Shown one piece after another: positions 1 to 64,000 of a stretch of DNA of 64,000 nt. The stretch is from Alphaproteobacteria bacterium (GTDB taxonomy: Bacteria > Pseudomonadota > Alphaproteobacteria > CADEGL01), in assembly GCA_046349515.1 (NCBI GenBank), contig JAXMCE010000001.1, positions 19,809 through 83,808 of the forward strand, written 5' to 3'. The position numbers and the translations under genes are program-made. The notes beneath the pieces were generated by a model, which searched no databases, was not told the DNA's origin, and saw only the letters and a program-made list of their open reading frames with translations. Within the stretch, counting starts at the first letter, position 1; every line of letters begins with the position of its first letter.

Positions 1-17
1 GCACGCATTGCCGGTTC

Positions 18-1049
18 GTGCAGACCAATTTCCTCGATGATTGGACCGAGCACGATTTCAGGGAGTTCATTTACAACGCCGATTACGTGAAGGTCGATCC
101 CGAATACGAACTCGTCCGACCCGAGCAACAGGCGCTGCGATTGAGCCAGGTCCTGTCGCGACTTAGATCCTGCCGAATCCTGGACTATGGCTCCGGCACA
201 GGGCTGCTTCGCGAGCGATTGGCGTCACTGGGATTCACGCAAGTCGAGAATTTCGATCCGTTCTCGAGCCCGGCGCGGCCATCGGGAACGTTCGAGATCA
301 TCACGTGCGTCGAAGTTCTGGAACATTCGGTCGAGCCCCGGCGCACGATCGAGGACATCGCATCGCTCCTGGCGCCCGGCGGATGCGTGTTGTTCAGCAC
401 CGGCATACAGCCCGCCAACATCGACGAACTGCGGGCCAATTGGTGGTACATCGGCCCGCGCAACGGGCACATATCAATTTTCTCCATCGAGTCGCTGGCG
501 ATCCTCGCGCAGCGGTGCGGCCTCGTCCTCTATGGCGGACAGGGCGATATGGCGTTTGGGCCGGTGGACCCGAAGGGAGAGATCGCGGCGCTCCTCGCGA
601 CCATTGGGCGCCGGCACGTCGTGCTCTCGCTAGCCTCGCCGGACAACGGTCTCCGCTCGACCCGCGGTTCTGCCGATGTCGAAAGCGATCCGTCCTCTTG
701 GCACAGCGTCGAGAGCGGCGATGCCGGCCGCTTCCGTTGGTCTCGATCGAGCCGTGTGAGCTGGACGTTCGGCGCGGCGATCCGCCCCCCCTGCACGGTC
801 GAGGTCCTGTGTCCCTTCACCATGGAGATCAGGCCCGGATTTGCGTCCGGGTGCCGGATCGCGCTCGGCAAGAACAGCGCTCCCGTCACAGTCGAGGGGA
901 AGACGATCGTCGCCCGCCTGCAGGTCGACGATGTCGTGGAGCCGACGATCACGCTCGAGACGCCCGCGACCGTGCGCCCCAGCGAGTTGAGGGACTCCGT
1001 CGATCGCCGTGAGCTGGGATTGGCGATTCCCGTCGCCCACCATTCCTGA
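18..1049 (+). CDS. Class I SAM-dependent methyltransferase with ~150-aa uncharacterised C-terminal domain
   Basis: 343-aa ORF with SAM motif I (ILDYGSGTGLL) and downstream motifs (VENFDP, IITCVEVLEH, LAPGGCVLFST). The ORF opens at the window edge, so the GTG at 18 may not be the true start. It has more A/T-ending codons than the core genes. Confidence 0.7.
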   Translation: MQTNFLDDWTEHDFREFIYNADYVKVDPEYELVRPEQQALRLSQVLSRLRSCRILDYGSGTGLLRERLASLGFTQVENFDPFSSPARPSGTFEIITCVEVLEHSVEPRRTIEDIASLLAPGGCVLFSTGIQPANIDELRANWWYIGPRNGHISIFSIESLAILAQRCGLVLYGGQGDMAFGPVDPKGEIAALLATIGRRHVVLSLASPDNGLRSTRGSADVESDPSSWHSVESGDAGRFRWSRSSRVSWTFGAAIRPPCTVEVLCPFTMEIRPGFASGCRIALGKNSAPVTVEGKTIVARLQVDDVVEPTITLETPATVRPSELRDSVDRRELGLAIPVAHHS

Positions 1050-1158
1050 CGTCGCGCAAGAGAGACCGCAAAGCTGGCCCTGCGGTCGCCAGCCCCCTCG
1101 GTCCCTGCTGACGACCGTGAGCTCGCCGTGGGCTTGGTGTCGGATCGATGGACGTGAG

Positions 1159-1220
1159 TGACGACCCCAACGGGATTCGAACCGGTGGTGACGTCCTGGA
1201 CCGGACTAGGCGATGGGGTC
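1159..1220 (-). pseudogene. Degenerate tRNA-Glu copy lacking the anticodon loop
   Basis: The 62-nt minus-strand sequence GACCCCATCGCCTAGTCCGGTCCAGGACGTCACC/ACCGGTTCGAATCCCGTTGGGGTCGTCA aligns end to end with the intact tRNA-Glu at 2575-2651. It lacks 16 nt (CTTTCAAGGTGAAAAC: anticodon loop, 3' anticodon stem and variable loop). It also has a T-stem mismatch (ACCGG/CCCGT) and TCA in place of CCA. Confidence 0.7.
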
Positions 1221-1323
1221 GCCGCAAGCAGGCCGCACTCTAGATGGGCCAGTCGTGGTGCGGTAATCTCAATGACGCTGGTACAGAACGGCCGACTGGC
1301 TGCTTTTGCGATGGGAAACTCAG

Positions 1324-2292
1324 ATGACATCGGTAGGTGAGAGCAAGACCGGCCTAAGGGATCCGATTTCAACGCCGCGCTTTGCCGGCCATGTGAGCTT
1401 CTTTCGATTGCCGGTGGTGGAGGATCTCGGATCGATCGACGTTGCTGTTTGCGGCATACCCTTTGATGGCGGCATCGGCAATCGGACGGGCGCGCGGCAC
1501 GGGCCCCGTCAGATACGTGAAATGTCGGTCAACTCGATCCGGCCCTACCACCCGGTTTCCAATCTGTCGCCCTTTCATCGCTGTCGCTTTGGCGACGTCG
1601 GCGATTCGCCCGTGAACCCGATAGACTTGAACCACAGTCTGGAGTTGATGAAATCCTACTTTGATCGCATCGACGATGCGGGCGCCATTCCCTTGGTCGC
1701 CGGCGGCGATCACCTCGTCACCCTGCCTGTGCTGCGTTCGATTGCGCGGCGTGGGCCTGTCGGCCTCGTGCACCTTGATGCCCATGCCGACACCTTTGAC
1801 TACTTTTTCGACGAGCGCTTTCGCTACAACCACGGCACGACATTCCGCCGCGCCGTCGAGGAGGGTTTGATCGACCCGAAACGCTGCATTCAGATCGGTC
1901 TGCGCGGCACACGCTTCACCCCCACCGACCTGGATTTCTCAATCGACAGCGGGATGCGGGTTATCACGATCGAGGAATATTTCGACCTGGGCGTGCAGGG
2001 CGTCTGCGCTGAAATCTCGAGGGTCATCGGAAGTGGCCGCACCTATGTTTCCATCGACGTCGATGGACTCGATGCGGTCTACGTTCCGGGGACGGGAGCC
2101 CCGGAAATCGGCGGCTACTCGCCGCGGGACGCGCAGCTGATGATCCGCTCCCTGGGCGGCAAGAGCATTGTCGGCGCCGACGTGGTCGAGGTATCCCCGC
2201 CGCTGGACCCGAGCGGCGGCACGGCGCGGGTAGCCGCGGTTCTAATGTTCGAACTCGCCGACGTCATCGCGCAACACGTTTGCAGCAGATAA
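1324..2292 (+). CDS. Agmatinase / guanidino-acid hydrolase (ureohydrolase, arginase fold)
   Basis: Mn-binding ureohydrolase motifs are present: GGDHLVTLPVL, VHLDAHADT, SIDVDGLD and GADVVEVSPPLD. The ATG at 1324 is preferred over the TTG at 1306. GC3 is lower than in neighbouring core genes. Confidence 0.85.
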   Translation: MTSVGESKTGLRDPISTPRFAGHVSFFRLPVVEDLGSIDVAVCGIPFDGGIGNRTGARHGPRQIREMSVNSIRPYHPVSNLSPFHRCRFGDVGDSPVNPIDLNHSLELMKSYFDRIDDAGAIPLVAGGDHLVTLPVLRSIARRGPVGLVHLDAHADTFDYFFDERFRYNHGTTFRRAVEEGLIDPKRCIQIGLRGTRFTPTDLDFSIDSGMRVITIEEYFDLGVQGVCAEISRVIGSGRTYVSIDVDGLDAVYVPGTGAPEIGGYSPRDAQLMIRSLGGKSIVGADVVEVSPPLDPSGGTARVAAVLMFELADVIAQHVCSR

Positions 2293-2384
2293 CTGCAACG
2301 GTGGAATGCGCGCCGCCGCAGTTGATGCCAGCGAGCCTGCGGTCGCGCAACACAGCACTGCCGAGAGTACATCCCTACTCTGTC

Positions 2385-2407
2385 TATTCGGCAGAAACCG
2401 AATTTGT
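2385..2407 (+). terminator. Candidate intrinsic terminator downstream of the ureohydrolase gene
   Basis: Hairpin ATTCGG-cagaaa-CCGAAT followed by TTGTT. The stem is short, so support is weak. Confidence 0.3.
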
Positions 2408-2574
2408 TCTGCGCAACGAACAGATGCCGGACCTGTGAGCGCGTTGCCGACGGCTCATTGCTACCGCGCGAGCACGACTTGAGCCACCGTACATCGCCGG
2501 CGGTTCCGAAGCAGCCATGCCGTCTTTTTTGCCGTGCGGCAAATGCGGCGTGAAACTACGGACTTGAAAAAATA

Positions 2575-2651
2575 TGGCGACCCCAACGGGATTCGAACCC
2601 GTGTTTTCACCTTGAAAGGGTGACGTCCTGACCGGGCTAGACGATGGGGTC
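2575..2651 (-). tRNA. tRNA-Glu (anticodon UUC)
   Basis: The 77-nt minus-strand sequence folds by hand into a cloverleaf: GACCCCA/TC/GTC-TAGCCCGGTCAG-GAC/G/TCACC-CTTTCAA-GGTGA/AAAC/ACGGG-TTCGAAT-CCCGT/TGGGGTC/G/CCA. The CCA end is encoded. Confidence 0.9.
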
Positions 2652-2772
2652 GCGCGCCCTGCACCTACCGGGCGGGGCCGCCGAAATCAAGCACATTTGC
2701 ACAGCGGCGGCCTCGGTTGGGGTCCTTGGACGCGCAGCCCCGCCCCGGTTGCCGCGATATGAGCGTCCGCGC

Positions 2773-4578
2773 CTACAGCCGTGCGGGCGCCGCGTCCGCG
2801 ACGACGAACTGGACGTCCTCGCGGTCCTGCCAGCGGTCGAGGCGCAAGCGGCCGGCGAGGTGGAGCGTGGCACCCGCGCGGTCGAGGAGCGCCCGCCCCA
2901 AGGGCGTGCCGGCCGCGCGGAAGGCGATGGCCTTCAGGCGCCGGCCCGCGGCATCGCCCAAGAAGCAGCGCACGTGGTTCTCGCCGACCACATCGGCCTT
3001 GCCCACGCGCACGGAATCGAGGGCGAAGACCGGCTCCGCATTGCCCGCACCGTAGGGTTCGAGCCGCCCGAGCGTCGCGGCGAGGCCCGCGTTCGCGGCA
3101 CCGAGGGAGAGCGCGCCGTCGAGATGGAGCGTCGGCACGATGGCCTGCTCATCGATGGCGGTGCGAATGCGCTCGTCGAGGAACGCGCGGAATCGCGGAA
3201 GCGAGTCGCGCGGCACCGTGAAGCCCGCCGCCATGGGATGGCCGCCGCCGGCGCTGAGAATGCCGGCTTGCCGCGCGGCGATGACCGCCGCGCCGAGGTT
3301 GACGCCCGGCACCGAGCGCGCCGAACCCTTCCCCGCCGCGCCCTCGAGCGCCACGACGAAAGCGGGCCGGTTGAAGCGCTCGACGAGGCGGCTCGCGATG
3401 ATGCCGATGACGCCCGGATGCCAGCCCTCGCCCGCGGCGAAGGCGACGGCGCTCGCGGGCGCCGCCTCCACTTGCGCGATCGCGTCCTCGAGCGAGCGCG
3501 CCTCGATCTGCTGGCGGAGGCGGTTCAGCTCGTTCAAGCGCTCGGCCAAGCGCCGCGCCTCGACGGGATCGTCGGTCGAGAGAAGCCGCGCGCCGAGATC
3601 GGCCTCGCCCACGCGCCCCCCGGCATTGACGCGGGGGCCAAGGACGAAGCCCGCGTGGTAGGTGCCGGGCGCCTCCTTGATGCCCGCGACATCGGCCAAG
3701 GCCGCGAGCCCCGCATTGCCGCGCCGCGCGAGGATCTTCAAGCCTTGCGCCACGAGCGCGCGGTTGATTCCCGCGAGCGGCACCACGTCGCAGACCGTGC
3801 CGAGCGCCGCGAGGTCGAGCCAGGCCATGAGATCCGGCTCCTGCCGCCCGCCCGCGTAGAATCCGGCCGCGCGGAGCGCGCGGTTGACCGCGATCGCAAG
3901 AAGGAACGCCAAGCCCACCGCCGCCATGTGTCGGTGCGGACTCGTCTCGTCGAGCCGGTTCGGATTGACGACCGCATGGGCCTTGGGGAGGCGCGGCTCG
4001 GCCACGTGGTGGTCGACGACGATGACGTCGAGCCCGGCGCCCGCGGCCGCTTCGAGCACGTCGAACGCGGTGATTCCGCAATCGACCGTGACCATCACCG
4101 TGGCGCCCTGGCGGCCAAGCGCCTCGATGCCGGCGAGGCTCGGCCCGTAGCCCTCCTTGACGCGGTCGGGGACGTAGAGCGCGGCGCGACCGCCGGCCGC
4201 TCGCACGAAACGCGCAAGCAGCGCCGAGGAGGTGGCGCCGTCGACGTCGTAATCGCCGAGGATGCCGACCGTCTCGCCCCGCTCGATCGCCGCGGCGAGG
4301 CGTGCCGCGGCCCGGTCCATGTCCTTCAAGTGGCTCGGATCGGGGAGAAGCGCGCGGAGCGTCGGATTGAGGTAGTCCTCCGCCGTTTCGAGCGTGACGC
4401 CCCGCCCCGCCATGACGCGGCCGACGATCTCCGGCACCGCGAGACGCTGGGCGAGCGCCAGGCCGAGCCGCGCGTCAGCGAACCTCAAACACCAGCGCTT
4501 GCCGCCGTAGGAGGATTCGACGCCGAGAACGCACGCCGCATCGTGGCCGGCCGCCGTCTCCGGCGCGGCCGCCGCCAT
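2773..4578 (-). CDS. recJ: Single-stranded-DNA-specific exonuclease RecJ
   Basis: 601 aa from the ATG at 4578 (MAAAAPETAAG...). DHH motifs are present: ILGDYDVDGATS, VTVDCGI and VVDHH. The start ATG overlaps the glpX stop (ATGA). The 768-aa track ORF is an upstream shadow extension into glpX. Confidence 0.9.
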   Translation of the reverse strand: MAAAAPETAAGHDAACVLGVESSYGGKRWCLRFADARLGLALAQRLAVPEIVGRVMAGRGVTLETAEDYLNPTLRALLPDPSHLKDMDRAAARLAAAIERGETVGILGDYDVDGATSSALLARFVRAAGGRAALYVPDRVKEGYGPSLAGIEALGRQGATVMVTVDCGITAFDVLEAAAGAGLDVIVVDHHVAEPRLPKAHAVVNPNRLDETSPHRHMAAVGLAFLLAIAVNRALRAAGFYAGGRQEPDLMAWLDLAALGTVCDVVPLAGINRALVAQGLKILARRGNAGLAALADVAGIKEAPGTYHAGFVLGPRVNAGGRVGEADLGARLLSTDDPVEARRLAERLNELNRLRQQIEARSLEDAIAQVEAAPASAVAFAAGEGWHPGVIGIIASRLVERFNRPAFVVALEGAAGKGSARSVPGVNLGAAVIAARQAGILSAGGGHPMAAGFTVPRDSLPRFRAFLDERIRTAIDEQAIVPTLHLDGALSLGAANAGLAATLGRLEPYGAGNAEPVFALDSVRVGKADVVGENHVRCFLGDAAGRRLKAIAFRAAGTPLGRALLDRAGATLHLAGRLRLDRWQDREDVQFVVADAAPARL

Positions 4579-5546
4579 CAGGCGCTTGTCTCGCGCGCGA
4601 GGTCGCGCGTCGCCTCGATGATGCGCACCGTGCCGGTCTTTGACCGCATCACGATCGACTGGGTCGAGAGATGGGACGCGGTCCGGTGGACGCCCTCGAG
4701 CATCCAGCCGTCGGTGACGCCGGTCGCCGCGAAGACGAGGTCGCCGCCCGCGAGCTCGTTCAATTTGTAGATGCGGTCGAAGTTGGTGATGCCGAGACGC
4801 TTCGCGCGGCCGCGCTCCTCGTCGTTCCGGAAGACGAGGCGGCCTTCCATCTGCCCGCCGATGCAGCGGAGCGCCGCCGCGGCCAGCACGCCCTCGGGGG
4901 CGCCGCCGATCCCCATGTAGATGTCGACGCCGGTCGAGGGCCGCGTCGTCGCGATGACGCCGCTCACATCGCCGTCGCTGATGAGCTGGATGCGCACGCC
5001 CGCCTCGCGCGTCTTGGCGATCAGCTCCTCGTGGCGCGGCCGGTCGAGGATGCAGGCCACAAGGTCGCCGACCTCGCACTTCTTCGCCTTCGCGAGCGCG
5101 CGAAGATTGTCGCCCGGCGACTGCGCGAGCCCGACGACGCCCGCCGGCAGGCCAGGGCCGACCGCGATCTTGTCCATGTAGACATCGGGCGCGTTGAGGA
5201 AGCCGCCCGCCGTGCCGATCGCCATGACCGCGAGGGCGTTGGGGGCCCCCTTGGCCGTGATCGTCGTGCCCTCGAGCGGATCGAGCGCGATGTCGACCTT
5301 GGTGCCGCGGCCGGTGCCGACCTTCTCCCCGATGTAGAGCATGGGCGCCTCGTCGCGCTCGCCCTCCCCGATCACGACGGTGCCCGCGATGTCGAGCGTG
5401 TTGAGCGCCTGGCGCATGGCGTCGACGGCGGCCTGGTCGGCCGCCTTCTCGTTGCCGCGCCCGATGAAGGACGCGGCCGCGATCGCCGCCGCCTCCGTCA
5501 CGCGCACCGCCTCGAGCACCACGACGCGGTCCAATTCGTCCGCCAT
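4578..5546 (-). CDS. glpX: Fructose-1,6-bisphosphatase class II (GlpX)
   Basis: 322 aa. The N-terminus (LEAVRVTEAAAIAAASFIGRGNEKAADQAAVDAMR) and motifs DIALDPLEGTT and GIGGAPEGV are typical of GlpX. Confidence 0.9.
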   Translation of the reverse strand: MADELDRVVVLEAVRVTEAAAIAAASFIGRGNEKAADQAAVDAMRQALNTLDIAGTVVIGEGERDEAPMLYIGEKVGTGRGTKVDIALDPLEGTTITAKGAPNALAVMAIGTAGGFLNAPDVYMDKIAVGPGLPAGVVGLAQSPGDNLRALAKAKKCEVGDLVACILDRPRHEELIAKTREAGVRIQLISDGDVSGVIATTRPSTGVDIYMGIGGAPEGVLAAAALRCIGGQMEGRLVFRNDEERGRAKRLGITNFDRIYKLNELAGGDLVFAATGVTDGWMLEGVHRTASHLSTQSIVMRSKTGTVRIIEATRDLARETSA

Positions 5547-5563
5547 CTCGACCCCTCCTCCGC

Positions 5564-6856
5564 CTAGAACGCCTCTATTCTGATCATTCGGGGCGGCTCG
5601 ACAACCGAATCGAAGGCGCCGACGCGCGCGAGCGCGCGGGCCATGGCGGCCTCCTCCGTCTCATGGGTCATCATCACGACCGGGACGATGTTGTCGGGAC
5701 TCCGGCCGCGCTGGATCATGGCCGCCATGGAAATCTGCTCGTCGCGGAGCGCCGCGGCGATGTCGGCGATGACGCCCGGCCGGTCGACGACCGTGAGGCG
5801 CACATAGTACTCGCCTCGGTGGCGCTCGATGGGCGAGGTGCCGAGGCGCGAGAGTGCTGTCGCCGGCACGCCGAAAGTGGGTACCCGCCGCCCGGTCGCG
5901 ATGTCGACGAGATCGGCCACGACGGCCGAGGCCGTGGGGCCCCCGCCGGCGCCCCGCCCCTCGAACACCGCGTTCTCGACGAAGTTGCCGACGGCCACGA
6001 CCGCGTTGAGCACGCCTTCCACATGGGCGATCGGATTGTCGAGCGAGACCATGCAGGGATGGACACGCTGCTCGATGCCGTGAGCGGTCGGCCGCGCGCT
6101 GCCGAGCAACTTGATGCGGTAGCCAAGCTCCTCGGCATATTCGATGTCGAGGGGAGCCACGTGCCGGATGCCTTCGACATGGACGCCCGGGAAGTTCACC
6201 TCGCAGCCGAAGGCAAGGCTCGTGAGGATCGCGAGCTTGTGCGCCGTGTCGATCCCGTCGATGTCGAAGCTCGGATCGGCCTCGGCATAGCCGAGCTTCT
6301 GCGCCTCGGCGAGCACGTCGGCGAAGGCGCGGCCCGTCGTGCGCATCGTCGTGAGGATGTAATTGCAGGTGCCGTTGAGGATGCCGTAGAGGCGCAGGAT
6401 GCGGTTCGCCGCAAGCCCCTCGCGCAGCGCCTTCACGATGGGAATGCCGCCCGCGACCGCCGCCTCGAAGGCGAGCGTCACGCCCTTCCCTTCGGCCGCG
6501 CGCGCAAGCGCCGTGCCGTGGACGGCCAGCATGGCCTTGTTCGCGGTGACGACGTGGCGCCCCTTGGCGATCGCCGCCTCGACGACGGCCTTGGCGGCGC
6601 CGTCGGACCCGCCGATGAGCTCGAGCACCACGTCGGCTTGCGATTCCGACGCCATGCGCACCGGATCGTCGAACCAGGCGAAGGACGAGAGATCGACGCC
6701 GCGGTCGCGCTTGCGGTCGCGCGCCGAGACAGCGACGACGTCGAGCGCGCGGCCGCAGCGCCGCGCCAGAAGCTCGCGGTTCTCGGCGAGAAGCTTGAGC
6801 GTCCCGATGCCCACCGTCCCGAGCCCTGCAACCGCGATCTTGAGCGCGCCACTCAT
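5564..6856 (-). CDS. hom: Homoserine dehydrogenase
   Basis: Start MSGALKIAVAGLGTVGIG (NAD-binding GxGxxG), preceded by a GGAG Shine-Dalgarno. VTANKA motif and a C-terminal ACT-like domain are present. The order hom-glpX-recJ is a common synteny. Confidence 0.9.
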   Translation of the reverse strand: MSGALKIAVAGLGTVGIGTLKLLAENRELLARRCGRALDVVAVSARDRKRDRGVDLSSFAWFDDPVRMASESQADVVLELIGGSDGAAKAVVEAAIAKGRHVVTANKAMLAVHGTALARAAEGKGVTLAFEAAVAGGIPIVKALREGLAANRILRLYGILNGTCNYILTTMRTTGRAFADVLAEAQKLGYAEADPSFDIDGIDTAHKLAILTSLAFGCEVNFPGVHVEGIRHVAPLDIEYAEELGYRIKLLGSARPTAHGIEQRVHPCMVSLDNPIAHVEGVLNAVVAVGNFVENAVFEGRGAGGGPTASAVVADLVDIATGRRVPTFGVPATALSRLGTSPIERHRGEYYVRLTVVDRPGVIADIAAALRDEQISMAAMIQRGRSPDNIVPVVMMTHETEEAAMARALARVGAFDSVVEPPRMIRIEAF

Positions 6857-6948
6857 TCTTTCGCTCCGTTCAACGCATCCCCCATGCGCCACCCTCCGCG
6901 TCCAGCCGCGAGGCGCGGCGTGAGCATAGCCGAGACCATCATGGACGT

Positions 6949-8277
6949 TCAGTAGTCGAAAAAGATATCGACGCGACGATTGCTTGGCGCCGCTTCGGAA
7001 CGCGGGGCGGCGTAGGCGGGATCGGACTGCGCCATCTCGCCGGCGTAGATCTTGGACGCGGAAACGCCTCGCTCGACGAGGGCCCGCGCGACCGTCTGCG
7101 CCCGCTCGGCCGAGGCCGGGCCCTGCGCATAGCCGACGACGCGGATGAAACCGCCGCGCGCGCGGTGCTCGGCGGCCAGGTCCCTCAGGACCGCGAGATC
7201 GGCGGCCCGGAGGTCGTTGCCGCCATCAGCGAAGCTGATCGTCGCCATCTCGGCCGAGATCGCGACCTTCGAGCGGTCGAATTGGGCCAAGGTGCGCACG
7301 CCCTTGGCGCTAGCTCCGCGAGCGCTCGGTGGCGTCAAACTCGGTGCGGCCGGTGACTCGATCACCGTCGTCCCCGGATTGGTCGTCATCGGACTCGTCG
7401 TCAGGGGACTGGTCGCCATGGGGCTCGCGGGCGGCGCGATTTCAGGCGCGCTCGGCACCGCGGCGATCGAGGGCGACGCCTCCGCGATCGGCGGCAAGGG
7501 CACCGGCGCGGGTGGCGGCGGCGACGGAATCGATGGGACGGGCGTCGCCTGCGGCGTCACCACCGAGGCTGGGGCGACCGGCGGCGAAGGAGGTGCTGCC
7601 AACGGGGAAGGCACGACGGCCGGCTCGGAGGTCGACGGCACGGCCGCCATCTGGGGCGGCGGCGGCGCTGGCGGCTCCGGCGACGGCGCGACGGCGGCCG
7701 CTGGCGGCGTCGGCGCGGCGGGCGGCGATGGAGGCGGCGGCGGAGCGGCCGGTTGAGACGCCGCTTGCGTTGCCGGTGGGGTCGAGGCGGCCGGTTGAGA
7801 CGGCGCTGGCTTCGCGGGCGGGACGGTGCTCGACGCCGAGGCGGGCGTCGCCTTGGGGGCCGCGCTCGCGGATTCGGATGGCTTCGATGCCTCGGCCCCC
7901 TTCGATGGCGCCCCCTCGCCCTTCTGCGCGCGCGGCGTCGGCGGAGCGATCATCGGCTGCTCGGGCCGCGCCACCTTGTCCGCGTACTGCACCTCGCGCG
8001 TATCGGCGATGAGAGCGTCCGCGATCTTCTTGCGCTCCTCGGCGGTGGTCTGCGGCTTGGGCGCCTGGCCCGGGACCGTGCCGAGGTTGGGGAAGGACTG
8101 CCCCTCGCCGGGCACACCTTCCGCACCCGGTTTCGGCTTCGCGGTCGAACTCACCGTCGTCGGCGGCGCCTCCTCGAACCAGGTCGTCGGGTCGAACTTC
8201 TCGAGCGTCGAGCACGCGCCGAGCGCGAGCACGCTCACGGCGAGGCCGAGCGCGCGGAGGCCGGTCACGGCACGCAT
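6949..8277 (-). CDS. OmpA-like (peptidoglycan-associated) lipoprotein with ~250-aa Pro/Ala/Ser-rich linker
   Basis: Start MRAVTGLRALGLAVSVLALGAC carries a lipobox (LALGAC). A long low-complexity P/A/S region follows. The C-terminal OmpA-like domain ends ...NRRVDIFFDY. Confidence 0.75.
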   Translation of the reverse strand: MRAVTGLRALGLAVSVLALGACSTLEKFDPTTWFEEAPPTTVSSTAKPKPGAEGVPGEGQSFPNLGTVPGQAPKPQTTAEERKKIADALIADTREVQYADKVARPEQPMIAPPTPRAQKGEGAPSKGAEASKPSESASAAPKATPASASSTVPPAKPAPSQPAASTPPATQAASQPAAPPPPPSPPAAPTPPAAAVAPSPEPPAPPPPQMAAVPSTSEPAVVPSPLAAPPSPPVAPASVVTPQATPVPSIPSPPPPAPVPLPPIAEASPSIAAVPSAPEIAPPASPMATSPLTTSPMTTNPGTTVIESPAAPSLTPPSARGASAKGVRTLAQFDRSKVAISAEMATISFADGGNDLRAADLAVLRDLAAEHRARGGFIRVVGYAQGPASAERAQTVARALVERGVSASKIYAGEMAQSDPAYAAPRSEAAPSNRRVDIFFDY

Positions 8278-8422
8278 GGTTTGCAACTGGCTCTCACTCG
8301 TGTATTTAGGCGCGGCATCCTGTTCGTGGTCAGTCCGATTTCCCCGCGTCTTCCGAGGGGCACGACGCCGAGCGGAAGGGCGCGTTCCGGGATCGAGGCG
8401 CGCGATGATAAGGGATTGCCGC

Positions 8423-10216
8423 ATGATGGATCAACCTGCGATGGGCGACGCACAACCTGATCCCGCAGATTTGGCCAAAATGATGGCGGCCATCGCCGAG
8501 CGCAGCCAACGGCTCGTCCGCGAGTTCTTGGCGCACCAGGCCGAGACCAACGGCAATGCCGATCCGCTCAACATCGGCGGCGCGTTCCTCGCGTTGACGG
8601 CCAAGCTGATGGCCGACCCCGCGCGCCTCGTCGAGGCGCAGGTGTCCCTGTGGCAGGACTACATGAGCCTGTGGCAAAGCGCCGCGCGCCGCATGATGGG
8701 CGAGACGAGCGAGCCCGTCATCGCGCCGCCCCACGGCGACCGGCGCTTCAAGGACAAGGAGTGGGAGGACAACCCGCTCTTCGACTACATCAAGCAGTCC
8801 TATCTCCTCACCTCGCGCTGGATGCTCGACACGGTGCGCAAGGTCGAGCATCTCGACGACAAGACGGCCAAGAAGATCGACTTCTATACGCGCCAGTTCG
8901 TGGACGCGATGGCGCCGTCGAACTTCGTGCTGACCAACCCCGAGGTCCTGCGCGCCACGATCGAGAGTCGCGGCGAGAACCTCGTCAAAGGGCTCGACAA
9001 CCTCTTGGGCGATCTCGAGCGCGGCAAGGGCCGCCTTCGGATCACCATGACCGACACGACGGCATTCGAGGTCGGCAAGAACATCGCGGTGACGCCGGGC
9101 AAGGTCGTGTTCCGCAACGACCTCATGGAGCTCATCCAATACGCGCCCGCGAGCGAGACGGTGTTTCGCCGCCCGCTTCTCGTCATCCCGCCCTGGATCA
9201 ACAAGTACTACATCCTCGATCTCCGGCCCGAGAACTCCTTCGCCAAGTGGCTGACCGAGCAGGGTCACACCGTCTTCATGGTGTCGTGGGTCAACCCTGA
9301 CACGGCGCTCGCCGGCAAGACCTTCGAGGATTACATGGTCGAGTGCCCGCTCGCGGCGCTCGACGCGATCGAGCAGGCGACGGGCGAGCGCGATGCCAAC
9401 GTCATCGGCTATTGCCTCGGGGGCACGCTCTTGGCCAGCACCCTCGCCTACATGGCCACGATGCGCGACGACCGGATCGCGAGCGCCACCTTCCTCACCG
9501 CCCTCGTCGACTTCAAGGAGCCCGGCGATCTCGGCGTCTTCATCGACGAAGAGCAGCTCGCGCAGCTCGAAGGCGAGATGAAGGAGAAGGGCTACCTCGA
9601 GGGCGCGCACATGGCGACGACCTTCAACATGCTGCGCGCCAACGACCTCATCTGGTCCTTCGTCATCAACAACTACCTGCTCGGCAAGGAGCCGTTCCCC
9701 TTCGACCTTCTCTATTGGAACGCGGATTCGACGCGCATGCCGGCGGCCATGCACAGCTTCTATCTGCGCAAGATGTACCAGGAGAATCGCCTGGTCGTGC
9801 CCGGCGGCATCCGCTTGAAGGGCGTGCCCATCGACGTGCGGACGGTCAAGACGCCGAGCTTCTTCCTCTCGACGCGCGAGGACCACATCGCGCCCTGGGA
9901 GACGACCTATACGACGACCCAGCTGTTCAGCGGGCCCGTGCGCTTCAACCTCGCGGCCTCGGGCCACATCGCGGGCGTGGTCAACCCGCCCGCGGGCGGG
10001 CGCTACAGCCATTGGACGAACGACTCCTGTCCGCCCGATCCAAAGGACTGGCTGGCCGGCGCCACCCAGCACAAGGGGTCATGGTGGCCGACCTGGCAGC
10101 GCTGGATCGAACCGTTCGGCGGCGAGCGCGTGCCCGCGCGCGTGCCCGGCAAAGGCAAGCTCAAGCCGCTCGCCGACGCGCCGGGCACCTACGTCCTCGT
10201 CAAGGCGCAGGACTAG
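8423..10216 (+). CDS. phaC: Class I poly(3-hydroxyalkanoate) synthase
   Basis: About 597 aa from the ATG at 8423. The exact start is uncertain (ATGs at 8405, 8423, 8426 and 8441). Conserved PhaC N-domain (DRRFKDKEWEDNPLFDYIKQSYLL, PPWINKYYILDL) and lipase box GYCLGG. The track ORF from 7826 is a shadow extension. Confidence 0.9.
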   Translation: MMDQPAMGDAQPDPADLAKMMAAIAERSQRLVREFLAHQAETNGNADPLNIGGAFLALTAKLMADPARLVEAQVSLWQDYMSLWQSAARRMMGETSEPVIAPPHGDRRFKDKEWEDNPLFDYIKQSYLLTSRWMLDTVRKVEHLDDKTAKKIDFYTRQFVDAMAPSNFVLTNPEVLRATIESRGENLVKGLDNLLGDLERGKGRLRITMTDTTAFEVGKNIAVTPGKVVFRNDLMELIQYAPASETVFRRPLLVIPPWINKYYILDLRPENSFAKWLTEQGHTVFMVSWVNPDTALAGKTFEDYMVECPLAALDAIEQATGERDANVIGYCLGGTLLASTLAYMATMRDDRIASATFLTALVDFKEPGDLGVFIDEEQLAQLEGEMKEKGYLEGAHMATTFNMLRANDLIWSFVINNYLLGKEPFPFDLLYWNADSTRMPAAMHSFYLRKMYQENRLVVPGGIRLKGVPIDVRTVKTPSFFLSTREDHIAPWETTYTTTQLFSGPVRFNLAASGHIAGVVNPPAGGRYSHWTNDSCPPDPKDWLAGATQHKGSWWPTWQRWIEPFGGERVPARVPGKGKLKPLADAPGTYVLVKAQD

Positions 10217-10223
10217 GGATTTC

Positions 10224-10718
10224 ATGGCGACGCGGCGGGCGAAGGCGCGCGGCATCACGCTCCGGCGCACGGTCAGCTGGAGCGAGTCGGATCCGGCCGG
10301 CATGATGAATTCGCCGCGCGCCTTCGACTACGCGATCGACGCGATCGAGCTCGTCTACCGGCAAGCGCTCGGCATTACCTTCCTCGGCCTCATCGAGCGC
10401 CACGCCTTGGGCGCGCCGCTCGTGCATTTGAGCTGCGACTACACGGCTCCGCTCGCCGAGGGCGACCGTCTCACGCTCACGGCCTGGATCGAACGTCTCG
10501 GCACGTCGTCCATCACCTGGCGGGTCGAGGCGCGGCGAAGCGATCGGAAGGTTGCGTTCACGGTGCGCCTCGTCTCGAGCTTCGTCCGCCGGCGCGACTT
10601 CAAGCCCGTGGCGATGCCGGCCCGGTTCCGCGCCCGGTTCGGGCGCTACCTCAGGGCGGACTCCGAGCGCACCCGTCCGGCCGCGCGCCGGACGCGGCGA
10701 GTCAAAACTCGAAAGTAA
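10224..10718 (+). CDS. Hotdog-fold acyl-CoA thioesterase (YbgC/4HBT-like)
   Basis: 164 aa. The N-terminal pattern V-W-x-x-D-x-x-G (VSWSESDPAGMM) is typical of 4HBT class II/YbgC proteins. The gene starts 7 nt after the phaC stop. Confidence 0.7.
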   Translation: MATRRAKARGITLRRTVSWSESDPAGMMNSPRAFDYAIDAIELVYRQALGITFLGLIERHALGAPLVHLSCDYTAPLAEGDRLTLTAWIERLGTSSITWRVEARRSDRKVAFTVRLVSSFVRRRDFKPVAMPARFRARFGRYLRADSERTRPAARRTRRVKTRK

Positions 10719-11520
10719 ACGCGCTGATGATGTTGTAGTCGAACTGACGGGCGTTCGAGCTCGTGAGCGGAAGCTGCACGCCCGCGCGCGCCTTCACGCG
10801 CTCGGCCAGCTTCACTTCGAAGCCGGGCGTCGCGTAGGCCTGGGTGCGGTTGAGGAGAAGGTTGTTCGAGGTGCCGTCGCTCGTGAAGGCCTGGTCGGCG
10901 GCATGGGTCTGGCGCACGAGGCTCAGCTCGACGAGAGGCGTCACGCCGCGGAAGGCGGTGTAACCGAGCGCGGCGTTCGCGGTGAAGGTCTGGGCCCCAC
11001 TCGTCGGGCCGGCGCCGGTGAGCGCGTAGTTGACCTCGCCGATCAGCTGGAAATCGCCCCGCGCGAGCGCGCCGGTGATGAAGGGCGTGGTGACGGTTTG
11101 ACCGCCGAGGCCCCGGTTGGCCGAGCCGCTCGGCATGGTCAGGGCGAGGCCCATGGCCGCGAGCGCCCGCTGGCCGGGCGCGCTGAAGAAGACGTATTGG
11201 CCTTCGAGGCCGACATCGCCGAATCCGACGCGGGCCGAGCCGTTCCGCGGATCGTTGATCCCGATCGGCGTCGAGAGCGTCAGCTGGTATTTGTCGTCGA
11301 AGCTCCAGGTGAAGTCGCCCGAGATCGTCGTGAACCGCCCGTCGCCGCCCTTCTGGTGCGAGACGCCGACGTCGAGCTCGCGTTCGGGCGCGGGCGAACG
11401 GCTGACGAGTGGATCGAAATAGTCGATCCTCCCATCGTCCTGGGCGCAGGCGAGCGCGGGCGTGCCGAGGATCAGCAGGGCCGCGAGCGTGCCATGAATG
11501 CCGGCCCAACCCGTTCTCAT
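10702..11520 (-). CDS. Outer-membrane beta-barrel protein (MetA-pathway/transporter-like), downstream of copA
   Basis: Signal peptide (LLILGTPALACA/QDD), alternating beta-strand pattern and C-terminal ...AFTFEF. It is co-directional with the multicopper oxidase, 87 nt downstream. Confidence 0.65.
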   Translation of the reverse strand: MRTGWAGIHGTLAALLILGTPALACAQDDGRIDYFDPLVSRSPAPERELDVGVSHQKGGDGRFTTISGDFTWSFDDKYQLTLSTPIGINDPRNGSARVGFGDVGLEGQYVFFSAPGQRALAAMGLALTMPSGSANRGLGGQTVTTPFITGALARGDFQLIGEVNYALTGAGPTSGAQTFTANAALGYTAFRGVTPLVELSLVRQTHAADQAFTSDGTSNNLLLNRTQAYATPGFEVKLAERVKARAGVQLPLTSSNARQFDYNIISAFTFEF

Positions 11521-11607
11521 CTGCGCCTCCCAAGCTACGGACAGGGCGATGGGCCTCCCGGCCCTCTCGCCACCCGCTCAGCCTGGCAGGCAACATTCTA
11601 CGGTCGG

Positions 11608-13191
11608 TTAATTCTCCGGGATCTCGTGGGAGGCAAGCTGGTCCTCGACGGAGAACAGCGGTGCCACGCCTTCATAATTGAGCGTCGTCATCATGCCCGC
11701 CAACAAATGGTAAAGGACGTGGCAATGAATCATCCAGATGCCGGGGTTGTCGGCATCGAACTGCACCTTGGCGGTCGAGCGCGAGAGCACGAGGACCGTG
11801 TCGCGCTTGGGGCCGGAGACGGGCGCCCCGCCGAGCTCCGTCACCTCGAAGACATGGCCGTGAAGATGCATGGGATGGGCCATGGCGGTCTTGTTGTCGA
11901 AGACGAGCTCGATCCGCTCGCCGTGCTTCACCCGGAGCGGCGTCACCCGCGGCCAGGTCTCGCCATTGATCGACCAGACATAGCGCATCATGTCGCCGTC
12001 GAGGCCGACCGTGATCGAACGGTCGACCGTTCGCCGAGCGAGCGGCGCCGAGGCTTTGAGGAGGCGTTCCTGGGCATAGTCGAGCGCCGGCGCGGGGGCG
12101 CCCGCGACCTCAGCGATCGGCGATGGCGAAGCCTTGGGTGTCGCGAGCACGAGGCCCGTCTGCTTCGTGGTCCCCTCGCCTTGCGCGAGAATCGGATAGA
12201 CGCCCTCACCGGGCGGGATCGTGAGGCGCAAATCGAGGCGCTGGGCGATGGCCATCTGGAACCGGTTGGCCTGCAAGGGGACGACAGGCTCGCCGTCCGT
12301 CGCGATCACTTCGGCCGCAACCGCCCCCGTCGAGACGATGAAGTTGCTCGCGGCGGCACCGTTGATGATGCGCAGGCGAAGGGTCGAGCCGGGCTCGACC
12401 CGTACCACCTCCGGATCGCTCAGCGTGCGCCAATTGGTGAGGTAGGCGTCGTAATCGACGTCGTTCAAGTCGACGCCGCCCGGCGCCATCGCGGGCATTC
12501 CCGGCATACCCGGCATTCCGCCCGTGCCATGGCCACCGTGCTGAGGCATGCCCGCCATGCCACCCATCGCCCCGTGGCCCGGCATCGCGCCGCCCATGCC
12601 ACTCATGCCGCCCATCCGTCCGCCCTTCTTCAGGCCGCGCCAGATGTCGAGCGGGCTCCTGTTCGACCAGTCGCTCAAGAACATCACGGCCTCGCGCATG
12701 CCCTGCTGCGCTTCGCGGGGGTCCGAGAGGATGAGCGGCGCCGCGAGAAGGCGTTGCTCCTGCAGGCCGTAATGCGAATGCATCCAATAGGTGCCTGCCT
12801 GGAGAATAGGGAAGCTGTAGCGATAGCGTCCGCCCGGCGGAATCGCGGGCTGCGTCACGTAAGCGACACCATCCTGGCGCCAGGGAAGGATGAGGCCGTG
12901 CCAATGGATGCTCGTCGGCTCGCTCGTCAGATTTTCGACGAGCACGTCGAAGCGCTTGCCCTTCTCGAGCGTGAGCCCCCAACTCCCGTCCGGCTGTTCG
13001 AGGCGGAGCACCTCGGCGCTCACCCCGTTGACGACGAGCGGCCGCTCGACGACGCGGAGCACTGTCGGGCGCTGGGACGGCTTGCCGCCGATGCCGGCCG
13101 AGACCGGACGCGGCCACAGGATGGGCGCGGCCGAGAGACCGCCCGACGCGGCAAGGCCTGAGAGGAACCGGCGACGGCGGAGACGGACCAT
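11608..13191 (-). CDS. copA: CopA/PcoA-type multicopper oxidase (Tat-exported)
   Basis: Start MVRLRRRRFLSGLAASGG is a twin-arginine signal. Copper-ligand motifs HWHG, HSH, HPMHLHGH and HCHVLYHLLAGMM are present, with a Met/Gly/His-rich insert (GGMSGMGGAMPGHGAMGGMAGMP...). The track ORF start at 13332 is judged an extension. Confidence 0.85.
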   Translation of the reverse strand: MVRLRRRRFLSGLAASGGLSAAPILWPRPVSAGIGGKPSQRPTVLRVVERPLVVNGVSAEVLRLEQPDGSWGLTLEKGKRFDVLVENLTSEPTSIHWHGLILPWRQDGVAYVTQPAIPPGGRYRYSFPILQAGTYWMHSHYGLQEQRLLAAPLILSDPREAQQGMREAVMFLSDWSNRSPLDIWRGLKKGGRMGGMSGMGGAMPGHGAMGGMAGMPQHGGHGTGGMPGMPGMPAMAPGGVDLNDVDYDAYLTNWRTLSDPEVVRVEPGSTLRLRIINGAAASNFIVSTGAVAAEVIATDGEPVVPLQANRFQMAIAQRLDLRLTIPPGEGVYPILAQGEGTTKQTGLVLATPKASPSPIAEVAGAPAPALDYAQERLLKASAPLARRTVDRSITVGLDGDMMRYVWSINGETWPRVTPLRVKHGERIELVFDNKTAMAHPMHLHGHVFEVTELGGAPVSGPKRDTVLVLSRSTAKVQFDADNPGIWMIHCHVLYHLLAGMMTTLNYEGVAPLFSVEDQLASHEIPEN

Positions 13192-13350
13192 GGGACCTCG
13201 CGGGCGGCGGTCAGGGCCCCCGTTCTGCCACCGGCCGCCGCCAGCGACAAGAAGGCCCCGGAGGACGGCCGGACCGGCGGCGGCTCGCCTTACCGATTTT
13301 CGCCCCCGCAGCGCACGAATTTTTTCCTCCATTGCTAATGAAAGAAAATC

Positions 13351-13389
13351 TGATACTTCTTTGATATATAGTAATAATCAGTTTTATCA
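13351..13389. promoter_or_regulatory. Nested dyad (candidate operator) in AT-rich divergent intergenic region
   Basis: TGATActtcttTGATAtatagtaaTAATCAgtttTATCA. The outer TGATA/TATCA and inner TGATA/TAATCA arms are symmetric about ~13370. It lies between copA (minus) and the hotdog-TetR gene (plus). Confidence 0.3.
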
Positions 13390-13455
13390 CCCACATGCCT
13401 TGACACCCGGCCGAGCGCGCGCGACAAGACCCGACCGACCGATCAGTCAGGACCC

Positions 13456-14517
13456 ATGGTGGACGAGGCCCTCTTCCTCAAAGAGCACGCGCAAGGCCTT
13501 GGCGCGCTCTTGGGAATCACCTTCACGACCGCGCGAAAGGACCTCGTCGTCGGAGAGATGACGCTGACGCCGCACCATCTTCACAGCGGCTCGGTCGTCC
13601 ATGGCGGCATCATCATGGCGCTGGCCGACGAGACGAACGCCTACGGCACCATCCTCAACCTGCCGCCGGGCCACAACACGGCGACGATCGAATCGAAGAC
13701 CAATTTCCTTCGCACGGGTTCGGGCCCGCGGCTCACGGCCGAGGCACGGCCGATTCGCATCGGTCGGCGCACCTCGGTCTGGCGCGCGACCATCTCGCGG
13801 GGCGCGGGCGGCCCCATCGCCGAGGTCACCCAGACCCAGATGGTGTTGGAGGACGAGACCCGCGAGGCCGAGGCGCCGCCGCCCGCGGCCGCCGCGACGA
13901 ATGGCGGCGCCGAGCGCGCGGGCGATACCGCCGCCGAGCGCCGGCGCCAAATCTTCGAGGGTGCCTGCGCGGTCATCACGCGCAAGGGCTTCGACAACGC
14001 CACCATCCGCGAGATCGCCGCGGCCGCCGGCATGCCCGTGCCGACCATGTATCAATACATCAAGCGCAAGGAAGACCTCCTTTCCCTCATCTACGAATAC
14101 TTCATGGAGGACTACATCGGCGCGCTCACGGCGACGGCGAGCGGGCAGCAATCCCCCGAGGCGCGCCTGGCCCACGCCGTGAGGGAGACGATCGAGAACT
14201 TCGATCGCAACCACCGGTTCATCAAGCTCATGTTCCAGGAGACTCGCGCGCTCGATGCCAACTCCCGCGCGCGCGTCTACGACCTCGACGCGCGCTACAT
14301 CGAGGTCTGGAAGACGCTGCTCGCCGAACGCACCGGGACCGAGCCGATCGACGCCGAGCTTGCCGCCAATTTCATCTATTTCCTCTGCACGATCTGGCCG
14401 CTCAGGCACTGGACGATCGGCAAGTACGGCCGCGAGCGCGTGACGGAGGCCATCAGCGCCTTCGTACTCGACGGCCTCGGCCAGCACGCCGCCCCTTCAG
14501 CCAAGGAGAAGCGATGA
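13456..14517 (+). CDS. Fusion protein: PaaI-type hotdog thioesterase domain + TetR-family transcriptional regulator
   Basis: 353 aa. Residues ~1-135 carry a PaaI/4HBT signature (HSGSVVHGGIIMALADETNAYG, ESKTNFLR, IGRRTSVWRATI). An Ala/Pro linker follows. The TetR helix-turn-helix (GFDNATIREIAAAAGMPVPTMYQYIKRKEDLL) and a helical C-domain complete the protein. Confidence 0.8.
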   Translation: MVDEALFLKEHAQGLGALLGITFTTARKDLVVGEMTLTPHHLHSGSVVHGGIIMALADETNAYGTILNLPPGHNTATIESKTNFLRTGSGPRLTAEARPIRIGRRTSVWRATISRGAGGPIAEVTQTQMVLEDETREAEAPPPAAAATNGGAERAGDTAAERRRQIFEGACAVITRKGFDNATIREIAAAAGMPVPTMYQYIKRKEDLLSLIYEYFMEDYIGALTATASGQQSPEARLAHAVRETIENFDRNHRFIKLMFQETRALDANSRARVYDLDARYIEVWKTLLAERTGTEPIDAELAANFIYFLCTIWPLRHWTIGKYGRERVTEAISAFVLDGLGQHAAPSAKEKR

Positions 14518-15710
14518 TGAAGTTCATGTTTTTCTCGGAGGCCGAGACCGCCCCCGGCGCCTCCTACCAGACACGCTACTGGGAGCTCGTCGAGCAGGTC
14601 ATCCACGCCGAGAAGTGGGGCTTCGATTCCTTCGGCGTCTCCGAGCAGCAATACGCGATCGGCGGCATCTCGACCTCCTGCCCCGAAGTGCTCTACGCCT
14701 ATCTCTTCCCCCTCACGAAGACGCTCCGCTTCGCCCACGCGATCACCCTGCTGCCGAAGAACATCAACCACGCGCTCCGGGTCGCCTCGCGCACGGCCGT
14801 CCAGGACGTCCTGTCCAATGGCCGGATCGAGTTGGGCGTCGGGCGCGGCAATACGACCTTGGCGCTCCGCGCCTTCGAGGTCGACCTCGAGCGCAACCGC
14901 GACGAAGTGAACGAGGGGATCCAGGTGCTGAAGAAGGCCTTCACCGAGGATCCGTTCATGTTCTACGGCGAGCACTACAAGATTCCGCCGCGCTCGCTCG
15001 TGCCGAAGCCGCTGCAGACCCCTCACCCGCCGCTCTACGTCGCCGCGACGAGCCCCGAGTCGCACAAGATGGCGGGCGATCTCGGCGTCGGCGTTTACAG
15101 CTGGTCGAATTTCATGGGCTATGACGCGCTCGCCGAATCGGTTTCCGCGTTCAGGAAAGCGGCCGCCGCGACCAAGGCCAAGGGCGAGCATGTGAACGAG
15201 AGCGCGGGCGCCCTCGTCCAATGCTACTGCGCCGAGACCGACGCGATCGCCGAGGCGGAAGCCGGCGAAGGCAACCTCAAGTGGCTGAGGATCGCCCTCG
15301 ACGGCTATCCGCGGCTCGCCAAGATGGCGCAGAGCTACGCCTACATGGCCAAGATCGACGAGGTGTCGCGCAAGACCAGCGACTTCCGCTATTTCACCGA
15401 CGCTTCGGGCGCCGCGATCTTCGGCTCGCCCGAAAGCTGCATCCGCTCGATCGAGCGCCTGGCCGCCTGCGGGATCGATCAGTGCGTCATGCGCATCGAC
15501 AGCACCTCGCACGCGAACATCATGAAGTCGATCGAGATGTTCGGCCGGCACGTCATCCCGCACTTCAAGAACCGGCAGAACTTCATGCGCCCGGCCGAGG
15601 ACGTGATGGCGGACATCCGCGCCATGCGCGAGAAGGCGCGCGCCATGGGCATCTATGTCGAGGGCGGCGAGGAGAAGAAGAAGCCCGTGAAGCCGACGGC
15701 GGCGGAGTAG
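14514..15710 (+). CDS. Luciferase-like (LLM class) flavin-dependent monooxygenase
   Basis: 398 aa with LLM features: WGFDSFGVSEQ, RIELGVGRG and PKPLQTPHPPLYVAA. The ATG overlaps the upstream stop (ATGA), which suggests translational coupling. Confidence 0.85.
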   Translation: MMKFMFFSEAETAPGASYQTRYWELVEQVIHAEKWGFDSFGVSEQQYAIGGISTSCPEVLYAYLFPLTKTLRFAHAITLLPKNINHALRVASRTAVQDVLSNGRIELGVGRGNTTLALRAFEVDLERNRDEVNEGIQVLKKAFTEDPFMFYGEHYKIPPRSLVPKPLQTPHPPLYVAATSPESHKMAGDLGVGVYSWSNFMGYDALAESVSAFRKAAAATKAKGEHVNESAGALVQCYCAETDAIAEAEAGEGNLKWLRIALDGYPRLAKMAQSYAYMAKIDEVSRKTSDFRYFTDASGAAIFGSPESCIRSIERLAACGIDQCVMRIDSTSHANIMKSIEMFGRHVIPHFKNRQNFMRPAEDVMADIRAMREKARAMGIYVEGGEEKKKPVKPTAAE

Positions 15711-15713
15711 CCG

Positions 15714-16178
15714 ATGGCCAAGATCCTCGAGCTCCTGACCGTCAACGTCGCGGTCAAGGATCTGGACGCGGGCCTCGCCAAGTACCGGGCCTTGGGCCTC
15801 GAATCGATCCGCCCCATGGTGATGCCGGAGCTGCCGGCGGCGATCACCGACGTCACCTTCCCCATCGGGGCCGAAGGCTCGATCTCCGTCATCGCGGCGA
15901 TCGGTGAGAAGTCGCCCGTCAAACGCTTCATCGACAAGCGCGGCGAGGGCGTCTACTCGATCGCCGTGCGCGTCGACAGCCTCAAGGACGCGATGGCCGA
16001 GTGGAAGGGGTTCGACTGGGTGCTGCCGGAGCCCTACGAGTTCCCGACACCCAACCAGGCCGCGCGGCATCTACCGGAGAAGCTCCGCGTCAACTGGATC
16101 AAGCCCTCCTCCCTCGCGGGCGTCATGCTCGAAGTGTTCGAGTTCGTGGGCGAGGTCCGCCCCACGCCCAAGGCATGA
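15714..16178 (+). CDS. VOC/glyoxalase-fold protein (methylmalonyl-CoA-epimerase-like)
   Basis: 154 aa. The N-terminal beta-alpha-beta pattern (LTVNVAVKDLDAGLAKYRALGLE) and the motif GEGVYSIAVRVDSL fit the fold. It starts 3 nt after the LLM stop. Confidence 0.6.
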   Translation: MAKILELLTVNVAVKDLDAGLAKYRALGLESIRPMVMPELPAAITDVTFPIGAEGSISVIAAIGEKSPVKRFIDKRGEGVYSIAVRVDSLKDAMAEWKGFDWVLPEPYEFPTPNQAARHLPEKLRVNWIKPSSLAGVMLEVFEFVGEVRPTPKA

Positions 16179-16267
16179 CGGCGCCTCGCGCGGCTCCACC
16201 GCCGCCCTTGTCCCCACCGGCTCGCCATGGCTAACGTCCCGGTTCGCAATCGCGGAGACAACCCGTC

Positions 16268-17800
<1,533 letters not shown>

Positions 17801-17913
17801 CGTGGGCCACGTCGGACAGTGTCGCGCCATGGTGCTGACCACCTGTGCCGTTCGGCTCGCGACGCCCTCATGTTTCGAAGGGCTCACCATGAGGGCTTTC
17901 CCCCACCCTAACT

Positions 17914-17986
17914 TCATCCTGAGCCTGCCGACCTGCCGTCGCCGAAGCGAAGCCGCTTCGGCTTCGCGCGGGCAAGAGGACGAGGC
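17914..17986. repeat. REP-like element, family CATCCTGAGCCTG-CGA...GGACGAGG (copy with internal 9-bp-stem hairpin)
   Basis: TTCATCCTGAGCCTGCCGA...AAGAGGACGAGG with an inserted hairpin GCGAAGCCG-ctt-CGGCTTCGC. A second family member lies at 42502-42567. The element is intergenic. Confidence 0.5.
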
Positions 17987-18018
17987 TTAGAACCACAATT
18001 CACGAAGGGAGCCCGAGA

Positions 18019-18810
18019 ATGGACCGCTACGCGAGCTACAAGGAACTGAAGATCGAGGCCCAGGGGAACGGCGTTCTCCTCGTGACGCTCAACCGGCCGC
18101 AAGTGCTGAACGCCATGACCTACAGCATGCACGGCGAGCTCGCGCGCCTGTGGCACGACATCGACCACGACCCCGACTGCCGCGTCGCCGTCGTCACGGG
18201 CGCGGGCCGCGCCTTCTGTTCGGGCAACGACTTGAAGAACCCCGATCCCGATTTCGACGGCGTGCGCGAGATCATGCAGGACGCGGTGCGCATCGTGCGC
18301 GGCATGGTCGAGTGCGACAAGCCGATCATCTCGGCGATTAACGGCGTCGCGGTGGGGGCCGGGCTCGCGGTCGCGCTCATGGCCGATCTCGCGATCGCGG
18401 CCGAGGATGCGAAGCTCATCGACGGGCACACCGGCGTCGGCGTCGCGGCGGGCGACCACTCGGCGCTCGTCTGGCCGCTTCTCTGCGGCATCGGGCGCGC
18501 GAAGTTCTATCTCTGGAACCTGGCGCCGCTCACGGGGCGCGAGGCCGAGCGCATCGGCCTCGTGACCAAGGCCGTGCCCCAGGACCAGGTGCTGCCGGAG
18601 GCCATGCGCCTTGCGAACCAGTTGGCCCAAGGCCCGCAATACGCGATCCGCGGGACGAAGCGCGCGATCAACGGCTGGCTGCGCCAGGCCATGCCGATCT
18701 TCGAACACTCGGCGGCGCTCGAGATGGTCGACTTCTTCGGCCCGGACGTCGATGCCGCGCGCAAGGCCTTCCGCGCGAAGCAGCCGGTCAAGTTCCCTTC
18801 GGCGCGCTAG
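18019..18810 (+). CDS. Enoyl-CoA hydratase/isomerase (crotonase family)
   Basis: 263 aa with crotonase motifs: VVTGAGRAFCSGNDL and AINGVAVGAGLAVALMADL. An AAGGGAG Shine-Dalgarno precedes the start. Confidence 0.9.
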   Translation: MDRYASYKELKIEAQGNGVLLVTLNRPQVLNAMTYSMHGELARLWHDIDHDPDCRVAVVTGAGRAFCSGNDLKNPDPDFDGVREIMQDAVRIVRGMVECDKPIISAINGVAVGAGLAVALMADLAIAAEDAKLIDGHTGVGVAAGDHSALVWPLLCGIGRAKFYLWNLAPLTGREAERIGLVTKAVPQDQVLPEAMRLANQLAQGPQYAIRGTKRAINGWLRQAMPIFEHSAALEMVDFFGPDVDAARKAFRAKQPVKFPSAR

Positions 18811-18830
18811 CAGGACGGACGAGCCCCGCC

Positions 18831-19229
18831 GTGAAGCCCGTGGCTGTCGGCACCGCGCACACGCGCAGCTTCGCGACCGTGCCCGAGCAATCGGCCGCGG
18901 CGACCGGCAACACCGGCATCGACGTCGTCTCCTCGGTCACGCTCATCGGCTTCATCGAGTACGCGTGTTACGAGATCATCGCGCCCTCGTTCGAGGCGGG
19001 CGAGGCGTCTGTCGGCGTCGGGTTCAACCTGACGCATGTGGCCCCGGCGCCGATCGGCGCCCCCATCACCGTGACGGCGCGCCTCATCCGCATCGAGGGA
19101 CGCAAATACGATTTCGAGACCGAGGCGCGCGCGGGCGAGCGCCTCCTCATGACCGGGACCCACCAGCGCGCGATCGTCGACCTCGCGCGGTTCGGTCCGG
19201 AGGAGCGCGCGCGCAAGAGCGCGCGCTGA
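18831..19229 (+). CDS. Hotdog-fold thioesterase (FlK-like family)
   Basis: 132 aa with a GTG start. The pattern VLSTP.LI..E..C is approximated by VVSSVTLIGFIEYACYE. The family assignment is from memory and is moderate. Confidence 0.6.
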   Translation: MKPVAVGTAHTRSFATVPEQSAAATGNTGIDVVSSVTLIGFIEYACYEIIAPSFEAGEASVGVGFNLTHVAPAPIGAPITVTARLIRIEGRKYDFETEARAGERLLMTGTHQRAIVDLARFGPEERARKSAR

Positions 19230-19251
19230 CGGCGCGGCACGCGTCAACGGA

Positions 19252-21678
19252 TCAGGCGCGAAGCCTCGCATTCGCCGGATCGTAGACCGGCTCGGCCAGC
19301 ACGTGGGCCGCCCGCCTCTCTCCCAGAAGTTCGATCGAGAGACGCGTTCCCGGCACCGCCGCGTCCGGACGCACATAGGCAAAGGCCAGCGACCGGCCCG
19401 TTCGGTGCCCGAAGGCGCCCGAGGAGGTGAGGCCCACCACCTGGCCGTTGGAGAACACAGCCTCGCCGCCGCGCGCGTCGGACTTGGCGTCTTCGATCGA
19501 GAGATAGGCAAGCCGGTAGGCAAGGGTCCCGGTCTTACGCGCGAGCGTGGCGGCACGGCCACGGAACTCGCCTTTCCCCGCGGCGAAGAAGCGCTCCATG
19601 TCGGCCTCAACCAGCGTGATCTCGTTGGTGAGCTCGCTGCCCCAGCCGCGATAGGCCTTCTCCATGCGGAGGCTGTTGAGCGCATAGAGGCCGAAATCGG
19701 CGATGCCGAGCGGCTCGCCCGCGCGCCAGACGAGGTCGTAGAGGCGCTTCATGTCGCCCGTCGGGACATGGAGCTCCCAGCCGAGCTCGCCCACATAGTT
19801 GACGCGGAGCGCCCGCAAGCCGACGCCGCCAAGCTTGAGCTCGCGCGCCGTGAGCCAGGGGAAGGCCGCGTTGCCGAGGTCTTCGTTGGTCAAGCCGGTC
19901 AGGAGATCGCGCGAGCGCGGCCCCGCGACCACGAGGACGCCGTGGCGATCAGTCACGTTGTCGACGCGAACGTCTTCGCCGGGCCGGCGCAACTGGGTCA
20001 AGAAATCGAGGTCGCGCCGCTCGGCCGCGATCGAGGAGAGAAGATAGAAGCGATCGTCCGCGAGGCGCGTGACGGTGAACTCCGTCTCGATCCGTCCGCT
20101 CTCAGTCAAGAGATGGCTCAAGACGATGCCGCCCGTCTTCCTCGGCAGGCGGTTCGAGAGAATGCGGTCGAGGAAGGACGCGGCACCGCGCCCCGACACT
20201 TCGAACTTGGCGAAGCTCGTGAGATCGGCGATGCCGACCCGCTCGGCGACCGCCCGGCACTCCTCGCCCACGGGCTCGAACACGTTGGTGCGCCCGAAGC
20301 CGGGCTCTTCGACCCGGCCGTCGCGCGAGAACCATTTGGGCCGCTCGTAGCCGCCGCCCTCGGTGAAGACGCAGCCCTTGGCGGCCAGGGTCTCGTGGAG
20401 CGGCGATGTGCGCGTCGGGCGTCCGGCCGGCCGCTCCTCGCCGGGCACGTGCGTCACGAACATGTGGTGATAGTCGTCGAAGGACTTGGCTCGCACGTAA
20501 TCCTTGTCGGCGTAAGGGCCGAAGCGGCGCGAATCGAAATCCTTCATGTTGATCTCGGCCGCGCCCTCGACCATCCACTGCGCCAAGTACTTGCCGCAGC
20601 CGGCGCCTTGCGCGATGCCGACCGAGCAGCCGCAGCACAGCCAGAAGTTGCGCAGGCCCGCGGCCGGGCCGAGCAAGGGATTGCCGTCCGGCGAGTGCGG
20701 AATGGCGCCGTTCACGATGCGCTTGATGCCAACCGTGGCGAAGATCGGCATGCGCTCCATCACGCGCCCGAGCCAGACGTCGATCCGGTCGAGATCGCCC
20801 GCGAAGAGCTCGTTGCTCGACGGCCAGTCGGGCGAACCGCCGCGGGCGCTCCACGCCTCCTCAGCGCCCTGGTGCTCGTAGATGCCGATCAACCCCGCCT
20901 TTTGCTCCTGCCGGTAGTAGCCGGCCGTGTAGGGATCGCGCATGACCGGGATCTCCTCCCGGCGCTCCTGGAACTCCTTGATCGTCTCGGTCACGAGGTA
21001 CTGGTGTTCCATGTTGGTGATGGGAACGTCGATGCCGACCATCTGGCCGATCTCGCGAGCATTGCAGCCGGCGGCGTTCACCACGTGCTCGGCCAGGAAA
21101 TCGCCCTTCTCGCTCTCGACGAGCCAGGCGCCATCGCGCTGCCGGGTGATGGCCGTCACCCGGCAGCGGCGCAGGATCTCGGCGCCGAGATTACGCGCCG
21201 CGATCGCGAGCGCGTTGCAGCAGCCGGCGGGATCGACATGGCCGTCATCGAGGGTCCAGGCGCCGGCGACGACGCCGTCGACCGTGAGGAAGGGATTGAT
21301 CTTCCGAATCTCGTCCGGCCCGACGATCTCCATGCGGAAGCCGATCTCGTGGGCGGAGCTCTGCACATACTTGAACCAGTCGAGCTCGTCGCGGTTGGTC
21401 GCGATGCGAATGCCGCCGCAGCCGTGCCAGCCCGTGTATTGACCGGTCATGGCCTCGAGCTTCGGGTAGAGCGTGTTCGCGTAGTGGTGGATCTTGCCGA
21501 TGGCGTAGTTGCCGAGGACGCTCGCGACCTGCCCCGCGGCGTGCCAGGTCGAGCCCGAGGTGAGCTCGCCCTTCTCGATCAAGAGCACATCCTTCCAGCC
21601 GAGCTCCGCCAAGTGATAGAGGAGGCCCACCCCCATCATGCCACCGCCGATGATGACCACGCGCTTCGTTTGAGGCAT
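19252..21678 (-). CDS. Dimethylglycine/sarcosine dehydrogenase family protein (FAD oxidoreductase fused to GcvT-like folate domain)
   Basis: 808 aa. N-terminal FAD motif VVIIGGGMMGVGLLYHLA and the covalent-flavin region SGSTWHAAGQ are present, followed by a C-terminal aminomethyltransferase-like domain. Confidence 0.9.
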   Translation of the reverse strand: MPQTKRVVIIGGGMMGVGLLYHLAELGWKDVLLIEKGELTSGSTWHAAGQVASVLGNYAIGKIHHYANTLYPKLEAMTGQYTGWHGCGGIRIATNRDELDWFKYVQSSAHEIGFRMEIVGPDEIRKINPFLTVDGVVAGAWTLDDGHVDPAGCCNALAIAARNLGAEILRRCRVTAITRQRDGAWLVESEKGDFLAEHVVNAAGCNAREIGQMVGIDVPITNMEHQYLVTETIKEFQERREEIPVMRDPYTAGYYRQEQKAGLIGIYEHQGAEEAWSARGGSPDWPSSNELFAGDLDRIDVWLGRVMERMPIFATVGIKRIVNGAIPHSPDGNPLLGPAAGLRNFWLCCGCSVGIAQGAGCGKYLAQWMVEGAAEINMKDFDSRRFGPYADKDYVRAKSFDDYHHMFVTHVPGEERPAGRPTRTSPLHETLAAKGCVFTEGGGYERPKWFSRDGRVEEPGFGRTNVFEPVGEECRAVAERVGIADLTSFAKFEVSGRGAASFLDRILSNRLPRKTGGIVLSHLLTESGRIETEFTVTRLADDRFYLLSSIAAERRDLDFLTQLRRPGEDVRVDNVTDRHGVLVVAGPRSRDLLTGLTNEDLGNAAFPWLTARELKLGGVGLRALRVNYVGELGWELHVPTGDMKRLYDLVWRAGEPLGIADFGLYALNSLRMEKAYRGWGSELTNEITLVEADMERFFAAGKGEFRGRAATLARKTGTLAYRLAYLSIEDAKSDARGGEAVFSNGQVVGLTSSGAFGHRTGRSLAFAYVRPDAAVPGTRLSIELLGERRAAHVLAEPVYDPANARLRA

Positions 21679-21816
21679 GACGCGTCTCCCTGTCCCGATC
21701 GCGATGCGGCGGTGGGCGGCCGATCGCCTCCCAATGGGAGGCTAGAGCAAGGGCTGTCGCCGCTCCAGCGCGCCGATGCGGGAGCGACGTGATTTCGCAG
21801 GCGATCGAAGGTGCGG

Positions 21817-22368
21817 TTAGCCCGCCACGCTCTTTTTGTGGATCTGCGCGTAGTGCATGTAGCGCTTGGGCGCGTCCTCGAGCTCGAAGGCTTCCTCGGG
21901 CTTCAGGTCCCGGAAGTACTTCGCGGGCACGCCGGCCCAGAGCTGGCCCTTCTGCACCCGCCGGCCCGGGGGCACGAGCGCGCCCGCCGCCACCATCGAG
22001 CCCGATTCCAGGACGCAGCCATCCATCACGCAGGCCTTCATGCCGACGAAGGAATTGTCGCCCATGGTGCAGCCATGGACGATGGCGATATGGCCGATGA
22101 GGCAGTGCTTGCCGATGATGGTCGGGAACTCGCGGTCGACATGGACGATCGTGCCGTCCTGGATGTTCGAGCCCTCGCCCACGCGGATGTGGTTCACGTC
22201 GCCTCGGAGCACGCAGTTGTACCAGATGCTGGCGCCCGGCCCGACCTCGACGTCGCCGATGAGGATGGCGCCGGGAGCGATGAAGGCGTCGGGTGCCACC
22301 TTGGGCCGCTTGTCCTGGTAGGGAAGAAGGAGGCCGCTCAACCCAGGCCTGCCGCCATCCGCGTTCAT
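21817..22368 (-). CDS. Gamma-carbonic-anhydrase-like / hexapeptide-repeat protein
   Basis: Left-handed beta-helix repeats (IGDVEVGPGASIWYNCVLRGDVNHIRVGEGSNIQDGTIVH). The ATG at 22368 has a GGGGAGA Shine-Dalgarno. Confidence 0.85.
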   Translation of the reverse strand: MNADGGRPGLSGLLLPYQDKRPKVAPDAFIAPGAILIGDVEVGPGASIWYNCVLRGDVNHIRVGEGSNIQDGTIVHVDREFPTIIGKHCLIGHIAIVHGCTMGDNSFVGMKACVMDGCVLESGSMVAAGALVPPGRRVQKGQLWAGVPAKYFRDLKPEEAFELEDAPKRYMHYAQIHKKSVAG

Positions 22369-22450
22369 GCTTGTCTCCCCTTCTTCCTGCACTTCAACGA
22401 TGGGCACATCACGATTCGTGCTTCATAACGCGCGCTTCACGACCGGCGTG

Positions 22451-23611
22451 TCATGATTCTGGCATGGCGAGCACCTTGGCGCGCCGCGTCAGGTACCAAC
22501 CATATTGCACCGGCCACTGCTCGAACTCGGGATCGGCGCCGAGCGCCTGGGCCGCATGCACCGCCCAATTGGGGTTGTACAACAGCTCGCGCGCGATCGC
22601 GATGAGGTCGGCCTTGCCCTCGCGCAAGATCGCCTCGGCCTGGAGCGCCTCGAGGATGAAACCGACGGCCATGGTCTTCATGCCGGCCTCGCGCCGGACG
22701 CGATCGGCATAGGGCACCTGGAAGCCGAGCTTGGGGCGCGTGCGCGCGGCCGCGGCGACGGTCGCGCCGTGGATGCCGCCCGACGAGCAATCGATCACGT
22801 CGACGCCGCGCGCCTTCAAGGCCTTGGCCAGCTCGACCGTGTCCTCGATCGACCAGCCGCCCTCGGCGCCATCGACCGAGGAGGTGCGGAAGAACAGGGG
22901 CAGGTGATCGGGCCACTCGGCCCTCACCGCCTCCGTCACCTCCATCGCGAAGCGCATGCGCCGCGCGAGATCGCCGCCATAGGCGTCGTTCCGCCGGTTC
23001 GAAAGCGGCGAAAGGAAGGAATGGATGAGATAGCCGTGCGCGCCGTGGATCTCGAGAATCTCGAATCCGGCCTTAAGCGCCCGCCGCGTCGCCTCGCGCC
23101 AGGATTCGATGAGACGTTGGATCTCGTCGACCGACAGCGGGTGGGGCGTGGGCCAGCCGGGGGCGACCGCCTCGGGCGAGGGCGCGACCACCTCCCAGGG
23201 CGCGTCGCCGCGCGCGGCATCGGCCGCCCCGAGGGCGAGATTGCCTTCCCACGGGCGCTGGGCGCTCGCCTTACGCCCCGCATGGGCCAGCTGGATCGCG
23301 GGGATGGCGCCGTGGCGCTTGTAGATCTCGGCGACGCGCGCGAAGCCCGCCACATGCCCGTCGGTCCAGAGCCCCGGGCAGCCATGGGTGATGCGGCCGC
23401 GCGCTTCGACCCCCGTCGCCTCGACCATGCCGATCGCGACGCCGCCGAGGGCGAACTTGCTGTGGTGCACCTCGTGCCAGGCCGTGAGGTGGCCGTTCTC
23501 CGCCGAGTACTGGCACATGGGCGAGACGACGACGCGATTTTTCGCGGTCAAGCCGCGGAGCGCGAGCGGCGAGAACAGGAGACTCTTCGTTCCGTCATTC
23601 GCTGGAGACAC
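22451..23611 (-). CDS. NADH:flavin oxidoreductase (Old Yellow Enzyme family)
   Basis: 386 aa with OYE motifs: NRVVVSPMCQY, GFEILEIHGAHGYLIHSFLSP and NRRNDAYGG. GTG start with a GGAGG Shine-Dalgarno. Confidence 0.9.
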   Translation of the reverse strand: MSPANDGTKSLLFSPLALRGLTAKNRVVVSPMCQYSAENGHLTAWHEVHHSKFALGGVAIGMVEATGVEARGRITHGCPGLWTDGHVAGFARVAEIYKRHGAIPAIQLAHAGRKASAQRPWEGNLALGAADAARGDAPWEVVAPSPEAVAPGWPTPHPLSVDEIQRLIESWREATRRALKAGFEILEIHGAHGYLIHSFLSPLSNRRNDAYGGDLARRMRFAMEVTEAVRAEWPDHLPLFFRTSSVDGAEGGWSIEDTVELAKALKARGVDVIDCSSGGIHGATVAAAARTRPKLGFQVPYADRVRREAGMKTMAVGFILEALQAEAILREGKADLIAIARELLYNPNWAVHAAQALGADPEFEQWPVQYGWYLTRRAKVLAMPES

Positions 23612-23712
23612 CGGGCCCCTCCTTCTTCTCCCCGTTCCGCCGGGCCCTGCCCTGTACCTGAGGGGGGTGGCGGTTTCAAGGGCGCATTCGGCCCGTCCGC
23701 GCGGTCGCGCGA

Positions 23713-24351
23713 TCAGGTCTCCGGCATGTCGCGGAAGGATTGCGAGGACGGATCAAGCTGGAGCAGCCGACCGGTCTCGATGTCGAAGTACCAACCATGA
23801 AGCGCGAGCCTGGACCCGGCGACGCGCTCGGCGATCCAGGGGAACGTCATGAGGTTGTCGAGCGAGACCTTGACCGTCGCATGCTCGCCCGCGCGCTGGC
23901 GTCGGGAGACCGGCAACGCGGCCACGCGATCGCGCGCGGCCCCCGCGATCGACATCCAGGCGCCGACGAAATCGTCGCCCTTGCCCGCGACCGGCGAGCC
24001 TTCGATGAGCGCCCGCACGCCCCCGCACTGGGCATGGCCGAGCACGACGATGTGCTCGACGCCGAGGACCTGGACCGCGAATTCGAGCGCGGCGCTCGTG
24101 CCGTGATAGCGGCCGTCCGGCGCGTAAGGCGGCACGAGGTTGGCCACGTTCCGCACCACGAACACGTCGCCCGGCCCCGCGCCGAGGATGAGAAGCGGAT
24201 CGACGCGCGAATCGGCGCAGCCGATGACCATGACCTTGGGCGCCTGCCCTTCGCGCGCGAGCGCATCGAACAGCGGCTTGTTCGCCTCGTAGTAGCTCTC
24301 GCGAAACGCGCGGAACCCGTCGACCAGCCGTTCGAGCGTCCGTATCGGCAT
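23713..24351 (-). CDS. Beta-class carbonic anhydrase
   Basis: 212 aa from MPIRTLERLVDGF. Zn-ligand motifs CADSRV and HAQCGG are present. A GGAGGAGG Shine-Dalgarno precedes the ATG at 24351. Confidence 0.9.
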   Translation of the reverse strand: MPIRTLERLVDGFRAFRESYYEANKPLFDALAREGQAPKVMVIGCADSRVDPLLILGAGPGDVFVVRNVANLVPPYAPDGRYHGTSAALEFAVQVLGVEHIVVLGHAQCGGVRALIEGSPVAGKGDDFVGAWMSIAGAARDRVAALPVSRRQRAGEHATVKVSLDNLMTFPWIAERVAGSRLALHGWYFDIETGRLLQLDPSSQSFRDMPET

Positions 24352-24440
24352 GAACCCCTCCTCCCGCGCGGCCCGCTTGTGCCGCACATCCCGGACGATC
24401 AAGATGCGTCGCGTTCGATCCAAGACAAGGGGGGGCGGCA

Positions 24441-25652
24441 ATGGCCAAGGCAGCGAAAGTGAAGGCAGTGAAACTCGGGCACCGCGAGTTGCCCCGCTTC
24501 ACCGAGGCCGAATTCGCGCACCGGGTCGAGCGCGCGAAGTCGCTCATGACCGAGCATAAGCTCGACGGCATGCTGCTCTCGGTCGAGCAGAACATCGAAT
24601 ACATGTCCGGCTTCGTCTCGCAGTTCCCCTGGTCGAGCCCGAGCCGGCCCTGGTATTTCATCATCGACCGCGAGGGCAACGGCACGGGCGTGATCCCCGA
24701 GTTCGGCGAGACCTGCTGGCGCGGCTCGTCCTGGGCCAAGACCGTGCTCACCTGGCCCTCGCCCCGGCCCGAGAACGAGGGCATCGACCTCGTCGCCAAG
24801 GCCGTCTCCGGCATCAAGCGCAAGTTCGGACGCTTCGGCATGGAGTTCGGCCTCGAAAGCCGGCTCGGCACGACGATGGGCGACATGATGCGGATCGCCG
24901 ACGCGATCCGCCCCTTCGAGGCGGTCGACTGCATCCCGGTCATGCGGCGTCTCCGCTACATCAAGTCGGCCGCCGAGATCGCGCATATCCGCCGCGCCTG
25001 CACCATCGGCTCCGACACCTTCGACGCCATGGCCAAGTTCATCGCCGACGGCGACAGCGAGTCCGAGATCTGCCGCAAGTTCGCGGCGCACGCGCTCATG
25101 CTCGGCGCGGACAAGGTGCCCTTCACCGCGATCGGCACCGGCAAGGGCGGCTACGATTCGATCGTGCAGGGCCCGTCCGACCGGAGAGTCCGGAAGGGCG
25201 ACATCGTGTTCCTCGACACGGGCGTCAAGTATCGCGGCTATTTCTGCGACTTCGACCGCAACTTCGCGTTGGGCGAGCCGCCGGACGAGGCCAAGCGCCT
25301 CCATGCGCTTCTCTGGCGCGCGACCGAGGCCGGCATCAAGGCGGCGGTGCCCGGCAACACGGCGGAAGGCGTCTTCCGCGCCCAGGCGAAGGTGCTCGAG
25401 GATGCGGGCATCGTGCTGGGGAACGTGGGGCGCATGGGCCACGGTCTCGGCAAGAACATGACCGAGTATCCCTCGAACATGCTGGGCGACCGGACCAAGC
25501 TCGAAGTGGGCACGGTGCTCACGATCGAGCCGGGCGCCATGTTCGGCAAGAACAAGATCCTCGTCCACGAGGAGGACCTCGTCGTCACCGAGGACGGGCC
25601 GAAGCTCCTGACCCGGCGCTGCGCGAAGGAGATGCCGGTGGTGAAGGTCTGA
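24441..25652 (+). CDS. M24-family metallohydrolase (creatinase/Xaa-Pro peptidase fold), paralogue A
   Basis: 403 aa with a creatinase-type N-domain plus a pita-bread domain. The metal ligands appear intact: LDTG, CDFDR, GHGLG, TIEPG and HEED. It is a paralogue of 29412-30605. Confidence 0.85.
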   Translation: MAKAAKVKAVKLGHRELPRFTEAEFAHRVERAKSLMTEHKLDGMLLSVEQNIEYMSGFVSQFPWSSPSRPWYFIIDREGNGTGVIPEFGETCWRGSSWAKTVLTWPSPRPENEGIDLVAKAVSGIKRKFGRFGMEFGLESRLGTTMGDMMRIADAIRPFEAVDCIPVMRRLRYIKSAAEIAHIRRACTIGSDTFDAMAKFIADGDSESEICRKFAAHALMLGADKVPFTAIGTGKGGYDSIVQGPSDRRVRKGDIVFLDTGVKYRGYFCDFDRNFALGEPPDEAKRLHALLWRATEAGIKAAVPGNTAEGVFRAQAKVLEDAGIVLGNVGRMGHGLGKNMTEYPSNMLGDRTKLEVGTVLTIEPGAMFGKNKILVHEEDLVVTEDGPKLLTRRCAKEMPVVKV

Positions 25653-25662
25653 GCCGAGGCGC

Positions 25663-27258
25663 TCAGAACGGCAAGGGCGTCTCGAGCTCGAGGATCCACT
25701 TGTAGGTCCGGGACGGCGTCGCGTCGGTCAAGCCGAAGAGCAGCGAGCCGATGTATTTGAGCGTGAGCGGCTGCGCGCCGATGTTGAACTTGAACGCGCC
25801 GTTCACGGCCGGCCCGACCCGGTGGTCTTGTTGGTTGAGCGGACTGCTGTGGGTCACCTCGCCGATGTTGCCGAAGGCCTGGAAGCCGGGCTCGAGCTCG
25901 GGGAAGATCCGGTAGCGCGTGTGCACGCCATATTGGAACTCGGTGCCGCCCTCGGCCTTGCTGCCGATGGGCGACGGGAACAGCGCGTTGATCGTCGTCG
26001 TGAGGTTGCCGAAGCTCTTCTCGACCAAGGGGCCGAAGGTGACTTCGTCCGCGACGTCGGTGAGAAACGCCTTCTCGTATTTGAGGAACATGCCGAAATC
26101 GAGCCAGTACTTGCCCGTCGGCAGGAGCTGGAACGTGTTCTCGAACTCGAAGGCATGGGAGCGCAACCGGTCGCCGGGCTCGCGCTCGAGCTCGTAGCCG
26201 AATTCAAACTTCCAATTGTCCGTGACGCCGTAGCCGAGCTCGTATTCGTAGTTGCGTTCGTTTCGCTTCGTCGGGTCCTTGTCCTTCGTGACGAAGCCCT
26301 GGAACTCGAACTCGGCCTCGCCCTTCGTCACGACGGGACTGAAGACCTCGAAATCGGCCTTGGCGTGGCGCGGCAAGAGGTTCGCGGCGAGCGCGGCCGA
26401 CAATGCGACGGCGAGAAGGGAGACGCGCGAAGGCGTGGCGATGGGACGCGGCTTTGGCTGCTGGCCCAGCAACTTCATGAGAGTGGCGATCACGATGATG
26501 GTCCCCATGTAGAAGGCGATTTCGATGCCGCTCGGGCTCGCGGTGTAGCCGATGAGCGTGTGGAGGATCCGGCCGAGGACGTCGCGGTCGGAAAGCAAGC
26601 CGGTCGTGTCCCAGATCGCTTTGCCGAGCGGCGGCAGGAGATCGGCGCGCACGAGGAAATCCGCGCCCTGCGCCGCCATGCCGGCGGCGAGGAGGAGGAT
26701 CATCCAGCTCGTGGCGGCGAAAAGGTGCCGGGTCGGGATGCGGAGAAGACCGAGATAGAGCGCGAGCCCGAGGATGGCGCCGCCCGCGAGTCCGAGAATG
26801 CCGCCGAGGATCATGCCCCAGCCGTCCGCACCCTCGCTGATCGCGATGCCGTAAAGGAAAAGGACGACTTCCGAGCCTTCGCGCAACACCGCGACGGCGA
26901 CGACGATGGCGAGCGCATAGAGAGGCCGGTGTCCCGCGACGACGGCACGCCCCACCGCCCCCATCTCCGCGGCGATCGCGCGGCCATGGCGTCCCATCCA
27001 GATGTTGTGCCATGCGAGCATCGCGACAGCGGCGAAGAGGACCGCGGCATTGAACAGCTCCTGGCCCACGCCCTCGGCCATCGATGCCAACGCCTGGCCG
27101 AAGATCGCAACGGTGCCGGCGCCGAGCACGCCCGCGCCGACACCGGTCGCCACCCACCGCCCGCGTCCCGCGACTCCCTTCGTCGCCGCCATGACGATGC
27201 CGACGATGAGCGCCGCCTCGAGGACCTCTCGGAAGACGATGATGAGGGTTGCAAGCAT
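25663..27258 (-). CDS. FTR1/EfeU-type iron permease continuing in frame into a ~230-aa outer-membrane-barrel-like domain
   Basis: 531-codon ORF. Residues 1-~275 have two REXXE motifs (REVLE, REGSE) and multiple hydrophobic spans. Residues ~277-301 resemble a signal peptide (SRVSLLAVALSAALAANLLPRHAKA). Residues 302-531 are beta-rich and end ...ETPLPF. There is no in-frame stop between the parts. Confidence 0.75.
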   Translation of the reverse strand: MLATLIIVFREVLEAALIVGIVMAATKGVAGRGRWVATGVGAGVLGAGTVAIFGQALASMAEGVGQELFNAAVLFAAVAMLAWHNIWMGRHGRAIAAEMGAVGRAVVAGHRPLYALAIVVAVAVLREGSEVVLFLYGIAISEGADGWGMILGGILGLAGGAILGLALYLGLLRIPTRHLFAATSWMILLLAAGMAAQGADFLVRADLLPPLGKAIWDTTGLLSDRDVLGRILHTLIGYTASPSGIEIAFYMGTIIVIATLMKLLGQQPKPRPIATPSRVSLLAVALSAALAANLLPRHAKADFEVFSPVVTKGEAEFEFQGFVTKDKDPTKRNERNYEYELGYGVTDNWKFEFGYELEREPGDRLRSHAFEFENTFQLLPTGKYWLDFGMFLKYEKAFLTDVADEVTFGPLVEKSFGNLTTTINALFPSPIGSKAEGGTEFQYGVHTRYRIFPELEPGFQAFGNIGEVTHSSPLNQQDHRVGPAVNGAFKFNIGAQPLTLKYIGSLLFGLTDATPSRTYKWILELETPLPF

Positions 27259-27288
27259 GGGGGCGTCTCCGGGGACTCTCGCCAGGGC

Positions 27289-27630
27289 CTATTTGACGAC
27301 GATGACGCCCTTCGCCGTGTCCTGATGGAAATCGCCGAAGAACTTGTAGGACCCCGGCTTCAGCGGGCCGACATAGACCGCGACCTCGCCCCCGCCCGGG
27401 ACGATCTTCTCGCGCCTGAGCTCGATGCTCTCGAACTCCTCAGGCGTCGGGTCCAGATTCTTGACGATGATCTTCACCTTCGTTCCGGCGGGCAGGATGA
27501 GTTCGGCCGGCTCGAAGCGATGGTCCTTGATGGTGAGGTTCGCGGTCGGCTCCTCCGCGGCGCTCGCCGTCGCTCTGAGGGTGCCTGCGCCTAGGAGTAG
27601 AATTGCAAGGACTAAGCCCAGCGTTCGCAT
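27289..27630 (-). CDS. Periplasmic cupredoxin-fold protein (FtrB/EfeO-N-like)
   Basis: 113 aa from MRTLGLVLAILLLGAG, which is a signal peptide. The cupredoxin_1-type pattern is present (FEPAELILPAGTKVKIIVKNLD...EEFES...LKPGSYKFFGDFH). An alternative ATG lies at 27651. Confidence 0.75.
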   Translation of the reverse strand: MRTLGLVLAILLLGAGTLRATASAAEEPTANLTIKDHRFEPAELILPAGTKVKIIVKNLDPTPEEFESIELRREKIVPGGGEVAVYVGPLKPGSYKFFGDFHQDTAKGVIVVK

Positions 27631-27667
27631 GGTAATTTTGCCTATATGCATATGGTTCTCATTCGCA

Positions 27668-27696
27668 GTTATATCGCTATTGATAATTACTCGCAA
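27668..27696 (-). promoter_or_regulatory. Candidate sigma70-type promoter of the cupredoxin-FTR1 operon
   Basis: On the minus strand: TTGCGA - 17 nt - TATAAC. The AT-rich spacer GTAATTATCAATAGCGA could hold an operator. Confidence 0.4.
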
Positions 27697-27711
27697 CAAA
27701 AAAGCGACGAT

Positions 27712-27721
27712 CCCCCCCCCC
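27712..27721. repeat. Homopolymeric C10 (G10 on the coding strand of the Ftr operon)
   Basis: A run of ten C read directly from the sequence. It lies 16 nt upstream of the candidate -35 hexamer. Confidence 0.9.
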
Positions 27722-27851
27722 TCGCCGGCTCGCGATGGGCGCCAAGCGCCCGCAATCCCACCGACGCGTGCTCGTGCCGGCCGCAGAGCCGCGACGCACG
27801 ACCGCCAACGATTCGCCCGAAAGCGATGCTAGCCATGCTCTGTCGCGGGAC

Positions 27852-27907
27852 GATGCCGGAGGCCCCAAAGATGCCAGAGGCCCCAGACTCGAATCCCAGA
27901 CTCGAAT
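27852..27907. repeat. Nested short tandem repeats in non-coding DNA
   Basis: An 18-nt unit occurs twice (gatgccggaggccccaaa / gatgccagaggccccaga, 16/18 identical). This is followed, with overlap, by a perfect 13-nt unit twice (cccagactcgaat). Confidence 0.85.
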
Positions 27908-28074
27908 CCGGAGAACGGCCTGGCCTCTCCAGATGAGCCAGGACCTCGCGCGAGTGGGACTTTGAAGGAGGGCTAAAGGACCTTAAGCAAATTTAACTTT
28001 TGTTAACCATTGCATCCTATGGTACCTCAACGTGCAACAAGGGCGATGAACGCCCGTGGGTGGGGATCTTGAGA

Positions 28075-28218
28075 ATGGCCGAAACAAAACTTGCGCTTGG
28101 CGCGACACTCTTTCTCGCATTGATGCTCCTCGTGGGCGCGCTGCTCACGGAGGCGCCGGACTCGGCGGCCGCGAACGCGCCGACCAATCCGACGCAGACG
28201 AGCGAAGCGCAGCGCTGA
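28075..28218 (+). CDS. Possible small membrane/secreted peptide (47 aa)
   Basis: MAETKLALGATLFLALMLLVGALLTEAP... has one hydrophobic helix. The Shine-Dalgarno is weak and the ORF sits in a lower-GC gap. Speculative. Confidence 0.25.
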   Translation: MAETKLALGATLFLALMLLVGALLTEAPDSAAANAPTNPTQTSEAQR

Positions 28219-28289
28219 TTGTCTCCTGCCGGAAGCGGTGACGCCGCATCCGGCCTCAGCAAGGCGATGGTATCGAAACGTCGATCCGC

Positions 28290-29222
28290 TCAGCGGAAGC
28301 GCGGAAGCACGCGCTCGGCGAACCGCTCGATCTGGCCCGGCACCTCGGCGAGCGGGCTCACCGGATTGACGACGAACTCGACGACGCCCGCCGCCTGGTA
28401 GCTTTCGATCACGCGCGCGCAATCCTCCGCAGTGCCGAAGGGAAAGCGCGCATCGTTCGGAAATTTGACCGCGTAGCCGTAACGCTCGCTCAAGGTCTTC
28501 TCGACGATCGCCTGCGCCTCGGCACGGCTTCCCGCCATGCAGTAATAGAGGTGCACGGCCGGCACGATGGATGAGGGATCCCTCCCCGCCTCCGCCGCCG
28601 TCTTTCTCAGCAGCGACAACTGCGCCGTGTAGCGCTCGACGCCTTCGCTGATGGGGACGAAGCCATCGCCGAAACGCGCCGCGCGTCTGACAGCGCCGTC
28701 CGATCCGCCGCCGATCCAGATGGGCGGATGCGGCTTCCGCACCGGCACAGGATGCATGTACGTGTCCTCGAAGCTGTAGAAGCGGCCGCGGTGGCTCACG
28801 CGCTCGCCCGACCAGAGCGCCTTCATAACCGCGATCTGCTCATCGCAGCGCGCGCCGCGCTCGCGCTGGTCGATGCCGATCATCCGGTAGTCGGCCGGCT
28901 GGGACAGCGTCGAGCCGCCGACGCCGATGCCGAGGACGAACCGCCCGCCCGAGAGCCGATCGATCGAAGCGGCGGCCTTGGCGAGATGGGCCGGATGGCG
29001 GAGCGGCGCGATGATGACGCAGCTTCCGACCGTGATGCGCTCGCTTCCCGCTGCGAGGCCGGCCAGCGCCACGAACGGATCGAGATTGGCCAACTGGTTG
29101 ACGAGACCGTCGGTCATCCAGACCGCGTCATAACCGAGCCTCTCGATGAGGGCCGCGTAGCGCGCGGGCGCGATCACGTCATGCAAACGGCTGTAAATGG
29201 CGCCGAATCGAGGCTTGGTCAT
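28290..29222 (-). CDS. LLM-class (luciferase-like) oxidoreductase
   Basis: 310 aa with LLM features: LGYDAVWMTD, GGRFVLGIGVGG and KPHPPIWIGG. A GGGGGA Shine-Dalgarno precedes the start. Confidence 0.85.
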   Translation of the reverse strand: MTKPRFGAIYSRLHDVIAPARYAALIERLGYDAVWMTDGLVNQLANLDPFVALAGLAAGSERITVGSCVIIAPLRHPAHLAKAAASIDRLSGGRFVLGIGVGGSTLSQPADYRMIGIDQRERGARCDEQIAVMKALWSGERVSHRGRFYSFEDTYMHPVPVRKPHPPIWIGGGSDGAVRRAARFGDGFVPISEGVERYTAQLSLLRKTAAEAGRDPSSIVPAVHLYYCMAGSRAEAQAIVEKTLSERYGYAVKFPNDARFPFGTAEDCARVIESYQAAGVVEFVVNPVSPLAEVPGQIERFAERVLPRFR

Positions 29223-29411
29223 CGATCCCCCCAGTGGTCGTGGGCCTATTACGGTCCCCCGGGAACTCTAGGCCCGGAACTCCGCCCCTAACAGCCCGGT
29301 ATTGCTGGCCAATCCACGCTCGGCTCGATTGGGGGCGGGCAGTTGCGCTACTCTCGCACCCCACGCTGCCCATTCCGGCGCCGCTCTCCCTACGCCCGAG
29401 GAAACCCCGCC

Positions 29412-30605
29412 ATGCCAGGCCCAACGACCGTCCGCCGAGAGCCGCCAAAGTTCACGCGCGCCGAATATGAAGGGCGGATCGAACGCGCCCGCGCGCTCAT
29501 GACCGAGGACAAGCTCGACGGCATGCTGGTCACGGCCGAGCCGACGCTTCCCTACTTCTCCGGCCTCGAGAGCCAGATCGCCTGGGTGAGCCCGTCGCGC
29601 CCCTGGCACCTGCTCCTGCCGCGCGACGGCGATCCGGTGGCGATCATCCCGGCGGCCGGTGTGCGCGAATGGAGCGAGACGTCGTGGATCAAGGACGTGC
29701 GCACCTGGCGCTCGCCCAATCCTGCGAACGAGGGTCTCGATCTCCTGGCCAGCGCCATCAAGTCGCTCAGGCGGAGCTTCAACCGGATCGGTGCCGAGCT
29801 CGGCCAGGAGGCGCGGCTCATCATGGCGCCCGGCGACCTCATGCGCCTCAAGGAGATGATCGGGCCCATCGAGATGCGCGACTGCCAGTCGATCATCCGG
29901 CGCCTGCGCTTCGTGAAATCCAAGGCCGAGATCGCGCACCTGAAGCACATCGCGACGATCGCATCGGACGCGTTCGAAGATTTGCCCAAACTGTTCAAGC
30001 TCGGCATGACCGATTCGGCGCTCCTGCGAGCGCTCGCGGCCGACATCTTCCTCCGCGGCGCCGACAAGGTGCCCTACATGGTGATCGGCTCGGGCAAGGG
30101 CGGCTATGATTCGACGAATCTCGGGCCCATCGGGCACAAATTCGCCAAGGGCGACGTCTTCCAGATCGACACGGGCTCGCGCTGGGGCGCCTATTTCTGC
30201 GACTTCTGCCGCAACTACGCGGTGGGCAAGCCCTCCGACGACGTCGTGCGGGCCTACGACACGCTGTGGCGCGCGACGGAAGCAGGCATCAAGGCCGCCA
30301 TTCCGGGCTCGACTTCGGCCGATCTCTTCCGCGCCCAGGCCAAGGTGATCGAGGGCGCGGGCTACGCGGTGAGCGATGGCGGACGCATGGGCCATGGGCT
30401 CGGGCGCAACTTGACCGAGCCGCCGTCGAACAAGCCCGATGACAAGACCGTGCTCGTGCCGGGCGCCGCCATGACGATCGAGCCGATGCTCAAGTTCGGC
30501 AAGGGCAAGATCATGGTCCACGAGGAGAACCTCGTCGTGACCGAGAGCGGGGCCAAGCTCCTCACCAAGCGCGCGCCGCGCGAGATCTGGGTGCTGAAAG
30601 CCTAG
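29412..30605 (+). CDS. M24-family metallohydrolase (creatinase/Xaa-Pro peptidase fold), paralogue B
   Basis: 397 aa from the ATG at 29412, which has a GAGGAAA Shine-Dalgarno. It is colinear with 24441-25652 (FTRAEYEGRIERARALMTEDKLDGML..., IDTG, CDF, GHGLG, TIEP, HEEN). Confidence 0.85.
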   Translation: MPGPTTVRREPPKFTRAEYEGRIERARALMTEDKLDGMLVTAEPTLPYFSGLESQIAWVSPSRPWHLLLPRDGDPVAIIPAAGVREWSETSWIKDVRTWRSPNPANEGLDLLASAIKSLRRSFNRIGAELGQEARLIMAPGDLMRLKEMIGPIEMRDCQSIIRRLRFVKSKAEIAHLKHIATIASDAFEDLPKLFKLGMTDSALLRALAADIFLRGADKVPYMVIGSGKGGYDSTNLGPIGHKFAKGDVFQIDTGSRWGAYFCDFCRNYAVGKPSDDVVRAYDTLWRATEAGIKAAIPGSTSADLFRAQAKVIEGAGYAVSDGGRMGHGLGRNLTEPPSNKPDDKTVLVPGAAMTIEPMLKFGKGKIMVHEENLVVTESGAKLLTKRAPREIWVLKA

Positions 30606-30662
30606 CGGCATCGTCAGGCGCCGATCTTCATGCCTCGGTAGCCGTTCGCGACCCCCTCCTTT

Positions 30663-30849
30663 CCTCCCCCTTGCAGGGGGAGGGAGAAAAAAGGACGACG
30701 CAGTCGCACTGTCTCTGCCGTTCTCTCCACTCATGGGTAGAGCCGATCACCGCGTCGGCACTGCAAGAAGACGAATCGCCCCACAGCGCCGGGGACGGCC
30801 GGAGACGACAACCGCGATTCCCTTGACCCTCCCCCTGCAAGGGGGAGGG
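30663..30849. repeat. Pair of inverted GC-rich hairpins (REP/MITE-like)
   Basis: CCTCCCCC-ttgca-GGGGGAGG at 30663-30683 and CCCTCCCCC-tgcaa-GGGGGAGGG at 30827-30849. The loops are reverse complements, so the two copies are in opposite orientation and flank ~143 bp. Confidence 0.5.
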
Positions 30850-30943
30850 ACGAGCGAAGCGAGCGGGTGGGGGTAAACGGCGTGGAATGTCCTTCGTTGT
30901 TCTCCGCCGTGGCGCGAATTTGAGGCTGCCGCCTTGCTCCCCG

Positions 30944-31540
30944 CTACAGCGTGAGTCCGGCCGGGACCGGCACGTTGAGCTCGCTCTTGACGCGGCGCGA
31001 GGTCGCAAGGTCGCGCGACCATTCGTAGAAGATGCCCTTGACGGAAGTGACGGTCACGCCCGCGTCGCGCAGACGCCGCAAGCCATGCTCGTGGTGCGGC
31101 ATCGGTGACGAGCACGCATCGTCGATGACGACCGAGCGATAGCCGGCGGCCTCGAGACCCAAGGCCGAATGGGCGATGCACACGTCGGTCTCGAGCCCCA
31201 CGAGGACCACGGTGCCGCGGCCGATTCGCTCGACCTCGTCCTTGATGTCCTTCTGGCGGTCGAGGCCGTAGATCATCTTGTTGAAGATCGTCGTGCCCGT
31301 GGGAAGGAGGCTCGACAGCTCGGGCATCAGGGGGCCGTTCCTGTCCACGTCCTCCGCCGTCGCGAGGATGGGAATGCCGAGAGCGCGCGCGACACGCATC
31401 AGCCAGCCGATGCGCGCGACGAGCGGCCCCCGCTCATGGAGAGGCAGCCGGTCGACGAAAAACTGCTGCACGTCGATGACGGCGAGACACGACTGGTCGC
31501 GCTCGACGATGCCCTGCTTGTTGCCGCGATCGATTGCCAT
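30944..31540 (-). CDS. Isochorismatase-family (cysteine) hydrolase
   Basis: 198 aa. LAVIDVQQFF holds the catalytic Asp region and VVLVGLETDVCIAHSAL the Cys nucleophile. Confidence 0.85.
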   Translation of the reverse strand: MAIDRGNKQGIVERDQSCLAVIDVQQFFVDRLPLHERGPLVARIGWLMRVARALGIPILATAEDVDRNGPLMPELSSLLPTGTTIFNKMIYGLDRQKDIKDEVERIGRGTVVLVGLETDVCIAHSALGLEAAGYRSVVIDDACSSPMPHHEHGLRRLRDAGVTVTSVKGIFYEWSRDLATSRRVKSELNVPVPAGLTL

Positions 31541-31620
31541 GGGCTCCCTCCCGTTCTAGCCACCCGGTGCGACGGCCACTATGCCGCGCCGCCTCGCCGA
31601 GGCCAATGGTCGCGGGCCGC

Positions 31621-32169
31621 TCACCGCTTCTTCCCCCAGTAGACCTGGTGGGCGTAGGTCCGGCCATCGGGCAGCTTGTTGAACTCATCCATGCTCATCT
31701 CGGCGCGGGGGAAGACAGGGTACTCGAAAGGCCAGGCGTTCTTGAGCCAACGCTTGGTGAAGGCGAGCACGTCCGCTTCGAGATCGTCGCCGGCATCGGT
31801 CACCCAGAGATAGACCACGACGTCGTGGTCCCGCTTGGGGCTCGGCATCAGGTAGACGCAGCCCCGATAGGACGGCCGCGTCGAGTCCTTGCCGCGGATC
31901 ACATAGGTGAAGCTCGTCCGCTTGTAGAACTCCTGCTCGTGCCAGCCGAGCTGCTGCATGTTGTAGTGGAGATCGTACCGTCCCTTGCCCGACAGGTCGG
32001 GCTCGTCCGAGAAGGCCGCGAGATGTCCGCGGTAGTCCTGCATGATCGCGGCGTAGTCTTCTGGCGCGTCCTTCAAGCGAAGCGGGTGAAGGTGGAATTT
32101 CGGGTGATCGGCGACCTCGGGCACCGCGAAGTCGTCGGGCACCAATCTGACACGGAATACGATCTGCAC
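31621..32169 (-). CDS. Hypothetical protein (182 aa)
   Basis: The GTG at 32169 has a GGGAGGGG Shine-Dalgarno and the ORF has good GC3. The part of the 247-aa track ORF upstream of this start looks non-coding. I recognise no family. Confidence 0.5.
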   Translation of the reverse strand: MQIVFRVRLVPDDFAVPEVADHPKFHLHPLRLKDAPEDYAAIMQDYRGHLAAFSDEPDLSGKGRYDLHYNMQQLGWHEQEFYKRTSFTYVIRGKDSTRPSYRGCVYLMPSPKRDHDVVVYLWVTDAGDDLEADVLAFTKRWLKNAWPFEYPVFPRAEMSMDEFNKLPDGRTYAHQVYWGKKR

Positions 32170-32379
32170 CGATGGCCCCTCCCAGGAATGCGCGCGGGGC
32201 GCGCCGACGGCTGCGCCACCCCTGCCCGCGTCGACCCTCGCTCGAGGAGAAATTGTAGCCCATTCCCGGCGCAGATCGGCTACCGCAGACGCGAAAGCCG
32301 GCGGCACGCCCGGCCGCGCCTCTCGTTCCAGCCTGCGTCTTCTTGTGGCATACTTCCCCTTCAACCGGTCTCGCTAAGG

Positions 32380-33405
32380 ATGGCGGCCGGCATTGAGGAT
32401 CGTGCGATGCAGGTGGACGATTTTGTCGGTGTCCGGAACGTGCTCGAGCCGCGGCGTTTGCGCGAGCTGTCGGAGCGTTCGGATACGAAGGGCCTGTTTC
32501 AGGCCGCGACCCATCTAGGCGCCATCGCGGCGACAACGACGGCGCTCGCGCTTACCTGGGGCACATGGTGGGCGGCGCCCTTCTTCTTCCTCCAGGGCAT
32601 CCTCCTCGTCCAGCTCTACGCGGCGGAGCATGAGTGCTATCACGCGACCGCGTTCAAGAGCCGGTGGTTGAACGACTGGTTCGGCCGCCTCTTCGGCTTC
32701 ATCAACTTCTATCCGAGCGACTACGACAAGTGGCAGCACTTCGCCCATCACCGCCACACGCAGGATTGGGAGAAGGACACCGAGTTGTTGAAGCGAAAGC
32801 CCTACACCTCGCCTTGGCAGCTGGTGTGGGTGCTCTCGGGCCTGCCGTTCTTCTACTACCGATTGAAGTCGATCATCGGCCACGCGGTGCGCCACATCCC
32901 GGAGAAGGTGTTCACGCCCAAACAGACGGAGATCCTCGTCCTCTCCGCGCGGCTTCACCTGCTCGGCTATGCGCTCATCGCGGCGAGCGCCGTCGCGATG
33001 GAGTCGTGGTGGCCGCTCATCTACTGGGTGGGGCCGATGGTCTCGGCCAAGTGGGTCTACTGGCTCCAGGGCATCAGCGAGCACACGGCGACGACGCACT
33101 ATCCGAACACGCTGCTCAACACGCGCACCTTCAAGACCAACGCCTTCATGCGCTGGGTGCACTGGAACATGGTCTATCACACGGTGCACCACACCTTCCC
33201 GAGCGTGCCGTTCCACCGCCTGCCGGAATTACACCGGGAAGTCTCGGCGAAATATCCGCACCCGCTGCCGGTCGTGACCTATTGGGGGTGCTTCATGATG
33301 CTCTTCCGCGAGCTCCGGCGCGGGCGGACCGAGCACGACATGGTGAGAGACGCAGACGCCGCCTTCGCCGCGCGGATGGGATTGCAGGCGAAAGCGGCGG
33401 AGTAG
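32380..33405 (+). CDS. Membrane fatty-acid desaturase-family di-iron enzyme
   Basis: Three His boxes are present: HECYH, HFAHHRH and HTVHH. An alternative ATG at 32407 has a GAGGA Shine-Dalgarno. The track ORF from 31534 is an extension. Confidence 0.85.
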   Translation: MAAGIEDRAMQVDDFVGVRNVLEPRRLRELSERSDTKGLFQAATHLGAIAATTTALALTWGTWWAAPFFFLQGILLVQLYAAEHECYHATAFKSRWLNDWFGRLFGFINFYPSDYDKWQHFAHHRHTQDWEKDTELLKRKPYTSPWQLVWVLSGLPFFYYRLKSIIGHAVRHIPEKVFTPKQTEILVLSARLHLLGYALIAASAVAMESWWPLIYWVGPMVSAKWVYWLQGISEHTATTHYPNTLLNTRTFKTNAFMRWVHWNMVYHTVHHTFPSVPFHRLPELHREVSAKYPHPLPVVTYWGCFMMLFRELRRGRTEHDMVRDADAAFAARMGLQAKAAE

Positions 33406-33444
33406 CGGCGTCTTTTCGGAACGTCTGTGCGGTAGAGCGGACGG

Positions 33445-34275
33445 CTAGACCCGCCCGATCACATCTTCGGATTCCTCGGCGATGGGCCCGTAGAGGTCGG
33501 GACGCCGGTCGCGGAGAATGGGGAAGCGCCGGCGCGCCTCGATGACCTTCTCGCGGTCGATCTCGGCGAAGAGGATTTTCTCGTTCTTCGAATCCGCCGA
33601 GTCGAGCACGACGCCCGTCGGATCGGCGATGAGACTCAAGCCCCCGAAATTCCAGCCGTCGTCGAGGCCGACCTTGTTGGCGGCGACGAGATAGGCGCCG
33701 TTCTCGAAGGCGCGGGTGCGCAGGATCTCCTGGTACATGTGCGTGCGCGTCGTGGCGTAGGGCGCGAGCAGGAGCTCGGCGCCATTCACGGTCAGCACAC
33801 GCGCCGTCTCGGGGAACATCATGTCGTAGCAGATGCCGATCCCGACGCGCCACTCGCCGAACGCATAGGTCGGCAGCTTCGAGCCATAACGGAAATAGAG
33901 CTTCTCGAGACTCTTCACCGCCGCCGGGTGGATCTTCCGGAACTTGAAGCGGATGGCGCCGTCGGGATCGACGTGCATGGCCGTGTCGAAGAGAAGCCCC
34001 GGCTGCTCCATCTCGTAGATGGTGGCGATGACGTGCACCTTGTTCTTCCGCGCGCAGTCGCGAATGGCCGTCATGGTGTAGCCGTCCTGGGGCTCGGCGA
34101 GCGCGCAATACTTCGTGTCCCAGTACTGGGCGAAGTAGATGGTGTTGAAAAACTCGGGCAGGAGCACGAGCTCGGCGCCGTGCGTCTTCACTGCTTCCTC
34201 GACATAGGCGCAGGCCTTGGCGACGTTCGCGTCCCGATCGGGCGTGCTGCCCATCTGAACGGCTGCGATCTTCAT
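33445..34275 (-). CDS. Carbon-nitrogen hydrolase (nitrilase superfamily amidase)
   Basis: Start MKIAAVQMG. The E-K-C triad context is present (LLPEFF, FRKIH, GIGICYD). Confidence 0.85.
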   Translation of the reverse strand: MKIAAVQMGSTPDRDANVAKACAYVEEAVKTHGAELVLLPEFFNTIYFAQYWDTKYCALAEPQDGYTMTAIRDCARKNKVHVIATIYEMEQPGLLFDTAMHVDPDGAIRFKFRKIHPAAVKSLEKLYFRYGSKLPTYAFGEWRVGIGICYDMMFPETARVLTVNGAELLLAPYATTRTHMYQEILRTRAFENGAYLVAANKVGLDDGWNFGGLSLIADPTGVVLDSADSKNEKILFAEIDREKVIEARRRFPILRDRRPDLYGPIAEESEDVIGRV

Positions 34276-34419
34276 GGCGGTCTCCACCCCTCACCTGTTC
34301 CGGCCACGATGGCCTGAGACCGCCGCCGAGACAAGGGCCCGGCCCCGACCTGCGGGGCGGGCATCCCTGGCGACCTTTTGATATAGTGGCGCCACACGCG
34401 CGAGTTGCGCCGATCCGTG

Positions 34420-35652
34420 ATGGAGCCGCCGATGTCCGCAGACGGAATCATGAACGGCCCTGAGGGCAAGATCCGCGAACTCATCGCCCGCTACCGGCCG
34501 GGCTTCTCCCTTCCGCAGGCCTTCTACGACGACCCGGACGTCTTCCGCCGCGACATGGAGCGTTTCGTCATGCGGCATTGGGTGTGCGTCGGGCATGTGA
34601 GCCGCGTGCCCAATCCGGGCGACTACTTCCTCTACGAGGCGGCCCGCGAGTCGGTCATCATCGTGCGCGGGGCGGACCGCGAGCTCCGCGCGCTCACGAA
34701 CGTCTGCCGCCACCGCGGCTCGCATGTGTGCCGGGAGAAGGCGGGCAACGCCAAGGTCTTCCTCTGCCCTTACCACGCCTGGGCCTACAACCTCGACGGC
34801 ACGCTCCGCTCGGCGCGCCACATGCCCGAGGATTTCGACGGCAGCGCCTACGGCCTGAAGCGCATTCATCTCCGCGTGGTCGAGGGGCTCATCCTCGTCT
34901 CCTTCGCGAAGGACCCGTTGGGCCTGGCCGAAGTCGAGCGCACCTTGACGCAGGGCTACGGCCCCTATGGCTGGGCGGACGCCAAGGTCGCCCACCGCGC
35001 GGTCTACAAGATTGACGCCAACTGGAAGCTCGCCGTCGAGAACTACGTCGAGTGCTACCACTGCGCGCCGGCCCATCCCGAGTACTCGAAGCTCCACGCC
35101 AACGAGCAGCCGCGCCCGAAGATCGCGGCGCTCGTCGCCGAGATGAACACGCGCGCCGCCGCCTGCGACATCGCCATCGAGAACCGCGACAAATGGGCGC
35201 TCGACGCGGCACCCGGCGAGGAGGCCGTCTACTGCGTGCGCTACCCCATGTACGACAAGACGGTCACCGGCACGGACGACGGCAAGCCCGCGGCACCGCT
35301 CATGGGCTCGTTCAAGGACTATGACGGCGGCAGCACCTTCATCCACATCGGCCCGGCGAGCTTCTTCCTCGCCTACCCCGACCACGGGCTCATGTACCTC
35401 TTCATTCCGAAGACGCCGCAATACTGCGAGATGGAGGTGTGCTGGCTCGTCCGGGGCGATGCGGTCGCGGGGAAAGACTACGACCTCGCGCGGCTCGTCT
35501 GGCTCTGGGACATCACGAGCGCGGCCGACAAGCGCATCATCGAGGACAACCAGAAGGGTATCAACTCGCGCTTCTACGAGCCGGGGCCGTTTGCGCCCAT
35601 GGAGATCAACGCGCGCCGGCTCGCCGATTGGTACCTGAAGGAGCTGGCTTAG
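34420..35652 (+). CDS. Rieske [2Fe-2S] non-haem-iron oxygenase alpha subunit (GbcA-like)
   Basis: Rieske motif CRHRGSHVC...CPYHAWAY plus a catalytic domain (NYVECYHCAPAHPEY). The start could be 34420 or 34432. Confidence 0.85.
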   Translation: MEPPMSADGIMNGPEGKIRELIARYRPGFSLPQAFYDDPDVFRRDMERFVMRHWVCVGHVSRVPNPGDYFLYEAARESVIIVRGADRELRALTNVCRHRGSHVCREKAGNAKVFLCPYHAWAYNLDGTLRSARHMPEDFDGSAYGLKRIHLRVVEGLILVSFAKDPLGLAEVERTLTQGYGPYGWADAKVAHRAVYKIDANWKLAVENYVECYHCAPAHPEYSKLHANEQPRPKIAALVAEMNTRAAACDIAIENRDKWALDAAPGEEAVYCVRYPMYDKTVTGTDDGKPAAPLMGSFKDYDGGSTFIHIGPASFFLAYPDHGLMYLFIPKTPQYCEMEVCWLVRGDAVAGKDYDLARLVWLWDITSAADKRIIEDNQKGINSRFYEPGPFAPMEINARRLADWYLKELA

Positions 35653-36679
35653 CGCGCCGGCGGCGCGGCACGGTTCGGCGCCGGCGGGGCGCGGGCTCGG
35701 GCGACGACGCACCGAAGCGCGCCCGGTAGTCGGCCGGTGCCACGCCGGTGTGGCGCTTGAAGACGGTGCGGAAGAAGGCAAGGTCGCCGTAGCCGACGGC
35801 GGAGCTGACCTCCTGGACCGAGCGTGCACCGGTTTCGAGCATCTGCTTCGCCATGGCGACGCGGAGGCGTTGTGCGTAGGCCAGCGGCTTCTCCCCCGTC
35901 GCCGCCTTGAAGCGCCGCTCGAAGGTGCGGGCGCTCATGCCGAAGCGCGCGGCGACATCCTCGAGCCGGATCGCCTCGCGGTAATGCCCCTGCAACCAGG
36001 ATTCCGCCTTGCGGATCTCCGAATCGGCATGGGGACGCGAGAGCGGCAGGACCGCGTAACCCGACTGCCATGTGCGCGGCATGTCGATGAGAAGCGTCCG
36101 CGCGCAGTCGCGCGCCGCGTCGTGGCCGCAGAATTTCTCGACGAGGTAGAGGCTCAAATCGATCGAGGAGTAGACGCCGCCGCCACAGAAGATGCCGTCA
36201 TCCTCGGTCACGAAGACGTCCGGACGCCAATCGGCCTTGGGATAGCGGCGCGCGTAGGCGTCCGCGAGCGCCCAATGGGTCGTCGCTTTCTTGCCATCGA
36301 GGAGTCCCGCCTCGGCCAAGAGCGCAACGCCCGTGCACACGGCCGCGATCGCCGCCCCGCGATCGCGCCAGCGGCGAAGCCAGGGCAACGCCGCGCGGTT
36401 GGCCGCGATCGCGGCATCCGTCTCGAGAGGCGCCGTCGCGACGAAGATGATGTCCGTGTCGCGAATGTCGTGGATCGAGTGTTCGGTCGCGACGCCCAGC
36501 CCGTAAGACGCGCGGACCTGGCGACCCGTCAGCGAGACGGGCGTGACGTCGAAGCGCGGCGCCGGCGCCGCGCCGCGCAGCAGATTCGTGACGCGTCCCA
36601 CCGAATGGAAGACCTCGATCGGCGCCACCGCCGTCGAGGCGTAGCCCTGCTCCGGGAAAAAGACCGTGACGTTGAGCAT
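35606..36679 (-). CDS. GlxA/GbdR-type regulator (DJ-1/PfpI-like domain + AraC HTH)
   Basis: Start MLNVTVFFPEQG. The GATase1-like domain has the pseudo-nucleophile region (IAAVCTGVALLAEAG). The C-terminal AraC HTH is present (MSARTFERRFKAATGEKPLAYAQRLR). An Arg-rich tail overlaps the convergent Rieske gene by 47 bp. Confidence 0.85.
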   Translation of the reverse strand: MLNVTVFFPEQGYASTAVAPIEVFHSVGRVTNLLRGAAPAPRFDVTPVSLTGRQVRASYGLGVATEHSIHDIRDTDIIFVATAPLETDAAIAANRAALPWLRRWRDRGAAIAAVCTGVALLAEAGLLDGKKATTHWALADAYARRYPKADWRPDVFVTEDDGIFCGGGVYSSIDLSLYLVEKFCGHDAARDCARTLLIDMPRTWQSGYAVLPLSRPHADSEIRKAESWLQGHYREAIRLEDVAARFGMSARTFERRFKAATGEKPLAYAQRLRVAMAKQMLETGARSVQEVSSAVGYGDLAFFRTVFKRHTGVAPADYRARFGASSPEPAPRRRRTVPRRRRAKPAPSGTNRRAGAR

Positions 36680-36791
36680 GGCGAACGCCCTATGTCGTAA
36701 TGACCACCCTAGATTGTCGATTCCGACATCTGGAGTCAACGGCGTCAGGGTGTCAGGTTACGCGCCGCCGACAACACGACGGAGAACTACC

Positions 36792-37067
36792 ATGAAGAAG
36801 TTCATCATCGAGCGCGAAATCCCCGCCATCGGCAGCAAGGCCCGCGAGGAGCTGCGCGCCGCCGCGCAGAAGTCGAACGAGGTGCTGGCCAAGCTCGCGC
36901 CCCGCGTCCAGTGGATCGAGTCCTATGTCGCGGGCGACAAGACCTTCTGCGTCTATCTCGCCGAGGACGAATCGGTCATCCGCGAGCACAGCAAGCTGAG
37001 CGGCTTTCCGGCCAACAAGATCACAGAAGTCCGCAAGATGATCGATCCGACGACGGCCGCGAGCTGA
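36792..37067 (+). CDS. DUF4242-like small protein
   Basis: 91 aa, starting MKKFIIEREIP. A GGAGAA Shine-Dalgarno precedes it. The family assignment is from memory. Confidence 0.6.
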   Translation: MKKFIIEREIPAIGSKAREELRAAAQKSNEVLAKLAPRVQWIESYVAGDKTFCVYLAEDESVIREHSKLSGFPANKITEVRKMIDPTTAAS

Positions 37068-37103
37068 CGCCCGGCGCTCGGTCGCGCGGACGGCACAAAC
37101 GAA

Positions 37104-37130
37104 ACCGGCGCTCCCTCGAGGAGCGCCGGT
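37104..37130. terminator. Bidirectional intrinsic terminator between convergent genes
   Basis: An 11-bp perfect stem, ACCGGCGCTCC-ctcga-GGAGCGCCGGT. T-rich tails occur on both strands: caacaCTTTTc on plus and TTTCGTTTGT on minus. Confidence 0.55.
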
Positions 37131-37157
37131 CAACACTTTTCGGGAAATTCGCGTCGT

Positions 37158-37940
37158 CTAGATCGTCATCAGCTTGCCGAAGCCCTTGACCGGCTTCTTG
37201 TAGCCGCCGAGGCGCATGCAATCCCAAGCGAGCGCCTGGTTGGAGGTTACGACCGGCTTGCCGATCGCGTCCTCGATGCGCTGGATGACGGAGGAGCAGC
37301 GGAGCGCCGTGCAGGAGATGAAGAGACCCTCGACGTTCTCGCGGCCGAGCTTCACGCCCGCCTCGTAGATCGCTTCCGGCGGAATGCGCGTGATCTCGGG
37401 ATCGCCCGCCTTCTTGAAGCTGCCGCGCACCGCGATGTCGAAGCCCTGGCCGCCCACGTAGTTCTCGACCACCGCGTTGACGACGTCCGGATAGGGCGTC
37501 AAGAGGGCGATCTTCTTGATGCCGAGCATCTTCAAGCCTTTGAGGCTCGCCGAGACCGGGTTCGTCACGGGGATGCCGGGCTTCGCCTTCTGCACTTCCT
37601 TCACCACGTTGTCGGGGCCGATCGCCATGCTGCCCGATGTGCAGCCAAAACCCATTACGTCGACGTGGTCGTCGGGAAGAATCTCGTTCGCGACGCGCGA
37701 GAGGTTTCGCTCCATGTCCTTCAAGGCCTCGACCGAGACCTTGGGTGCCATGGGGATGCGGCTCGAATAGACCGCGATGCCGTCGCGCGGCAGGAAGGTG
37801 TAGAGCTCGGGTTCGATCACCGTGTCGGTCGCGAGGACGATGAGCCCGATCGCGAGGTTGGCCGCAGGCCCCTTGTCGAGCGTCGCGGGCATGAGCGCCC
37901 AGGGTTTCGCTGTTGCTGTCTGGACTGCTGTATCGGGCAT
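37158..37940 (-). CDS. Maleate isomerase / arylmalonate decarboxylase / EutA-like (Asp/Glu-racemase superfamily), two-Cys copy
   Basis: 260 aa. Both catalytic-position cysteines are present: GFGC(100)TSGS and FISC(210)TALR. Confidence 0.8.
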   Translation of the reverse strand: MPDTAVQTATAKPWALMPATLDKGPAANLAIGLIVLATDTVIEPELYTFLPRDGIAVYSSRIPMAPKVSVEALKDMERNLSRVANEILPDDHVDVMGFGCTSGSMAIGPDNVVKEVQKAKPGIPVTNPVSASLKGLKMLGIKKIALLTPYPDVVNAVVENYVGGQGFDIAVRGSFKKAGDPEITRIPPEAIYEAGVKLGRENVEGLFISCTALRCSSVIQRIEDAIGKPVVTSNQALAWDCMRLGGYKKPVKGFGKLMTI

Positions 37941-37990
37941 CGGTTTCTCCCTTCAGGGCCGCCGGTTCATGCGGGGATTCTCAAATCGCA

Positions 37991-38770
37991 TTATAGGCCG
38001 AAAAGCCGTCCGTAGCCATCGAGGGGGGCTTTGGCTCCGGCCAGCCGTAAACAGTGCCAAGCCAAGGCTTGATTGCTCGCGACCACGGGTTTTCCGGCCG
38101 CAGCCTCGATCCGAGCGATGACGGACGAGGCGCGCAGCCCCGTACCCGAGATGAAGATGCCGTCGACAGCCGCCTTTCCGAGCTCGATCGCGGCCTCGGC
38201 GATCGAATCGGGCGTGACGCGCGCGATGTCGTAGTCGGCACGCCGCAAGAACCCGGCTTTGGCGGCGACGGTGAGCCCCTGGCTCTCGAGGAACTCGGCC
38301 GCGACCTTGTTCACGTCGTGGGGATAGGGCGTGAGCAGGCCGATGCGCGTCATGCCGAGCGCCTTGAAGGCGGCGAGCGCCGCGCTCACCGGCTCGGTCA
38401 CTTCCGTGCCCGGCCGCGCCTCGCGGATGCGCTCGGCCACGCGCGCCTGCCCGATCGCCATCGTGCAGGAGGTGCAGCCGAAGGCGACCACGTCGAGCCG
38501 GTCGTCCGGCATGATCATGCCGGCCGCCTCGGCCAAGGCGCCTTCGAGGCGCCGAATCGACTCGACGGAGAAATCCGGCCCGAGCGCGATCCGATGCGCG
38601 TACACGCCGACGCCATCGCGCGCGAGGATGCGGTTCAGCTCCGGCTCGATCGTCGCATCGTTCCCCAGCACGATAAGGCCGATCGCCGCTCGCCCCGCCG
38701 GACCGTCGTCGAGCGCCGCGGGGAGTTGCGACCATGAGGGATCAGCCGGCGCTTCGCGCTTCGATGACAT
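37991..38770 (-). CDS. Maleate isomerase / arylmalonate decarboxylase / EutA-like, single-Cys copy
   Basis: 259 aa, colinear with 37158-37940. The first Cys is kept (AFGC(99)TSCT). The second position is Gly (FISG(209)TGLR, codon ggt at 38146-38144). Confidence 0.8.
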   Translation of the reverse strand: MSSKREAPADPSWSQLPAALDDGPAGRAAIGLIVLGNDATIEPELNRILARDGVGVYAHRIALGPDFSVESIRRLEGALAEAAGMIMPDDRLDVVAFGCTSCTMAIGQARVAERIREARPGTEVTEPVSAALAAFKALGMTRIGLLTPYPHDVNKVAAEFLESQGLTVAAKAGFLRRADYDIARVTPDSIAEAAIELGKAAVDGIFISGTGLRASSVIARIEAAAGKPVVASNQALAWHCLRLAGAKAPLDGYGRLFGL

Positions 38771-38784
38771 GGACTCTCCCCTAC

Positions 38785-38897
38785 CCCCTCCCTCCCAGGG
38801 AGGGGCAGAAATGGGATCGATGCACGCCTACCCTCTTCCGTTCACGGGAGAGGGAGGGACCCGCCGCGCCTGCGGCGCGAGGGTGAGGGTCGGCGGG
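38785..38897. repeat. Composite REP/MITE-like element (two conserved hairpins plus GC tail), copy 1
   Basis: Hairpin 1 is CCCTCCCTCCCAGGGAGGGG. After a ~25-nt spacer, hairpin 2 is CCCTCTTCCG-TTCA-CGGGAGAGGG. The tail is CCCGCCGCGCctGCGGCGCG...GGTCGGCGGG. Copy 2 is at 46548-46651 in the same orientation. Confidence 0.55.
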
Positions 38898-38902
38898 CGC
38901 GA

Positions 38903-39955
38903 TCATGGAAACAGCGGCTCCTGTTCGAGCCCGACCGTCTCCTCGATGCCGCAGACGAGATTCATGTTCTGGATCGCCTGGCCCGAGGCACCCTTCACGA
39001 GATTGTCGATGACGGAGATCAGGATCGCCCGCCCCGGCACGCGGTCCTCGAACACGCCGATCAAGCAGTGGTTCGAGCCGCGCACATGACGCGTCGCGGG
39101 CGAAACGCCTTCGGGCACGACTCGCACGAAGGGCTCCCGCGCGTAGCGCTTGGCGAGCGTCGCGCGGAGATCCTTGGCCGTCGCGCCCTTCGCCATGCGC
39201 ACATAGATGCTCGAAAGGATGCCGCGGTTCATGGGCATGAGGTGCGGCGTGAAATTGGCGACGACCTTGCCGCCCGCCGCCTCCGACAGGCCCTGCTCGA
39301 TCTCGGGCATGTGGCGGTGGCTCGCGACGCCGTAGGCGTGGATGCCCTCGCTCACCTCGGCGAAGAGGCTTCCTTGCTTCGCCTCGCGGCCCGCGCCCGA
39401 GACGCCCGACTTGGAATCGATGATGATGTCGGAGGCCTCGATCTGCTTGGCCTCGATGAGCGGGACGAGCGGCAACTGCGCCGAGGTCGGGTAGCAGCCG
39501 GGATTGGCCACGAGCCGCGCCGCCTTGATCTCGGCACGCTTCAGCTCGGTGAGACCGTAGACGGCTTCCTTCTGGAGCTCCGGCGCCCTGTGCTCATGGC
39601 CGTACCACTGGGCGTATGCCGAAACGTCCGCCAGCCGGAAATCGGCCGACAGGTCGACGATCTTCAAATGCCGCGGGAGCTTGGCCACGACGTCCTGCGT
39701 CGTGCCGTGCGGCAGCGCGCAGAACGCGACCTCGATGGGAGTCCAGTTGACGTCGTCGATCTTCACGAGATCGGGCAGGCCCAGATGCCCGAGATGGGGG
39801 AAGACGTCGCCCAAGGGCTTGCCCGCCTGACGCTCGGCGGTGAGGGCCGCCAGCTCGACCCGCGGATGGCGCGCGAGAAGACGCACGAGCTCGGCCCCCG
39901 TGTAGCCCGAAGCTCCCAGGATCGCCACTTTCGTCCGATTCGATCTGTCCGCCAT
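38903..39955 (-). CDS. argC: N-acetyl-gamma-glutamyl-phosphate reductase
   Basis: 350 aa from MADRSNRTKVAILGASGYTGAELVRLL. The active-site region is present (ANPGCYPTS). Confidence 0.9.
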   Translation of the reverse strand: MADRSNRTKVAILGASGYTGAELVRLLARHPRVELAALTAERQAGKPLGDVFPHLGHLGLPDLVKIDDVNWTPIEVAFCALPHGTTQDVVAKLPRHLKIVDLSADFRLADVSAYAQWYGHEHRAPELQKEAVYGLTELKRAEIKAARLVANPGCYPTSAQLPLVPLIEAKQIEASDIIIDSKSGVSGAGREAKQGSLFAEVSEGIHAYGVASHRHMPEIEQGLSEAAGGKVVANFTPHLMPMNRGILSSIYVRMAKGATAKDLRATLAKRYAREPFVRVVPEGVSPATRHVRGSNHCLIGVFEDRVPGRAILISVIDNLVKGASGQAIQNMNLVCGIEETVGLEQEPLFP

Positions 39956-39984
39956 CGTCGCCTCTTCGTCGCGTCGAGTTGGAT

Positions 39985-40019
39985 TCCAAAAGCAAAGAGC
40001 GCCCCGCTTCCGGGGCGCT
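39985..40019 (-). terminator. Rho-independent terminator after rpsI
   Basis: On the minus strand: AGCGCCCCG-gaag-CGGGGCGCT (9-bp GC stem) followed by CTTTGCTTTTGG. Confidence 0.7.
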
Positions 40020-40049
40020 CCTAGCATACAGAGCGATTGCCCGCTGCGG

Positions 40050-40514
40050 TTAGCGTTTCGAGAACTGGAAGCGGCGTCGTGCCTTCATCCGGCCGTACTT
40101 CTTGCGCTCGACGACGCGCGCGTCGCGCGTGAGGAAGCCGCCTTGCTTCAACTTGGGCCTCAAGTCCGGCTCGAAGGCGACGAGCGCCTTGGAGATGCCG
40201 TGCCGGAGCGCGCCCGCCTGGCCCGAAAGCCCGCCGCCCGTGACCGTGCACCAGATGTCGTACTGGCCGAGCCGGTTCGTCACGATGAAGGGCTGGTTGA
40301 GCAGCATGCGCAAGACCGGCCGCACGAAATACTTGGCCCCTTCGCGCGCGTTCACCGTGAGCTGGCCCGAGCCGCGCTTGATCCAGACGCGGGCGACCGC
40401 GTTCTTGCGCTTGCCCGTCGCATAGGCGCGACCTTGCGCGTCAACCTGGGCTTCGGCCTTGGGCGCCTGTTGGGCGAGCGCCGCGAACGCGCCGGACTTC
40501 TCGTCCGCCATCAT
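40050..40514 (-). CDS. rpsI: 30S ribosomal protein S9
   Basis: The protein ends ...[19 protein letters not shown] and contains [10 protein letters not shown] and [10 protein letters not shown]. The start ATG overlaps the rplM stop (ATGA). Confidence 0.95.
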
Positions 40515-40975
40515 GCACTCCGCTTGTTCTTGGGGTTGAGCTTGGTGAGGTCGAGCGTCTCCGGGTTCTGCGCCGCATGGGGATGGGCGGTGCCCGGATA
40601 GACCCGCAAGTTCCGCATCTGCTTCCGGCCCATGGGGCCCGGCGTGATCATGCGCTGGACCGCCTTCTCGATGACTCTCTCGGGGTGCTTGCCCGCAAGG
40701 GTCTCGGCCGGCGAGCGCTCCTTGATCCCGCCCGGATAGCCGGTGTGCCAGTAGAAGCGCATGTCCTCGCGCTTGTTGCCGGTGAGCTTCACCTTCTCGG
40801 CGTTGATCACGATGACGTTGTCGCCGCAATCGACATGGGGGGTGAAGCTCGGCTTGTGCTTGCCGCGCAGACGATTGGCGATGACGACGGCCAGGCGCCC
40901 GAGGACGGCACCCTCCGCATCGATCAGCACCCACTTCTTGTCCACGGTGGACGGCTTCGCGACAAATGTTTTCAT
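40511..40975 (-). CDS. rplM: 50S ribosomal protein L13
   Basis: Start [29 protein letters not shown]... The sequence also contains [11 protein letters not shown] and YWHTGYPGG. Confidence 0.95.
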
Positions 40976-41047
40976 GGCGTTATCCAAGGTTCTTCAAGTT
41001 CTGGATTGACGCGCGCGAGGCCGTTTCGGGGACGCGCGAAGGGCCGG

Positions 41048-41075
41048 AGTATGCCACGGGCGGACCGCCAGTCAA
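41048..41075 (-). promoter_or_regulatory. Candidate sigma70 promoter of rplM-rpsI
   Basis: On the minus strand: TTGACT - 16 nt - CATACT. It lies ~70 nt upstream of the rplM ATG. Confidence 0.5.
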
Positions 41076-41156
41076 CGGAAAATGCCTGTTAAATCCTTCG
41101 ATTAGCATTGCGGTATTATTTTACCTCCATCCCAACGCGCGGCCGCGTCGGGACAT

Positions 41157-41609
41157 TCAGCGCGTCTCGGGCGGGATGGAATAGGTGCCCGTCACATGGG
41201 CGATGAGGTCGTCCGAGCCGTCCGATCGGAGCGAGACTTCCGAGACGACGAGGCGCTTGCCGCCCTTGAGCACCCGGGCCTCGGCGATCACATCCGCGGG
41301 CGCCGGGCGCTTCAGGAAGTTGATCGAAAAATTGGTCGTGACCGCGAGCGCGACTTGCCCGACGACGCTCAAGGTCGCCGCATACATGGTGAAATCGGCG
41401 AGCGCCATGAGCGCAGGCCCCGCGAGCGTGCCGCCGGGGCGCAGGTGCGATTCGCGGTAGGACAGGCGGCCCACGGCACGGCCCGCCTCGATCGCCTCGA
41501 TCGACATGCCGAGCTCCCGCGCGAAGGGCAGCTCCGCTTCGACGAGCTGGTTGAACGCCTCGACCGTGATCCGCGGCATGGCCCCCTGCCCCGATAGGAA
41601 GGCCTTCAT
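41157..41609 (-). CDS. PaaI-family hotdog thioesterase
   Basis: 150 aa, with RPGGTLAGPALMALADFTMYAA and RVLKGGKRLVVSEVSL. An alternative start lies at 41579. The 438-aa track ORF is an antisense extension. Confidence 0.75.
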   Translation of the reverse strand: MKAFLSGQGAMPRITVEAFNQLVEAELPFARELGMSIEAIEAGRAVGRLSYRESHLRPGGTLAGPALMALADFTMYAATLSVVGQVALAVTTNFSINFLKRPAPADVIAEARVLKGGKRLVVSEVSLRSDGSDDLIAHVTGTYSIPPETR

Positions 41610-41687
41610 CCTTGAAATCCCCTGCCCGACGCAAGAGATTCCTCGTTGACGGAACAGTCGACCCGACAAGGGGGCGAGGAGCCCGCC

Positions 41688-42479
41688 ATGACCAGCGTGC
41701 CGAACGAGCCTGTCCTCCTGCGGCGTGACGCGGACGCGATCGCGACCCTGACGCTCAACCGCCCGCGCCAGGCGAACGCCCTGTCGGATGCGCTTCTCGA
41801 CGAGCTCCAGAGCGCGCTCGACGCGATCGCCAAAGATCCTGGGATCCGCGTCGTCGTGATCGAAGGCGCCGGCAAGGCCTTCTGCGCCGGGCACGACCTG
41901 AAGGAAATGAGCGCGCATCCGGACCGCGCCTACCACCTGGCCCTCTTCAAGCGCTGCAGCCACATGATGACCTCGATCGCGCGCCTGCCGCAGCCCGTGA
42001 TCGCCCGTGTCCACGGCATCGCCACGGCCGCCGGCTGCCAGCTTGTCGCGAGCTGCGATCTCGCGATCGCGTCGCGCTCGGCGCGATTCGGGACGAACGG
42101 CATCGATGCGGGCTTGTTCTGCACGACGCCCGGCGTCGCGATCGGGCGCGTCGTGCCCCGGAAGCACGCGCTTGACCTGCTTCTCACCGGCCGCTTCATC
42201 GATGCCGCGCGCGCGGAATCGATCGGTCTCGTCAATCAGGTAGTGGACGCCTCGCTCCTCGACGCCGCCGTGGCCGAGATGGCGACGACGATCGCGAAGA
42301 AATCCTCGGCCACCGTCTCCCTCGGCAAGCGCGCGTTCTACCGGCAGATGGATCTCGACCTCGATGCGGCCTACGATTTCGCGAGCGAGACGATGGCGGA
42401 CGGCATGATGCTCGGCGATGCGAAGGAAGGCATCGAGGCCTTCATGGCCAAGCGCGCGCCGGTCTGGAAGCACAAATAG
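41688..42479 (+). CDS. Enoyl-CoA hydratase/isomerase (crotonase family)
   Basis: 263 aa from MTSVPNEP, preceded by a GAGGAG Shine-Dalgarno. Contains VVIEGAGKAFCAGHDLKEM and VHGIATAAGCQLVASCDL. Confidence 0.85.
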   Translation: MTSVPNEPVLLRRDADAIATLTLNRPRQANALSDALLDELQSALDAIAKDPGIRVVVIEGAGKAFCAGHDLKEMSAHPDRAYHLALFKRCSHMMTSIARLPQPVIARVHGIATAAGCQLVASCDLAIASRSARFGTNGIDAGLFCTTPGVAIGRVVPRKHALDLLLTGRFIDAARAESIGLVNQVVDASLLDAAVAEMATTIAKKSSATVSLGKRAFYRQMDLDLDAAYDFASETMADGMMLGDAKEGIEAFMAKRAPVWKHK

Positions 42480-42501
42480 CGCAATCAGCCCCGCCCCCGC
42501 C

Positions 42502-42567
42502 GGACCTCATGTGTCGACAGGCTCAACATGAGGTCCTCATCCTGAGCCTGTCGAAGGACGAGGACCC
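42502..42567. repeat. REP-like element with nested inverted repeats (family CATCCTGAGCCTG-CGAAGGACGAGG)
   Basis: Three inverted-repeat pairs are present: GGACCTCATGT...ACATGAGGTCC (11 bp), GTCGACAGGCTC / GAGCCTGTCGA, and GGTCCTCATCC-13 nt-GGACGAGGACC. A related copy lies at 17914-17986. Confidence 0.5.
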
Positions 42568-42602
42568 AACGGCGTGCCTGTTGCAGTGACGAAACGGCTT
42601 TC

Positions 42603-43094
42603 ATGAATCACGACGCCTACACCGACGACTACATCCGAGACGTGCTCGCGAGCGTGCGCACGATCGCGATGGTGGGCGCCTCGGACAATTGGAACCGCCC
42701 GAGCTACTTCGCCATGAAGTATCTCCAGAAGAAGGGCTACCGCGTGATCCCGGTGAACCCGCGCGCGGCCGGCGAGATCGTCTTGGGCGAGACGGTGGTG
42801 GCCGAACTCAAGGACATCACGGTTCCCTTCGACATGGTCGACATCTTCCGCAACGCCGAGGCCGCCGGCCCCATCACGCGCGAGGCCCTGGCGCTTGCCA
42901 AGGACAGGGGCATCAAGGTCGTCTGGATGCAGCTCGGCGTGCGGAACGATGCGGCGGCGGCCGAGGCCGAGGCGGCCGGGCTTCGCGTGGTCATGAACCG
43001 CTGCCCCAAGATCGAGTATGCTCGCCTCCACGGGGAGCTCAGCTGGAACGGCATCAACTCCCAAGTCATCTCGAGCAAGCGGCGACGCCTTTGA
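42603..43094 (+). CDS. CoA-binding domain protein (YccU/YneT-like)
   Basis: 163 aa, with IAMVGASDNWNRPSYFAMKYL..GYRVIPVNP and DMVDIFR. Confidence 0.8.
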   Translation: MNHDAYTDDYIRDVLASVRTIAMVGASDNWNRPSYFAMKYLQKKGYRVIPVNPRAAGEIVLGETVVAELKDITVPFDMVDIFRNAEAAGPITREALALAKDRGIKVVWMQLGVRNDAAAAEAEAAGLRVVMNRCPKIEYARLHGELSWNGINSQVISSKRRRL

Positions 43095-43116
43095 GGGCGG
43101 AGAGAAAGGAAGCGTC

Positions 43117-44427
43117 ATGAGCGAACAGAAGCGCGGTTTCGAAACCCTGAGCGTGCATGCGGGGGCTTCGCCCGATCCAACGACGGGCGCGCGGCAGACG
43201 CCCATCTACCAGACCACCTCCTTCGTGTTCGACGACGTCGACCACGCGGCCTCGCTGTTCAACCTGCAGGTGCCGGGCTTCATCTACTCGCGCCTCACGA
43301 ACCCGACCGTCTCGGTCCTCGAAGAGCGCATGGCGGCGCTCGAGGGCGGGCGCGGTGCGACCGCGACCGCCTCCGGCCACGCGGCGCAGATCCTCGCCCT
43401 CTTCCCGCTCATGGGCCCGGGCGACGAGATCGTGGCCTCGACCAAGCTCTACGGCGGCTCGGTCAACCAGATGGGCCACAGCTACAAGAAGTTCGGCTGG
43501 AACACGAAGTTCGCCGATCCGGACGATCCGAAGAACATCGAGCGCGCGATCACGGAGAAGACCAAGGCCATCTTCATCGAGGTTCTGGCCAACCCCGGTG
43601 GCGTCGTCGTCGACCTCGGCGCGATCGCCTCGATCGCGAAGAAGGCGGGCATCCCGCTCGTCGTCGACAACACGCTCGCGACGCCCTATCTCTGCCGGCC
43701 CATCGAGCATGGCGCCGACATCGTCATCCACTCGACGACGAAGTTCCTTTCCGGCAACGGCACCTCGATCGGGGGCGTCGTCATCGACTCGGGCAAGTTC
43801 GACTGGCTGAAGAGCGGCAAGTTCCCGAGTCTCACCAAGCCCGCGCCCGAGTATCACGGCCTCGTCTTCGCCGAGACCTTCGGCGATTTGGCTTACACGA
43901 TCTACGGCCATGCGATCGGCCTCCGCGATCTCGGCGCGAGCCAGTCGCCCTTGAATGCGTGGCTGACGCTTCTCGGCATCGAGACCCTGGCGCTCCGCAT
44001 GGAGCGGCATTGCGCCAACGCCGGCAAGGTCGCCGCGTTCCTCGAGAAGCATCCGGCCGTCGCGTGGGTGTCCTACGCGGGCCTCCCCTCGAGCCGGTAC
44101 CACGCGCTCGCCAAGCGCTATCTCCCGAAGGGCGCGGGCTCTGTCTTTACCTTCGGCGTCAAGGGCGGCTACGAGGCGGGCGTCAAGCTCGTCGAGAGCT
44201 GCGAGCTGTTCTCGCACCTCGCCAATATCGGCGATGCGCGGAGCCTCATCATCCACCCGGCTTCGACGACACACCGCCAGCTGACGGAGGAGCAGCGCGT
44301 CGCGGCCGGCGCGGGACCCGACGTCGTGCGCCTCTCGATCGGGATCGAGTCGGTCGACGACATCATCGCCGATCTCGATCGCGGTCTAGGTGCCGCGGTG
44401 TCCAAGTCCCAACGCGCGGCGGAGTAG
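43117..44427 (+). CDS. metY: O-acetylhomoserine sulfhydrylase (PLP-dependent)
   Basis: 436 aa from MSEQKRGFETLSVHAG, preceded by an AAGGAAG Shine-Dalgarno. The PLP-lysine region is HSTTKFLSGNG. Confidence 0.9.
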   Translation: MSEQKRGFETLSVHAGASPDPTTGARQTPIYQTTSFVFDDVDHAASLFNLQVPGFIYSRLTNPTVSVLEERMAALEGGRGATATASGHAAQILALFPLMGPGDEIVASTKLYGGSVNQMGHSYKKFGWNTKFADPDDPKNIERAITEKTKAIFIEVLANPGGVVVDLGAIASIAKKAGIPLVVDNTLATPYLCRPIEHGADIVIHSTTKFLSGNGTSIGGVVIDSGKFDWLKSGKFPSLTKPAPEYHGLVFAETFGDLAYTIYGHAIGLRDLGASQSPLNAWLTLLGIETLALRMERHCANAGKVAAFLEKHPAVAWVSYAGLPSSRYHALAKRYLPKGAGSVFTFGVKGGYEAGVKLVESCELFSHLANIGDARSLIIHPASTTHRQLTEEQRVAAGAGPDVVRLSIGIESVDDIIADLDRGLGAAVSKSQRAAE

Positions 44428-44430
44428 CGC

Positions 44431-44787
44431 TCAGCGCGCGCAGTTGAAGGTGCCCTTGGCGAAGCTGCAGCGATAGCGGCCGTCGAGCGCCTTCCGCGCC
44501 TCGACGGTCACGAGCTGGCCCCCGGCTGCGGGCACGCGCGCCACGCATTGGAGCTCGGTCGCGGCGGCCGACCCGCTCACATCGGGCAGGAAGAAGGCGA
44601 GGCCGTTGGCCCACGCCTCGACGCGCGCTTCGCTCGCCCCTTCGATCCAGACCTGCCAACCCGCGCCGAGCGTCTCGCCGTTCGAGACCGTCGCGGGCAC
44701 GGGCGGGCATGGCGTGGGACCGGTCTGGGCCCGTGCCTCCGCCGCCAGCATCGCGATCAGGATCAGGACCACGCTCCCCCACCGCAT
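44431..44787 (-). CDS. Small secreted protein, four Cys (hypothetical)
   Basis: 118 aa with a signal peptide (MRWGSVVLILIAMLAAEARA/QT). It lies 8 nt downstream of the MFS gene on the same strand. Confidence 0.5.
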   Translation of the reverse strand: MRWGSVVLILIAMLAAEARAQTGPTPCPPVPATVSNGETLGAGWQVWIEGASEARVEAWANGLAFFLPDVSGSAAATELQCVARVPAAGGQLVTVEARKALDGRYRCSFAKGTFNCAR

Positions 44788-44795
44788 GGCCGCGC

Positions 44796-46046
44796 CTATT
44801 CCGCGGCGCTCGGCTGCGAGCGGGCGCCGGCGGGCGCCGCCCGAACCGAGGGCAGCAGCACGCACGCGACCAGCACGAGGGCCGCAAATCCGACGAGCGT
44901 GAAGAACACCCAGGTGAAGCTGCCGGTCGAATCGAAAATGAATCCGACGAGCGGAACGCTCGCGGCGCTCGAGCTCAGGCTCACGACGAAGCGAAGACCA
45001 TAGGCGGTCGAGCGCCACTCGGGCGGCGCGTGGTGCGCGATCAGACTGTCGACGGCCGGCTGCACCGCCATGACGAGCGAAAGGATCGCGACGGCGGCGA
45101 CGACGAGCGGCGTGCCCATGGCCGACGTCGTCAGCAACAGCACCGGAACGAGCGCCCCGTAGGCGACGACCAGCACGATGCGGTGCGGCGCCCGGTCGGC
45201 GAGATACCCGCCGAGAAGCTGCGCCCCCGCCGCGACCGCGTAGACGAGCGTCACGAGACTCGCGACATCGACGAGCTCGCCCCCGTCGCCGAGCCGCTCG
45301 GCGAAGAGCTTGGGCATGCCGACGGTGAGCGCGTTGTAGATGACGGAGCCGCCCATGAGGATGACGCAGAGCGCGGCGAACAGGCGCGTCGAGCCCAGCA
45401 TTGCGCGCGCTGTCGGACGCGCCGAGCCCGCCTCGCGCCGGGCGGCGTTCGGCGCCTCCGCCGGGATGAGCGCCAGGAAAAGAAGCGCGATCACGAGCGT
45501 CGCCGCGCCGGGCACGATGAAGGCCGCGCGCCAATCGACGAGGTCGATGAGCGCGCCCGCGACGAGGGCGGCACTCGCCGTGCCGGCGCTGCCGAAGACC
45601 GCGTTGATGCCGAGCGCGCGGCCGCGCCGGCTCGCGTGGCGGACGAGCCATCCGAACCCGACCGGATGGTAGATCGAGGCGAAGAGGCCCATCACGCCCA
45701 AGGCCACCGCGATCCAGAACGGGCTCGGCGCCAGGCCCGCGCCGATCGCCGAGGCGCCGATGCCGAGGAAATAGACGGTGAGCATCTTGCGCTCGCCGAA
45801 CCGGTCGCCGAGCCAGCCGGCCGGAAGCGCGCCGACGCCCGAGAGCACGAAAGCCGGCAGCGACAGGGCCAAGAGCTCGCCGTAGGGACGGTGGAACTCC
45901 CGCTCGAGCGCGAGCACCACCGTCGCATAGAGAAGCATGAACAGGTGGTGGAGGTAGTGGCCGAGATAGGTGAAGGTCAGCGCGCGACGTTCCAAGCCCT
46001 TGCCCCACCGTTCATTTTTTTTGAGCGTCCCGTCGGAGTGCGCCAT
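44796..46046 (-). CDS. MFS transporter
   Basis: 416 aa from MAHSDGTLKK. It has about 12 hydrophobic spans and the MFS motif GWLGDRFGERKML. Confidence 0.8.
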   Translation of the reverse strand: MAHSDGTLKKNERWGKGLERRALTFTYLGHYLHHLFMLLYATVVLALEREFHRPYGELLALSLPAFVLSGVGALPAGWLGDRFGERKMLTVYFLGIGASAIGAGLAPSPFWIAVALGVMGLFASIYHPVGFGWLVRHASRRGRALGINAVFGSAGTASAALVAGALIDLVDWRAAFIVPGAATLVIALLFLALIPAEAPNAARREAGSARPTARAMLGSTRLFAALCVILMGGSVIYNALTVGMPKLFAERLGDGGELVDVASLVTLVYAVAAGAQLLGGYLADRAPHRIVLVVAYGALVPVLLLTTSAMGTPLVVAAVAILSLVMAVQPAVDSLIAHHAPPEWRSTAYGLRFVVSLSSSAASVPLVGFIFDSTGSFTWVFFTLVGFAALVLVACVLLPSVRAAPAGARSQPSAAE

Positions 46047-46233
46047 CCTGCCTGGAACGGAGGGCGGGCGAAACCCCATTCGCGGGCATTTCCCCTGGTT
46101 GGCGCATGGAGCGACCCCGGATTCCCTGGCCACCTCGCCCGCCGCGCCACAATCCGGCCCCAATCCGGCCCTTCGCCGGCCACAGCGCCTTCCCATACTC
46201 CTCCTTGAGAGTACGCCAATAAAGGTATGTGCC

Positions 46234-46416
46234 ATGGTCACCCTCTTCGACGAAGCGGGCCCCACCGACCCCCACCGCACAGACGGCGACGTCGATCTCG
46301 ACCGCCTGGTCTGGGATCCCGAATACCGGGCGGAGATTCAGCGGACGCTGAGGCCGTGCTGTCCCGGCAACGCGGCCAATGACGATGCGCCGCGGCCGCT
46401 CAAGACCGTGGCCTAG
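46234..46416 (+). CDS. Small hypothetical protein (60 aa)
   Basis: High GC3 and an AAAGG Shine-Dalgarno support coding. It is divergent from the MFS gene. I recognise no family. Confidence 0.35.
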   Translation: MVTLFDEAGPTDPHRTDGDVDLDRLVWDPEYRAEIQRTLRPCCPGNAANDDAPRPLKTVA

Positions 46417-46547
46417 ACGCGCATCCGCCGTCACGGCCGCGATCGGTCGAATTTCTGTCCCAAGCGATCCGCATCGCTATCACCCTGCTTCGGTCACGTT
46501 CGGCATGACCAGGCTCGGCATGGCAATGTCATCGTGACCCTCGCCTG

Positions 46548-46651
46548 GCCCCTCCCTTCCAGGGAGGGGGACGAAATGTTTGCGCTGATCGCATGTTTCC
46601 CTCTCCCGTTCACGGGAGAGGGCGGCGAGCGGCAGCGAGCAGGGAGAGGGT
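46548..46651. repeat. Composite REP/MITE-like element, copy 2
   Basis: Hairpin 1 is CCCCTCCCTTCCAGGGAGGGG. After a ~29-nt spacer, hairpin 2 is CCCTCTCCCG-TTCA-CGGGAGAGGG. The element is flanked by GACCCTC (46535) and GAGGGTC (46645) inverted termini. Confidence 0.55.
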
Positions 46652-46779
46652 CGCGCCGTCAACGGCCTCGGTTTGGTCGCTCGAGAAGTGCGGCCTTCCC
46701 GAGAGGCGCAGCCCGCCCGTGCGCCAGACCTGATATCATCCCGCCCGTCCTCCACACCACCCAGGGACGGGAGCCGGTC

Positions 46780-47133
46780 ATGACGGCAGCGACGAAGCGC
46801 GAAGCGCTCAAGGACGCGAGCCACCTCTACGAGGTCGAGCGTCGCGCCTATCACCTCGAGCGCCCGGGATTCCGGATCAGCGAGCTGCAGCTCTCCCCGA
46901 CCCAGACAGTGCCCTGGCACACCCACACCCATGTGAGCGACACGTTCTATGTGCTCGAAGGACGGCTTCGCCTCTTCGTCCAGAATCCCAAGGACGAGGT
47001 GAACCTCGGCCCCGGCGAGAGCTACCGCGTCGCTGCCGGCCGGCCCCATCTCGTGACGAACGCGGGCCAACGCTCGCTCACGTTCCTCGTGCTTCAGGGA
47101 ATCGGCGAATACGACTACGTCCCGCTCGTTTAG
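46780..47133 (+). CDS. Cupin-domain protein
   Basis: 117 aa. The cupin motifs are present: VPWHTHTHVSDTFYVLEG and GRPHLVTN. Confidence 0.75.
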   Translation: MTAATKREALKDASHLYEVERRAYHLERPGFRISELQLSPTQTVPWHTHTHVSDTFYVLEGRLRLFVQNPKDEVNLGPGESYRVAAGRPHLVTNAGQRSLTFLVLQGIGEYDYVPLV

Positions 47134-47266
47134 GGGCGGCGCGGAGCGGACAACGAGCCTTACGCGCTCCCTCGCCTCCGACGCGGTCGCTTCGGCATCA
47201 ATTGCCATTTCGCGAAACGCACGCCAGGCCATTCCATGACCGAATGCTTCCCTCGCTTGGCCTCCG

Positions 47267-47295
47267 CCGCGATCTCGCCTAGCATGGGCCCACGC
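47267..47295 (+). promoter_or_regulatory. Candidate promoter
   Basis: TTGGCC - 17 nt - TAGCAT. The -10 hexamer ends 16 nt upstream of the ATG at 47312. Confidence 0.3.
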
Positions 47296-47311
47296 AATGG
47301 GAGGGAGGCCC

Positions 47312-47584
47312 ATGGCACGTCTCGCGATCGTGGCGGGGGGCGAGAAGCCCGCACCCGCCGCGCGCCCTACGGCCGTTCAACGCGCATGGCTCTCGCGCGG
47401 GCTCGATCAGCCCGGCGGGAAGCTGCCGCTTTTCGACGAGAGCGGCAAGAAGGTCGACCCGCGCACGATCCGGCGCTGCGTGGATGAGGGTTGGGCCGAG
47501 CCATGGTTCGACAATCCGTTGAAGCCGGACTGGCTGGTCTGCAAGCTGACCGACAAGGGCCGCGCCGCGCTTGGCAAGCGCTGA
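47312..47584 (+). CDS. Hypothetical protein (90 aa)
   Basis: A strong GGGAGGGAGG Shine-Dalgarno precedes the start and GC3 is high. I recognise no family. Confidence 0.5.
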   Translation: MARLAIVAGGEKPAPAARPTAVQRAWLSRGLDQPGGKLPLFDESGKKVDPRTIRRCVDEGWAEPWFDNPLKPDWLVCKLTDKGRAALGKR

Positions 47585-47641
47585 CGCCGTGATCGCCCGC
47601 GCGCGGCCGACCGTGGCATGCCTGAGGAAAGGTACCGGCCG

Positions 47642-48910
47642 ATGAGCAAGACCTTTCCCCAGATCGCCTCGCTTCTTCTCGGCATGGGAATCGTGCAGCT
47701 CGGCAACGGGCTGCTCACCACGATCATCAGCCTCCGGATGAAGATCGAAAACTTCCCGGCCGAGATCATCGGTCTGGTGCTGGCCTGCTATTTCGCGGGC
47801 CAGATGATCGCCGCGCGCACGCTGCCGCGGATCGTCGAGCGCGTGGGTCCCGTGCGCACCTTCGCCGCGGCGGCGGCGCTCCTCGCGGCGGCCGCGCTCT
47901 CGCAGATCCTGCTCGTGACGGGACTCGTCTGGACCGCGCTGCGGACGGCGACCGGCTACGGCATGGCCGGGCTCAACATGGTGGTCGAGAGCTGGCTCAA
48001 CGCGCGCGCATCGAACGAGAACCGCGGCCAGGTGCTCGCCCTCTACATGATCATGGTCTATCTCGCGACGGGGCTCGGGCAGTTCCTGCTGAACCTGGCG
48101 AGCCCGGGCGGATTCGAGCTCTTCGCGCTGGCGACCGTGCTCATCACCGTGGGCCTCATTCCGGTGGCGCTCACGCGCGCGCCGGCACCGGTGTTCGGCG
48201 AGCGCTCGACCCTGGGCTTCCGCGCCCTCTACCGGGTCTCGCCCTTGGGAGTCGTGGGCGTGCTCGGCACCGGCCTCGTCAACGGCGCGTTCTACGGCTT
48301 GGGGCCGATCTTCGCTCGCGACATCGGCCTCGACGACATGGGCGTCTCGAGCTTCATGGGCGTCACGATCATCGCGGGCCTCGCCATGCAGTGGCCCGTG
48401 GGCCGGTTGTCCGACATCTACGACCGGCGCACCGTGCTGATGGCGGTGTTCTTCGCGGTCGCCGGGGCCTGCATCCTGATGAGCGCCGCGCTCCGCCTCC
48501 ATCCGCAGTGGACGCTCCTCGTGGGCGCGCTCTACGGCGGCCTGTCCTTCACGACCTACTCGCTCTCGGTCGCCCATGCCTGCGATTTCTTGACGCCCAA
48601 GGATCTCGTCAAGGCCAGCGGCGGCTTCGTCTTCACTTACGGCATCGGCGCCGTCATCGGGCCGCCGATCGCGTCGATCTTCATGTCGACGATCGGGCCC
48701 GACGGGCTGTTCATCTACTCGGCGCTCGTCAATCTGGTCCTGGCCGGCTTCGCGATCTACCGCATGTTCCAGCGCGCGCCCATGCCCAAGGAGCAGCAGC
48801 GCGACTACGTCTCCCTCCCCGAGACGACGCCCGTCGTCCGGGCGCTCGATCCGCACGCGGTCGCGAGCGGCCCCGTGCGTCGCGAGGGCCATCCGCTCGT
48901 CGCGGACTAG
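47642..48910 (+). CDS. MFS transporter (YcaD-like)
   Basis: Start MSKTFPQIASLLLGMGIVQLGNGLL, preceded by a GAGGAAAGG Shine-Dalgarno. It has about 12 hydrophobic spans. Confidence 0.85.
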   Translation: MSKTFPQIASLLLGMGIVQLGNGLLTTIISLRMKIENFPAEIIGLVLACYFAGQMIAARTLPRIVERVGPVRTFAAAAALLAAAALSQILLVTGLVWTALRTATGYGMAGLNMVVESWLNARASNENRGQVLALYMIMVYLATGLGQFLLNLASPGGFELFALATVLITVGLIPVALTRAPAPVFGERSTLGFRALYRVSPLGVVGVLGTGLVNGAFYGLGPIFARDIGLDDMGVSSFMGVTIIAGLAMQWPVGRLSDIYDRRTVLMAVFFAVAGACILMSAALRLHPQWTLLVGALYGGLSFTTYSLSVAHACDFLTPKDLVKASGGFVFTYGIGAVIGPPIASIFMSTIGPDGLFIYSALVNLVLAGFAIYRMFQRAPMPKEQQRDYVSLPETTPVVRALDPHAVASGPVRREGHPLVAD

Positions 48911-48921
48911 CGGACGCTCCG

Positions 48922-49855
48922 ATGGAGAGCGACGCCTCGCAGCCGGGCGTGCGCGCCGTTGGTCCCGTCGCGGTCGCGCATGAGCCCGCCCTCGCCCGCG
49001 CCATGCTGCTCATGGCCGGCGCGGTTTCGCTCTATCCGATCAGCGACGCCATCGCGAAGTACCTGGCGCTCACCTACCACCCGATCCAGGTGACCTGGGC
49101 ACGCTACGTCTTCCAGTCCGTGATGCTCGCGGCGGTGCTCGGCGGGCCGCGGGCCATGCGCTGGTTCCGCACGGCGCACTTGAAGCTCCAGCTCGCGCGC
49201 GCGGCCCTCGCCGTTCTCTCGACCGTGTGCTTCGTCTCCTCGCTTCGCTTGATCGAAGTGGTGGACGCGATCGCCATCATCTTCATCGGCCCCCTGCTCA
49301 TGGTCGCCTTCTCGGTGCCGCTCTTGGGCGAGCGCGTGGGAATCCACCGCTGGAGCGCTGTCATCGTCGGCTTCATCGGCATGCTCATCGTGTTCCGCCC
49401 CGGATTCGGCATGGCGGTCGGCGGCGCGCTCCTGGCGCTCGTCTCCGCGGTCTTCAACACGCTCATGCAGATCATCACGCGGAAGGTCGTGCGCACGGAC
49501 CCGCCGATCACGACGCTTCTCTATCTCGTCGCGGGCGGCGGCGCCTTCATCAGCCTCGTCGTGCCCTTCTACTGGACGCCGCCGCAGGGCACCGCCTGGA
49601 TGCTCATGATCCTCGCGGGGCTCATCGGCGGGATCGCTGTTCGGCGTCATCAAGGCGATCCAGCTGGCGCCGCTCTCGGCGCTCGCCCCCTTCTCCTACA
49701 CGCAGATCGCCTCGGCCACGATCGTGAGCTTCGTCGTCTCGCACTATCTGCCCGACGGGATCAGCGTGCTCGGCGTCCTCATCGTCATCGGCTCGGGTCT
49801 TTACGTCTTCCACCGCGAGCGGCGCCTGGCCGCACGGGCGAGCGCCCCCCAATGA
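48922..49855 (+). pseudogene. DMT/EamA transporter, paralogue 1, disrupted by a +1 frameshift near 49639
   Basis: The span is 934 nt (3n+1). The N-terminal 239 codons are in frame 1. The conserved C-terminus (FGVIKAIQLAPLSALAPFSYTQIASATIV...GSGLYVFHRERR) is in the next frame from 49640 and ends at TGA 49853-49855, overlapping the paralogue 2 ATG. Confidence 0.7.
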
Positions 49856-50733
49856 CGGCCGAGCGCGGCCACGTCCTGAAGGGCATCGGCATCATGATCC
49901 TCGCCGTCTCGCTGTTTCCGGTGAGCGACGCGATCTCGAAGCATCTCACCACCGACTACCACGTGCTGGAGATCCTGTGGCTGCGCCACATCGTGCAGCT
50001 GGCCGCCGTCGTGGCGCTCATCGCGGCGTCGGGGCGATGGGCGCTCACCCGCACGCGGCGCCCGCGTCTCCAGCTCGTGCGCGCGGGACTCACGGTCGGC
50101 GCCACGATCCTCTTCATCACCGCGCTCAAATACGTGCCGCTCGTCGACGGGGTGACGATCCTTTTCGCGCAGAGTCTCATGACCGCGGCCTTGTCCGTCC
50201 CGCTGCTGGGCGAGCGGGTCGGGGCGCATCGCTGGGGCGCGGTCGCCGTCGGCTTCGCGGGTATCCTCATCGTCATGCGCCCTGGCCTCGGCGTCGTCCA
50301 TTGGGCGGCCTCCCTCGCCCTCCTCGCGGCGCTGTGCAACGCGCTCAATCAGATCTACACGCGGCGGCTGGCCGCCTCCGATGCCGCCCTCACCACGTTC
50401 TTCTACGGCAGCCTCGTCGGCGTCGTGGCCCTGGCGCCCGCCATACCCTTCGTCTGGACCGCAGTCACGGACGAGACCTGGCTGTGGTTCGCGGCCGCGG
50501 GCCTCATCGGCGGGCTCGGCCACTTCCTTCTCATCAAAGCCTTCGACTTCGCCGGCGCCGCGGTGCTGGCCCCGTTCAACTATGCGCAGCTCGGCTCGGC
50601 GACGGTCCTTGGCCTTCTCTGGTTCGGCGACGTGCCGGACGCCTGGACGATCCTCGGCCTCGTCATCGTCATCGCATCGGGCCTCTACATCCTTCATCGC
50701 GAGCGGCGCGCCGAGAGGCGCGCAGCCGGCTGA
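49852..50733 (+). CDS. DMT/EamA transporter, paralogue 2
   Basis: 293 aa with two EamA repeats, colinear with paralogues 1 and 3 (PLLGERVGAHRW, LIKAFDFAGAAVLAPFNYAQ). Confidence 0.85.
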   Translation: MTAERGHVLKGIGIMILAVSLFPVSDAISKHLTTDYHVLEILWLRHIVQLAAVVALIAASGRWALTRTRRPRLQLVRAGLTVGATILFITALKYVPLVDGVTILFAQSLMTAALSVPLLGERVGAHRWGAVAVGFAGILIVMRPGLGVVHWAASLALLAALCNALNQIYTRRLAASDAALTTFFYGSLVGVVALAPAIPFVWTAVTDETWLWFAAAGLIGGLGHFLLIKAFDFAGAAVLAPFNYAQLGSATVLGLLWFGDVPDAWTILGLVIVIASGLYILHRERRAERRAAG

Positions 50734-50742
50734 GGGGTGCCG

Positions 50743-51633
50743 ATGGCCAAGGGCGCGCTGCGCGGCAACGCACTCACGGGCATCCTGCTCATGATCGCAG
50801 GGGTTTCGCTCATACCGGTGAGCGACACGGTGACGAAATATCTGACTGCCACCTACCCCGTGATGCAGGTCATCTGGATGCGCTATGCGGCGCAGTGCGT
50901 CATCGTCGCGATCCTTTTCAGCCTGTTCGGGCGATGGTCGCTCGCGCGCACGGCCCGGCCGGGTCTCCAGGCGCTCCGCGGGCTCTTCACCCTCGTCTCG
51001 TCGATCTTCTTCGTGAGCGGCCTCACCTATCTGCCGCTCGTCCAGGCGATCGCCATCACCTTCGCGAATCCGCTCTTCGTCGTGGCGTTCTCGGTGCCGC
51101 TTCTCGGCGAGCGCGTGGGCATCCACCGCTGGTCGGCCGTGTGCATCGGCTTCGCGGGCATCCTCGTCATCATGCGTCCCAACCTCGACACCGAATGGGC
51201 GACGCTCCTGCCGCTCGGCTCGGCCGTGTTCGGATCGCTTTTCCAGATCGCGACGCGCGCGCTCGCCGCGACCGACCACGCGCTCACCACCTTCCTCTAT
51301 TTCAATCTGTTCGGCGCCGTCGCCTTGAGCCCCATCCTGGTTTCCGTTTGGATCGAGCCGTCCTTCGTCGACTGGCTGTGGTTCGCCGCGGTCGGCCTTA
51401 TCTACGGCGCGGCCTCCTACCTCATCATCAAGGCCTTCGACCACGCCGATGCCTCGGCGCTCGCACCGTTCTTCTACACGCAGATCGTGTCGGCCACGGT
51501 CATGGGCTTCCTCGTCTTCGGCGACCTGCCGGACACATGGACCGTGGCCGGGCTTGTCATCGTCATCGGCGCCGGGCTCTATGTCGTCCATCGCGAGCGG
51601 CAGCGACGGGCGCCACGGCCCGAGAGGGCATAA
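50743..51633 (+). CDS. DMT/EamA transporter, paralogue 3
   Basis: 296 aa starting MAKGALRGNALTG... It contains PLLGERVGIHRW and IIKAFDHADASALAPFFYTQ. Confidence 0.85.
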   Translation: MAKGALRGNALTGILLMIAGVSLIPVSDTVTKYLTATYPVMQVIWMRYAAQCVIVAILFSLFGRWSLARTARPGLQALRGLFTLVSSIFFVSGLTYLPLVQAIAITFANPLFVVAFSVPLLGERVGIHRWSAVCIGFAGILVIMRPNLDTEWATLLPLGSAVFGSLFQIATRALAATDHALTTFLYFNLFGAVALSPILVSVWIEPSFVDWLWFAAVGLIYGAASYLIIKAFDHADASALAPFFYTQIVSATVMGFLVFGDLPDTWTVAGLVIVIGAGLYVVHRERQRRAPRPERA

Positions 51634-51636
51634 GCG

Positions 51637-53292
51637 ATGGAGCAGCCGAAACGAGTCTCCCGGCCCGTCCTGCCCTCGACCGAGGCCATGCACCGCCTCG
51701 TCGAGAGCGAGCCGTTCCCCCCGAACCTCGGCGCCTTCTTGCGCGAGCGCGCCGAGACGCTCGGTGACCGGACGGCTTTCACCTTCTTCGAGGCGCCAGG
51801 CGATCTCAGCGACCGGACGCTCACCTACCGCGCGCTCGATCGCCGCGTGAGCCGGCTCGCGAGCGCGCTCCACGACCACGGGCTCAGGAAGGGCGCGCAT
51901 GTGGGCGTGATGATGGCGAACTCCCCCGCCTGGCCGATCGCCTGGCTCGCGATCGCGCGGCTCGGCGCTGTCATGGTGCCGATCAACGTGCGCTACACCG
52001 CGCGGGAGCTTGCCTATGTGCTCGCCGATTCGGACGCATCCTGGCTCGTCATCGACCACGGCTTGACGGACCTTCTCGATGAGCTTGGCGCCGCACGGCC
52101 GGCATCGTCCCGCACCATCGTCTTCGGCGGGGATGCGGGCGCCATGCTCGCCTGGGACGAGGTGCTCGCGAGCGGCCGCGAAGATTTCACCGTCGCCGAC
52201 GCGCCCGCGCTCGACGACCGCCTCACCATCCAATACACCTCAGGCACGACCGGATTCCCCAAGGGCGTGATGCTGTCGCACCGCCACTGGTTCACTTTCG
52301 CCAAGATCGGCACGCTCGAGCTTCGCCATCTCGGCATCGGCCGCGTGTTCCTGGCTCATCCCTTCTATTACATGGCGGGCCAGGCGGTGTTCCTCTTCGC
52401 CCTCCATCTCGGCGCCACGCTCTCGATCGCGCCGCAACTCTCGATCCGGCGCTTCATGTCCTGGGTGCGGGAGACGCGCTCGGAATACACGCTCGTCACC
52501 AACGCGATCCTGAAGCAGGCGCTGCCGCCGGAGGATTCGCGGAACGACCTCAAATTCCTCCACGTCTCGGCCGCCTATCTGCCCGAAGTGCAGGCCGCGA
52601 TCGAAGGGCGCTTCGGCTGCCCCGTGCGCAACATCTACGGCATGACGGAGAACGGCATCGCGACCTACATGCCGCTCGCCGCGGCCCACAAGATCGGGCC
52701 GACTGCATCGGCGTCGCCGCGCCCTTCCGCGAGGTGATGATCGCGAATGAGACCGGGCGGGCGCTCCCCGACGGCGAGACAGGCGAGATCTGCGTGCGCG
52801 GACCCGGCATCCTCGAGGGCTACTACAAGAAGCCGGAGGCCAACCGCAATTCCTTCTTCGGCGACTGGCACCGCTCGGGCGACCGCGCCTATCGCGACCC
52901 TGATCGGCTTCTTCCACTTCCTCGGCCGCATGAAGGACATCATCCGCCGCAACAACGAGAACATCTCGGCGGTCGAGATCGAGACGGTGCTGCTCGGCCT
53001 TCCGGGCGTCGAGCGCGCGGCCGCGGTTCCCGTGCCCGACGACCGGCGCGGCGAGGAGGTCAAGGTCTACCTCGTCCTCCATCCCGGTCTCGGCCCCGAG
53101 ACGCTGTCGCCCGAAGCGGTGCTGGCGCATTGCGCCAAGCACCTCGCGCGCTTCAAGATGCCGCGTTACATCGAGTACAGAAAAGAAGTGCCGACGACGC
53201 CGTCCGACAAGATCGAGAAACAGACGCTCCGCAAGGAGAAACCCGATCTCCGCATCGGCGCCTACGACGCCGAGGACAAGGTCTGGCGTTGA
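51637..53292 (+). pseudogene. AMP-dependent acyl-CoA synthetase interrupted by two compensating frameshifts
   Basis: Frame 1 runs from 51637 to ~52698 (YTSGTTGFPKGV, YGMTE). The conserved motifs between ~52701 and 52904 are in another frame (DCIGVAAPFREV, GEICVRGPGILEGYY, WHRSGD). Frame 1 resumes at 52906 (GFFHFLGRMKDIIR ... PSDKIEK). Frame 1 itself hits TGA at 52735. Confidence 0.75.
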
Positions 53293-53296
53293 TCGC

Positions 53297-54376
53297 TCAG
53301 CTCTGGCTCACGCCCCGGAACGCCTTCCGCGCGATGTCGAATCCCCGCTCCAGGACCGAACGCTTCCACGGATCGTCCTCCCCGTAGAAGGCGTCGCGGA
53401 TCTGGCGCTTGATCGTGCGGCCGAGCGGCGAATCGACTTTGCCGCGAAGATAGAGCCAGTTGTCCGCCCGAAGCGCGCCCAGCACATCCTCCACCGGCCG
53501 CGTGCCGAATTCGAGCGCGACCGTCGTCACCTCGGGCGCGTGGGGACCTGACTCGAACGCGCGCGAGGTGTCGCCTTCGACGACGGCCGAGGTCGAGGTG
53601 CCGCCCCGCGTCGAGGTGACTTCCGCACCGTACCAGGCGCGGGCGCGGTGGAAGACGGGCGAGTCCGGCGCCTCCCGCGAGATGGGCTCACCGTAGCCGC
53701 GGGGGCCGAGGCCGGTGTGGAAATCGACATAGGCCACGCGCCGAACGGGCGCCACATGGGTCTTGATGATCTCGCGCCAGGTCCGGTGCGACCAGACGGG
53801 CGCTCGCCCGCCGTAGAAAAGCCCGTCGGGATGCGTGTACTGCCCGCCGGTCACCGCCGCCTGGTACGTCTTCATGCCGTGCGCCGCGATGTAGGCCGCG
53901 ATGTGGCGATCGGCCTCGGCGCGCGCCGGTCCATCCCAATCCTCCGGGACTTGCATCGCGTGAATGGCGTCATAGGCCGCATTGGGTGCGCGCGGTGCCG
54001 CGTGGTCGACGAAGTTGCGGTTGAGGTCGACGTTGTCCTCGTTCACGCGCCGCTCATGGGCGAAGCCATGGGGGTTGATCGCATGGACGAGCACCATGGC
54101 GGTGCCCCGCGGCAGCTCGGCGTGGAGGCGCTTCTCGAGGAACCCCACCATGCAGCCCGAGCCGCAAAAGCCTTCGACGCCGTGGGTGGCCGAGGTCGCG
54201 ATGAAGAGATTGGGCGCGTTCGACTCGCCCAGGCGCGCGACGTCCGTCGCGAGCGCGCCGCCATCGGGTCCCTGGCCCGGATGGGCATAGGTCGTGAGGG
54301 CCGCGCCCGCTCCCTTCGCCGCATCGAGGAACTTGCCGCGCGCTTCCGCGTAGGTGCGCGAGAACGTATCCGTCAT
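53297..54376 (-). CDS. DUF2817 / M14-like zinc hydrolase (AstE-AspA-DoeB superfamily), paralogue 1
   Basis: 359 aa from MTDTFSRTY. M14 signatures are present: SATHGVEGFCGSG (HxxE), NPHGFA, DLNRNF and DFHTGLG. Confidence 0.8.
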   Translation of the reverse strand: MTDTFSRTYAEARGKFLDAAKGAGAALTTYAHPGQGPDGGALATDVARLGESNAPNLFIATSATHGVEGFCGSGCMVGFLEKRLHAELPRGTAMVLVHAINPHGFAHERRVNEDNVDLNRNFVDHAAPRAPNAAYDAIHAMQVPEDWDGPARAEADRHIAAYIAAHGMKTYQAAVTGGQYTHPDGLFYGGRAPVWSHRTWREIIKTHVAPVRRVAYVDFHTGLGPRGYGEPISREAPDSPVFHRARAWYGAEVTSTRGGTSTSAVVEGDTSRAFESGPHAPEVTTVALEFGTRPVEDVLGALRADNWLYLRGKVDSPLGRTIKRQIRDAFYGEDDPWKRSVLERGFDIARKAFRGVSQS

Positions 54377-54423
54377 GTGCTCCTCCCCATCGGCCAAGGA
54401 ATCCGGTTATCCAACATGCCGTC

Positions 54424-55509
54424 TTAGCTTCCGGCCAGTCCACGCAGCGTCTTCCGGGCGACCGAGACCGCGCGCTCGAACACATCCGTCTTCCAGCGCT
54501 CGTCCTCGCCGTAGAATGCGTCGCGGATCGCCCGCTTGATCGTCCGGCCCAACGGCGAATCGACCTTGCCCCGCGCATACAGCCAATTGTCCGCGCGCAC
54601 GGCGTCGAGAACCTGATCGAGCGGGCGCGTACCGTACTCGACGGCAAAGCAGCTTCGAACGGCGTCCGGGCATTCCTCCGCCACGGCCGAGGCCATGTAG
54701 CCGCTGATCGCGGCCGAGCTCGAGCTGCCGTCGTCGGGCGAGGTCGCTTCCCCGTCGAACCATGATTGCAGGCGCAGGTATTCGGGATCGTTCGGTCCCC
54801 GCTCGAATTGGATCTCGCCGTAGCCCCTGGGACCGAGGCCGGTGTGGAAATCGAGCACCGCGACGTGCCGCCGACGCGCGGCATGCGTCTTCAGGATCTC
54901 GCGCCAGGTCCGGTTGGACCACGTCGGCGCCGTGCCGCCGAAGAAAAGCCCATCGACATGGCTGTATTGCCCCTGGGTGACGGCGGCCTGGTACGCCCCG
55001 TGGCCGTGACGCGCAATGTAGGCCGCGATCGCTTGATCGGCCGTCTGCCGCGGCGCTCCGTCCCAGGCGCTTGGCACGAGATGGGCGTGCAAATCCGCGT
55101 ACCCCGCATTCACGGGATAGGGCCGCGCGTGGTCCACGAAGTTGCGATTGAGGTCGACATTGTCCTCCGTCACCCGCCGCTCGTGGGCGAAGCCGTGCGG
55201 GTTGAGCGCATGAACAAGAAGAATGGCCGTTCCCTTCGGCCGTTCGCGGACGAGGCCCTCCGCCATCCAGCCGACCATCGAACCCGAGCCGCAGAAGCCC
55301 TCGATGCCGTGGGTGGCCGAGGTCGCGATGAAAAGATTGGGAGCGTCTTTCTCGCCGAAGTGCGCGACATCCGTTGCCAAGGCCCCTCCATCCGGCCCAC
55401 GGCCCGGATGCGAATGGGTCGTGATCGCGGCACCGGCCGCTTTCGCCGCGTCGAGGAATTTTTGCCGGCCCTCGCCGTAGCTCGCCGAGAAATGTGTGAT
55501 GGCGGTCAC
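54424..55509 (-). CDS. DUF2817 / M14-like zinc hydrolase, paralogue 2
   Basis: 361 aa with the same motifs: SATHGIEGFCGSG, NPHGFA, DLNRNF and DFHTGLG. It is tandem with paralogue 1, with a 47-nt gap. Confidence 0.8.
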   Translation of the reverse strand: MTAITHFSASYGEGRQKFLDAAKAAGAAITTHSHPGRGPDGGALATDVAHFGEKDAPNLFIATSATHGIEGFCGSGSMVGWMAEGLVRERPKGTAILLVHALNPHGFAHERRVTEDNVDLNRNFVDHARPYPVNAGYADLHAHLVPSAWDGAPRQTADQAIAAYIARHGHGAYQAAVTQGQYSHVDGLFFGGTAPTWSNRTWREILKTHAARRRHVAVLDFHTGLGPRGYGEIQFERGPNDPEYLRLQSWFDGEATSPDDGSSSSAAISGYMASAVAEECPDAVRSCFAVEYGTRPLDQVLDAVRADNWLYARGKVDSPLGRTIKRAIRDAFYGEDERWKTDVFERAVSVARKTLRGLAGS

Positions 55510-55765
55510 CGTGTCCTCCCCGAAAACCGACGCACTATAACGCCCCGATCGACGGCACGGCGAGGCCGGTCGCCAATCATCCCTTCGGTCACTGGTCCCT
55601 CCGAGCCTATGACGCTAGAATCCACCTTTGGCCTTCCCATGGACTTGCCCCCCATGCCGTCTCCAACAGCTTCCCCCGGGTCATGGCGACGGCAACCCAG
55701 TGCTGAGGGCCGCTCTGCGTATGCGGGGCCCGGCCTGACCCCGTCGTCGGCACGGCGGAGGTAAC

Positions 55766-57886
55766 GTGGCCGGCCGCTGGCTTCGCTCCTGGACGAACGC
55801 CGCTTTCGCGATCGCGCTCGGCCTTTTCATCGTGAGCCTCGGGATCGCGACGCACCGGCTCGTCAAAGTCGAACAGACGATGCGCGAGGATTTGAGCGAC
55901 AATCTGCTCTGGCACGTCAGCCAGTCGCAGCTCGAAGTCACCCGCCTCGCCGACGCGCTGCACCGCCTGGCCGTGAACGAGCCGGCGCCGGGCCTTCTCT
56001 TGGAACGCTACGAGGTCGCCGCGCGGCGCGTGCGCGCGTTCGCCGACGGCCGCCTTCGCGAACGGCTCGAACACTTCGGCGGCATCGTCGCCATGCTGCC
56101 GGAAGGCGCTGAGACGCTCGAGCGCCTCGCCCCCGCCTTCGACGCGATTGCCGCGGGCGACCGATCGCAGATGGGCGACGTCCTCGCCGTCGTCGATCCC
56201 CTGGTCCTGCAGCTCCGCCTGGTCGCCAACACGGTGCTCCAGGACGAACGCGACAGGGACCGCGCGTTTCGCGACGAGCGGCAGGTGGCGCAACTCTGGT
56301 TCCTCACGTCCATGCTCGGCGTCATCCTGTGCGGCGCGTGGCTGATCGCGAGCCTCTCGAGAGCGTTGAGGCGAAGCCGCGCCCTCAGCGCGCAGGCCGC
56401 CGCCGCCGAGAGCGCCGCGCGCCAGAGCGCCGAGCGCTTCCGCGACATCGTGGACGCGGCCTCCGACTGGATCTGGGAGACCGACGCGGAACACCGCTTC
56501 AGCTTCCTCTCCTACCACCTCCAGGAGCTTTCGGGCGAGCGGCCGGCGGAGATCATCGGCAAGAACCGCTTCGATCTCTACGCGGGCGCCGACGAAATGG
56601 GCCTTTGGGCGCGCCATCGTCAGGAGCTCGCGGCGCACAAGCCGTTTCGCGATTTCGTCTTCCCCCACTACGACGCGCGGCACCGCCTTCGTTACGCGCG
56701 GGTCCACGGCAAGCCGGTCTTCGCGGCCGACGGCACCTTCCAAGGCTACCGCGGCACCGGGCGAGACATCACGCCCGAGATCGAATCGGCACGCGCGCTC
56801 GAGGAGAACCGCAATCTTCTCCAGACCGTCATCGACGGCGTCCCCGCCATCATCAACGTCAAGGACACGGATGGACGTTACGTCTTCATCAATCGATACC
56901 AAGGCCAGGTCTTCGGCGTCGAGCCGGAAAAGGCCGTCGGCCTCTCGACAGGCGAGGTCCTGGGCGACGAATTGACACCGTTCTACGCGGCCCTCGACCG
57001 GCAGGTCGCCGAGACGGGCATCGCCGTTCCCTTCACCGAGCGGACCTTCGGCGGCGCCGGCACGTCGCCCGAGACCACCTGGCTCCACTCGAAGCAACCC
57101 ATCAAAGATCCGGATGGTCGAACGAAGTTCATTTTGACCGTCGGCCTCGACATCACCGAGCTCAAGAAGGCCGAGCGGGCGCGCACCAACCTGTCGCGCC
57201 ACTTCTCGCCCAACATGGTCGACGAGCTCATCGGCATGGATTCGTCTCTCGAACGCATCCGCTCGCAGAACGTGGCCGCCCTCTTCATCGATATGGTCGG
57301 CTTCACCGAGATGTGCATCGCGCTACCGGCGGTCGAGGCCTTCAACGTGCTGCGTGACTACCATGCGCGGATCTCGTCAGTGGTGCTCGCCCATGACGGC
57401 ACGATCGACAAGTACATGGGCGACGGCATCATGGCGACCTTCGGCACGCCCCAGATGGGCCCGCAGGACGCGACAAACGCGCTTCGCTGCGCGCGCGAGA
57501 TGCTGCGCGTCATCGACGCCTGGAACGCCGAGCGCATCGCGCGCCGGGAGTTCACGGTCGAGGCCGGAATCGGCATCCACTACGGTCCCGTGCTCATGGG
57601 TCTCGTCGGCGACGAGCGGCGCGTCGAGTTCGCGGTCGTGGGCGACACGATCAACATCGCGAGCCGTCTCGAGGACATGACCCGGGTCCGTGGCGTGAGC
57701 CTCGTCACGAGCGAGGAGTTCGTCGCCAAGGTTGTCGCGGAAAACGTGGCGGCGCCCGCCGATCTCGCCGGCCTGGCGCCCGCCGGCCGCGAGGTCCTGC
57801 GCGGCCGGAAGACCTCGACCGCGATCTGGACTCTTACCGCATCGGCGCGTGCGGAGTTGTCGCGCGCCGTCTCCGCGGCCGATTGA
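55766..57886 (+). CDS. Membrane sensor - PAS - class III adenylate/guanylate cyclase
   Basis: 706 aa. GTG start with a GGAGG Shine-Dalgarno. Two N-terminal hydrophobic spans bracket ~160 aa. PAS-like regions follow (RFRDIVDAASDWIWETD, NLLQTVIDGVPAIINVKD). The cyclase core has ALFIDMVGFTE, KYMGDGIMATFG and VVGDTINIASRLE. Confidence 0.85.
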   Translation: MAGRWLRSWTNAAFAIALGLFIVSLGIATHRLVKVEQTMREDLSDNLLWHVSQSQLEVTRLADALHRLAVNEPAPGLLLERYEVAARRVRAFADGRLRERLEHFGGIVAMLPEGAETLERLAPAFDAIAAGDRSQMGDVLAVVDPLVLQLRLVANTVLQDERDRDRAFRDERQVAQLWFLTSMLGVILCGAWLIASLSRALRRSRALSAQAAAAESAARQSAERFRDIVDAASDWIWETDAEHRFSFLSYHLQELSGERPAEIIGKNRFDLYAGADEMGLWARHRQELAAHKPFRDFVFPHYDARHRLRYARVHGKPVFAADGTFQGYRGTGRDITPEIESARALEENRNLLQTVIDGVPAIINVKDTDGRYVFINRYQGQVFGVEPEKAVGLSTGEVLGDELTPFYAALDRQVAETGIAVPFTERTFGGAGTSPETTWLHSKQPIKDPDGRTKFILTVGLDITELKKAERARTNLSRHFSPNMVDELIGMDSSLERIRSQNVAALFIDMVGFTEMCIALPAVEAFNVLRDYHARISSVVLAHDGTIDKYMGDGIMATFGTPQMGPQDATNALRCAREMLRVIDAWNAERIARREFTVEAGIGIHYGPVLMGLVGDERRVEFAVVGDTINIASRLEDMTRVRGVSLVTSEEFVAKVVAENVAAPADLAGLAPAGREVLRGRKTSTAIWTLTASARAELSRAVSAAD

Positions 57887-57902
57887 GTACGGAGGACGCT
57901 GC

Positions 57903-59084
57903 ATGAGCACTCTCACTCATTTCGATAGGGCCGAGTTCGGAAGGCGCCTCGCGCTTGTCCGCGCCCGCATGGCCGAGCGCGGCGTCGACCTCCTGGTCGA
58001 GGCCGATCCCGCCAACATGTACTACCTCACCGGTTATGACGGCTGGAGCTTCTATGTGCCCCAGGTCGTGCTCGTCCCCGTCGAGGATCGTGCACCGCTT
58101 TGGATCGGGCGCGGCGTCGATCTCGGGGGTGCGAAGCTCACCTGTTGGATGGGCGAGGACTGCCTTCTCTCCTATCCCGAAGTCATGGTGCAGCACCCGG
58201 CCATGCACCCGATGGAATTTGTCGCGGCCGAGATCGAACGGCGCGGTTGGGCGAAGGCGCGCATCGGCATCGCCAATGACTGCTTCTACTACACGCCGCG
58301 CGCCGATGACGCGTTGAAATCGTCGCTTCCCAACGCGCGCTTCGTCGAGGTCGATCTGCTCGTGAACTGGGTGCGGCTCGTCAAGTCGGAGGCCGAGATC
58401 GCGAAGATGCGCGAGGCCGGCCAGATCACGAACCGCATCTTCGAGACCTTCTACCGCGTGGTGCGCCCGGGCGTGCGCCAGTGCGACGTGGCGGCCGAGA
58501 TCCGCAAGGCCCAGACGGCCGGCACGCCCGCCTTCGGCGGCGACTATTCCGCCTCCATGCCGTTCCTGCCCATCGGCGAGCAGACGACGGCCTCGCACCT
58601 CACCTGGACCGACCAGGTGATCGCGGCCGACGAGACGACCTATCTCGAATGCGCGGCCGTCCGCCATCGCTACCACGCGCCGCTCGCGCGCACCGTCCAT
58701 CTGGGGAAGCCGCCGCAGGGGCTTCTCGACGTGAACAAGGCGGTGCTCGAGGCCATGGACGCCGCCTTCGAGCAGGTTCGGCCCGGCCGGACCTGCCACG
58801 ACGTCGAAGCCGCCTGGCGCGCCGCCCTCGCCCGCCACGGGCTCAAGAAGGAATCACGCATCGGCTATCCCATCGGCATCGGCTATCCGCCGACCTGGGG
58901 CGAGCGCACGGCGAGCTTGCGGAAGGACGACACGACGGTGCTCGAGCCCAATATGTGCTTCCACATGATCCTTGGCATGTGGATGGGCGACAGAGGCTTC
59001 GAGACGAGCGAGAGCTTTCGCGTGACCGACGAGGGCTACGAGTGCTTCTCCACGGTGCCGCGCGGGCTCCGGGCGATCGACTAG
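57903..59084 (+). CDS. M24-family hydrolase, ectoine-hydrolase (DoeA/EutD)-like, paralogue 1
   Basis: 393 aa from MSTLTHFDRAEF, preceded by a GGAGGA Shine-Dalgarno. The motifs are ones I associate with DoeA: LTGYDGWSFYV, GGDY, HLTWTD, RYHAPLAR and GYPIGIGYPPTWGE. Confidence 0.8.
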   Translation: MSTLTHFDRAEFGRRLALVRARMAERGVDLLVEADPANMYYLTGYDGWSFYVPQVVLVPVEDRAPLWIGRGVDLGGAKLTCWMGEDCLLSYPEVMVQHPAMHPMEFVAAEIERRGWAKARIGIANDCFYYTPRADDALKSSLPNARFVEVDLLVNWVRLVKSEAEIAKMREAGQITNRIFETFYRVVRPGVRQCDVAAEIRKAQTAGTPAFGGDYSASMPFLPIGEQTTASHLTWTDQVIAADETTYLECAAVRHRYHAPLARTVHLGKPPQGLLDVNKAVLEAMDAAFEQVRPGRTCHDVEAAWRAALARHGLKKESRIGYPIGIGYPPTWGERTASLRKDDTTVLEPNMCFHMILGMWMGDRGFETSESFRVTDEGYECFSTVPRGLRAID

Positions 59085-59106
59085 GCGGCTGGCAGACTCG
59101 CGCCCG

Positions 59107-59586
59107 TCAGCGCGCCTCGAACTCCGTCGCGAGCAGAAGAAGCTCGCCCTTCGCCGCACCAGCGAGCACGACGTAGAGGTCGACGGCGGCGCCCGGCTTG
59201 ACTTCGGCCTTGTAATCCTCGACGAGCTCGCGCTGCAACAGGACCCAATGAGTCTTCGCCCCCACCGCGATCTCGACTTCCCGTGTGTAGCGCGCGATGA
59301 AGGCCGGGAGCTGCGGGCTCATCCGGCCCCAAAGGGCCAGCAGCTCGCTGCTTCCGGGCGTGAGGTCGCGCATGGCGCCCGTCGAGCGAACGCTGATGCG
59401 GTATTTGAGGGCCGGCGGAAAAAGGCTGACATCGCCGTCCGGCTTCCCGGCGAGACCGTTCTCCGCGTAGATCGCGTCGTAATCGATCGGCCGGTAGGCG
59501 CTTTTGTCGACCTGTGCCAAGCCAGCCGCGGGAAGAGAAAGAAGACAGAGGGCAAGAAACCCTCCCACCATCCGCCGCCCGATCAT
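59107..59586 (-). CDS. Secreted hypothetical protein
   Basis: About 159 aa from MIGRRMVGGFLALCLLSLPAAGLA/QVD, which is a signal peptide. It sits on the opposite strand, inserted between DoeA-like paralogues 1 and 2. Confidence 0.5.
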   Translation of the reverse strand: MIGRRMVGGFLALCLLSLPAAGLAQVDKSAYRPIDYDAIYAENGLAGKPDGDVSLFPPALKYRISVRSTGAMRDLTPGSSELLALWGRMSPQLPAFIARYTREVEIAVGAKTHWVLLQRELVEDYKAEVKPGAAVDLYVVLAGAAKGELLLLATEFEAR

Positions 59587-59787
59587 GAGGCCATCCCCGA
59601 TCATGGCGCCGACCGAAATCCACCTGCGGCCCTGCCGCAAGCGGCCGAAAAGGAAGCACCGGCATTATGGCATGGCGCAGGCGCCCAAGGACACGAAGGC
59701 GAGATGCGAAGACCGCGTCGCATTGCGGATGTCCGTGGCCCTTGCTAGCGTGAAAACGGATCAGGGATGAAACGGGGGAGCCAACCG

Positions 59788-60963
59788 ATGCTGACGGTCT
59801 TCGACAAAGGGGAATTCGGCCAGCGCCTGGCCAAGGTGCGAAAGAGCATGGCCGAGAAAGGCATCGACATCCTCGTCGAGGCCGATCCCGCCAACATGTA
59901 CTACCTCACCGGCTACGACGGCTGGAGCTTCTACGTGCCGCAGATGGTGCTCGTCCCGCTCGAGGACAAGGAGCCCGTCTGGATCGGCCGCGGCGTCGAT
60001 CTCGGGGGTGCCAAGCTCACCTGCTGGATGAAGCCGGAGAACATCATCGCTTACCCCGAGGACACGGTGCAGCATCCGGTCAAGCACCCGATGCAGTTCG
60101 TGGCCCAGGAGATGGAACGGCGCGGCTGGGGCAAGAAGCGCGTCGGCGTCGCGTCCGACTGTCACTACTACACCCCGCGCGCGGACGACTCGCTCCGTGC
60201 GAGCCTGCCCAACGCCTCCTTCGTCACGGCCGACCTCCTCGTGAACTGGGTGCGGCTCATCAAGTCGGACGCCGAGGTCGCGATGATGCGCCAGGCAGCC
60301 AAGATCTCCGAGCGCATCGTCGAGACCTACTACACGGTGATGCGTCCCGGCACGCGCCAGTGCGACGCGGCGGCCGAGATCATCAAGACCGCGACGGGTG
60401 GCACCGCGGCGTTCGGCGGCGACTATCCGGCCATACAGCTCTTCATCCCGATCGGCGTGCAGACCCAAGCCTCTCACCTCACCTGGACCGATCAGGTGAT
60501 CGAACGCGACCAGACCACCTTCATCGAATGCTCGGGCGTGCGGCACCGCTACCACTCGCCGCTCGCGCGCTCGATCCACCTGGGCAAGCCGCCGCAGAAG
60601 CTCGTCGACACCAACAAGGCCGTGCTCGAAGGCATGGAGGTGGCGCTCGCCGAGGCGCGGCCCGGCAAGACCTGCCACGACGTCGCCGCCGCCTGGCAGA
60701 AAGTGCTCGACCGCTCCGGGCTCAAGAAGGAGTCGCGCATCGGTTACCCGACCGGGATCGGCTATCCGCCCGATTGGGGCGAGCACACGGCGAGCCTCCG
60801 CAAGGACGATCGGACCGTCCTCGTGCCCAACATGTGCTTCCACATGATCCTCGGCATGTGGATGGACGGCTGGGGGTTCGAAGCAAGCGAGACCTTCCGC
60901 ATCACCGAGAAAGGCGCGGAATGCTTCGCCAACGTCCCGCGCGGCTTGCGGGTGTCCGAGTAG
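59788..60963 (+). CDS. M24-family hydrolase, DoeA/EutD-like, paralogue 2
   Basis: 391 aa from MLTVFDKGEFGQ. The start was chosen by analogy with paralogue 3 and the shared GGGGGAG Shine-Dalgarno. Confidence 0.85.
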   Translation: MLTVFDKGEFGQRLAKVRKSMAEKGIDILVEADPANMYYLTGYDGWSFYVPQMVLVPLEDKEPVWIGRGVDLGGAKLTCWMKPENIIAYPEDTVQHPVKHPMQFVAQEMERRGWGKKRVGVASDCHYYTPRADDSLRASLPNASFVTADLLVNWVRLIKSDAEVAMMRQAAKISERIVETYYTVMRPGTRQCDAAAEIIKTATGGTAAFGGDYPAIQLFIPIGVQTQASHLTWTDQVIERDQTTFIECSGVRHRYHSPLARSIHLGKPPQKLVDTNKAVLEGMEVALAEARPGKTCHDVAAAWQKVLDRSGLKKESRIGYPTGIGYPPDWGEHTASLRKDDRTVLVPNMCFHMILGMWMDGWGFEASETFRITEKGAECFANVPRGLRVSE

Positions 60964-61136
60964 GCGCGCGATCCGCGCCCGTTCCTTCCGCCTGCCCTCG
61001 AGACGGCAGGCAGCCGGGGCGGGACGCGGCACGAAGGTGAAGGCGGCGCTGGATTGCCGGGCCATCCAGCGCTTGCTAGCCTGATTATTCCAGCGCGCGC
61101 AGCAAGGCGTCGCAACTGAGACGGGGGAGCCAAACG

Positions 61137-62312
61137 ATGCTGACGGTCTTCGACAAGGGAGAGTACGGCCAGCGCCTGGCCAAGGTGCGAAAGAGCATGG
61201 CCGAGAAGGGCGTCGACGTCCTCGTCGAAGCCGATCCCGCCAATATGTACTACCTCACCGGCTATGACGGCTGGAGCTTCTACGTGCCGCAGATGGTGCT
61301 CGTCCCGCTCGAGGACAAGGAGCCCGTCTGGATCGGCCGCGGCGTCGATTTCGGCGGCGCCAAGCTCACCTGCTGGATGAAGCCCGAGAACATCGTCGCC
61401 TATCCAGAGGACACGGTGCAGCATCCGGTGAAGCATCCGATGCAGTTCGTGGCCCAGGAGATGGAGCGTCGCGGCTGGGGCAAGAAGCGCATCGGTGTCG
61501 CGTCCGACTGCAACTACTACACGCCGCGTGCGGACGACGCTCTCCGCGCGAGCCTGCCCAACGCCAGCTACGTCACGGCTGACCTGCTCGTGAACTGGGT
61601 GCGGCTCGTGAAGTCGGACGCCGAGATCGCCAAGATGCGCGAGGCCGCGAAGATCACGGAGCGCATCGTCGACACGTTCTACACCGTGATGCGTCCCGGC
61701 ACGCGCCAGTGCGACGCGGCGGCCGAGATCATCAAGACCGCGACGAGCGGCACGAAGGACTATGGCGGCGATTATCCGGCGGCACAGGTCTTCATTCCGG
61801 TCGGCGTGCAGACCCAGGCTTCGCACCTCACCTGGACCGACCAGGTGATCGAACGCGACCAGACCACCTACATCGAATGCTCGGGCGTGCGGCACCGCTA
61901 TCACTCGCCGCTCGCGCGCTCGATCCATTTCGGCAAGCCGTCCCAGAAGCTCATCGACACCAACAAGGCCGTGCTCGAAGGCATGGAGGCGGCGCTCGAG
62001 CAGGCCCGGCCCGGCAAGACCTGCCACGACATCGCCGCCGCCTGGCAGAAGGTCCTCGACCGGGCGGGACTCAAGAAAGAGTCGCGCATCGGCTACCCGA
62101 CCGGTATCGGCTATCCGCCCGATTGGGGCGAGCATACGGCGAGCTTGCGGAAAGACGATCCGACCGTGCTCGTGCCCAACATGTGCTTCCACATGATCCT
62201 CGGCATGTGGATGGACGGCTGGGGATTCGAATCGAGCGAGACCTTCCGCATCACCGACAAAGGCGCCGAGTGCTTCGCCAACGTGCCGCGCGGGCTTCGC
62301 GTGATCGAGTGA
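61137..62312 (+). CDS. M24-family hydrolase, DoeA/EutD-like, paralogue 3
   Basis: 391 aa. By hand alignment it has ~36 substitutions and no indels against paralogue 2. Confidence 0.85.
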   Translation: MLTVFDKGEYGQRLAKVRKSMAEKGVDVLVEADPANMYYLTGYDGWSFYVPQMVLVPLEDKEPVWIGRGVDFGGAKLTCWMKPENIVAYPEDTVQHPVKHPMQFVAQEMERRGWGKKRIGVASDCNYYTPRADDALRASLPNASYVTADLLVNWVRLVKSDAEIAKMREAAKITERIVDTFYTVMRPGTRQCDAAAEIIKTATSGTKDYGGDYPAAQVFIPVGVQTQASHLTWTDQVIERDQTTYIECSGVRHRYHSPLARSIHFGKPSQKLIDTNKAVLEGMEAALEQARPGKTCHDIAAAWQKVLDRAGLKKESRIGYPTGIGYPPDWGEHTASLRKDDPTVLVPNMCFHMILGMWMDGWGFESSETFRITDKGAECFANVPRGLRVIE

Positions 62313-62376
62313 CGAGCGAGCCGCACAGCGTCTCGGCCTGATCGCCGCCGCGCGGGGGCAGCCCCCTCGCGCGGCG

Positions 62377-62907
62377 TTACGGCTTGGCTGAACGGATACG
62401 GATCAAGGAACCATCGACCGCGAAGGTGCCGTAGCCGCGGTGGTGGATGGTCTTCGGGTTCTTCTGCCTGGGGTCGATCCAGGCCTCGACGACTTCGAGG
62501 ATGAAGAGATTGCGGCTCTTCACCATGCGCCGGTCGACGACGCGGCATTCGAGGTTGGCGAAGCATTCCTCGATGAGCGGCGGCGCCACGTGCCCCGCCG
62601 CGCGCGCCGTCAGGTGGAAGGCCTTGAACTTGTCACGCGCGCGGCCCGATGCGTTGCCGACCTTGACGACCGTCGCCGCGAGCGTCCGCGCCGGAATTGC
62701 GATCACGCATTCGCCGGTCGCATTCAAGGCCGCGAAGCTGTGATTGGCCCCGCTCACGATGCAGGCGATCGTCGGCGGCTCGAACTCGACCATCATGTGC
62801 CAGGACATGGCCATGACGTTGGCCCGGCCCTTGTGCGCGGTCGTCAGCAGCACGACCGGCCCGGGCTCGATCAGCTGATAGACCTTGGAGAGTGGCAGGC
62901 GCTTCAT
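62377..62907 (-). CDS. Flavin reductase-like FMN-binding protein
   Basis: 176 aa from MKRLPLSKVYQLIEPGPVVLLTT. It contains NVMAMSWHMMV and ECFANLECRVV. Confidence 0.85.
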   Translation of the reverse strand: MKRLPLSKVYQLIEPGPVVLLTTAHKGRANVMAMSWHMMVEFEPPTIACIVSGANHSFAALNATGECVIAIPARTLAATVVKVGNASGRARDKFKAFHLTARAAGHVAPPLIEECFANLECRVVDRRMVKSRNLFILEVVEAWIDPRQKNPKTIHHRGYGTFAVDGSLIRIRSAKP

Positions 62908-62971
62908 CGGCCGAGAGCCGTCCCGTCGCCGAGATTGCACCATCGCGAACCTCCGTGAGGACGCCGGGCTC

Positions 62972-63055
62972 CTACTTCTCCTTCACCGCCTGCTCGAGCA
63001 CGGAGACAAATCGGTCCTCATCACGATCGTCGACCCAAGGTTGCAGCGTCATGCG
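62972..63055 (-). pseudogene. 3'-terminal fragment of a class-V-aminotransferase-like gene
   Basis: It translates to ...MTLQPWVDDRDEDRFVSVLEQAVKEK*. This parallels ...VTPHLWVSDRDEDRFVGVLEQAVKGR* of the gene ending at 63756. Nucleotide identity is about three-quarters by eye. Confidence 0.5.
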
Positions 63056-63071
63056 AAATGTCTCCCGCCAC

Positions 63072-63419
63072 CTAGTGACACATGATGCCGGAAGCGTAGA
63101 GGATCTTGATCGCCTCTACGTTGTCGGATCCGAAGATCGGCTGCTGATAAAGGAATTTGCCCCGGACCTCGGCCCGCGCCCGCTCCAGGCACTGCGGCTT
63201 GCCCCTGCCGCGCACCTCAACTTCCCCGCAAACCGGACCTGATTCAAGGAACAACCAATAATTGTCCTTCCCCTCGTCGTAGAAGACATGCTCGACGAGC
63301 CCCGTCATGGCCGTGACGGTGTCGTTCATCCTCTGACATGCCTCCTGTGCGTCCGCCGCAACTGGCGTGATGGCCAACCAAAGCGACGCAGCCACGGCAA
63401 ATCCCGTCATCGTCCTCAC
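63072..63419 (-). CDS. Small secreted protein, four Cys (hypothetical), lower GC
   Basis: 115 aa with a signal peptide (MRTMTGFAVAASLWLAITPVAADA/QE). GC content is visibly lower than in the flanks. Confidence 0.55.
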   Translation of the reverse strand: MRTMTGFAVAASLWLAITPVAADAQEACQRMNDTVTAMTGLVEHVFYDEGKDNYWLFLESGPVCGEVEVRGRGKPQCLERARAEVRGKFLYQQPIFGSDNVEAIKILYASGIMCH

Positions 63420-63639
63420 GGAGACCTCTTCAATACCGTCTGTGAAATCACGCTTTCATCGCTACACCAGCGCAGATGCGCGATGTTCGCTCGACGGAGA
63501 ATATTAGGATGCCAACCGGCATTCCGCGACATGGGGGCCCGTCCCAAGACATGCTCTTGTTGCAACGGCGCGTGCCAGGGGCGCATGTCCCGCGGATTCG
63601 GTTCCCGCTGTTCGCGTGACTGCACGCATTTCCGGAGCC

Positions 63640-63738
63640 GGTGCGGATCACCAATCCGTCAATTGCGAGGGTCCCGCGGCCGCAGTGGTGGACGGCCTTC
63701 GGGTTCTTCTCCTTGGGATCGTTCGAGGCCCCAACCGA
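63640..63738 (-). pseudogene. 3'-terminal remnant of a flavin-reductase paralogue
   Basis: It encodes ...DPKEKNPKAVHHCGRGTLAIDGLVIR..., compared with DPRQKNPKTIHHRGYGTFAVDGSLIR in the intact gene at 62377-62907. The N-terminal two-thirds is absent. Confidence 0.55.
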
Positions 63739-63755
63739 GGCCGCGAACGTCCCCG

Positions 63756-64000
63756 CTACCGCCCTTTCACCGCTTGCTCGAGGACGCCGACGAAGCGGTC
63801 CTCGTCGCGATCGCTCACCCAAAGATGCGGCGTCACGCGCACGGCCTCGCGTCCGCGCACGCTCACGTAAACCTTTTCCCTGGCAAGGCGCTGGGCAAGA
63901 CCATCAGGCACGCCGCCGGGGAAGCGCAAGCCGAGGTAGTGCCCTGCGCGCCGCTCGCGGGGAACGCTGCGCACCTGGAACGCACCGACGCGCTCGGCGA
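63756..64000 (-). CDS. C-terminal part of a class-V-aminotransferase-fold PLP enzyme (partial; continues beyond window)
   Basis: The frame is open to the window edge. The C-terminus (...LGLRFPGGVPDGLAQRLAREKVYVSVRGREAVRVTPHLWVSDRDEDRFVGVLEQAV) resembles class V aminotransferase tails (RVSPH...D.DRF). Confidence 0.5.
   Translation of the reverse strand, partial: AERVGAFQVRSVPRERRAGHYLGLRFPGGVPDGLAQRLAREKVYVSVRGREAVRVTPHLWVSDRDEDRFVGVLEQAVKGR

What the first reader, a model, noticed from the sequence alone, without database searches (positions are those of the whole stretch)
13456..14517. PaaI-type hotdog thioesterase domain covalently fused to a TetR regulator
One uninterrupted 353-codon ORF encodes three parts. 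Residues ~1-135 form a complete PaaI/4HBT-like hotdog domain (SGSVVHGGIIMALADETNAYG, ESKTNFLR, IGRRTSVWRATI). An Ala/Pro-rich linker follows (EAEAPPPAAAATNGG). Then comes a canonical TetR helix-turn-helix (FDNATIREIAAAAGMPVPTMYQYIKRKEDLL) with its helical effector domain. TetR proteins normally consist only of the HTH plus a C-terminal ligand domain. An added acyl-CoA-binding or hydrolysing module suggests that the regulator captures, or destroys, its own acyl-CoA effector. The stop overlaps the start of the next gene (ATGA), and the downstream operon is CoA-centred. I know of no characterised example of this architecture.
Basis: partly seen in the sequence, partly recalled or inferred. Interest (0 to 1): 0.7.

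Follow-up and report, generated by a model that had tools for sequence, protein, structure and literature searches.

The report
Thioesterase domain fused to TetR repressor
This is a real, conserved but unstudied bacterial gene in which an acyl-CoA-cleaving enzyme domain is tethered to a FadR-like TetR repressor that probably controls its own CoA-dependent breakdown operon, so the repressor may destroy the kind of molecule that switches it off.

Summary
ORF 13456-14517 (353 aa) has a PaaI/YbdB-clade hotdog domain (res 1-132), a disordered Ala/Pro-rich linker (137-156) and a complete TetR regulator (157-342). The fusion is a conserved family, not an artefact: at least 210 clusters at 90% identity, 205 strong representatives among 1.84 billion proteins, but only 29 of 185,579 GTDB species, all uncultured MAGs, mostly Alphaproteobacteria. 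I found no paper on it.

New here:
- In about 27 of 30 loci it heads the same operon: luciferase-like monooxygenase, VOC/epimerase-like protein, then acyl-CoA ligase and/or enoyl-CoA hydratase plus FlK-like thioesterase.
- A 16-bp palindrome (GAnTGAnCGnTCAnTC) lies near the gene start in all 28 loci scanned.
- The commonest form shares its half-sites with the Bacillus FadR operator.
- The catalytic Asp is acidic in 98% of members, and the window protein has the full HGG...D motif.

Best reading: an acyl-CoA-released autorepressor carrying a tethered, probably active thioesterase that acts on the same acyl-CoA pool. This joins the PaaR and PaaI logic in one chain. FapR-like sensing is less likely. 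It is a new variant of known kinds, of moderate interest.

The parts
13350..13378 (+). Sigma-70-like promoter match CTGATA-17-AATAAT inside an AT-rich island (13320-13409, 25-37% GC). It is a candidate distal promoter.
   Evidence: Consensus scan, 1 found against 0.0 expected; composition profile. There is no conserved counterpart in the other loci.
13400..13428 (+). Candidate proximal promoter TTGACA (13400-13405), 17 nt spacer, GACAAG (13423-13428). It would place the transcription start inside the operator.
   Evidence: Read from the sequence. The same TTGACA-17-GACAAG arrangement, with a different spacer sequence, is in the closest relative L086. In other loci TTGAC(A/C/T) lies 16-19 nt before the operator. 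This is inference and is not mapped.
13433..13448 (.). Predicted operator GACCGACCGATCAGTC, the window's copy of the family palindrome GA[ACG]TGA[TG]CG[AC]TCA[N]TC, 23 nt before the start codon.
   Evidence: A PWM built from 20 other loci (window excluded) scores it 17.6 bits. It is the only hit above 9 bits in 64 kb. About 1e-4 such hits are expected by chance in 100 nt. All 28 loci have a site (26 of them between -58 and +2), including 5 loci not used for training at 25-25.7 bits.
13456..13851 (+). Hotdog (PaaI/YbdB/4HBT-II clade) thioesterase domain, res 1-132. Helix N-cap is His49-Gly50-Gly51. The predicted catalytic Asp58 codon is at 13627-13629.
   Evidence: Pfam 4HBT and TIGR00369 above cut-off. 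AF2 pLDDT is above 90. Foldseek top 50 are all thioesterases of this clade, target TM 0.70-0.89. Asp58 aligns with the catalytic Glu64 of PA1618. The position is acidic in 118 of 120 family members.
13852..13923 (+). Flexible Ala/Pro/Gly-rich linker, res 133-156.
   Evidence: pLDDT is below 50 for res 137-156. Across the family the linker is hypervariable, 22-51 aa, rich in A/G/P/S/R/E, with many indels.
13924..14088 (+). TetR DNA-binding domain (helices α1-α3 and the start of α4), res 157-211. The helix-turn-helix is almost invariant in the family.
   Evidence: Pfam TetR_N 166-209. Mean pairwise identity for res 160-211 is 75%, against 56% for the other parts. R162, I166, A170, G178, R185, T197, M198, Y199, Y201, K205 and L209 are invariant.
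14089..14481 (+). TetR_C_24 ligand-binding and dimerisation domain, res 212-342. Predicted acyl-CoA site.
   Evidence: Pfam TetR_C_24. The nearest solved relatives by sequence include Bacillus FadR (3whb, 5gp9, 1vi0) and KstR2 (4w1u). The best NCBIfam regulator hits are Bacillus FadR and FasR, below cut-off.
14514..15710 (+). Luciferase-like monooxygenase (LLM), 398 aa, start overlapping the fusion's stop (ATGA). It is the signature enzyme of the operon.
   Evidence: Pfam Bac_luciferase E 3e-44. It lies directly downstream of the fusion in about 27 of 30 loci and is 80-94% identical in most GTDB loci (57-94% overall).
15714..16178 (+). VOC/Glyoxalase_4 protein, 154 aa, with weak similarity to methylmalonyl-CoA epimerase.
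   Evidence: Pfam Glyoxalase_4. TIGR03081 scores 47.6 bits, below its cut-off of 115. Synteny is conserved.
16268..17800 (+). AMP-forming acyl-CoA ligase, 510 aa.
   Evidence: Pfam AMP-binding and AMP-binding_C. Conserved in the operon, either downstream of VOC or upstream of the fusion gene.
18019..18810 (+). Enoyl-CoA hydratase/isomerase family protein, 263 aa.
   Evidence: Pfam ECH_1. NCBIfam PRK07327 scores 329 bits against a cut-off of 292. Present in a subset of operons.
18831..19229 (+). FlK-like hotdog thioesterase, 132 aa, a second and separate thioesterase that ends the operon.
   Evidence: Pfam FlK E 3.6e-25. PDB FlK 3kuv E 7e-18. It follows ECH in L082, L086, L088, L089, L091, L093 and L104.

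Best explanation
The gene encodes a bifunctional enzyme-regulator that heads and autoregulates a CoA-dependent catabolic operon (LLM, VOC, acyl-CoA ligase, enoyl-CoA hydratase, FlK-like thioesterase).

The C-terminal two-thirds is a Bacillus-FadR-like TetR repressor. As a dimer it binds the 16-bp palindrome at 13433-13448, which overlaps or lies just downstream of its own promoter. It is released when an acyl-CoA made by the operon's ligase occupies its TetR_C_24 pocket.

The N-terminal third is a PaaI/YbdB-clade hotdog thioesterase. It hangs on a 22-51-residue disordered tether and most likely pairs with the hotdog domain of the partner chain. In the window protein it is probably catalytically active. 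It would hydrolyse the same pool of acyl-CoA (the inducer or a stalled intermediate), as PaaI does for phenylacetyl-CoA. That would free CoA, raise the threshold for induction and speed re-repression once the substrate is gone.

Shown here: the architecture, the family, the synteny, the conserved operator, and conservation of the catalytic residues.

Inferred: repression, acyl-CoA as the effector, thioesterase activity, and identity of the enzyme's substrate with the inducer.
For: Regulator half:
- TetR_N and TetR_C_24 score above Pfam cut-offs.
- The nearest solved relatives by sequence include Bacillus FadR and KstR2. The best NCBIfam regulator hit is Bacillus-type FadR.
- A conserved palindrome lies near the fusion gene's start in 28 of 28 loci, including 5 held-out loci and the held-out window site (17.6 bits, about 1e-4 expected by chance).
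- In many loci the palindrome sits 16-19 nt after a TTGAC(A/C/T) hexamer, where a -10 box would be.
- Its commonest form, GAATGA-N4-TCATTC, has the same outer half-sites as the crystallised B. halodurans FadR operator, and that FadR is released by fatty acyl-CoA (PMC5397183).
- The fusion gene is first in the operon and translationally coupled to the LLM gene (ATGA). Synteny holds in about 27 of 30 loci.

Enzyme half:
- TIGR00369 scores above its cut-off.
- The Foldseek top 50 hits are thioesterases of the PaaI/YbdB/YdiI/4HBT-II clade, many of them characterised enzymes; FapR is absent.
- Asp58 aligns with the catalytic Glu64 of PA1618 and is D/E in 118 of 120 members despite about 55% mean identity.
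- The window protein has the full H49-G50-G51...D58 motif, which is 96-100% conserved in 80 stand-alone relatives.

Tether rather than allosteric coupling:
- The linker has pLDDT below 50 and pTM is 0.58.
- Linker length and sequence are hypervariable.

Accessory to regulation rather than a core pathway step:
- The LLM-VOC-ligase core exists without any fusion, hotdog or TetR gene in 5 loci.

Precedent for the logic in trans:
- PaaI hydrolyses phenylacetyl-CoA, the inducer of the TetR repressor PaaR (PMC9493321).
Against: - No activity, DNA binding or ligand binding was measured. The operon's substrate is unknown and no literature covers it.
- The helix N-cap HGG is only 56% His and 74% second Gly in the fusion family, against 96-100% in stand-alone relatives. 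It is replaced by Ser-rich motifs in the fusion-LLM-VOC-ligase clade. Two GTDB members have Asn or Ala at position 58. Parts of the family may therefore have reduced or lost catalysis.
- The window protein departs from the family consensus at two conserved sites: Glu59 in place of Cys, and Arg101 in place of His.
- A second thioesterase (FlK-like) in the same operon could make the fused one redundant as an enzyme.
- The NCBIfam FadR and PaaI equivalog models are far below their cut-offs, so effector and substrate cannot be transferred by homology.
- The window's operator copy is the weakest in its clade (17.6 bits) and no second site is present.
Confidence: 0.5

Rival explanations
1. FapR-like sensor. 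The hotdog domain no longer hydrolyses. It binds an acyl-CoA (a second effector, or the only one), and that binding changes how the hotdog dimer sits against the TetR DNA-binding domains, so it controls operator binding.
For: FapR shows that a hotdog fold can serve as a non-catalytic acyl-CoA sensor in a repressor (PMC516016, PMC5052256). The HGG cap is relaxed in the fusion family compared with stand-alone relatives. New residues are fixed only in the fusions (Cys59, Tyr63, Arg110, Arg115, Gly88), which could form a new binding or docking surface. The domain is attached directly N-terminal to the helix-turn-helix.
Against: The catalytic carboxylate is kept in 98% of members, and the window protein has the complete motif. 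There is no sequence similarity to FapR even at E <= 10, and FapR is not among the top 50 fold hits. FapR relies on a structured amphipathic linker helix, whereas this linker is disordered and varies from 22 to 51 aa. AF2 gives no confident inter-domain arrangement (pTM 0.58). The TetR half keeps a conserved ligand domain of its own.
Confidence: 0.17
2. Oligomerisation scaffold. The hotdog domains, which form dimers and back-to-back tetramers in PaaI-type enzymes, link two TetR dimers. The protein then binds two operators cooperatively or loops DNA, and any catalysis is secondary.
For: PaaI-clade enzymes are tetramers made of two dimers (PMC2698920, PMC9493321). In 9 of 28 loci there is a second operator copy 53-55 bp or 78-98 bp upstream of the main one. 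Bacillus FadR itself binds as a dimer of dimers.
Against: The window and its closest relative L086 have a single site. In the one locus checked for this (L085), the second site lies next to the start of a divergent gene and may simply control that gene. A pure scaffold role does not explain conservation of the active-site Asp and of CoA-pocket-type residues.
Confidence: 0.1
3. Neutral gene fusion. Two adjacent genes (a pathway thioesterase and the pathway's TetR repressor) were joined by loss of a stop codon. Each half does its own job and fusion adds no regulatory property.
For: Hotdog proteins are often fused to neighbouring genes (PMC516016). One locus (L002) has TGA followed at once by GTG exactly at the domain boundary, so the halves can be read as separate genes. 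The linker is an unstructured spacer.
Against: The fusion has been maintained across lineages that have diverged to 32-50% identity and in different operon variants. The only 'split' cases are a contig with 5x coverage and a frameshifted assembly. Fusion-specific residues have become fixed in the hotdog half. Even as a separate enzyme, a thioesterase acting on the pathway's acyl-CoA would lower inducer levels, so this rival differs from the best explanation mainly in degree.
Confidence: 0.15
4. Artefact. A sequencing or assembly error merged two genes in this window.
For: None specific. High-GC DNA produces many long spurious ORFs.
Against: The same full-length architecture occurs in at least 119 other database proteins and in 29 GTDB loci from independent assemblies.
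Confidence: 0.01

Closest known systems
FapR (Bacillus / Staphylococcus malonyl-CoA-responsive repressor)
   Same: One polypeptide combines a helix-turn-helix DNA-binding domain with a dimeric hotdog-fold acyl-CoA-binding domain, and it represses lipid/CoA-related genes (PMC516016, PMC5052256, PMC3536700).
   Different: In FapR the order is DNA-binding domain, then a structured linker helix, then the hotdog domain. Its DNA-binding domain is DeoR-like, the hotdog is its only effector domain, and that domain is non-catalytic. Here the hotdog is N-terminal, belongs to the active PaaI/YbdB clade and keeps the catalytic Asp. The linker is disordered, and a complete TetR ligand domain is present as well. 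There is no detectable sequence similarity to FapR.
PaaR + PaaI of the phenylacetate pathway (Thermus, Corynebacterium, Burkholderia)
   Same: A TetR repressor is released by an acyl-CoA (phenylacetyl-CoA). A PaaI-type hotdog thioesterase hydrolyses that same acyl-CoA as a safety valve. Both belong to a CoA-ligase-initiated oxygenase pathway (PMC9493321).
   Different: These are two separate proteins there and one chain here. The oxygenase is a di-iron PaaABCDE complex there and a luciferase-like flavin monooxygenase here. The PaaI equivalog model is not met (44 bits against a cut-off of 118.9).
Bacillus-type FadR (YsiA), TetR-family fatty-acyl-CoA repressor
   Same: It is the best NCBIfam regulator hit and is among the PDB sequence hits. 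The operator half-sites GAATGA/TCATTC are identical to the commonest form of this family's palindrome. FadR is released by acyl-CoA and autoregulates (PMC5397183).
   Different: FadR has about 190 aa and no enzyme domain. The equivalog cut-off is not met (55 bits against 200). The central 4 bp of the operator differ (ATAC against TCGA). The regulon is classical beta-oxidation, not an LLM operon.
Trigger enzymes / enzyme-repressor fusions (PutA, BirA, NadR, RbkR)
   Same: An enzyme domain acting on a pathway metabolite and a DNA-binding domain controlling that pathway are in one polypeptide (PMC5397151 and the papers listed).
   Different: In those proteins the enzyme's catalytic state is itself the signal. 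Here a separate, conventional ligand-binding domain is also present, so the enzyme would adjust the signal and not act as the sensor.

Membership tests
TetR family of regulators | N-terminal three-helix HTH DNA-binding domain (PF00440) | tested here: met
   TetR_N at res 166-209, 40.7 bits against a cut-off of 24. AF2 helices at 157-177, 184-190 and 195-199.
TetR family of regulators | All-helical C-terminal ligand-binding and dimerisation domain | tested here: met
   TetR_C_24 at res 232-341, 35.3 bits against a cut-off of 26.4. AF2 shows helices only from 205 to 340.
TetR family of regulators | Palindromic operator near its own or an adjacent gene | tested here: met
   A 16-bp palindrome is conserved in 28 of 28 loci. 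The window site is 13433-13448. This is comparative prediction; binding was not measured.
TetR family of regulators | About 200 aa, two-domain protein without further domains | tested here: not met
   The protein has 353 aa, with an extra 132-aa hotdog domain and a linker. This is what makes it a variant.
TetR family of regulators | Ligand-induced release from DNA | not testable with these tools
   Needs EMSA or a reporter assay.
Bacillus-type FadR (NF053878 equivalog) | Score above the curated equivalog cut-off | tested here: not met
   55 bits against a cut-off of 200. It is FadR-like, not FadR.
Bacillus-type FadR (NF053878 equivalog) | FadR-box operator (GAATGA ... TCATTC half-sites) | tested here: met
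   The commonest form of the family palindrome, GAATGAtCGaTCATTC, matches the B. halodurans core GAATGAATACTCATTC in its outer half-sites. The window's own copy is a diverged variant, GACCGACCGATCAGTC.
Bacillus-type FadR (NF053878 equivalog) | Binds long-chain acyl-CoA as effector | not testable with these tools
   Inferred only from family resemblance.
PaaI / YbdB / 4HBT-II hotdog thioesterases (TIGR00369) | Domain model above its cut-off | tested here: met
   68.8 bits against a cut-off of 36.6, res 17-128.
PaaI / YbdB / 4HBT-II hotdog thioesterases (TIGR00369) | Hotdog fold (long central helix wrapped by an antiparallel sheet) | tested here: met
   AF2 gives helix 50-67 and strands 21-36, 73-84, 92-102, 106-115 and 120-132, with pLDDT above 90. 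Foldseek target TM is 0.70-0.89 across the top 50, and 0.8-0.87 to PA1618, HI1161, YdiI and YbdB.
PaaI / YbdB / 4HBT-II hotdog thioesterases (TIGR00369) | Catalytic Asp/Glu on the central helix, nine residues after the His-Gly helix N-cap | tested here: met
   The window has H49-G50-G51 and D58. D58 aligns with PA1618 Glu64. Family-wide the acid is 98% conserved, His 56% and the second Gly 74%.
PaaI / YbdB / 4HBT-II hotdog thioesterases (TIGR00369) | Acyl-CoA hydrolase activity; dimer or tetramer with active sites at subunit interfaces | not testable with these tools
   Needs an enzyme assay and SEC-MALS.
PaaI proper (TIGR02286 equivalog) | Score above the equivalog cut-off; located in a paa cluster | tested here: not met
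   44 bits against a cut-off of 118.9. There are no paaABCDE genes nearby.
FapR family | N-terminal DeoR-like HTH, structured linker helix, C-terminal non-catalytic hotdog; malonyl-CoA effector | tested here: not met
   The domain order is reversed and the HTH is TetR-type. The linker is disordered. The catalytic Asp is present. FapR is not found by sequence at E <= 10 or in the top 50 fold hits.

The most novel reading that the evidence does not exclude
The protein is a self-resetting switch: a repressor that enzymatically destroys its own inducer. The tethered thioesterase would hydrolyse the acyl-CoA that releases the TetR half from DNA. Induction would then require acyl-CoA production to outrun hydrolysis, giving a built-in threshold and noise filter. 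Repression would return quickly once the substrate is gone. It would be the first catalytically active hotdog domain found working inside a transcription factor, and the first TetR regulator known to turn over its own ligand. A more speculative extension concerns the Asp-Cys pair fixed in 88% of the family (though not in the window protein): it might let the regulator become S-acylated and so record acyl-CoA exposure covalently.
Probability: 0.3. Interest if true: 0.72.

Novelty: new variant of a known kind. Interest (0 to 1): 0.52.

Why it matters
TetR regulators are the largest family of one-component repressors and are widely used as biosensor parts. Almost all are plain two-domain proteins that only bind their ligand. 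A conserved family in which the repressor carries an enzyme for the same class of ligand suggests a way to build thresholds and fast shut-off into a metabolic switch. It would also offer a ready-made design for acyl-CoA biosensors that reset themselves.

The family also marks an uncharacterised catabolic operon whose luciferase-like monooxygenase is unusually conserved (80-94% identity in most loci, across families of Alphaproteobacteria). It occurs in uncultured soil, peat, lake and marine Alphaproteobacteria and its substrate is unknown.

This work supplies concrete test material: the operator sequence, the catalytic residue to mutate, and the domain boundaries for truncations.

Tried and rejected
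The repeat finder reports no such dyad. By eye its arms are only 5 nt (TGATA/TATCA). It lies in an AT-rich island with a promoter-like match and has no conserved counterpart elsewhere. Rejected in favour of 13433-13448.
- **Literature.** Four full-text searches for a hotdog/thioesterase-TetR fusion or for the LLM operon found nothing relevant. Most 'tetr' hits were the word 'tetramer'. The main TetR-family review is not held.
- **Single-protein GTDB scan.** It mostly returned stand-alone hotdog genes. These were useful as a control set, but their neighbourhoods are heterogeneous and say nothing about substrate.
- **Unfused versions of the regulator.** P0196 and P0197 turned out to be the split (L002) and frameshifted (L105) copies. 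P0202 is not on record. P0218 is a true stand-alone TetR, but beside a CoA-transferase and not this operon.
- **Second operator or wider regulon in the window.** No other site reaches 9 bits in 64 kb.
- **Operon substrate.** PDB and NCBIfam give only generic LLM, VOC and ECH assignments.
- **Other hotdog/TetR arrangements among the distant hits.** P0239 is a double hotdog, P0181 a double TetR, and P0158 a TetR-LLM read-through call. No reversed-order fusion was seen.
- **Inter-domain contacts.** Only a monomer model without PAE or coordinates was available. pTM of 0.58 is uninformative beyond 'no fixed arrangement'.
Full report
**1.

The window has one uninterrupted ORF at 13456-14517 on the + strand, 353 codons with an ATG start. 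Its TGA overlaps the ATG of the next gene as ATGA. Pfam finds 4HBT (res 46-119, E 3.3e-12), TetR_N (166-209, E 2e-10) and TetR_C_24 (232-341, E 1.5e-8), all above the curated cut-offs. NCBIfam's hotdog thioesterase domain model TIGR00369 covers res 17-128 at 68.8 bits against a cut-off of 36.6.

An AlphaFold2 model built with a 93-sequence family alignment has mean pLDDT 87.7. It shows a hotdog fold (helix 50-67 wrapped by strands up to residue 132) and an all-helical TetR body (157-340). The segment between them (137-156) has pLDDT below 50. The pTM of 0.58 fits two confident modules with no fixed mutual orientation.

**2. It is a conserved family, not an accident**

A search of 5.8 billion clustered proteins returned 210 hits with E <= 1e-5. 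The 119 best besides the window's own protein are 309-394 aa, cover both halves at 46-82% identity, and nearly all carry the same three Pfam domains. Sources name them only 'hotdog fold thioesterase' or 'uncharacterized protein (TIGR00369 family)'.

An exhaustive profile search of 1.84 billion 50%-identity representatives gave 205 proteins with E <= 1e-30. About 100 of the best 150 are 300-420 aa and span both halves.

In one genome for each of 185,579 GTDB species, an alignment-based scan found only 29 loci. All are MAGs. Most are Alphaproteobacteria (Stellaceae, Acetobacteraceae, Aestuariivirgaceae, Rhodospirillales), with distant outliers at 32-39% identity in Casimicrobiaceae, Hyphomicrobiales, Thermoanaerobaculia and a 'Bordetella' MAG. 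So the family has many sequences but a narrow taxonomic range, and it is absent from cultured isolates in that collection. That fits the lack of any paper on it. No solved structure covers both halves.

**3. Gene neighbourhood**

In about 27 of 30 loci the fusion gene is followed directly by a luciferase-like monooxygenase (LLM) and a small VOC/Glyoxalase_4 protein. After those comes one of two arrangements. Either an AMP-forming acyl-CoA ligase follows, or an enoyl-CoA hydratase with or without an FlK-like thioesterase follows and the ligase sits just upstream of the fusion gene. The window and its closest relative L086 have all of these genes in one row. One clade adds an OB_ChsH2_C protein and an SCP-x-type thiolase.

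The LLM is 80-94% identical in most loci, including those where the regulator is only 50-60% identical. The LLM-VOC-ligase core also occurs with no fusion, hotdog or TetR gene within 5 kb in five loci. The fused hotdog is therefore not an obligatory pathway step; it travels with the regulator. The operon's substrate is unknown. PDB and NCBIfam give only generic family assignments, and no paper matches.

**4. The operator**

Translating the DNA just upstream of the start codons gave recurring peptide strings, which exposed a conserved DNA element. It is a 16-bp palindrome, GA[ACG]TGA[TG]CG[AC]TCA[N]TC.

I built a PWM from 20 loci, excluding the window. It finds a site in all 28 loci scanned. 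Most score above 20 bits, and the two most distant loci score 14.9 and 18.7. In 26 loci the site lies between -58 and +2 of the fusion gene's start. Five loci that were not in the training set each have a site of 25-25.7 bits.

In the window the only hit above 9 bits in 64 kb is GACCGACCGATCAGTC at 13433-13448, 23 nt before the ATG, at 17.6 bits. Markov shuffles of the window give 0.067 such hits per 64 kb, or about 1e-4 per 100 nt.

In many loci the palindrome begins 16-19 nt after a TTGAC(A/C/T) hexamer, where a -10 box would be. In the window and L086, a TTGACA-17-GACAAG arrangement would put the transcription start inside the operator. This is the usual layout of an autorepressed TetR promoter.

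That island contains a sigma-70-like match, CTGATA-17-AATAAT, and has no conserved counterpart in the other loci.

Nine of 28 loci have a second, weaker copy 53-55 or 78-98 bp upstream. In L085 it lies next to the start of a divergent gene of about 300 aa that has no Pfam family. The window has none.

**5. What kind of TetR**

The TetR half's best NCBIfam hits are Bacillus-type FadR, SACE_7040 and FasR, all below their equivalog cut-offs. Its PDB sequence hits include Bacillus FadR (3whb, 5gp9, 1vi0) and KstR2 (4w1u). From my own knowledge, not checked here, KstR2, AibR (5k7f) and FasR (6o6n) are also acyl-CoA-responsive.

The crystallised B. halodurans FadR operator is GATGAATGAAT*ACTCATTCAT, and that FadR is released by fatty acyl-CoA (PMC5397183). 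Its 16-bp core, GAATGA-ATAC-TCATTC, shares both outer half-sites with the commonest form of this family's palindrome, GAATGA-TCGA-TCATTC. So the regulator half is FadR-like in sequence, in Pfam ligand-domain family and in operator. It is not an equivalog of FadR.

The helix-turn-helix is the best conserved part of the protein (75% mean pairwise identity). The ligand domain (56%) is as conserved as the hotdog domain (56%). That argues that the TetR half keeps a working pocket of its own.

**6. Is the hotdog half an enzyme or a sensor?**

The 50 best fold matches in the PDB are all hotdog thioesterases of the PaaI/YbdB/YdiI/4HBT-II clade, including PA1618, HI1161, YdiI, YbdB, Arthrobacter 4-hydroxybenzoyl-CoA thioesterase and E. 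coli PaaI. Target TM-scores range from 0.70 to 0.89. FapR, the known non-catalytic hotdog sensor, is not among them. It is also not found by sequence at E <= 10.

Asp58 aligns with the catalytic Glu64 of PA1618. His49-Gly50 correspond to the helix N-cap that polarises the thioester in this clade (PMC516016).

Among 120 fusion proteins, position 58 is Asp in 113 and Glu in 5. Eighty stand-alone relatives, 45-50% identical to the hotdog half and ending right after it, have His 96%, Gly-Gly 100% and Asp 100%. In the fusion family His falls to 56% and the second Gly to 74%.

This change is lineage-specific and not random. Operons with the hydratase (with or without FlK) carry HGG or YGG. The fusion-LLM-VOC-ligase operons mostly carry Ser-rich caps (SGS, SSG, SSS, TSS, NGS) and still keep Asp-Cys. 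Two GTDB members have Asn or Ala at position 58.

The fusions have also fixed residues that the stand-alone relatives lack: Cys59 (88% against 12%), Tyr63, Arg110 (99%, against Gln in 91%), Arg115 and Gly88.

The window protein has the complete canonical H-G-G...D motif. It is unusual in having Glu59 and Arg101, where the family has Cys and His.

**7. Mechanism**

I consider the following the most likely account. The protein is a FadR-like, acyl-CoA-released autorepressor of its operon. It carries a probably active PaaI-type thioesterase on a flexible tether. That enzyme works on the same acyl-CoA pool, so it frees CoA, raises the induction threshold and speeds re-repression.

The separate-protein version of this logic is documented. 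PaaI hydrolyses phenylacetyl-CoA, which is also the inducer of the TetR repressor PaaR (PMC9493321).

Four points argue against a FapR-like allosteric sensor. FapR depends on a structured amphipathic linker helix (PMC5052256), whereas this linker is disordered and varies from 22 to 51 residues. The catalytic acid is retained. The TetR half has its own ligand domain. AF2 predicts no fixed domain arrangement. The relaxed HGG cap and the fusion-specific residues keep that rival alive, especially for the Ser-cap clade.

A scaffold role, with a hotdog tetramer bridging two operators, is suggested by the second sites. It does not apply to the window and does not explain active-site conservation.

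A neutral fusion is possible. L002 has TGA followed by GTG exactly at the domain boundary, but on a contig with 5x coverage. L105 is frameshifted in the linker. That rival fits poorly with retention of the fusion across deep divergence and with the fusion-specific substitutions.

None of the biochemical steps has been tested.

**8. Comparison and novelty**

The protein meets the defining features of the TetR family except the plain two-domain build. It meets the TIGR00369 hotdog thioesterase features that can be tested in silico. It fails the equivalog tests for FadR and PaaI, and it is not a FapR.

I classify it as a new variant of known kinds: an acyl-CoA-type TetR repressor with a covalently attached thioesterase. 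It is conceptually related to trigger enzymes such as PutA, BirA and RbkR, to FapR, and to the PaaR/PaaI pair.

Interest is moderate. The architecture is real, conserved and unstudied, and it gives a clear, testable idea: a repressor that degrades its own inducer. However, each component is familiar, and the databases already hold the architecture under a generic name.

Noticed in passing
window 14514-15710 (LLM); loci L086, L117-L143: The luciferase-like monooxygenase is 80-94% identical in most loci (57-94% overall), across alphaproteobacterial families in which the adjacent regulator is only 50-60% identical. It defines an uncharacterised LLM-VOC-acyl-CoA ligase core with no literature. That core also exists without the fusion regulator: L125 and L132 (after ABC-transporter genes), L135 and L136 (after PhaR-like, hydrolase and MBL-fold genes), and L142.
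   Followed up: partly
window 13320-13409: An AT-rich island (25-37% GC) lies within DNA of 70-80% GC, between the divergent multicopper oxidase gene and the fusion gene. It contains a sigma-70-like promoter match, CTGATA-17-AATAAT, at 13350-13378.
   Followed up: partly
L083 7938-8867(-), L084 1340-2269(-), L085 7945-8859(-), L116 4869-5816(-): A divergently transcribed gene of about 304-315 aa with no Pfam family (only faint 4HBT similarity, E 0.06-0.18) lies directly upstream of the fusion gene in several loci. In L085 and L105/L116 a second operator copy lies upstream of the fusion gene; in L085 it is next to this gene's start. The gene may belong to the regulon.
   Followed up: partly
L002 3423-4535 (same contig as L113); L105 7992-9063 (same contig as L116): In L002 an in-frame TGA falls exactly at the end of the hotdog domain and is followed at once by GTG, so the two halves are called as separate genes. 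The contig has only 5x coverage. L105 has a frameshift in the linker. These could be natural splits or assembly errors.
   Followed up: partly
family alignment, residues 58-59 and 101 (window 13627-13632, 13756-13758): Cys next to the catalytic Asp is fixed in 88% of fusion proteins, against 12% of stand-alone relatives. It is Glu in the window protein and its two closest relatives. The window protein alone has Arg101, where 116 of 120 members have His.
   Followed up: no
L088 9109-9537 and 9540-10664; the same arrangement in L089: An OB_ChsH2_C (DUF35-like zinc-ribbon/OB-fold) protein and an SCP-x-type thiolase are inserted between the fusion gene and the LLM gene in one clade. This adds a retro-aldol or thiolytic step to the operon.
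   Followed up: partly
window ~8501-10216 (+) and 10224-10718 (+): A PhaC polyhydroxyalkanoate synthase is followed immediately by a YbgC-like 4HBT_2 thioesterase. PhaC lies upstream of the fusion operon in L082, L091, L095 and L096, and downstream of it in L100.
   Followed up: no
window 11608-13332 (-): A multicopper oxidase has a long Met/Gly/His-rich insert (MGGMSGMGGAMPGHGAMGGMAGMPQHGGHGTGGMPGMPGMPAM). Its annotated start is probably too far upstream, because a twin-arginine-like RRRRFLSG motif lies about 50 residues in.
   Followed up: no
window 19252-21678 (-) and 21817-22407 (-): A DAO plus GCV_T fusion (dimethylglycine/sarcosine-dehydrogenase type) and a hexapeptide-repeat (LbH) protein lie just downstream. 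A hexapeptide gene also follows the operon in L082. Creatinase-like, Rieske and Oxidored_FMN genes occur nearby in L081 and L082. This may hint at osmolyte or amine-acid catabolism.
   Followed up: no
P0158 (518 aa): One database protein joins the TetR half directly to the LLM in a single call. This is probably read-through or a gene-calling artefact at the overlapping stop/start junction.
   Followed up: no

Follow-up and report, generated by a model that had tools for sequence, protein, structure and literature searches.

A conserved gene module that joins a luciferase-family monooxygenase to CoA-ester enzymes points to a possible new form of CoA-dependent oxygenative catabolism

In the dehalogenation of 4-chlorobenzoate, a ligase works together with a crotonase-family dehalogenase, whose chemistry is not that of a hydratase, and with a hotdog thioesterase; in the salicylyl-CoA 5-hydroxylase route of Streptomyces, the substrate is likewise activated, transformed and released, CoA being a handle that is held only for a time, until a hotdog thioesterase acts as the last enzyme. 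Camphor degradation employs luciferase-like monooxygenases (LLMs), the 2,5- and 3,6-diketocamphane monooxygenases, which are type II Baeyer-Villiger enzymes acting on free ketones, and in Rhodococcus a 6-oxocamphor hydrolase. A lux-like LLM is also found, with flavin/riboflavin genes, in the mel2 locus of M. tuberculosis and M. marinum (melF-melK, Rv1936-1941), which is linked to oxidative-stress resistance and whose MelF is reported to be 36% identical to 3,6-diketocamphane monooxygenase (PMC5584760). Here we describe six co-directional plus-strand genes, located by ORF listing and domain search at positions 13456-19229 of a window from an uncultured alphaproteobacterium (the whole 64,000-nucleotide stretch of DNA analysed), with the following features:

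11608-13332, minus strand: multicopper oxidase gene at one border, divergent (domain search)
13325-13455, no strand: AT-rich intergenic region with promoter-like sites 5' of the first gene; the TetR fusion may have its operator here
13456-14517, plus strand: hotdog-TetR fusion with hotdog (4HBT), TetR_N and TetR_C_24 domains
14514-15710, plus strand: LLM flavin monooxygenase (Bac_luciferase PF00296, 152 bits)
15714-16178, plus strand: VOC-fold protein (Glyoxalase_4)
16268-17800, plus strand: AMP-forming acyl-CoA ligase (AMP-binding and AMP-binding_C; PRK06187-like)
17801-18018, no strand: REP/MITE-like hairpin gap, a dispersed repeat
18019-18810, plus strand: EchA15/PRK07327-type crotonase (ECH_1; NF005595 at 329 bits)
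18831-19229, plus strand: FlK-family hotdog thioesterase (PF22636, 88.5 bits)
19252-21678, minus strand: DAO/GcvT-type dehydrogenase gene at the other border, convergent (domain search)

ORF calls and Pfam/NCBIfam searches bear out all six genes and domain assignments as the earlier note had described them, and its spacings proved exact: a 4-nt ATGA overlap comes first, then intervals of 3, 89, 218 and 20 nt. The coding signal is strong (GC3 of 0.89-0.94 in the six genes versus 0.62-0.69 in antisense ORFs), and the intergenic region 5' of the first gene carries a TTGACA at ~13400 and a promoter-like match at 13350-13378. A REP-like element, placed by the earlier note between ligase and crotonase, is indeed there: the 218-nt gap holds a dispersed repeat that is matched 15 times across the 3.99-Mb genome and folds into long hairpins (MFE -92 kcal/mol, z = -2.3), and the corresponding gap spans only ~105 nt in the closest relative, L001.

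The operon resembles the paa (paaABCDE-G-Z-I-K) and box pathways in its ligase, in an oxygenase that we take to act on the CoA ester, in a non-hydratase crotonase (as are PaaG and BoxC, which remodel the oxygenated ring) and in a PaaI-type hotdog safety valve, and the activate-transform-release design is common to it, the 4-chlorobenzoate trio and the salicylyl-CoA route. As had been noted from the sequence, the signature paa/box genes are absent and the oxygenase is an LLM; compared with paa, the operon is also without PaaZ and a thiolase or dehydrogenase set and has an MCE-fold protein added, whereas relative to the 4-chlorobenzoate and salicylyl-CoA systems it carries an LLM and a VOC protein in addition, and its thioesterase is of FlK rather than 4HBT type. 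PF05138, the PaaA/PaaC-family diiron oxygenase, is found neither in the operon nor in the 92.9%-complete genome, and we reject identity with the phenylacetyl-CoA (paa) pathway on this ground and because the PaaG and PaaI equivalog models are not reached (TIGR02280, 130.6 bits, cutoff 345.15; TIGR02286, 44 bits, cutoff 118.9). Camphor degradation likewise brings together an LLM that depends on FMNH2, a flavin reductase acting in trans, an acyl-CoA ligase and a C-C hydrolase of crotonase fold, but the similarity is remote, the LLM being ~21% identical and the crotonase much nearer to EchA15. The composition of mel2 is similar to that of actinobacterial versions of the module, but mel2 is tied to oxidative-stress resistance and not to a ligase-crotonase core. 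Keyword searching of the literature brought up no described system of this kind, with mel2 alone surfacing as an analogue, and all curated equivalog models matched by the operon's proteins scored below cutoff, so that no substrate-specific one was reached; together with the generic naming of the LLM's relatives, these results assign the genes to no pathway characterised so far.

The LLM is a member of the PF00296 superfamily (152 bits, cutoff 27.9, residues 2-323), and a fold search with its structure model, which is of moderate confidence only (pLDDT 70), returned LLM structures. Every match to curated LLM subfamily models in NCBIfam falls below cutoff, and the closest solved relatives (RslO1, Atu2307 and luciferases) are ~21% identical. 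The protein, single-copy in the genome, belongs to a narrow family: of 1.8 billion cluster representatives, 206 reach E<1e-30, and all of these bear generic names only. For its VOC neighbour, the top PDB matches of the AF2 model (pLDDT 92) are all MCEs (TM 0.75-0.82), and Thr9, nearly invariant in the subfamily, replaces the first metal-binding His, while Glu140 and Glu143 are invariant. We rejected methylmalonyl-CoA epimerase itself (TIGR03081, 47.6 bits versus a cutoff of 114.95), since the His/Gln/His/Glu site is altered and the fold alone matches, and presume instead an acyl-CoA alpha-carbon epimerase or isomerase with a non-canonical metal site. The ligase has a fatty-acyl-CoA synthase and a feruloyl-CoA synthetase as its nearest solved relatives. 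In the thioesterase (PF22636, cutoff 27), alignment to 3kuv places Ser35/Glu43/His69 at FlK residues 42/50/76 and finds the Arg of FlK residue 120 kept; the FlK catalytic triad is intact. The hotdog part of the TetR fusion is PaaI-type (33% identical to E. coli PaaI, E=5e-9) and its TetR_C_24 part gives FadR/FasR-type NCBIfam matches; the fusion is presumed to be an acyl-CoA-responsive repressor of the operon.

The crotonase exceeds the cutoff of NF005595/PRK07327 (329 versus 292 bits) and belongs with mycobacterial EchA15 (Rv2679 orthologues; 3qk8, 7m3w and 3q1t, 240-252 bits; 5.7e-74 for 3qk8) and Thermus 1wz8 (197 bits), sharing a DGH(T/L)xxGVAAGDH motif with 3qk8, 7m3w and 1wz8. A literature search found no described function for these EchA15-type structural-genomics entries, and we know of no LLM gene adjacent to EchA15 in M. 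tuberculosis. When the crotonase is aligned with E. coli PaaF, Ala117 and Thr138 stand where the hydratase glutamates of the GAGCE and LPE motifs belong, and the loss of both is conserved over 50 orthologues, as are His137, Asp146 and His147. Because both catalytic glutamates are replaced, we reject a canonical enoyl-CoA hydratase; E. coli PaaG likewise lacks both, and an Asp of the operon crotonase lies no more than one alignment column away from the one in PaaG's IPDCGG loop. The oxyanion-hole motifs FCSGND and GAG are retained, and the protein is presumed to be an isomerase or hydrolase acting on an oxygenated CoA ester.

Surveying 29 alphaproteobacterial loci with enough flank, we found the VOC gene adjoining the LLM gene in 26, an orthologous ligase (71-90% identity) linked to it up- or downstream in 20, and the hotdog-TetR gene beside it in 18, while ~19 are without a nearby orthologous crotonase and the FlK-like thioesterase, the least conserved part, is present in only 4. 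Three gene orders occur, namely hotTetR-LLM-VOC-LIG, LIG-hotTetR-LLM-VOC-ECH-FlK and the order found here. Many relatives carry LLM-VOC-LIG with neither crotonase nor thioesterase nearby, and their best crotonase elsewhere is just 44-47% identical; the crotonase step is therefore not shared by all. Outside the Alphaproteobacteria, mostly in Actinobacteria, an orthologous crotonase lies directly 3' of the LLM gene (45-49% identical) in 35 of 39 loci, and both Actinobacteria and metagenomic loci whose LLM is 42-49% identical keep LLM-ECH-ligase, with starts and stops that overlap by 4 nt (L083, L089, L082). Among these mostly actinobacterial loci, further genes are frequent: one for a flavin reductase, another for a second crotonase, and others for an acyl-CoA synthetase of long-chain type and for a TetR_C_24 regulator; stand-alone regulators of this kind also lie beside other distant loci. 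Linkage is conserved, far more than chance would give, though gene order is shuffled: the conserved core comprises the LLM and ligase with the VOC protein and/or the EchA15-type crotonase. The synteny suggested as a check is therefore kept in relatives and across phyla, but the full six-gene set is limited to a small clade. The six genes are a real gene module, kept in two phyla, for which we found no characterised member.

On balance, we moderately favour a single autoregulated catabolic operon in which a carboxylic acid is processed as its CoA thioester, oxygenated by the LLM and reworked by the crotonase. Gene content, family membership, residue patterns and conserved linkage are what we observed; how the steps follow one another, that the LLM takes a CoA ester, the type of flavin and the catabolic role are inferred. 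The ligase would form the acyl-CoA, which the LLM would then oxygenate by hydroxylation, epoxidation or Baeyer-Villiger insertion, using FMNH2 supplied by one of four flavin reductases (PF01613) encoded in the genome, none of them linked to the operon. The MCE-fold VOC protein would epimerise or shift the acidic alpha position, and the crotonase, with its thioester oxyanion hole and His/Asp set, may isomerise or hydrolytically open the oxygenated intermediate; this EchA15-type enzyme would be unable to hydrate an enoyl-CoA. The FlK-like thioesterase would free the product acid or rescue CoA from dead-end intermediates, and the hotdog-TetR fusion, on sensing a pathway acyl-CoA, would derepress the operon. 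The activation-oxygenation-crotonase-release logic of the earlier note is supported, with the amendment that the crotonase chemistry is not hydration.

Two alternatives concern the reaction of the LLM. Its substrate, and possibly that of the crotonase-fold protein, could be a cyclic ketone or diketone in free form, which the LLM would attack as a hydroxylase or type II Baeyer-Villiger enzyme, with the ligase serving later; only the ring-opened acid would then be activated, and oxygenation would not be CoA-dependent. Such a camphor-like order fits the LLM's solved relatives, which include Baeyer-Villiger-type RslO1, luciferases and 3,6-diketocamphane monooxygenase (E=2.4e-6), the presence of the CoA-independent 6-oxocamphor hydrolase among the solved relatives of the crotonase (1szo, 9e-29), and the lactone-/ester-type hydrolases (metallo-beta-lactamase, alpha/beta esterase) that recur near some loci. 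We nevertheless consider it unlikely: the crotonase retains the oxyanion-hole motifs typical of thioester substrates and is far closer to EchA15 and PaaG than to that hydrolase, the thioesterase gene lies directly 3' of it, and this ECH-FlK pairing (also in L001, L003, L006, L017, L019, L084 and L086) speaks for a thioester as the product of the crotonase. By family assignment every partner of the LLM comes from a CoA-ester-acting family, namely the ligase, the MCE fold, the crotonase, the FlK triad and the acyl-CoA-sensing TetR_C_24 regulator. Alternatively, an F420-dependent reductase or dehydrogenase, acting for instance on an enoyl- or oxo-acyl-CoA, would make the operon non-oxygenative. 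The top NCBIfam match of the LLM is the F420 family TIGR03619 (94.9 bits), and the LLM family otherwise occurs mainly in Actinobacteria, which make F420; this genome too encodes F420 biosynthesis (CofE, CofD, FbiC), which counts against our main reading, as does the pLDDT of 70. That TIGR03619 score is, however, far below the cutoff of 166.9 and level with FMN families, and in PDB sequence matches FMN enzymes lead the F420 enzyme Mer by ~10 orders of magnitude. Of the 12 genomes in the family, 10 have the LLM but only 4 have CofE, and the LLM does not follow F420 biosynthesis: seven of the ten LLM-bearing genomes show no CofE, among them G001, which is ~100% complete. NAD(P)H:flavin-reductase (Flavin_Reduct) genes, moreover, are embedded in distant clusters. 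We therefore reject membership in TIGR03619, regard an F420 enzyme as highly improbable and conclude that the LLM is probably FMNH2-dependent.

Chance juxtaposition of two unrelated modules in this lineage, LLM-VOC-ligase and crotonase-thioesterase with a repeat between them, would account for the many alphaproteobacterial loci without a nearby crotonase or thioesterase, and the 218-nt repeat-filled gap that parts ligase from crotonase speaks for it and counts against a single operon. It is improbable in view of the 35 of 39 distant loci where LLM and crotonase genes adjoin, often with overlapping stop and start, and of the LLM-VOC-ECH order in L003-L006, L017, L019, L084 and L086, mostly followed by FlK; nor is there a plus-strand terminator-like site anywhere inside the unit, the gap included. 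We give equally little weight to a role in stress or detoxification, in which the LLM and its partners would clear oxidised or reactive acyl species. Distant loci do join LLM, flavin reductase, RibBA and SDR genes in a manner that recalls lux-like mel2 (Rv1936-1941; PMC5584760), but the 36% reported for MelF against 3,6-diketocamphane monooxygenase, set beside the E-value of the operon LLM, points to different subfamilies, and the LIV-type and polar-amino-acid ABC transporters, amidases, aldehyde dehydrogenase and ligases nearby look catabolic.

We regard the module as a solid lead towards a new form of oxygenative catabolism that would depend on CoA, and the amidase, creatininase and LIV-type transporter genes that recur around it are a hint that the substrate may be an acid freed from an amide. 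We raise only tentatively, as a rather doubtful extension, that the LLM could be the first luciferase-family monooxygenase shown to oxygenate a CoA thioester in catabolism, in place of the paa/box diiron epoxidases, that with the EchA15-type crotonase, from a widespread family that has been given no function and to which M. tuberculosis EchA15 belongs, it would constitute a third aerobic 'hybrid' type, and that the substrate might be an aromatic or alicyclic acid from an amide conjugate.

The six plus-strand open reading frames that the earlier note had placed in this part of the window were recovered at exactly the positions it assigned to them, with the following domain content:

13456-14517, plus strand: hotdog-TetR regulator gene (4HBT, TetR_N and TetR_C_24)
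14514-15710, plus strand: luciferase-like flavin monooxygenase (LLM) gene (Bac_luciferase)
15714-16178, plus strand: VOC-fold protein gene (Glyoxalase_4)
16268-17800, plus strand: acyl-CoA ligase gene (AMP-binding and AMP-binding_C)
18019-18810, plus strand: crotonase gene (ECH_1)
18831-19229, plus strand: thioesterase gene (FlK family)

Because GC3 reaches 0.89-0.94 in all six, as opposed to 0.62-0.69 in long antisense open reading frames, we consider them real genes. Their successive spacings, from 5′ to 3′, are a 4-nt overlap followed by gaps of 3, 89, 218 and 20 nt, and the operon is flanked by a divergent multicopper oxidase gene on one side and by a convergent DAO/GcvT-type dehydrogenase gene on the other. 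A consensus scan for terminators gave no plus-strand match within the operon; promoter-like sites are present in an AT-rich stretch 5′ of the hotdog-TetR gene, and one weak promoter-like match lies within the LLM gene. Within the 218-nt ligase-crotonase gap lies a dispersed hairpin repeat, for which the genome (3.99 Mb, 38 contigs) yields 15 matches, and in the closest relative the same spacer measures ~105 nt, such that the window’s repeat copy roughly doubles it. The repeat is REP/MITE-like, occupies positions 17830-17990, and has its matches spread over contigs C1, C7, C8, C11 and C13.

A pattern scan with one genome per species returned 413 loci. The module is present in about 413 species-level genomes, whose carriers include abundant uncultured soil and freshwater Alphaproteobacteria as well as cultured Mycolicibacterium, Amycolatopsis, Pseudonocardia and Streptomyces; the cultured strains include Mycolicibacterium litorale F4, M. 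wolinskyi ATCC 700010, Amycolatopsis rubida DSM 44637 and Pseudonocardia spinosispora DSM 44797. LLM homologues with 57-94% identity are confined to uncultured Alphaproteobacteria (labelled Stellaceae, Rhodospirillaceae, Acetobacteraceae and the like), and a second tier at 45-49% identity comprises the actinobacterial genera Mycolicibacterium, Mycobacterium, Amycolatopsis, Pseudonocardia, Streptomyces, Nocardia and Saccharopolyspora. We fetched the best 80 of the 413 loci, mapped the six window proteins onto them by tblastn, and counted same-strand neighbours of the LLM gene at the 29 alphaproteobacterial loci with at least 4.5 kb of downstream sequence.

Same-strand neighbours of the LLM gene at 29 alphaproteobacterial loci
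VOC gene: 26/29
Orthologous ligase (at least 60% identity): 20/29
Hotdog-TetR gene: 18/29
Orthologous crotonase: 10/29
FlK-like thioesterase: 4/29

Gene content is kept at these loci and gene order is shuffled: besides the window’s own arrangement we find hotdog-TetR-LLM-VOC-ligase, ligase-hotdog-TetR-LLM-VOC-crotonase-FlK, and hotdog-TetR-thiolase-like-LLM-VOC-crotonase-FlK. The thiolase-like gene (Thiolase_C_1, SCP-x type) stands between the hotdog-TetR and LLM genes at four LLM-bearing loci (L017, L019, L026 and L027), which have no adjacent ligase. Among 39 non-alphaproteobacterial loci, mostly actinobacterial, a crotonase 52-56% identical to the window’s follows immediately 3′ of the LLM gene at 35, a 636-residue acyl-CoA synthetase of another family (AMP-binding_C_3) is present at 33, a TetR_C_24 regulator at 20 and a creatininase-family amidohydrolase at 17, and several carry a flavin reductase, RibBA, an SDR or an MFS transporter. 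Metagenomic loci with an LLM at 42-49% identity repeat the same gene theme: L082 combines a LIV-type ABC transporter, RidA, LLM, VOC, crotonase, ligase, amidase, aldehyde dehydrogenase and a TetR_C_24 regulator, and L089 combines VOC, LLM, crotonase, acyl-CoA synthetase, a LIV-type binding protein, flavin reductase and RibBA, with 4-nt overlaps at both the LLM/crotonase and the crotonase/ligase junctions. From these neighbour tallies, the metagenomic loci and the presence of the LLM in 10 of the 12 genomes of the window’s taxonomic family, we therefore define a conserved core consisting of the LLM, an acyl-CoA ligase, and a VOC protein and/or an EchA15-type crotonase, under a TetR_C_24 regulator. 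The module is real and conserved far beyond chance; of the six-gene set described in the earlier note, it is the core that is kept across relatives and phyla, whereas the complete six-gene set is the trait of a small clade. Furthermore, the crotonase step is not universal, as genomes with only the LLM, VOC and ligase genes encode elsewhere a best crotonase just 44-47% identical to the window’s.

To place the module among known pathways, we compared the six proteins with curated equivalog models, all of which score below their own cutoffs; the only model passed is the provisional subfamily model NF005595 (PRK07327), by the crotonase. An exhaustive profile-free search yielded, among 1.8 billion cluster representatives, just 206 of the LLM family at E<1e-30, and the LLM clusters looked up, including distant ones at 35-47% identity, bear generic names or none. 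Full-text keyword searches of the literature brought up no account of a comparable system and only the mel2 locus, a mycobacterial lux-like locus, and no PaaA/PaaC-type oxygenase was found in the window’s genome, which is 92.9% complete. Curated models, cluster names and literature thus revealed no characterised pathway to which these genes could be assigned, the outcome that would have overturned the earlier note. We conclude that, within reach of the tools used, the module is uncharacterised.

The crotonase is a member of the EchA15 family (252 bits against the M. marinum protein), which has structures solved from three mycobacteria and no known reaction. Alignment to two E. coli enzymes, the true hydratase PaaF and the isomerase PaaG, indicates that the protein is not a hydratase, as Ala117 and Thr138 replace both hydratase glutamates. 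The oxyanion-hole motifs are retained, His137, Asp146 and His147 are kept in 50 orthologues, and Asp146 falls within one alignment column of the Asp in PaaG’s IPDCGG loop. These features place the enzyme closest to the isomerase or hydrolase branch of its superfamily. Beyond the EchA15 group and the unnamed M. avium entry 3rrv, its nearest solved relatives are PaaG (1e-34) and 6-oxocamphor hydrolase (9e-29), whose His/Asp dyad is a speculative counterpart of His137/Asp146.

The VOC protein is confidently modelled (pLDDT 92), with methylmalonyl-CoA epimerases as its best structural matches (TM 0.75-0.82). In true epimerases, the metal binds the free carboxylate of the substrate. Here, the nearly invariant Thr9 stands at the position of the first metal-binding histidine, Tyr-Ser occupies the HH position, and Asp46, Glu140 and Glu143 are invariant, features that mark a distinct, conserved subfamily. 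The protein could plausibly act on a CoA ester, at an acidic alpha carbon, and this ester would lack the free carboxylate. The thioesterase looks catalytically competent, since its Ser, Glu, His and Arg match FlK positions 42, 50, 76 and 120. As for the regulator, it joins an acyl-CoA-sensing TetR_C_24 effector domain to a hotdog domain that is PaaI-like (33% identity to E. coli PaaI, with the LAD motif kept at PaaI’s position) and may be an active thioesterase beyond ligand sensing alone; the hotdog domain is encoded at 13456-13900. Finally, the nearest solved relatives of the ligase, a fatty-acyl-CoA synthase and feruloyl-CoA synthetase, are not diagnostic for substrate.

The structure model of the LLM is of moderate quality (pLDDT 70), and its closest paralogue in the same genome (35% identity) lies on contig C4 in a 60%-GC stretch. 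Its best NCBIfam match is an F420 family, but under cutoff, and the genome encodes a contiguous F420 biosynthesis set of cofE, cofD and a fused fbiC (cofG/H) on contig C5 (89355-94010). We nevertheless rejected F420 as the cofactor on phyletic grounds: CofE was detected in 4 of the 12 family genomes; 7 of the 10 with the LLM gave none, including one that is ~100% complete, and one CofE-bearing genome has no LLM. Because the two do not co-occur, NAD(P)H:flavin reductase genes sit within distant LLM clusters, and FMN enzymes top the LLM’s sequence matches, FMNH2 appears the likelier cofactor. The genome holds four PF01613 reductases, one of them in the window at ~62425-62865 on the minus strand; this flavin reductase, ~43 kb downstream of the operon, is a possible FMNH2 supplier. 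With ~24 luciferase-like matches in 4 Mb, the genome also displays a large paralogue expansion, reminiscent of the LLM expansions in SAR202, which were proposed to serve the oxidation of recalcitrant organic matter (PMC5395668).

We infer that the module is a variant of CoA-dependent oxygenative catabolism made of known enzyme superfamilies. In the best-supported reading, the ligase would turn an acid into its CoA ester, the FMNH2-dependent LLM would oxygenate that ester, the VOC protein with its methylmalonyl-CoA epimerase fold would epimerise or isomerise the product, the non-hydratase crotonase would rearrange the intermediate or open it hydrolytically, and the thioesterase would free the product or rescue CoA, all under an acyl-CoA-sensing repressor. 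This agrees with the earlier note’s logic of activation, oxygenation, crotonase chemistry and release, and its design is shared with the paa and box routes and with the 4-chlorobenzoate trio. The CoA ester is the presumed LLM substrate, and a camphor-like order, in which the LLM acts on a free ketone and the ring-opened acid is activated by the ligase afterwards, is a real rival. The nearest solved relatives of the LLM, ~21% identical, are RslO1, Atu2307, luciferases, the PuwE OX domain, Mer and 3,6-diketocamphane monooxygenase. As to the substrate, amidase, creatininase or M20 genes and LIV-type or polar-amino-acid ABC transporters recur near module loci, and the regulator’s PaaI-type hotdog domain is of the aryl-CoA class; these weak hints suggest an acid freed from an amide, perhaps aromatic or alicyclic.

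Should the best-supported reading prove right, the module would add a new oxygenase class to the few known oxic routes in which organic acids are attacked in CoA-thioester form, and would provide a first functional context for both the EchA15 crotonases and the His-less epimerase-fold subfamily. It may also matter for how some common acid or amide in the environment is turned over and, since cultured carriers exist, is testable in the laboratory.

Several family members at the margins deserve separate mention. Cluster P0129, a 41% identical LLM, was discarded as a clue and instead marks the family edge, its neighbours being hydantoinase/oxoprolinase-type genes. Fusions of LLM with VOC (P0089, a metagenomic protein of 556 residues) and of TetR with LLM (P0094) were likewise set aside as possible read-through or frameshift artefacts, given that each occurs on a single contig and that LLM and VOC share a reading frame, 3 nt apart; P0089 could reflect natural read-through or a sequencing error. 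In the window, the shared frame is interrupted at 15708-15716 by a stop codon and 3 nt. Two contigs of uncultured Alphaproteobacteria (L031/L032 and L033/L034) carry two family LLM paralogues ~12 kb apart, one with VOC and crotonase genes and the other alone or with only a crotonase. In six Streptomyces assemblies (L037, L038, L041, L045, L059 and L074) the LLM orthologue stands alone on contigs of 1.2-1.3 kb, which suggests that its surroundings there are repetitive or difficult to assemble.
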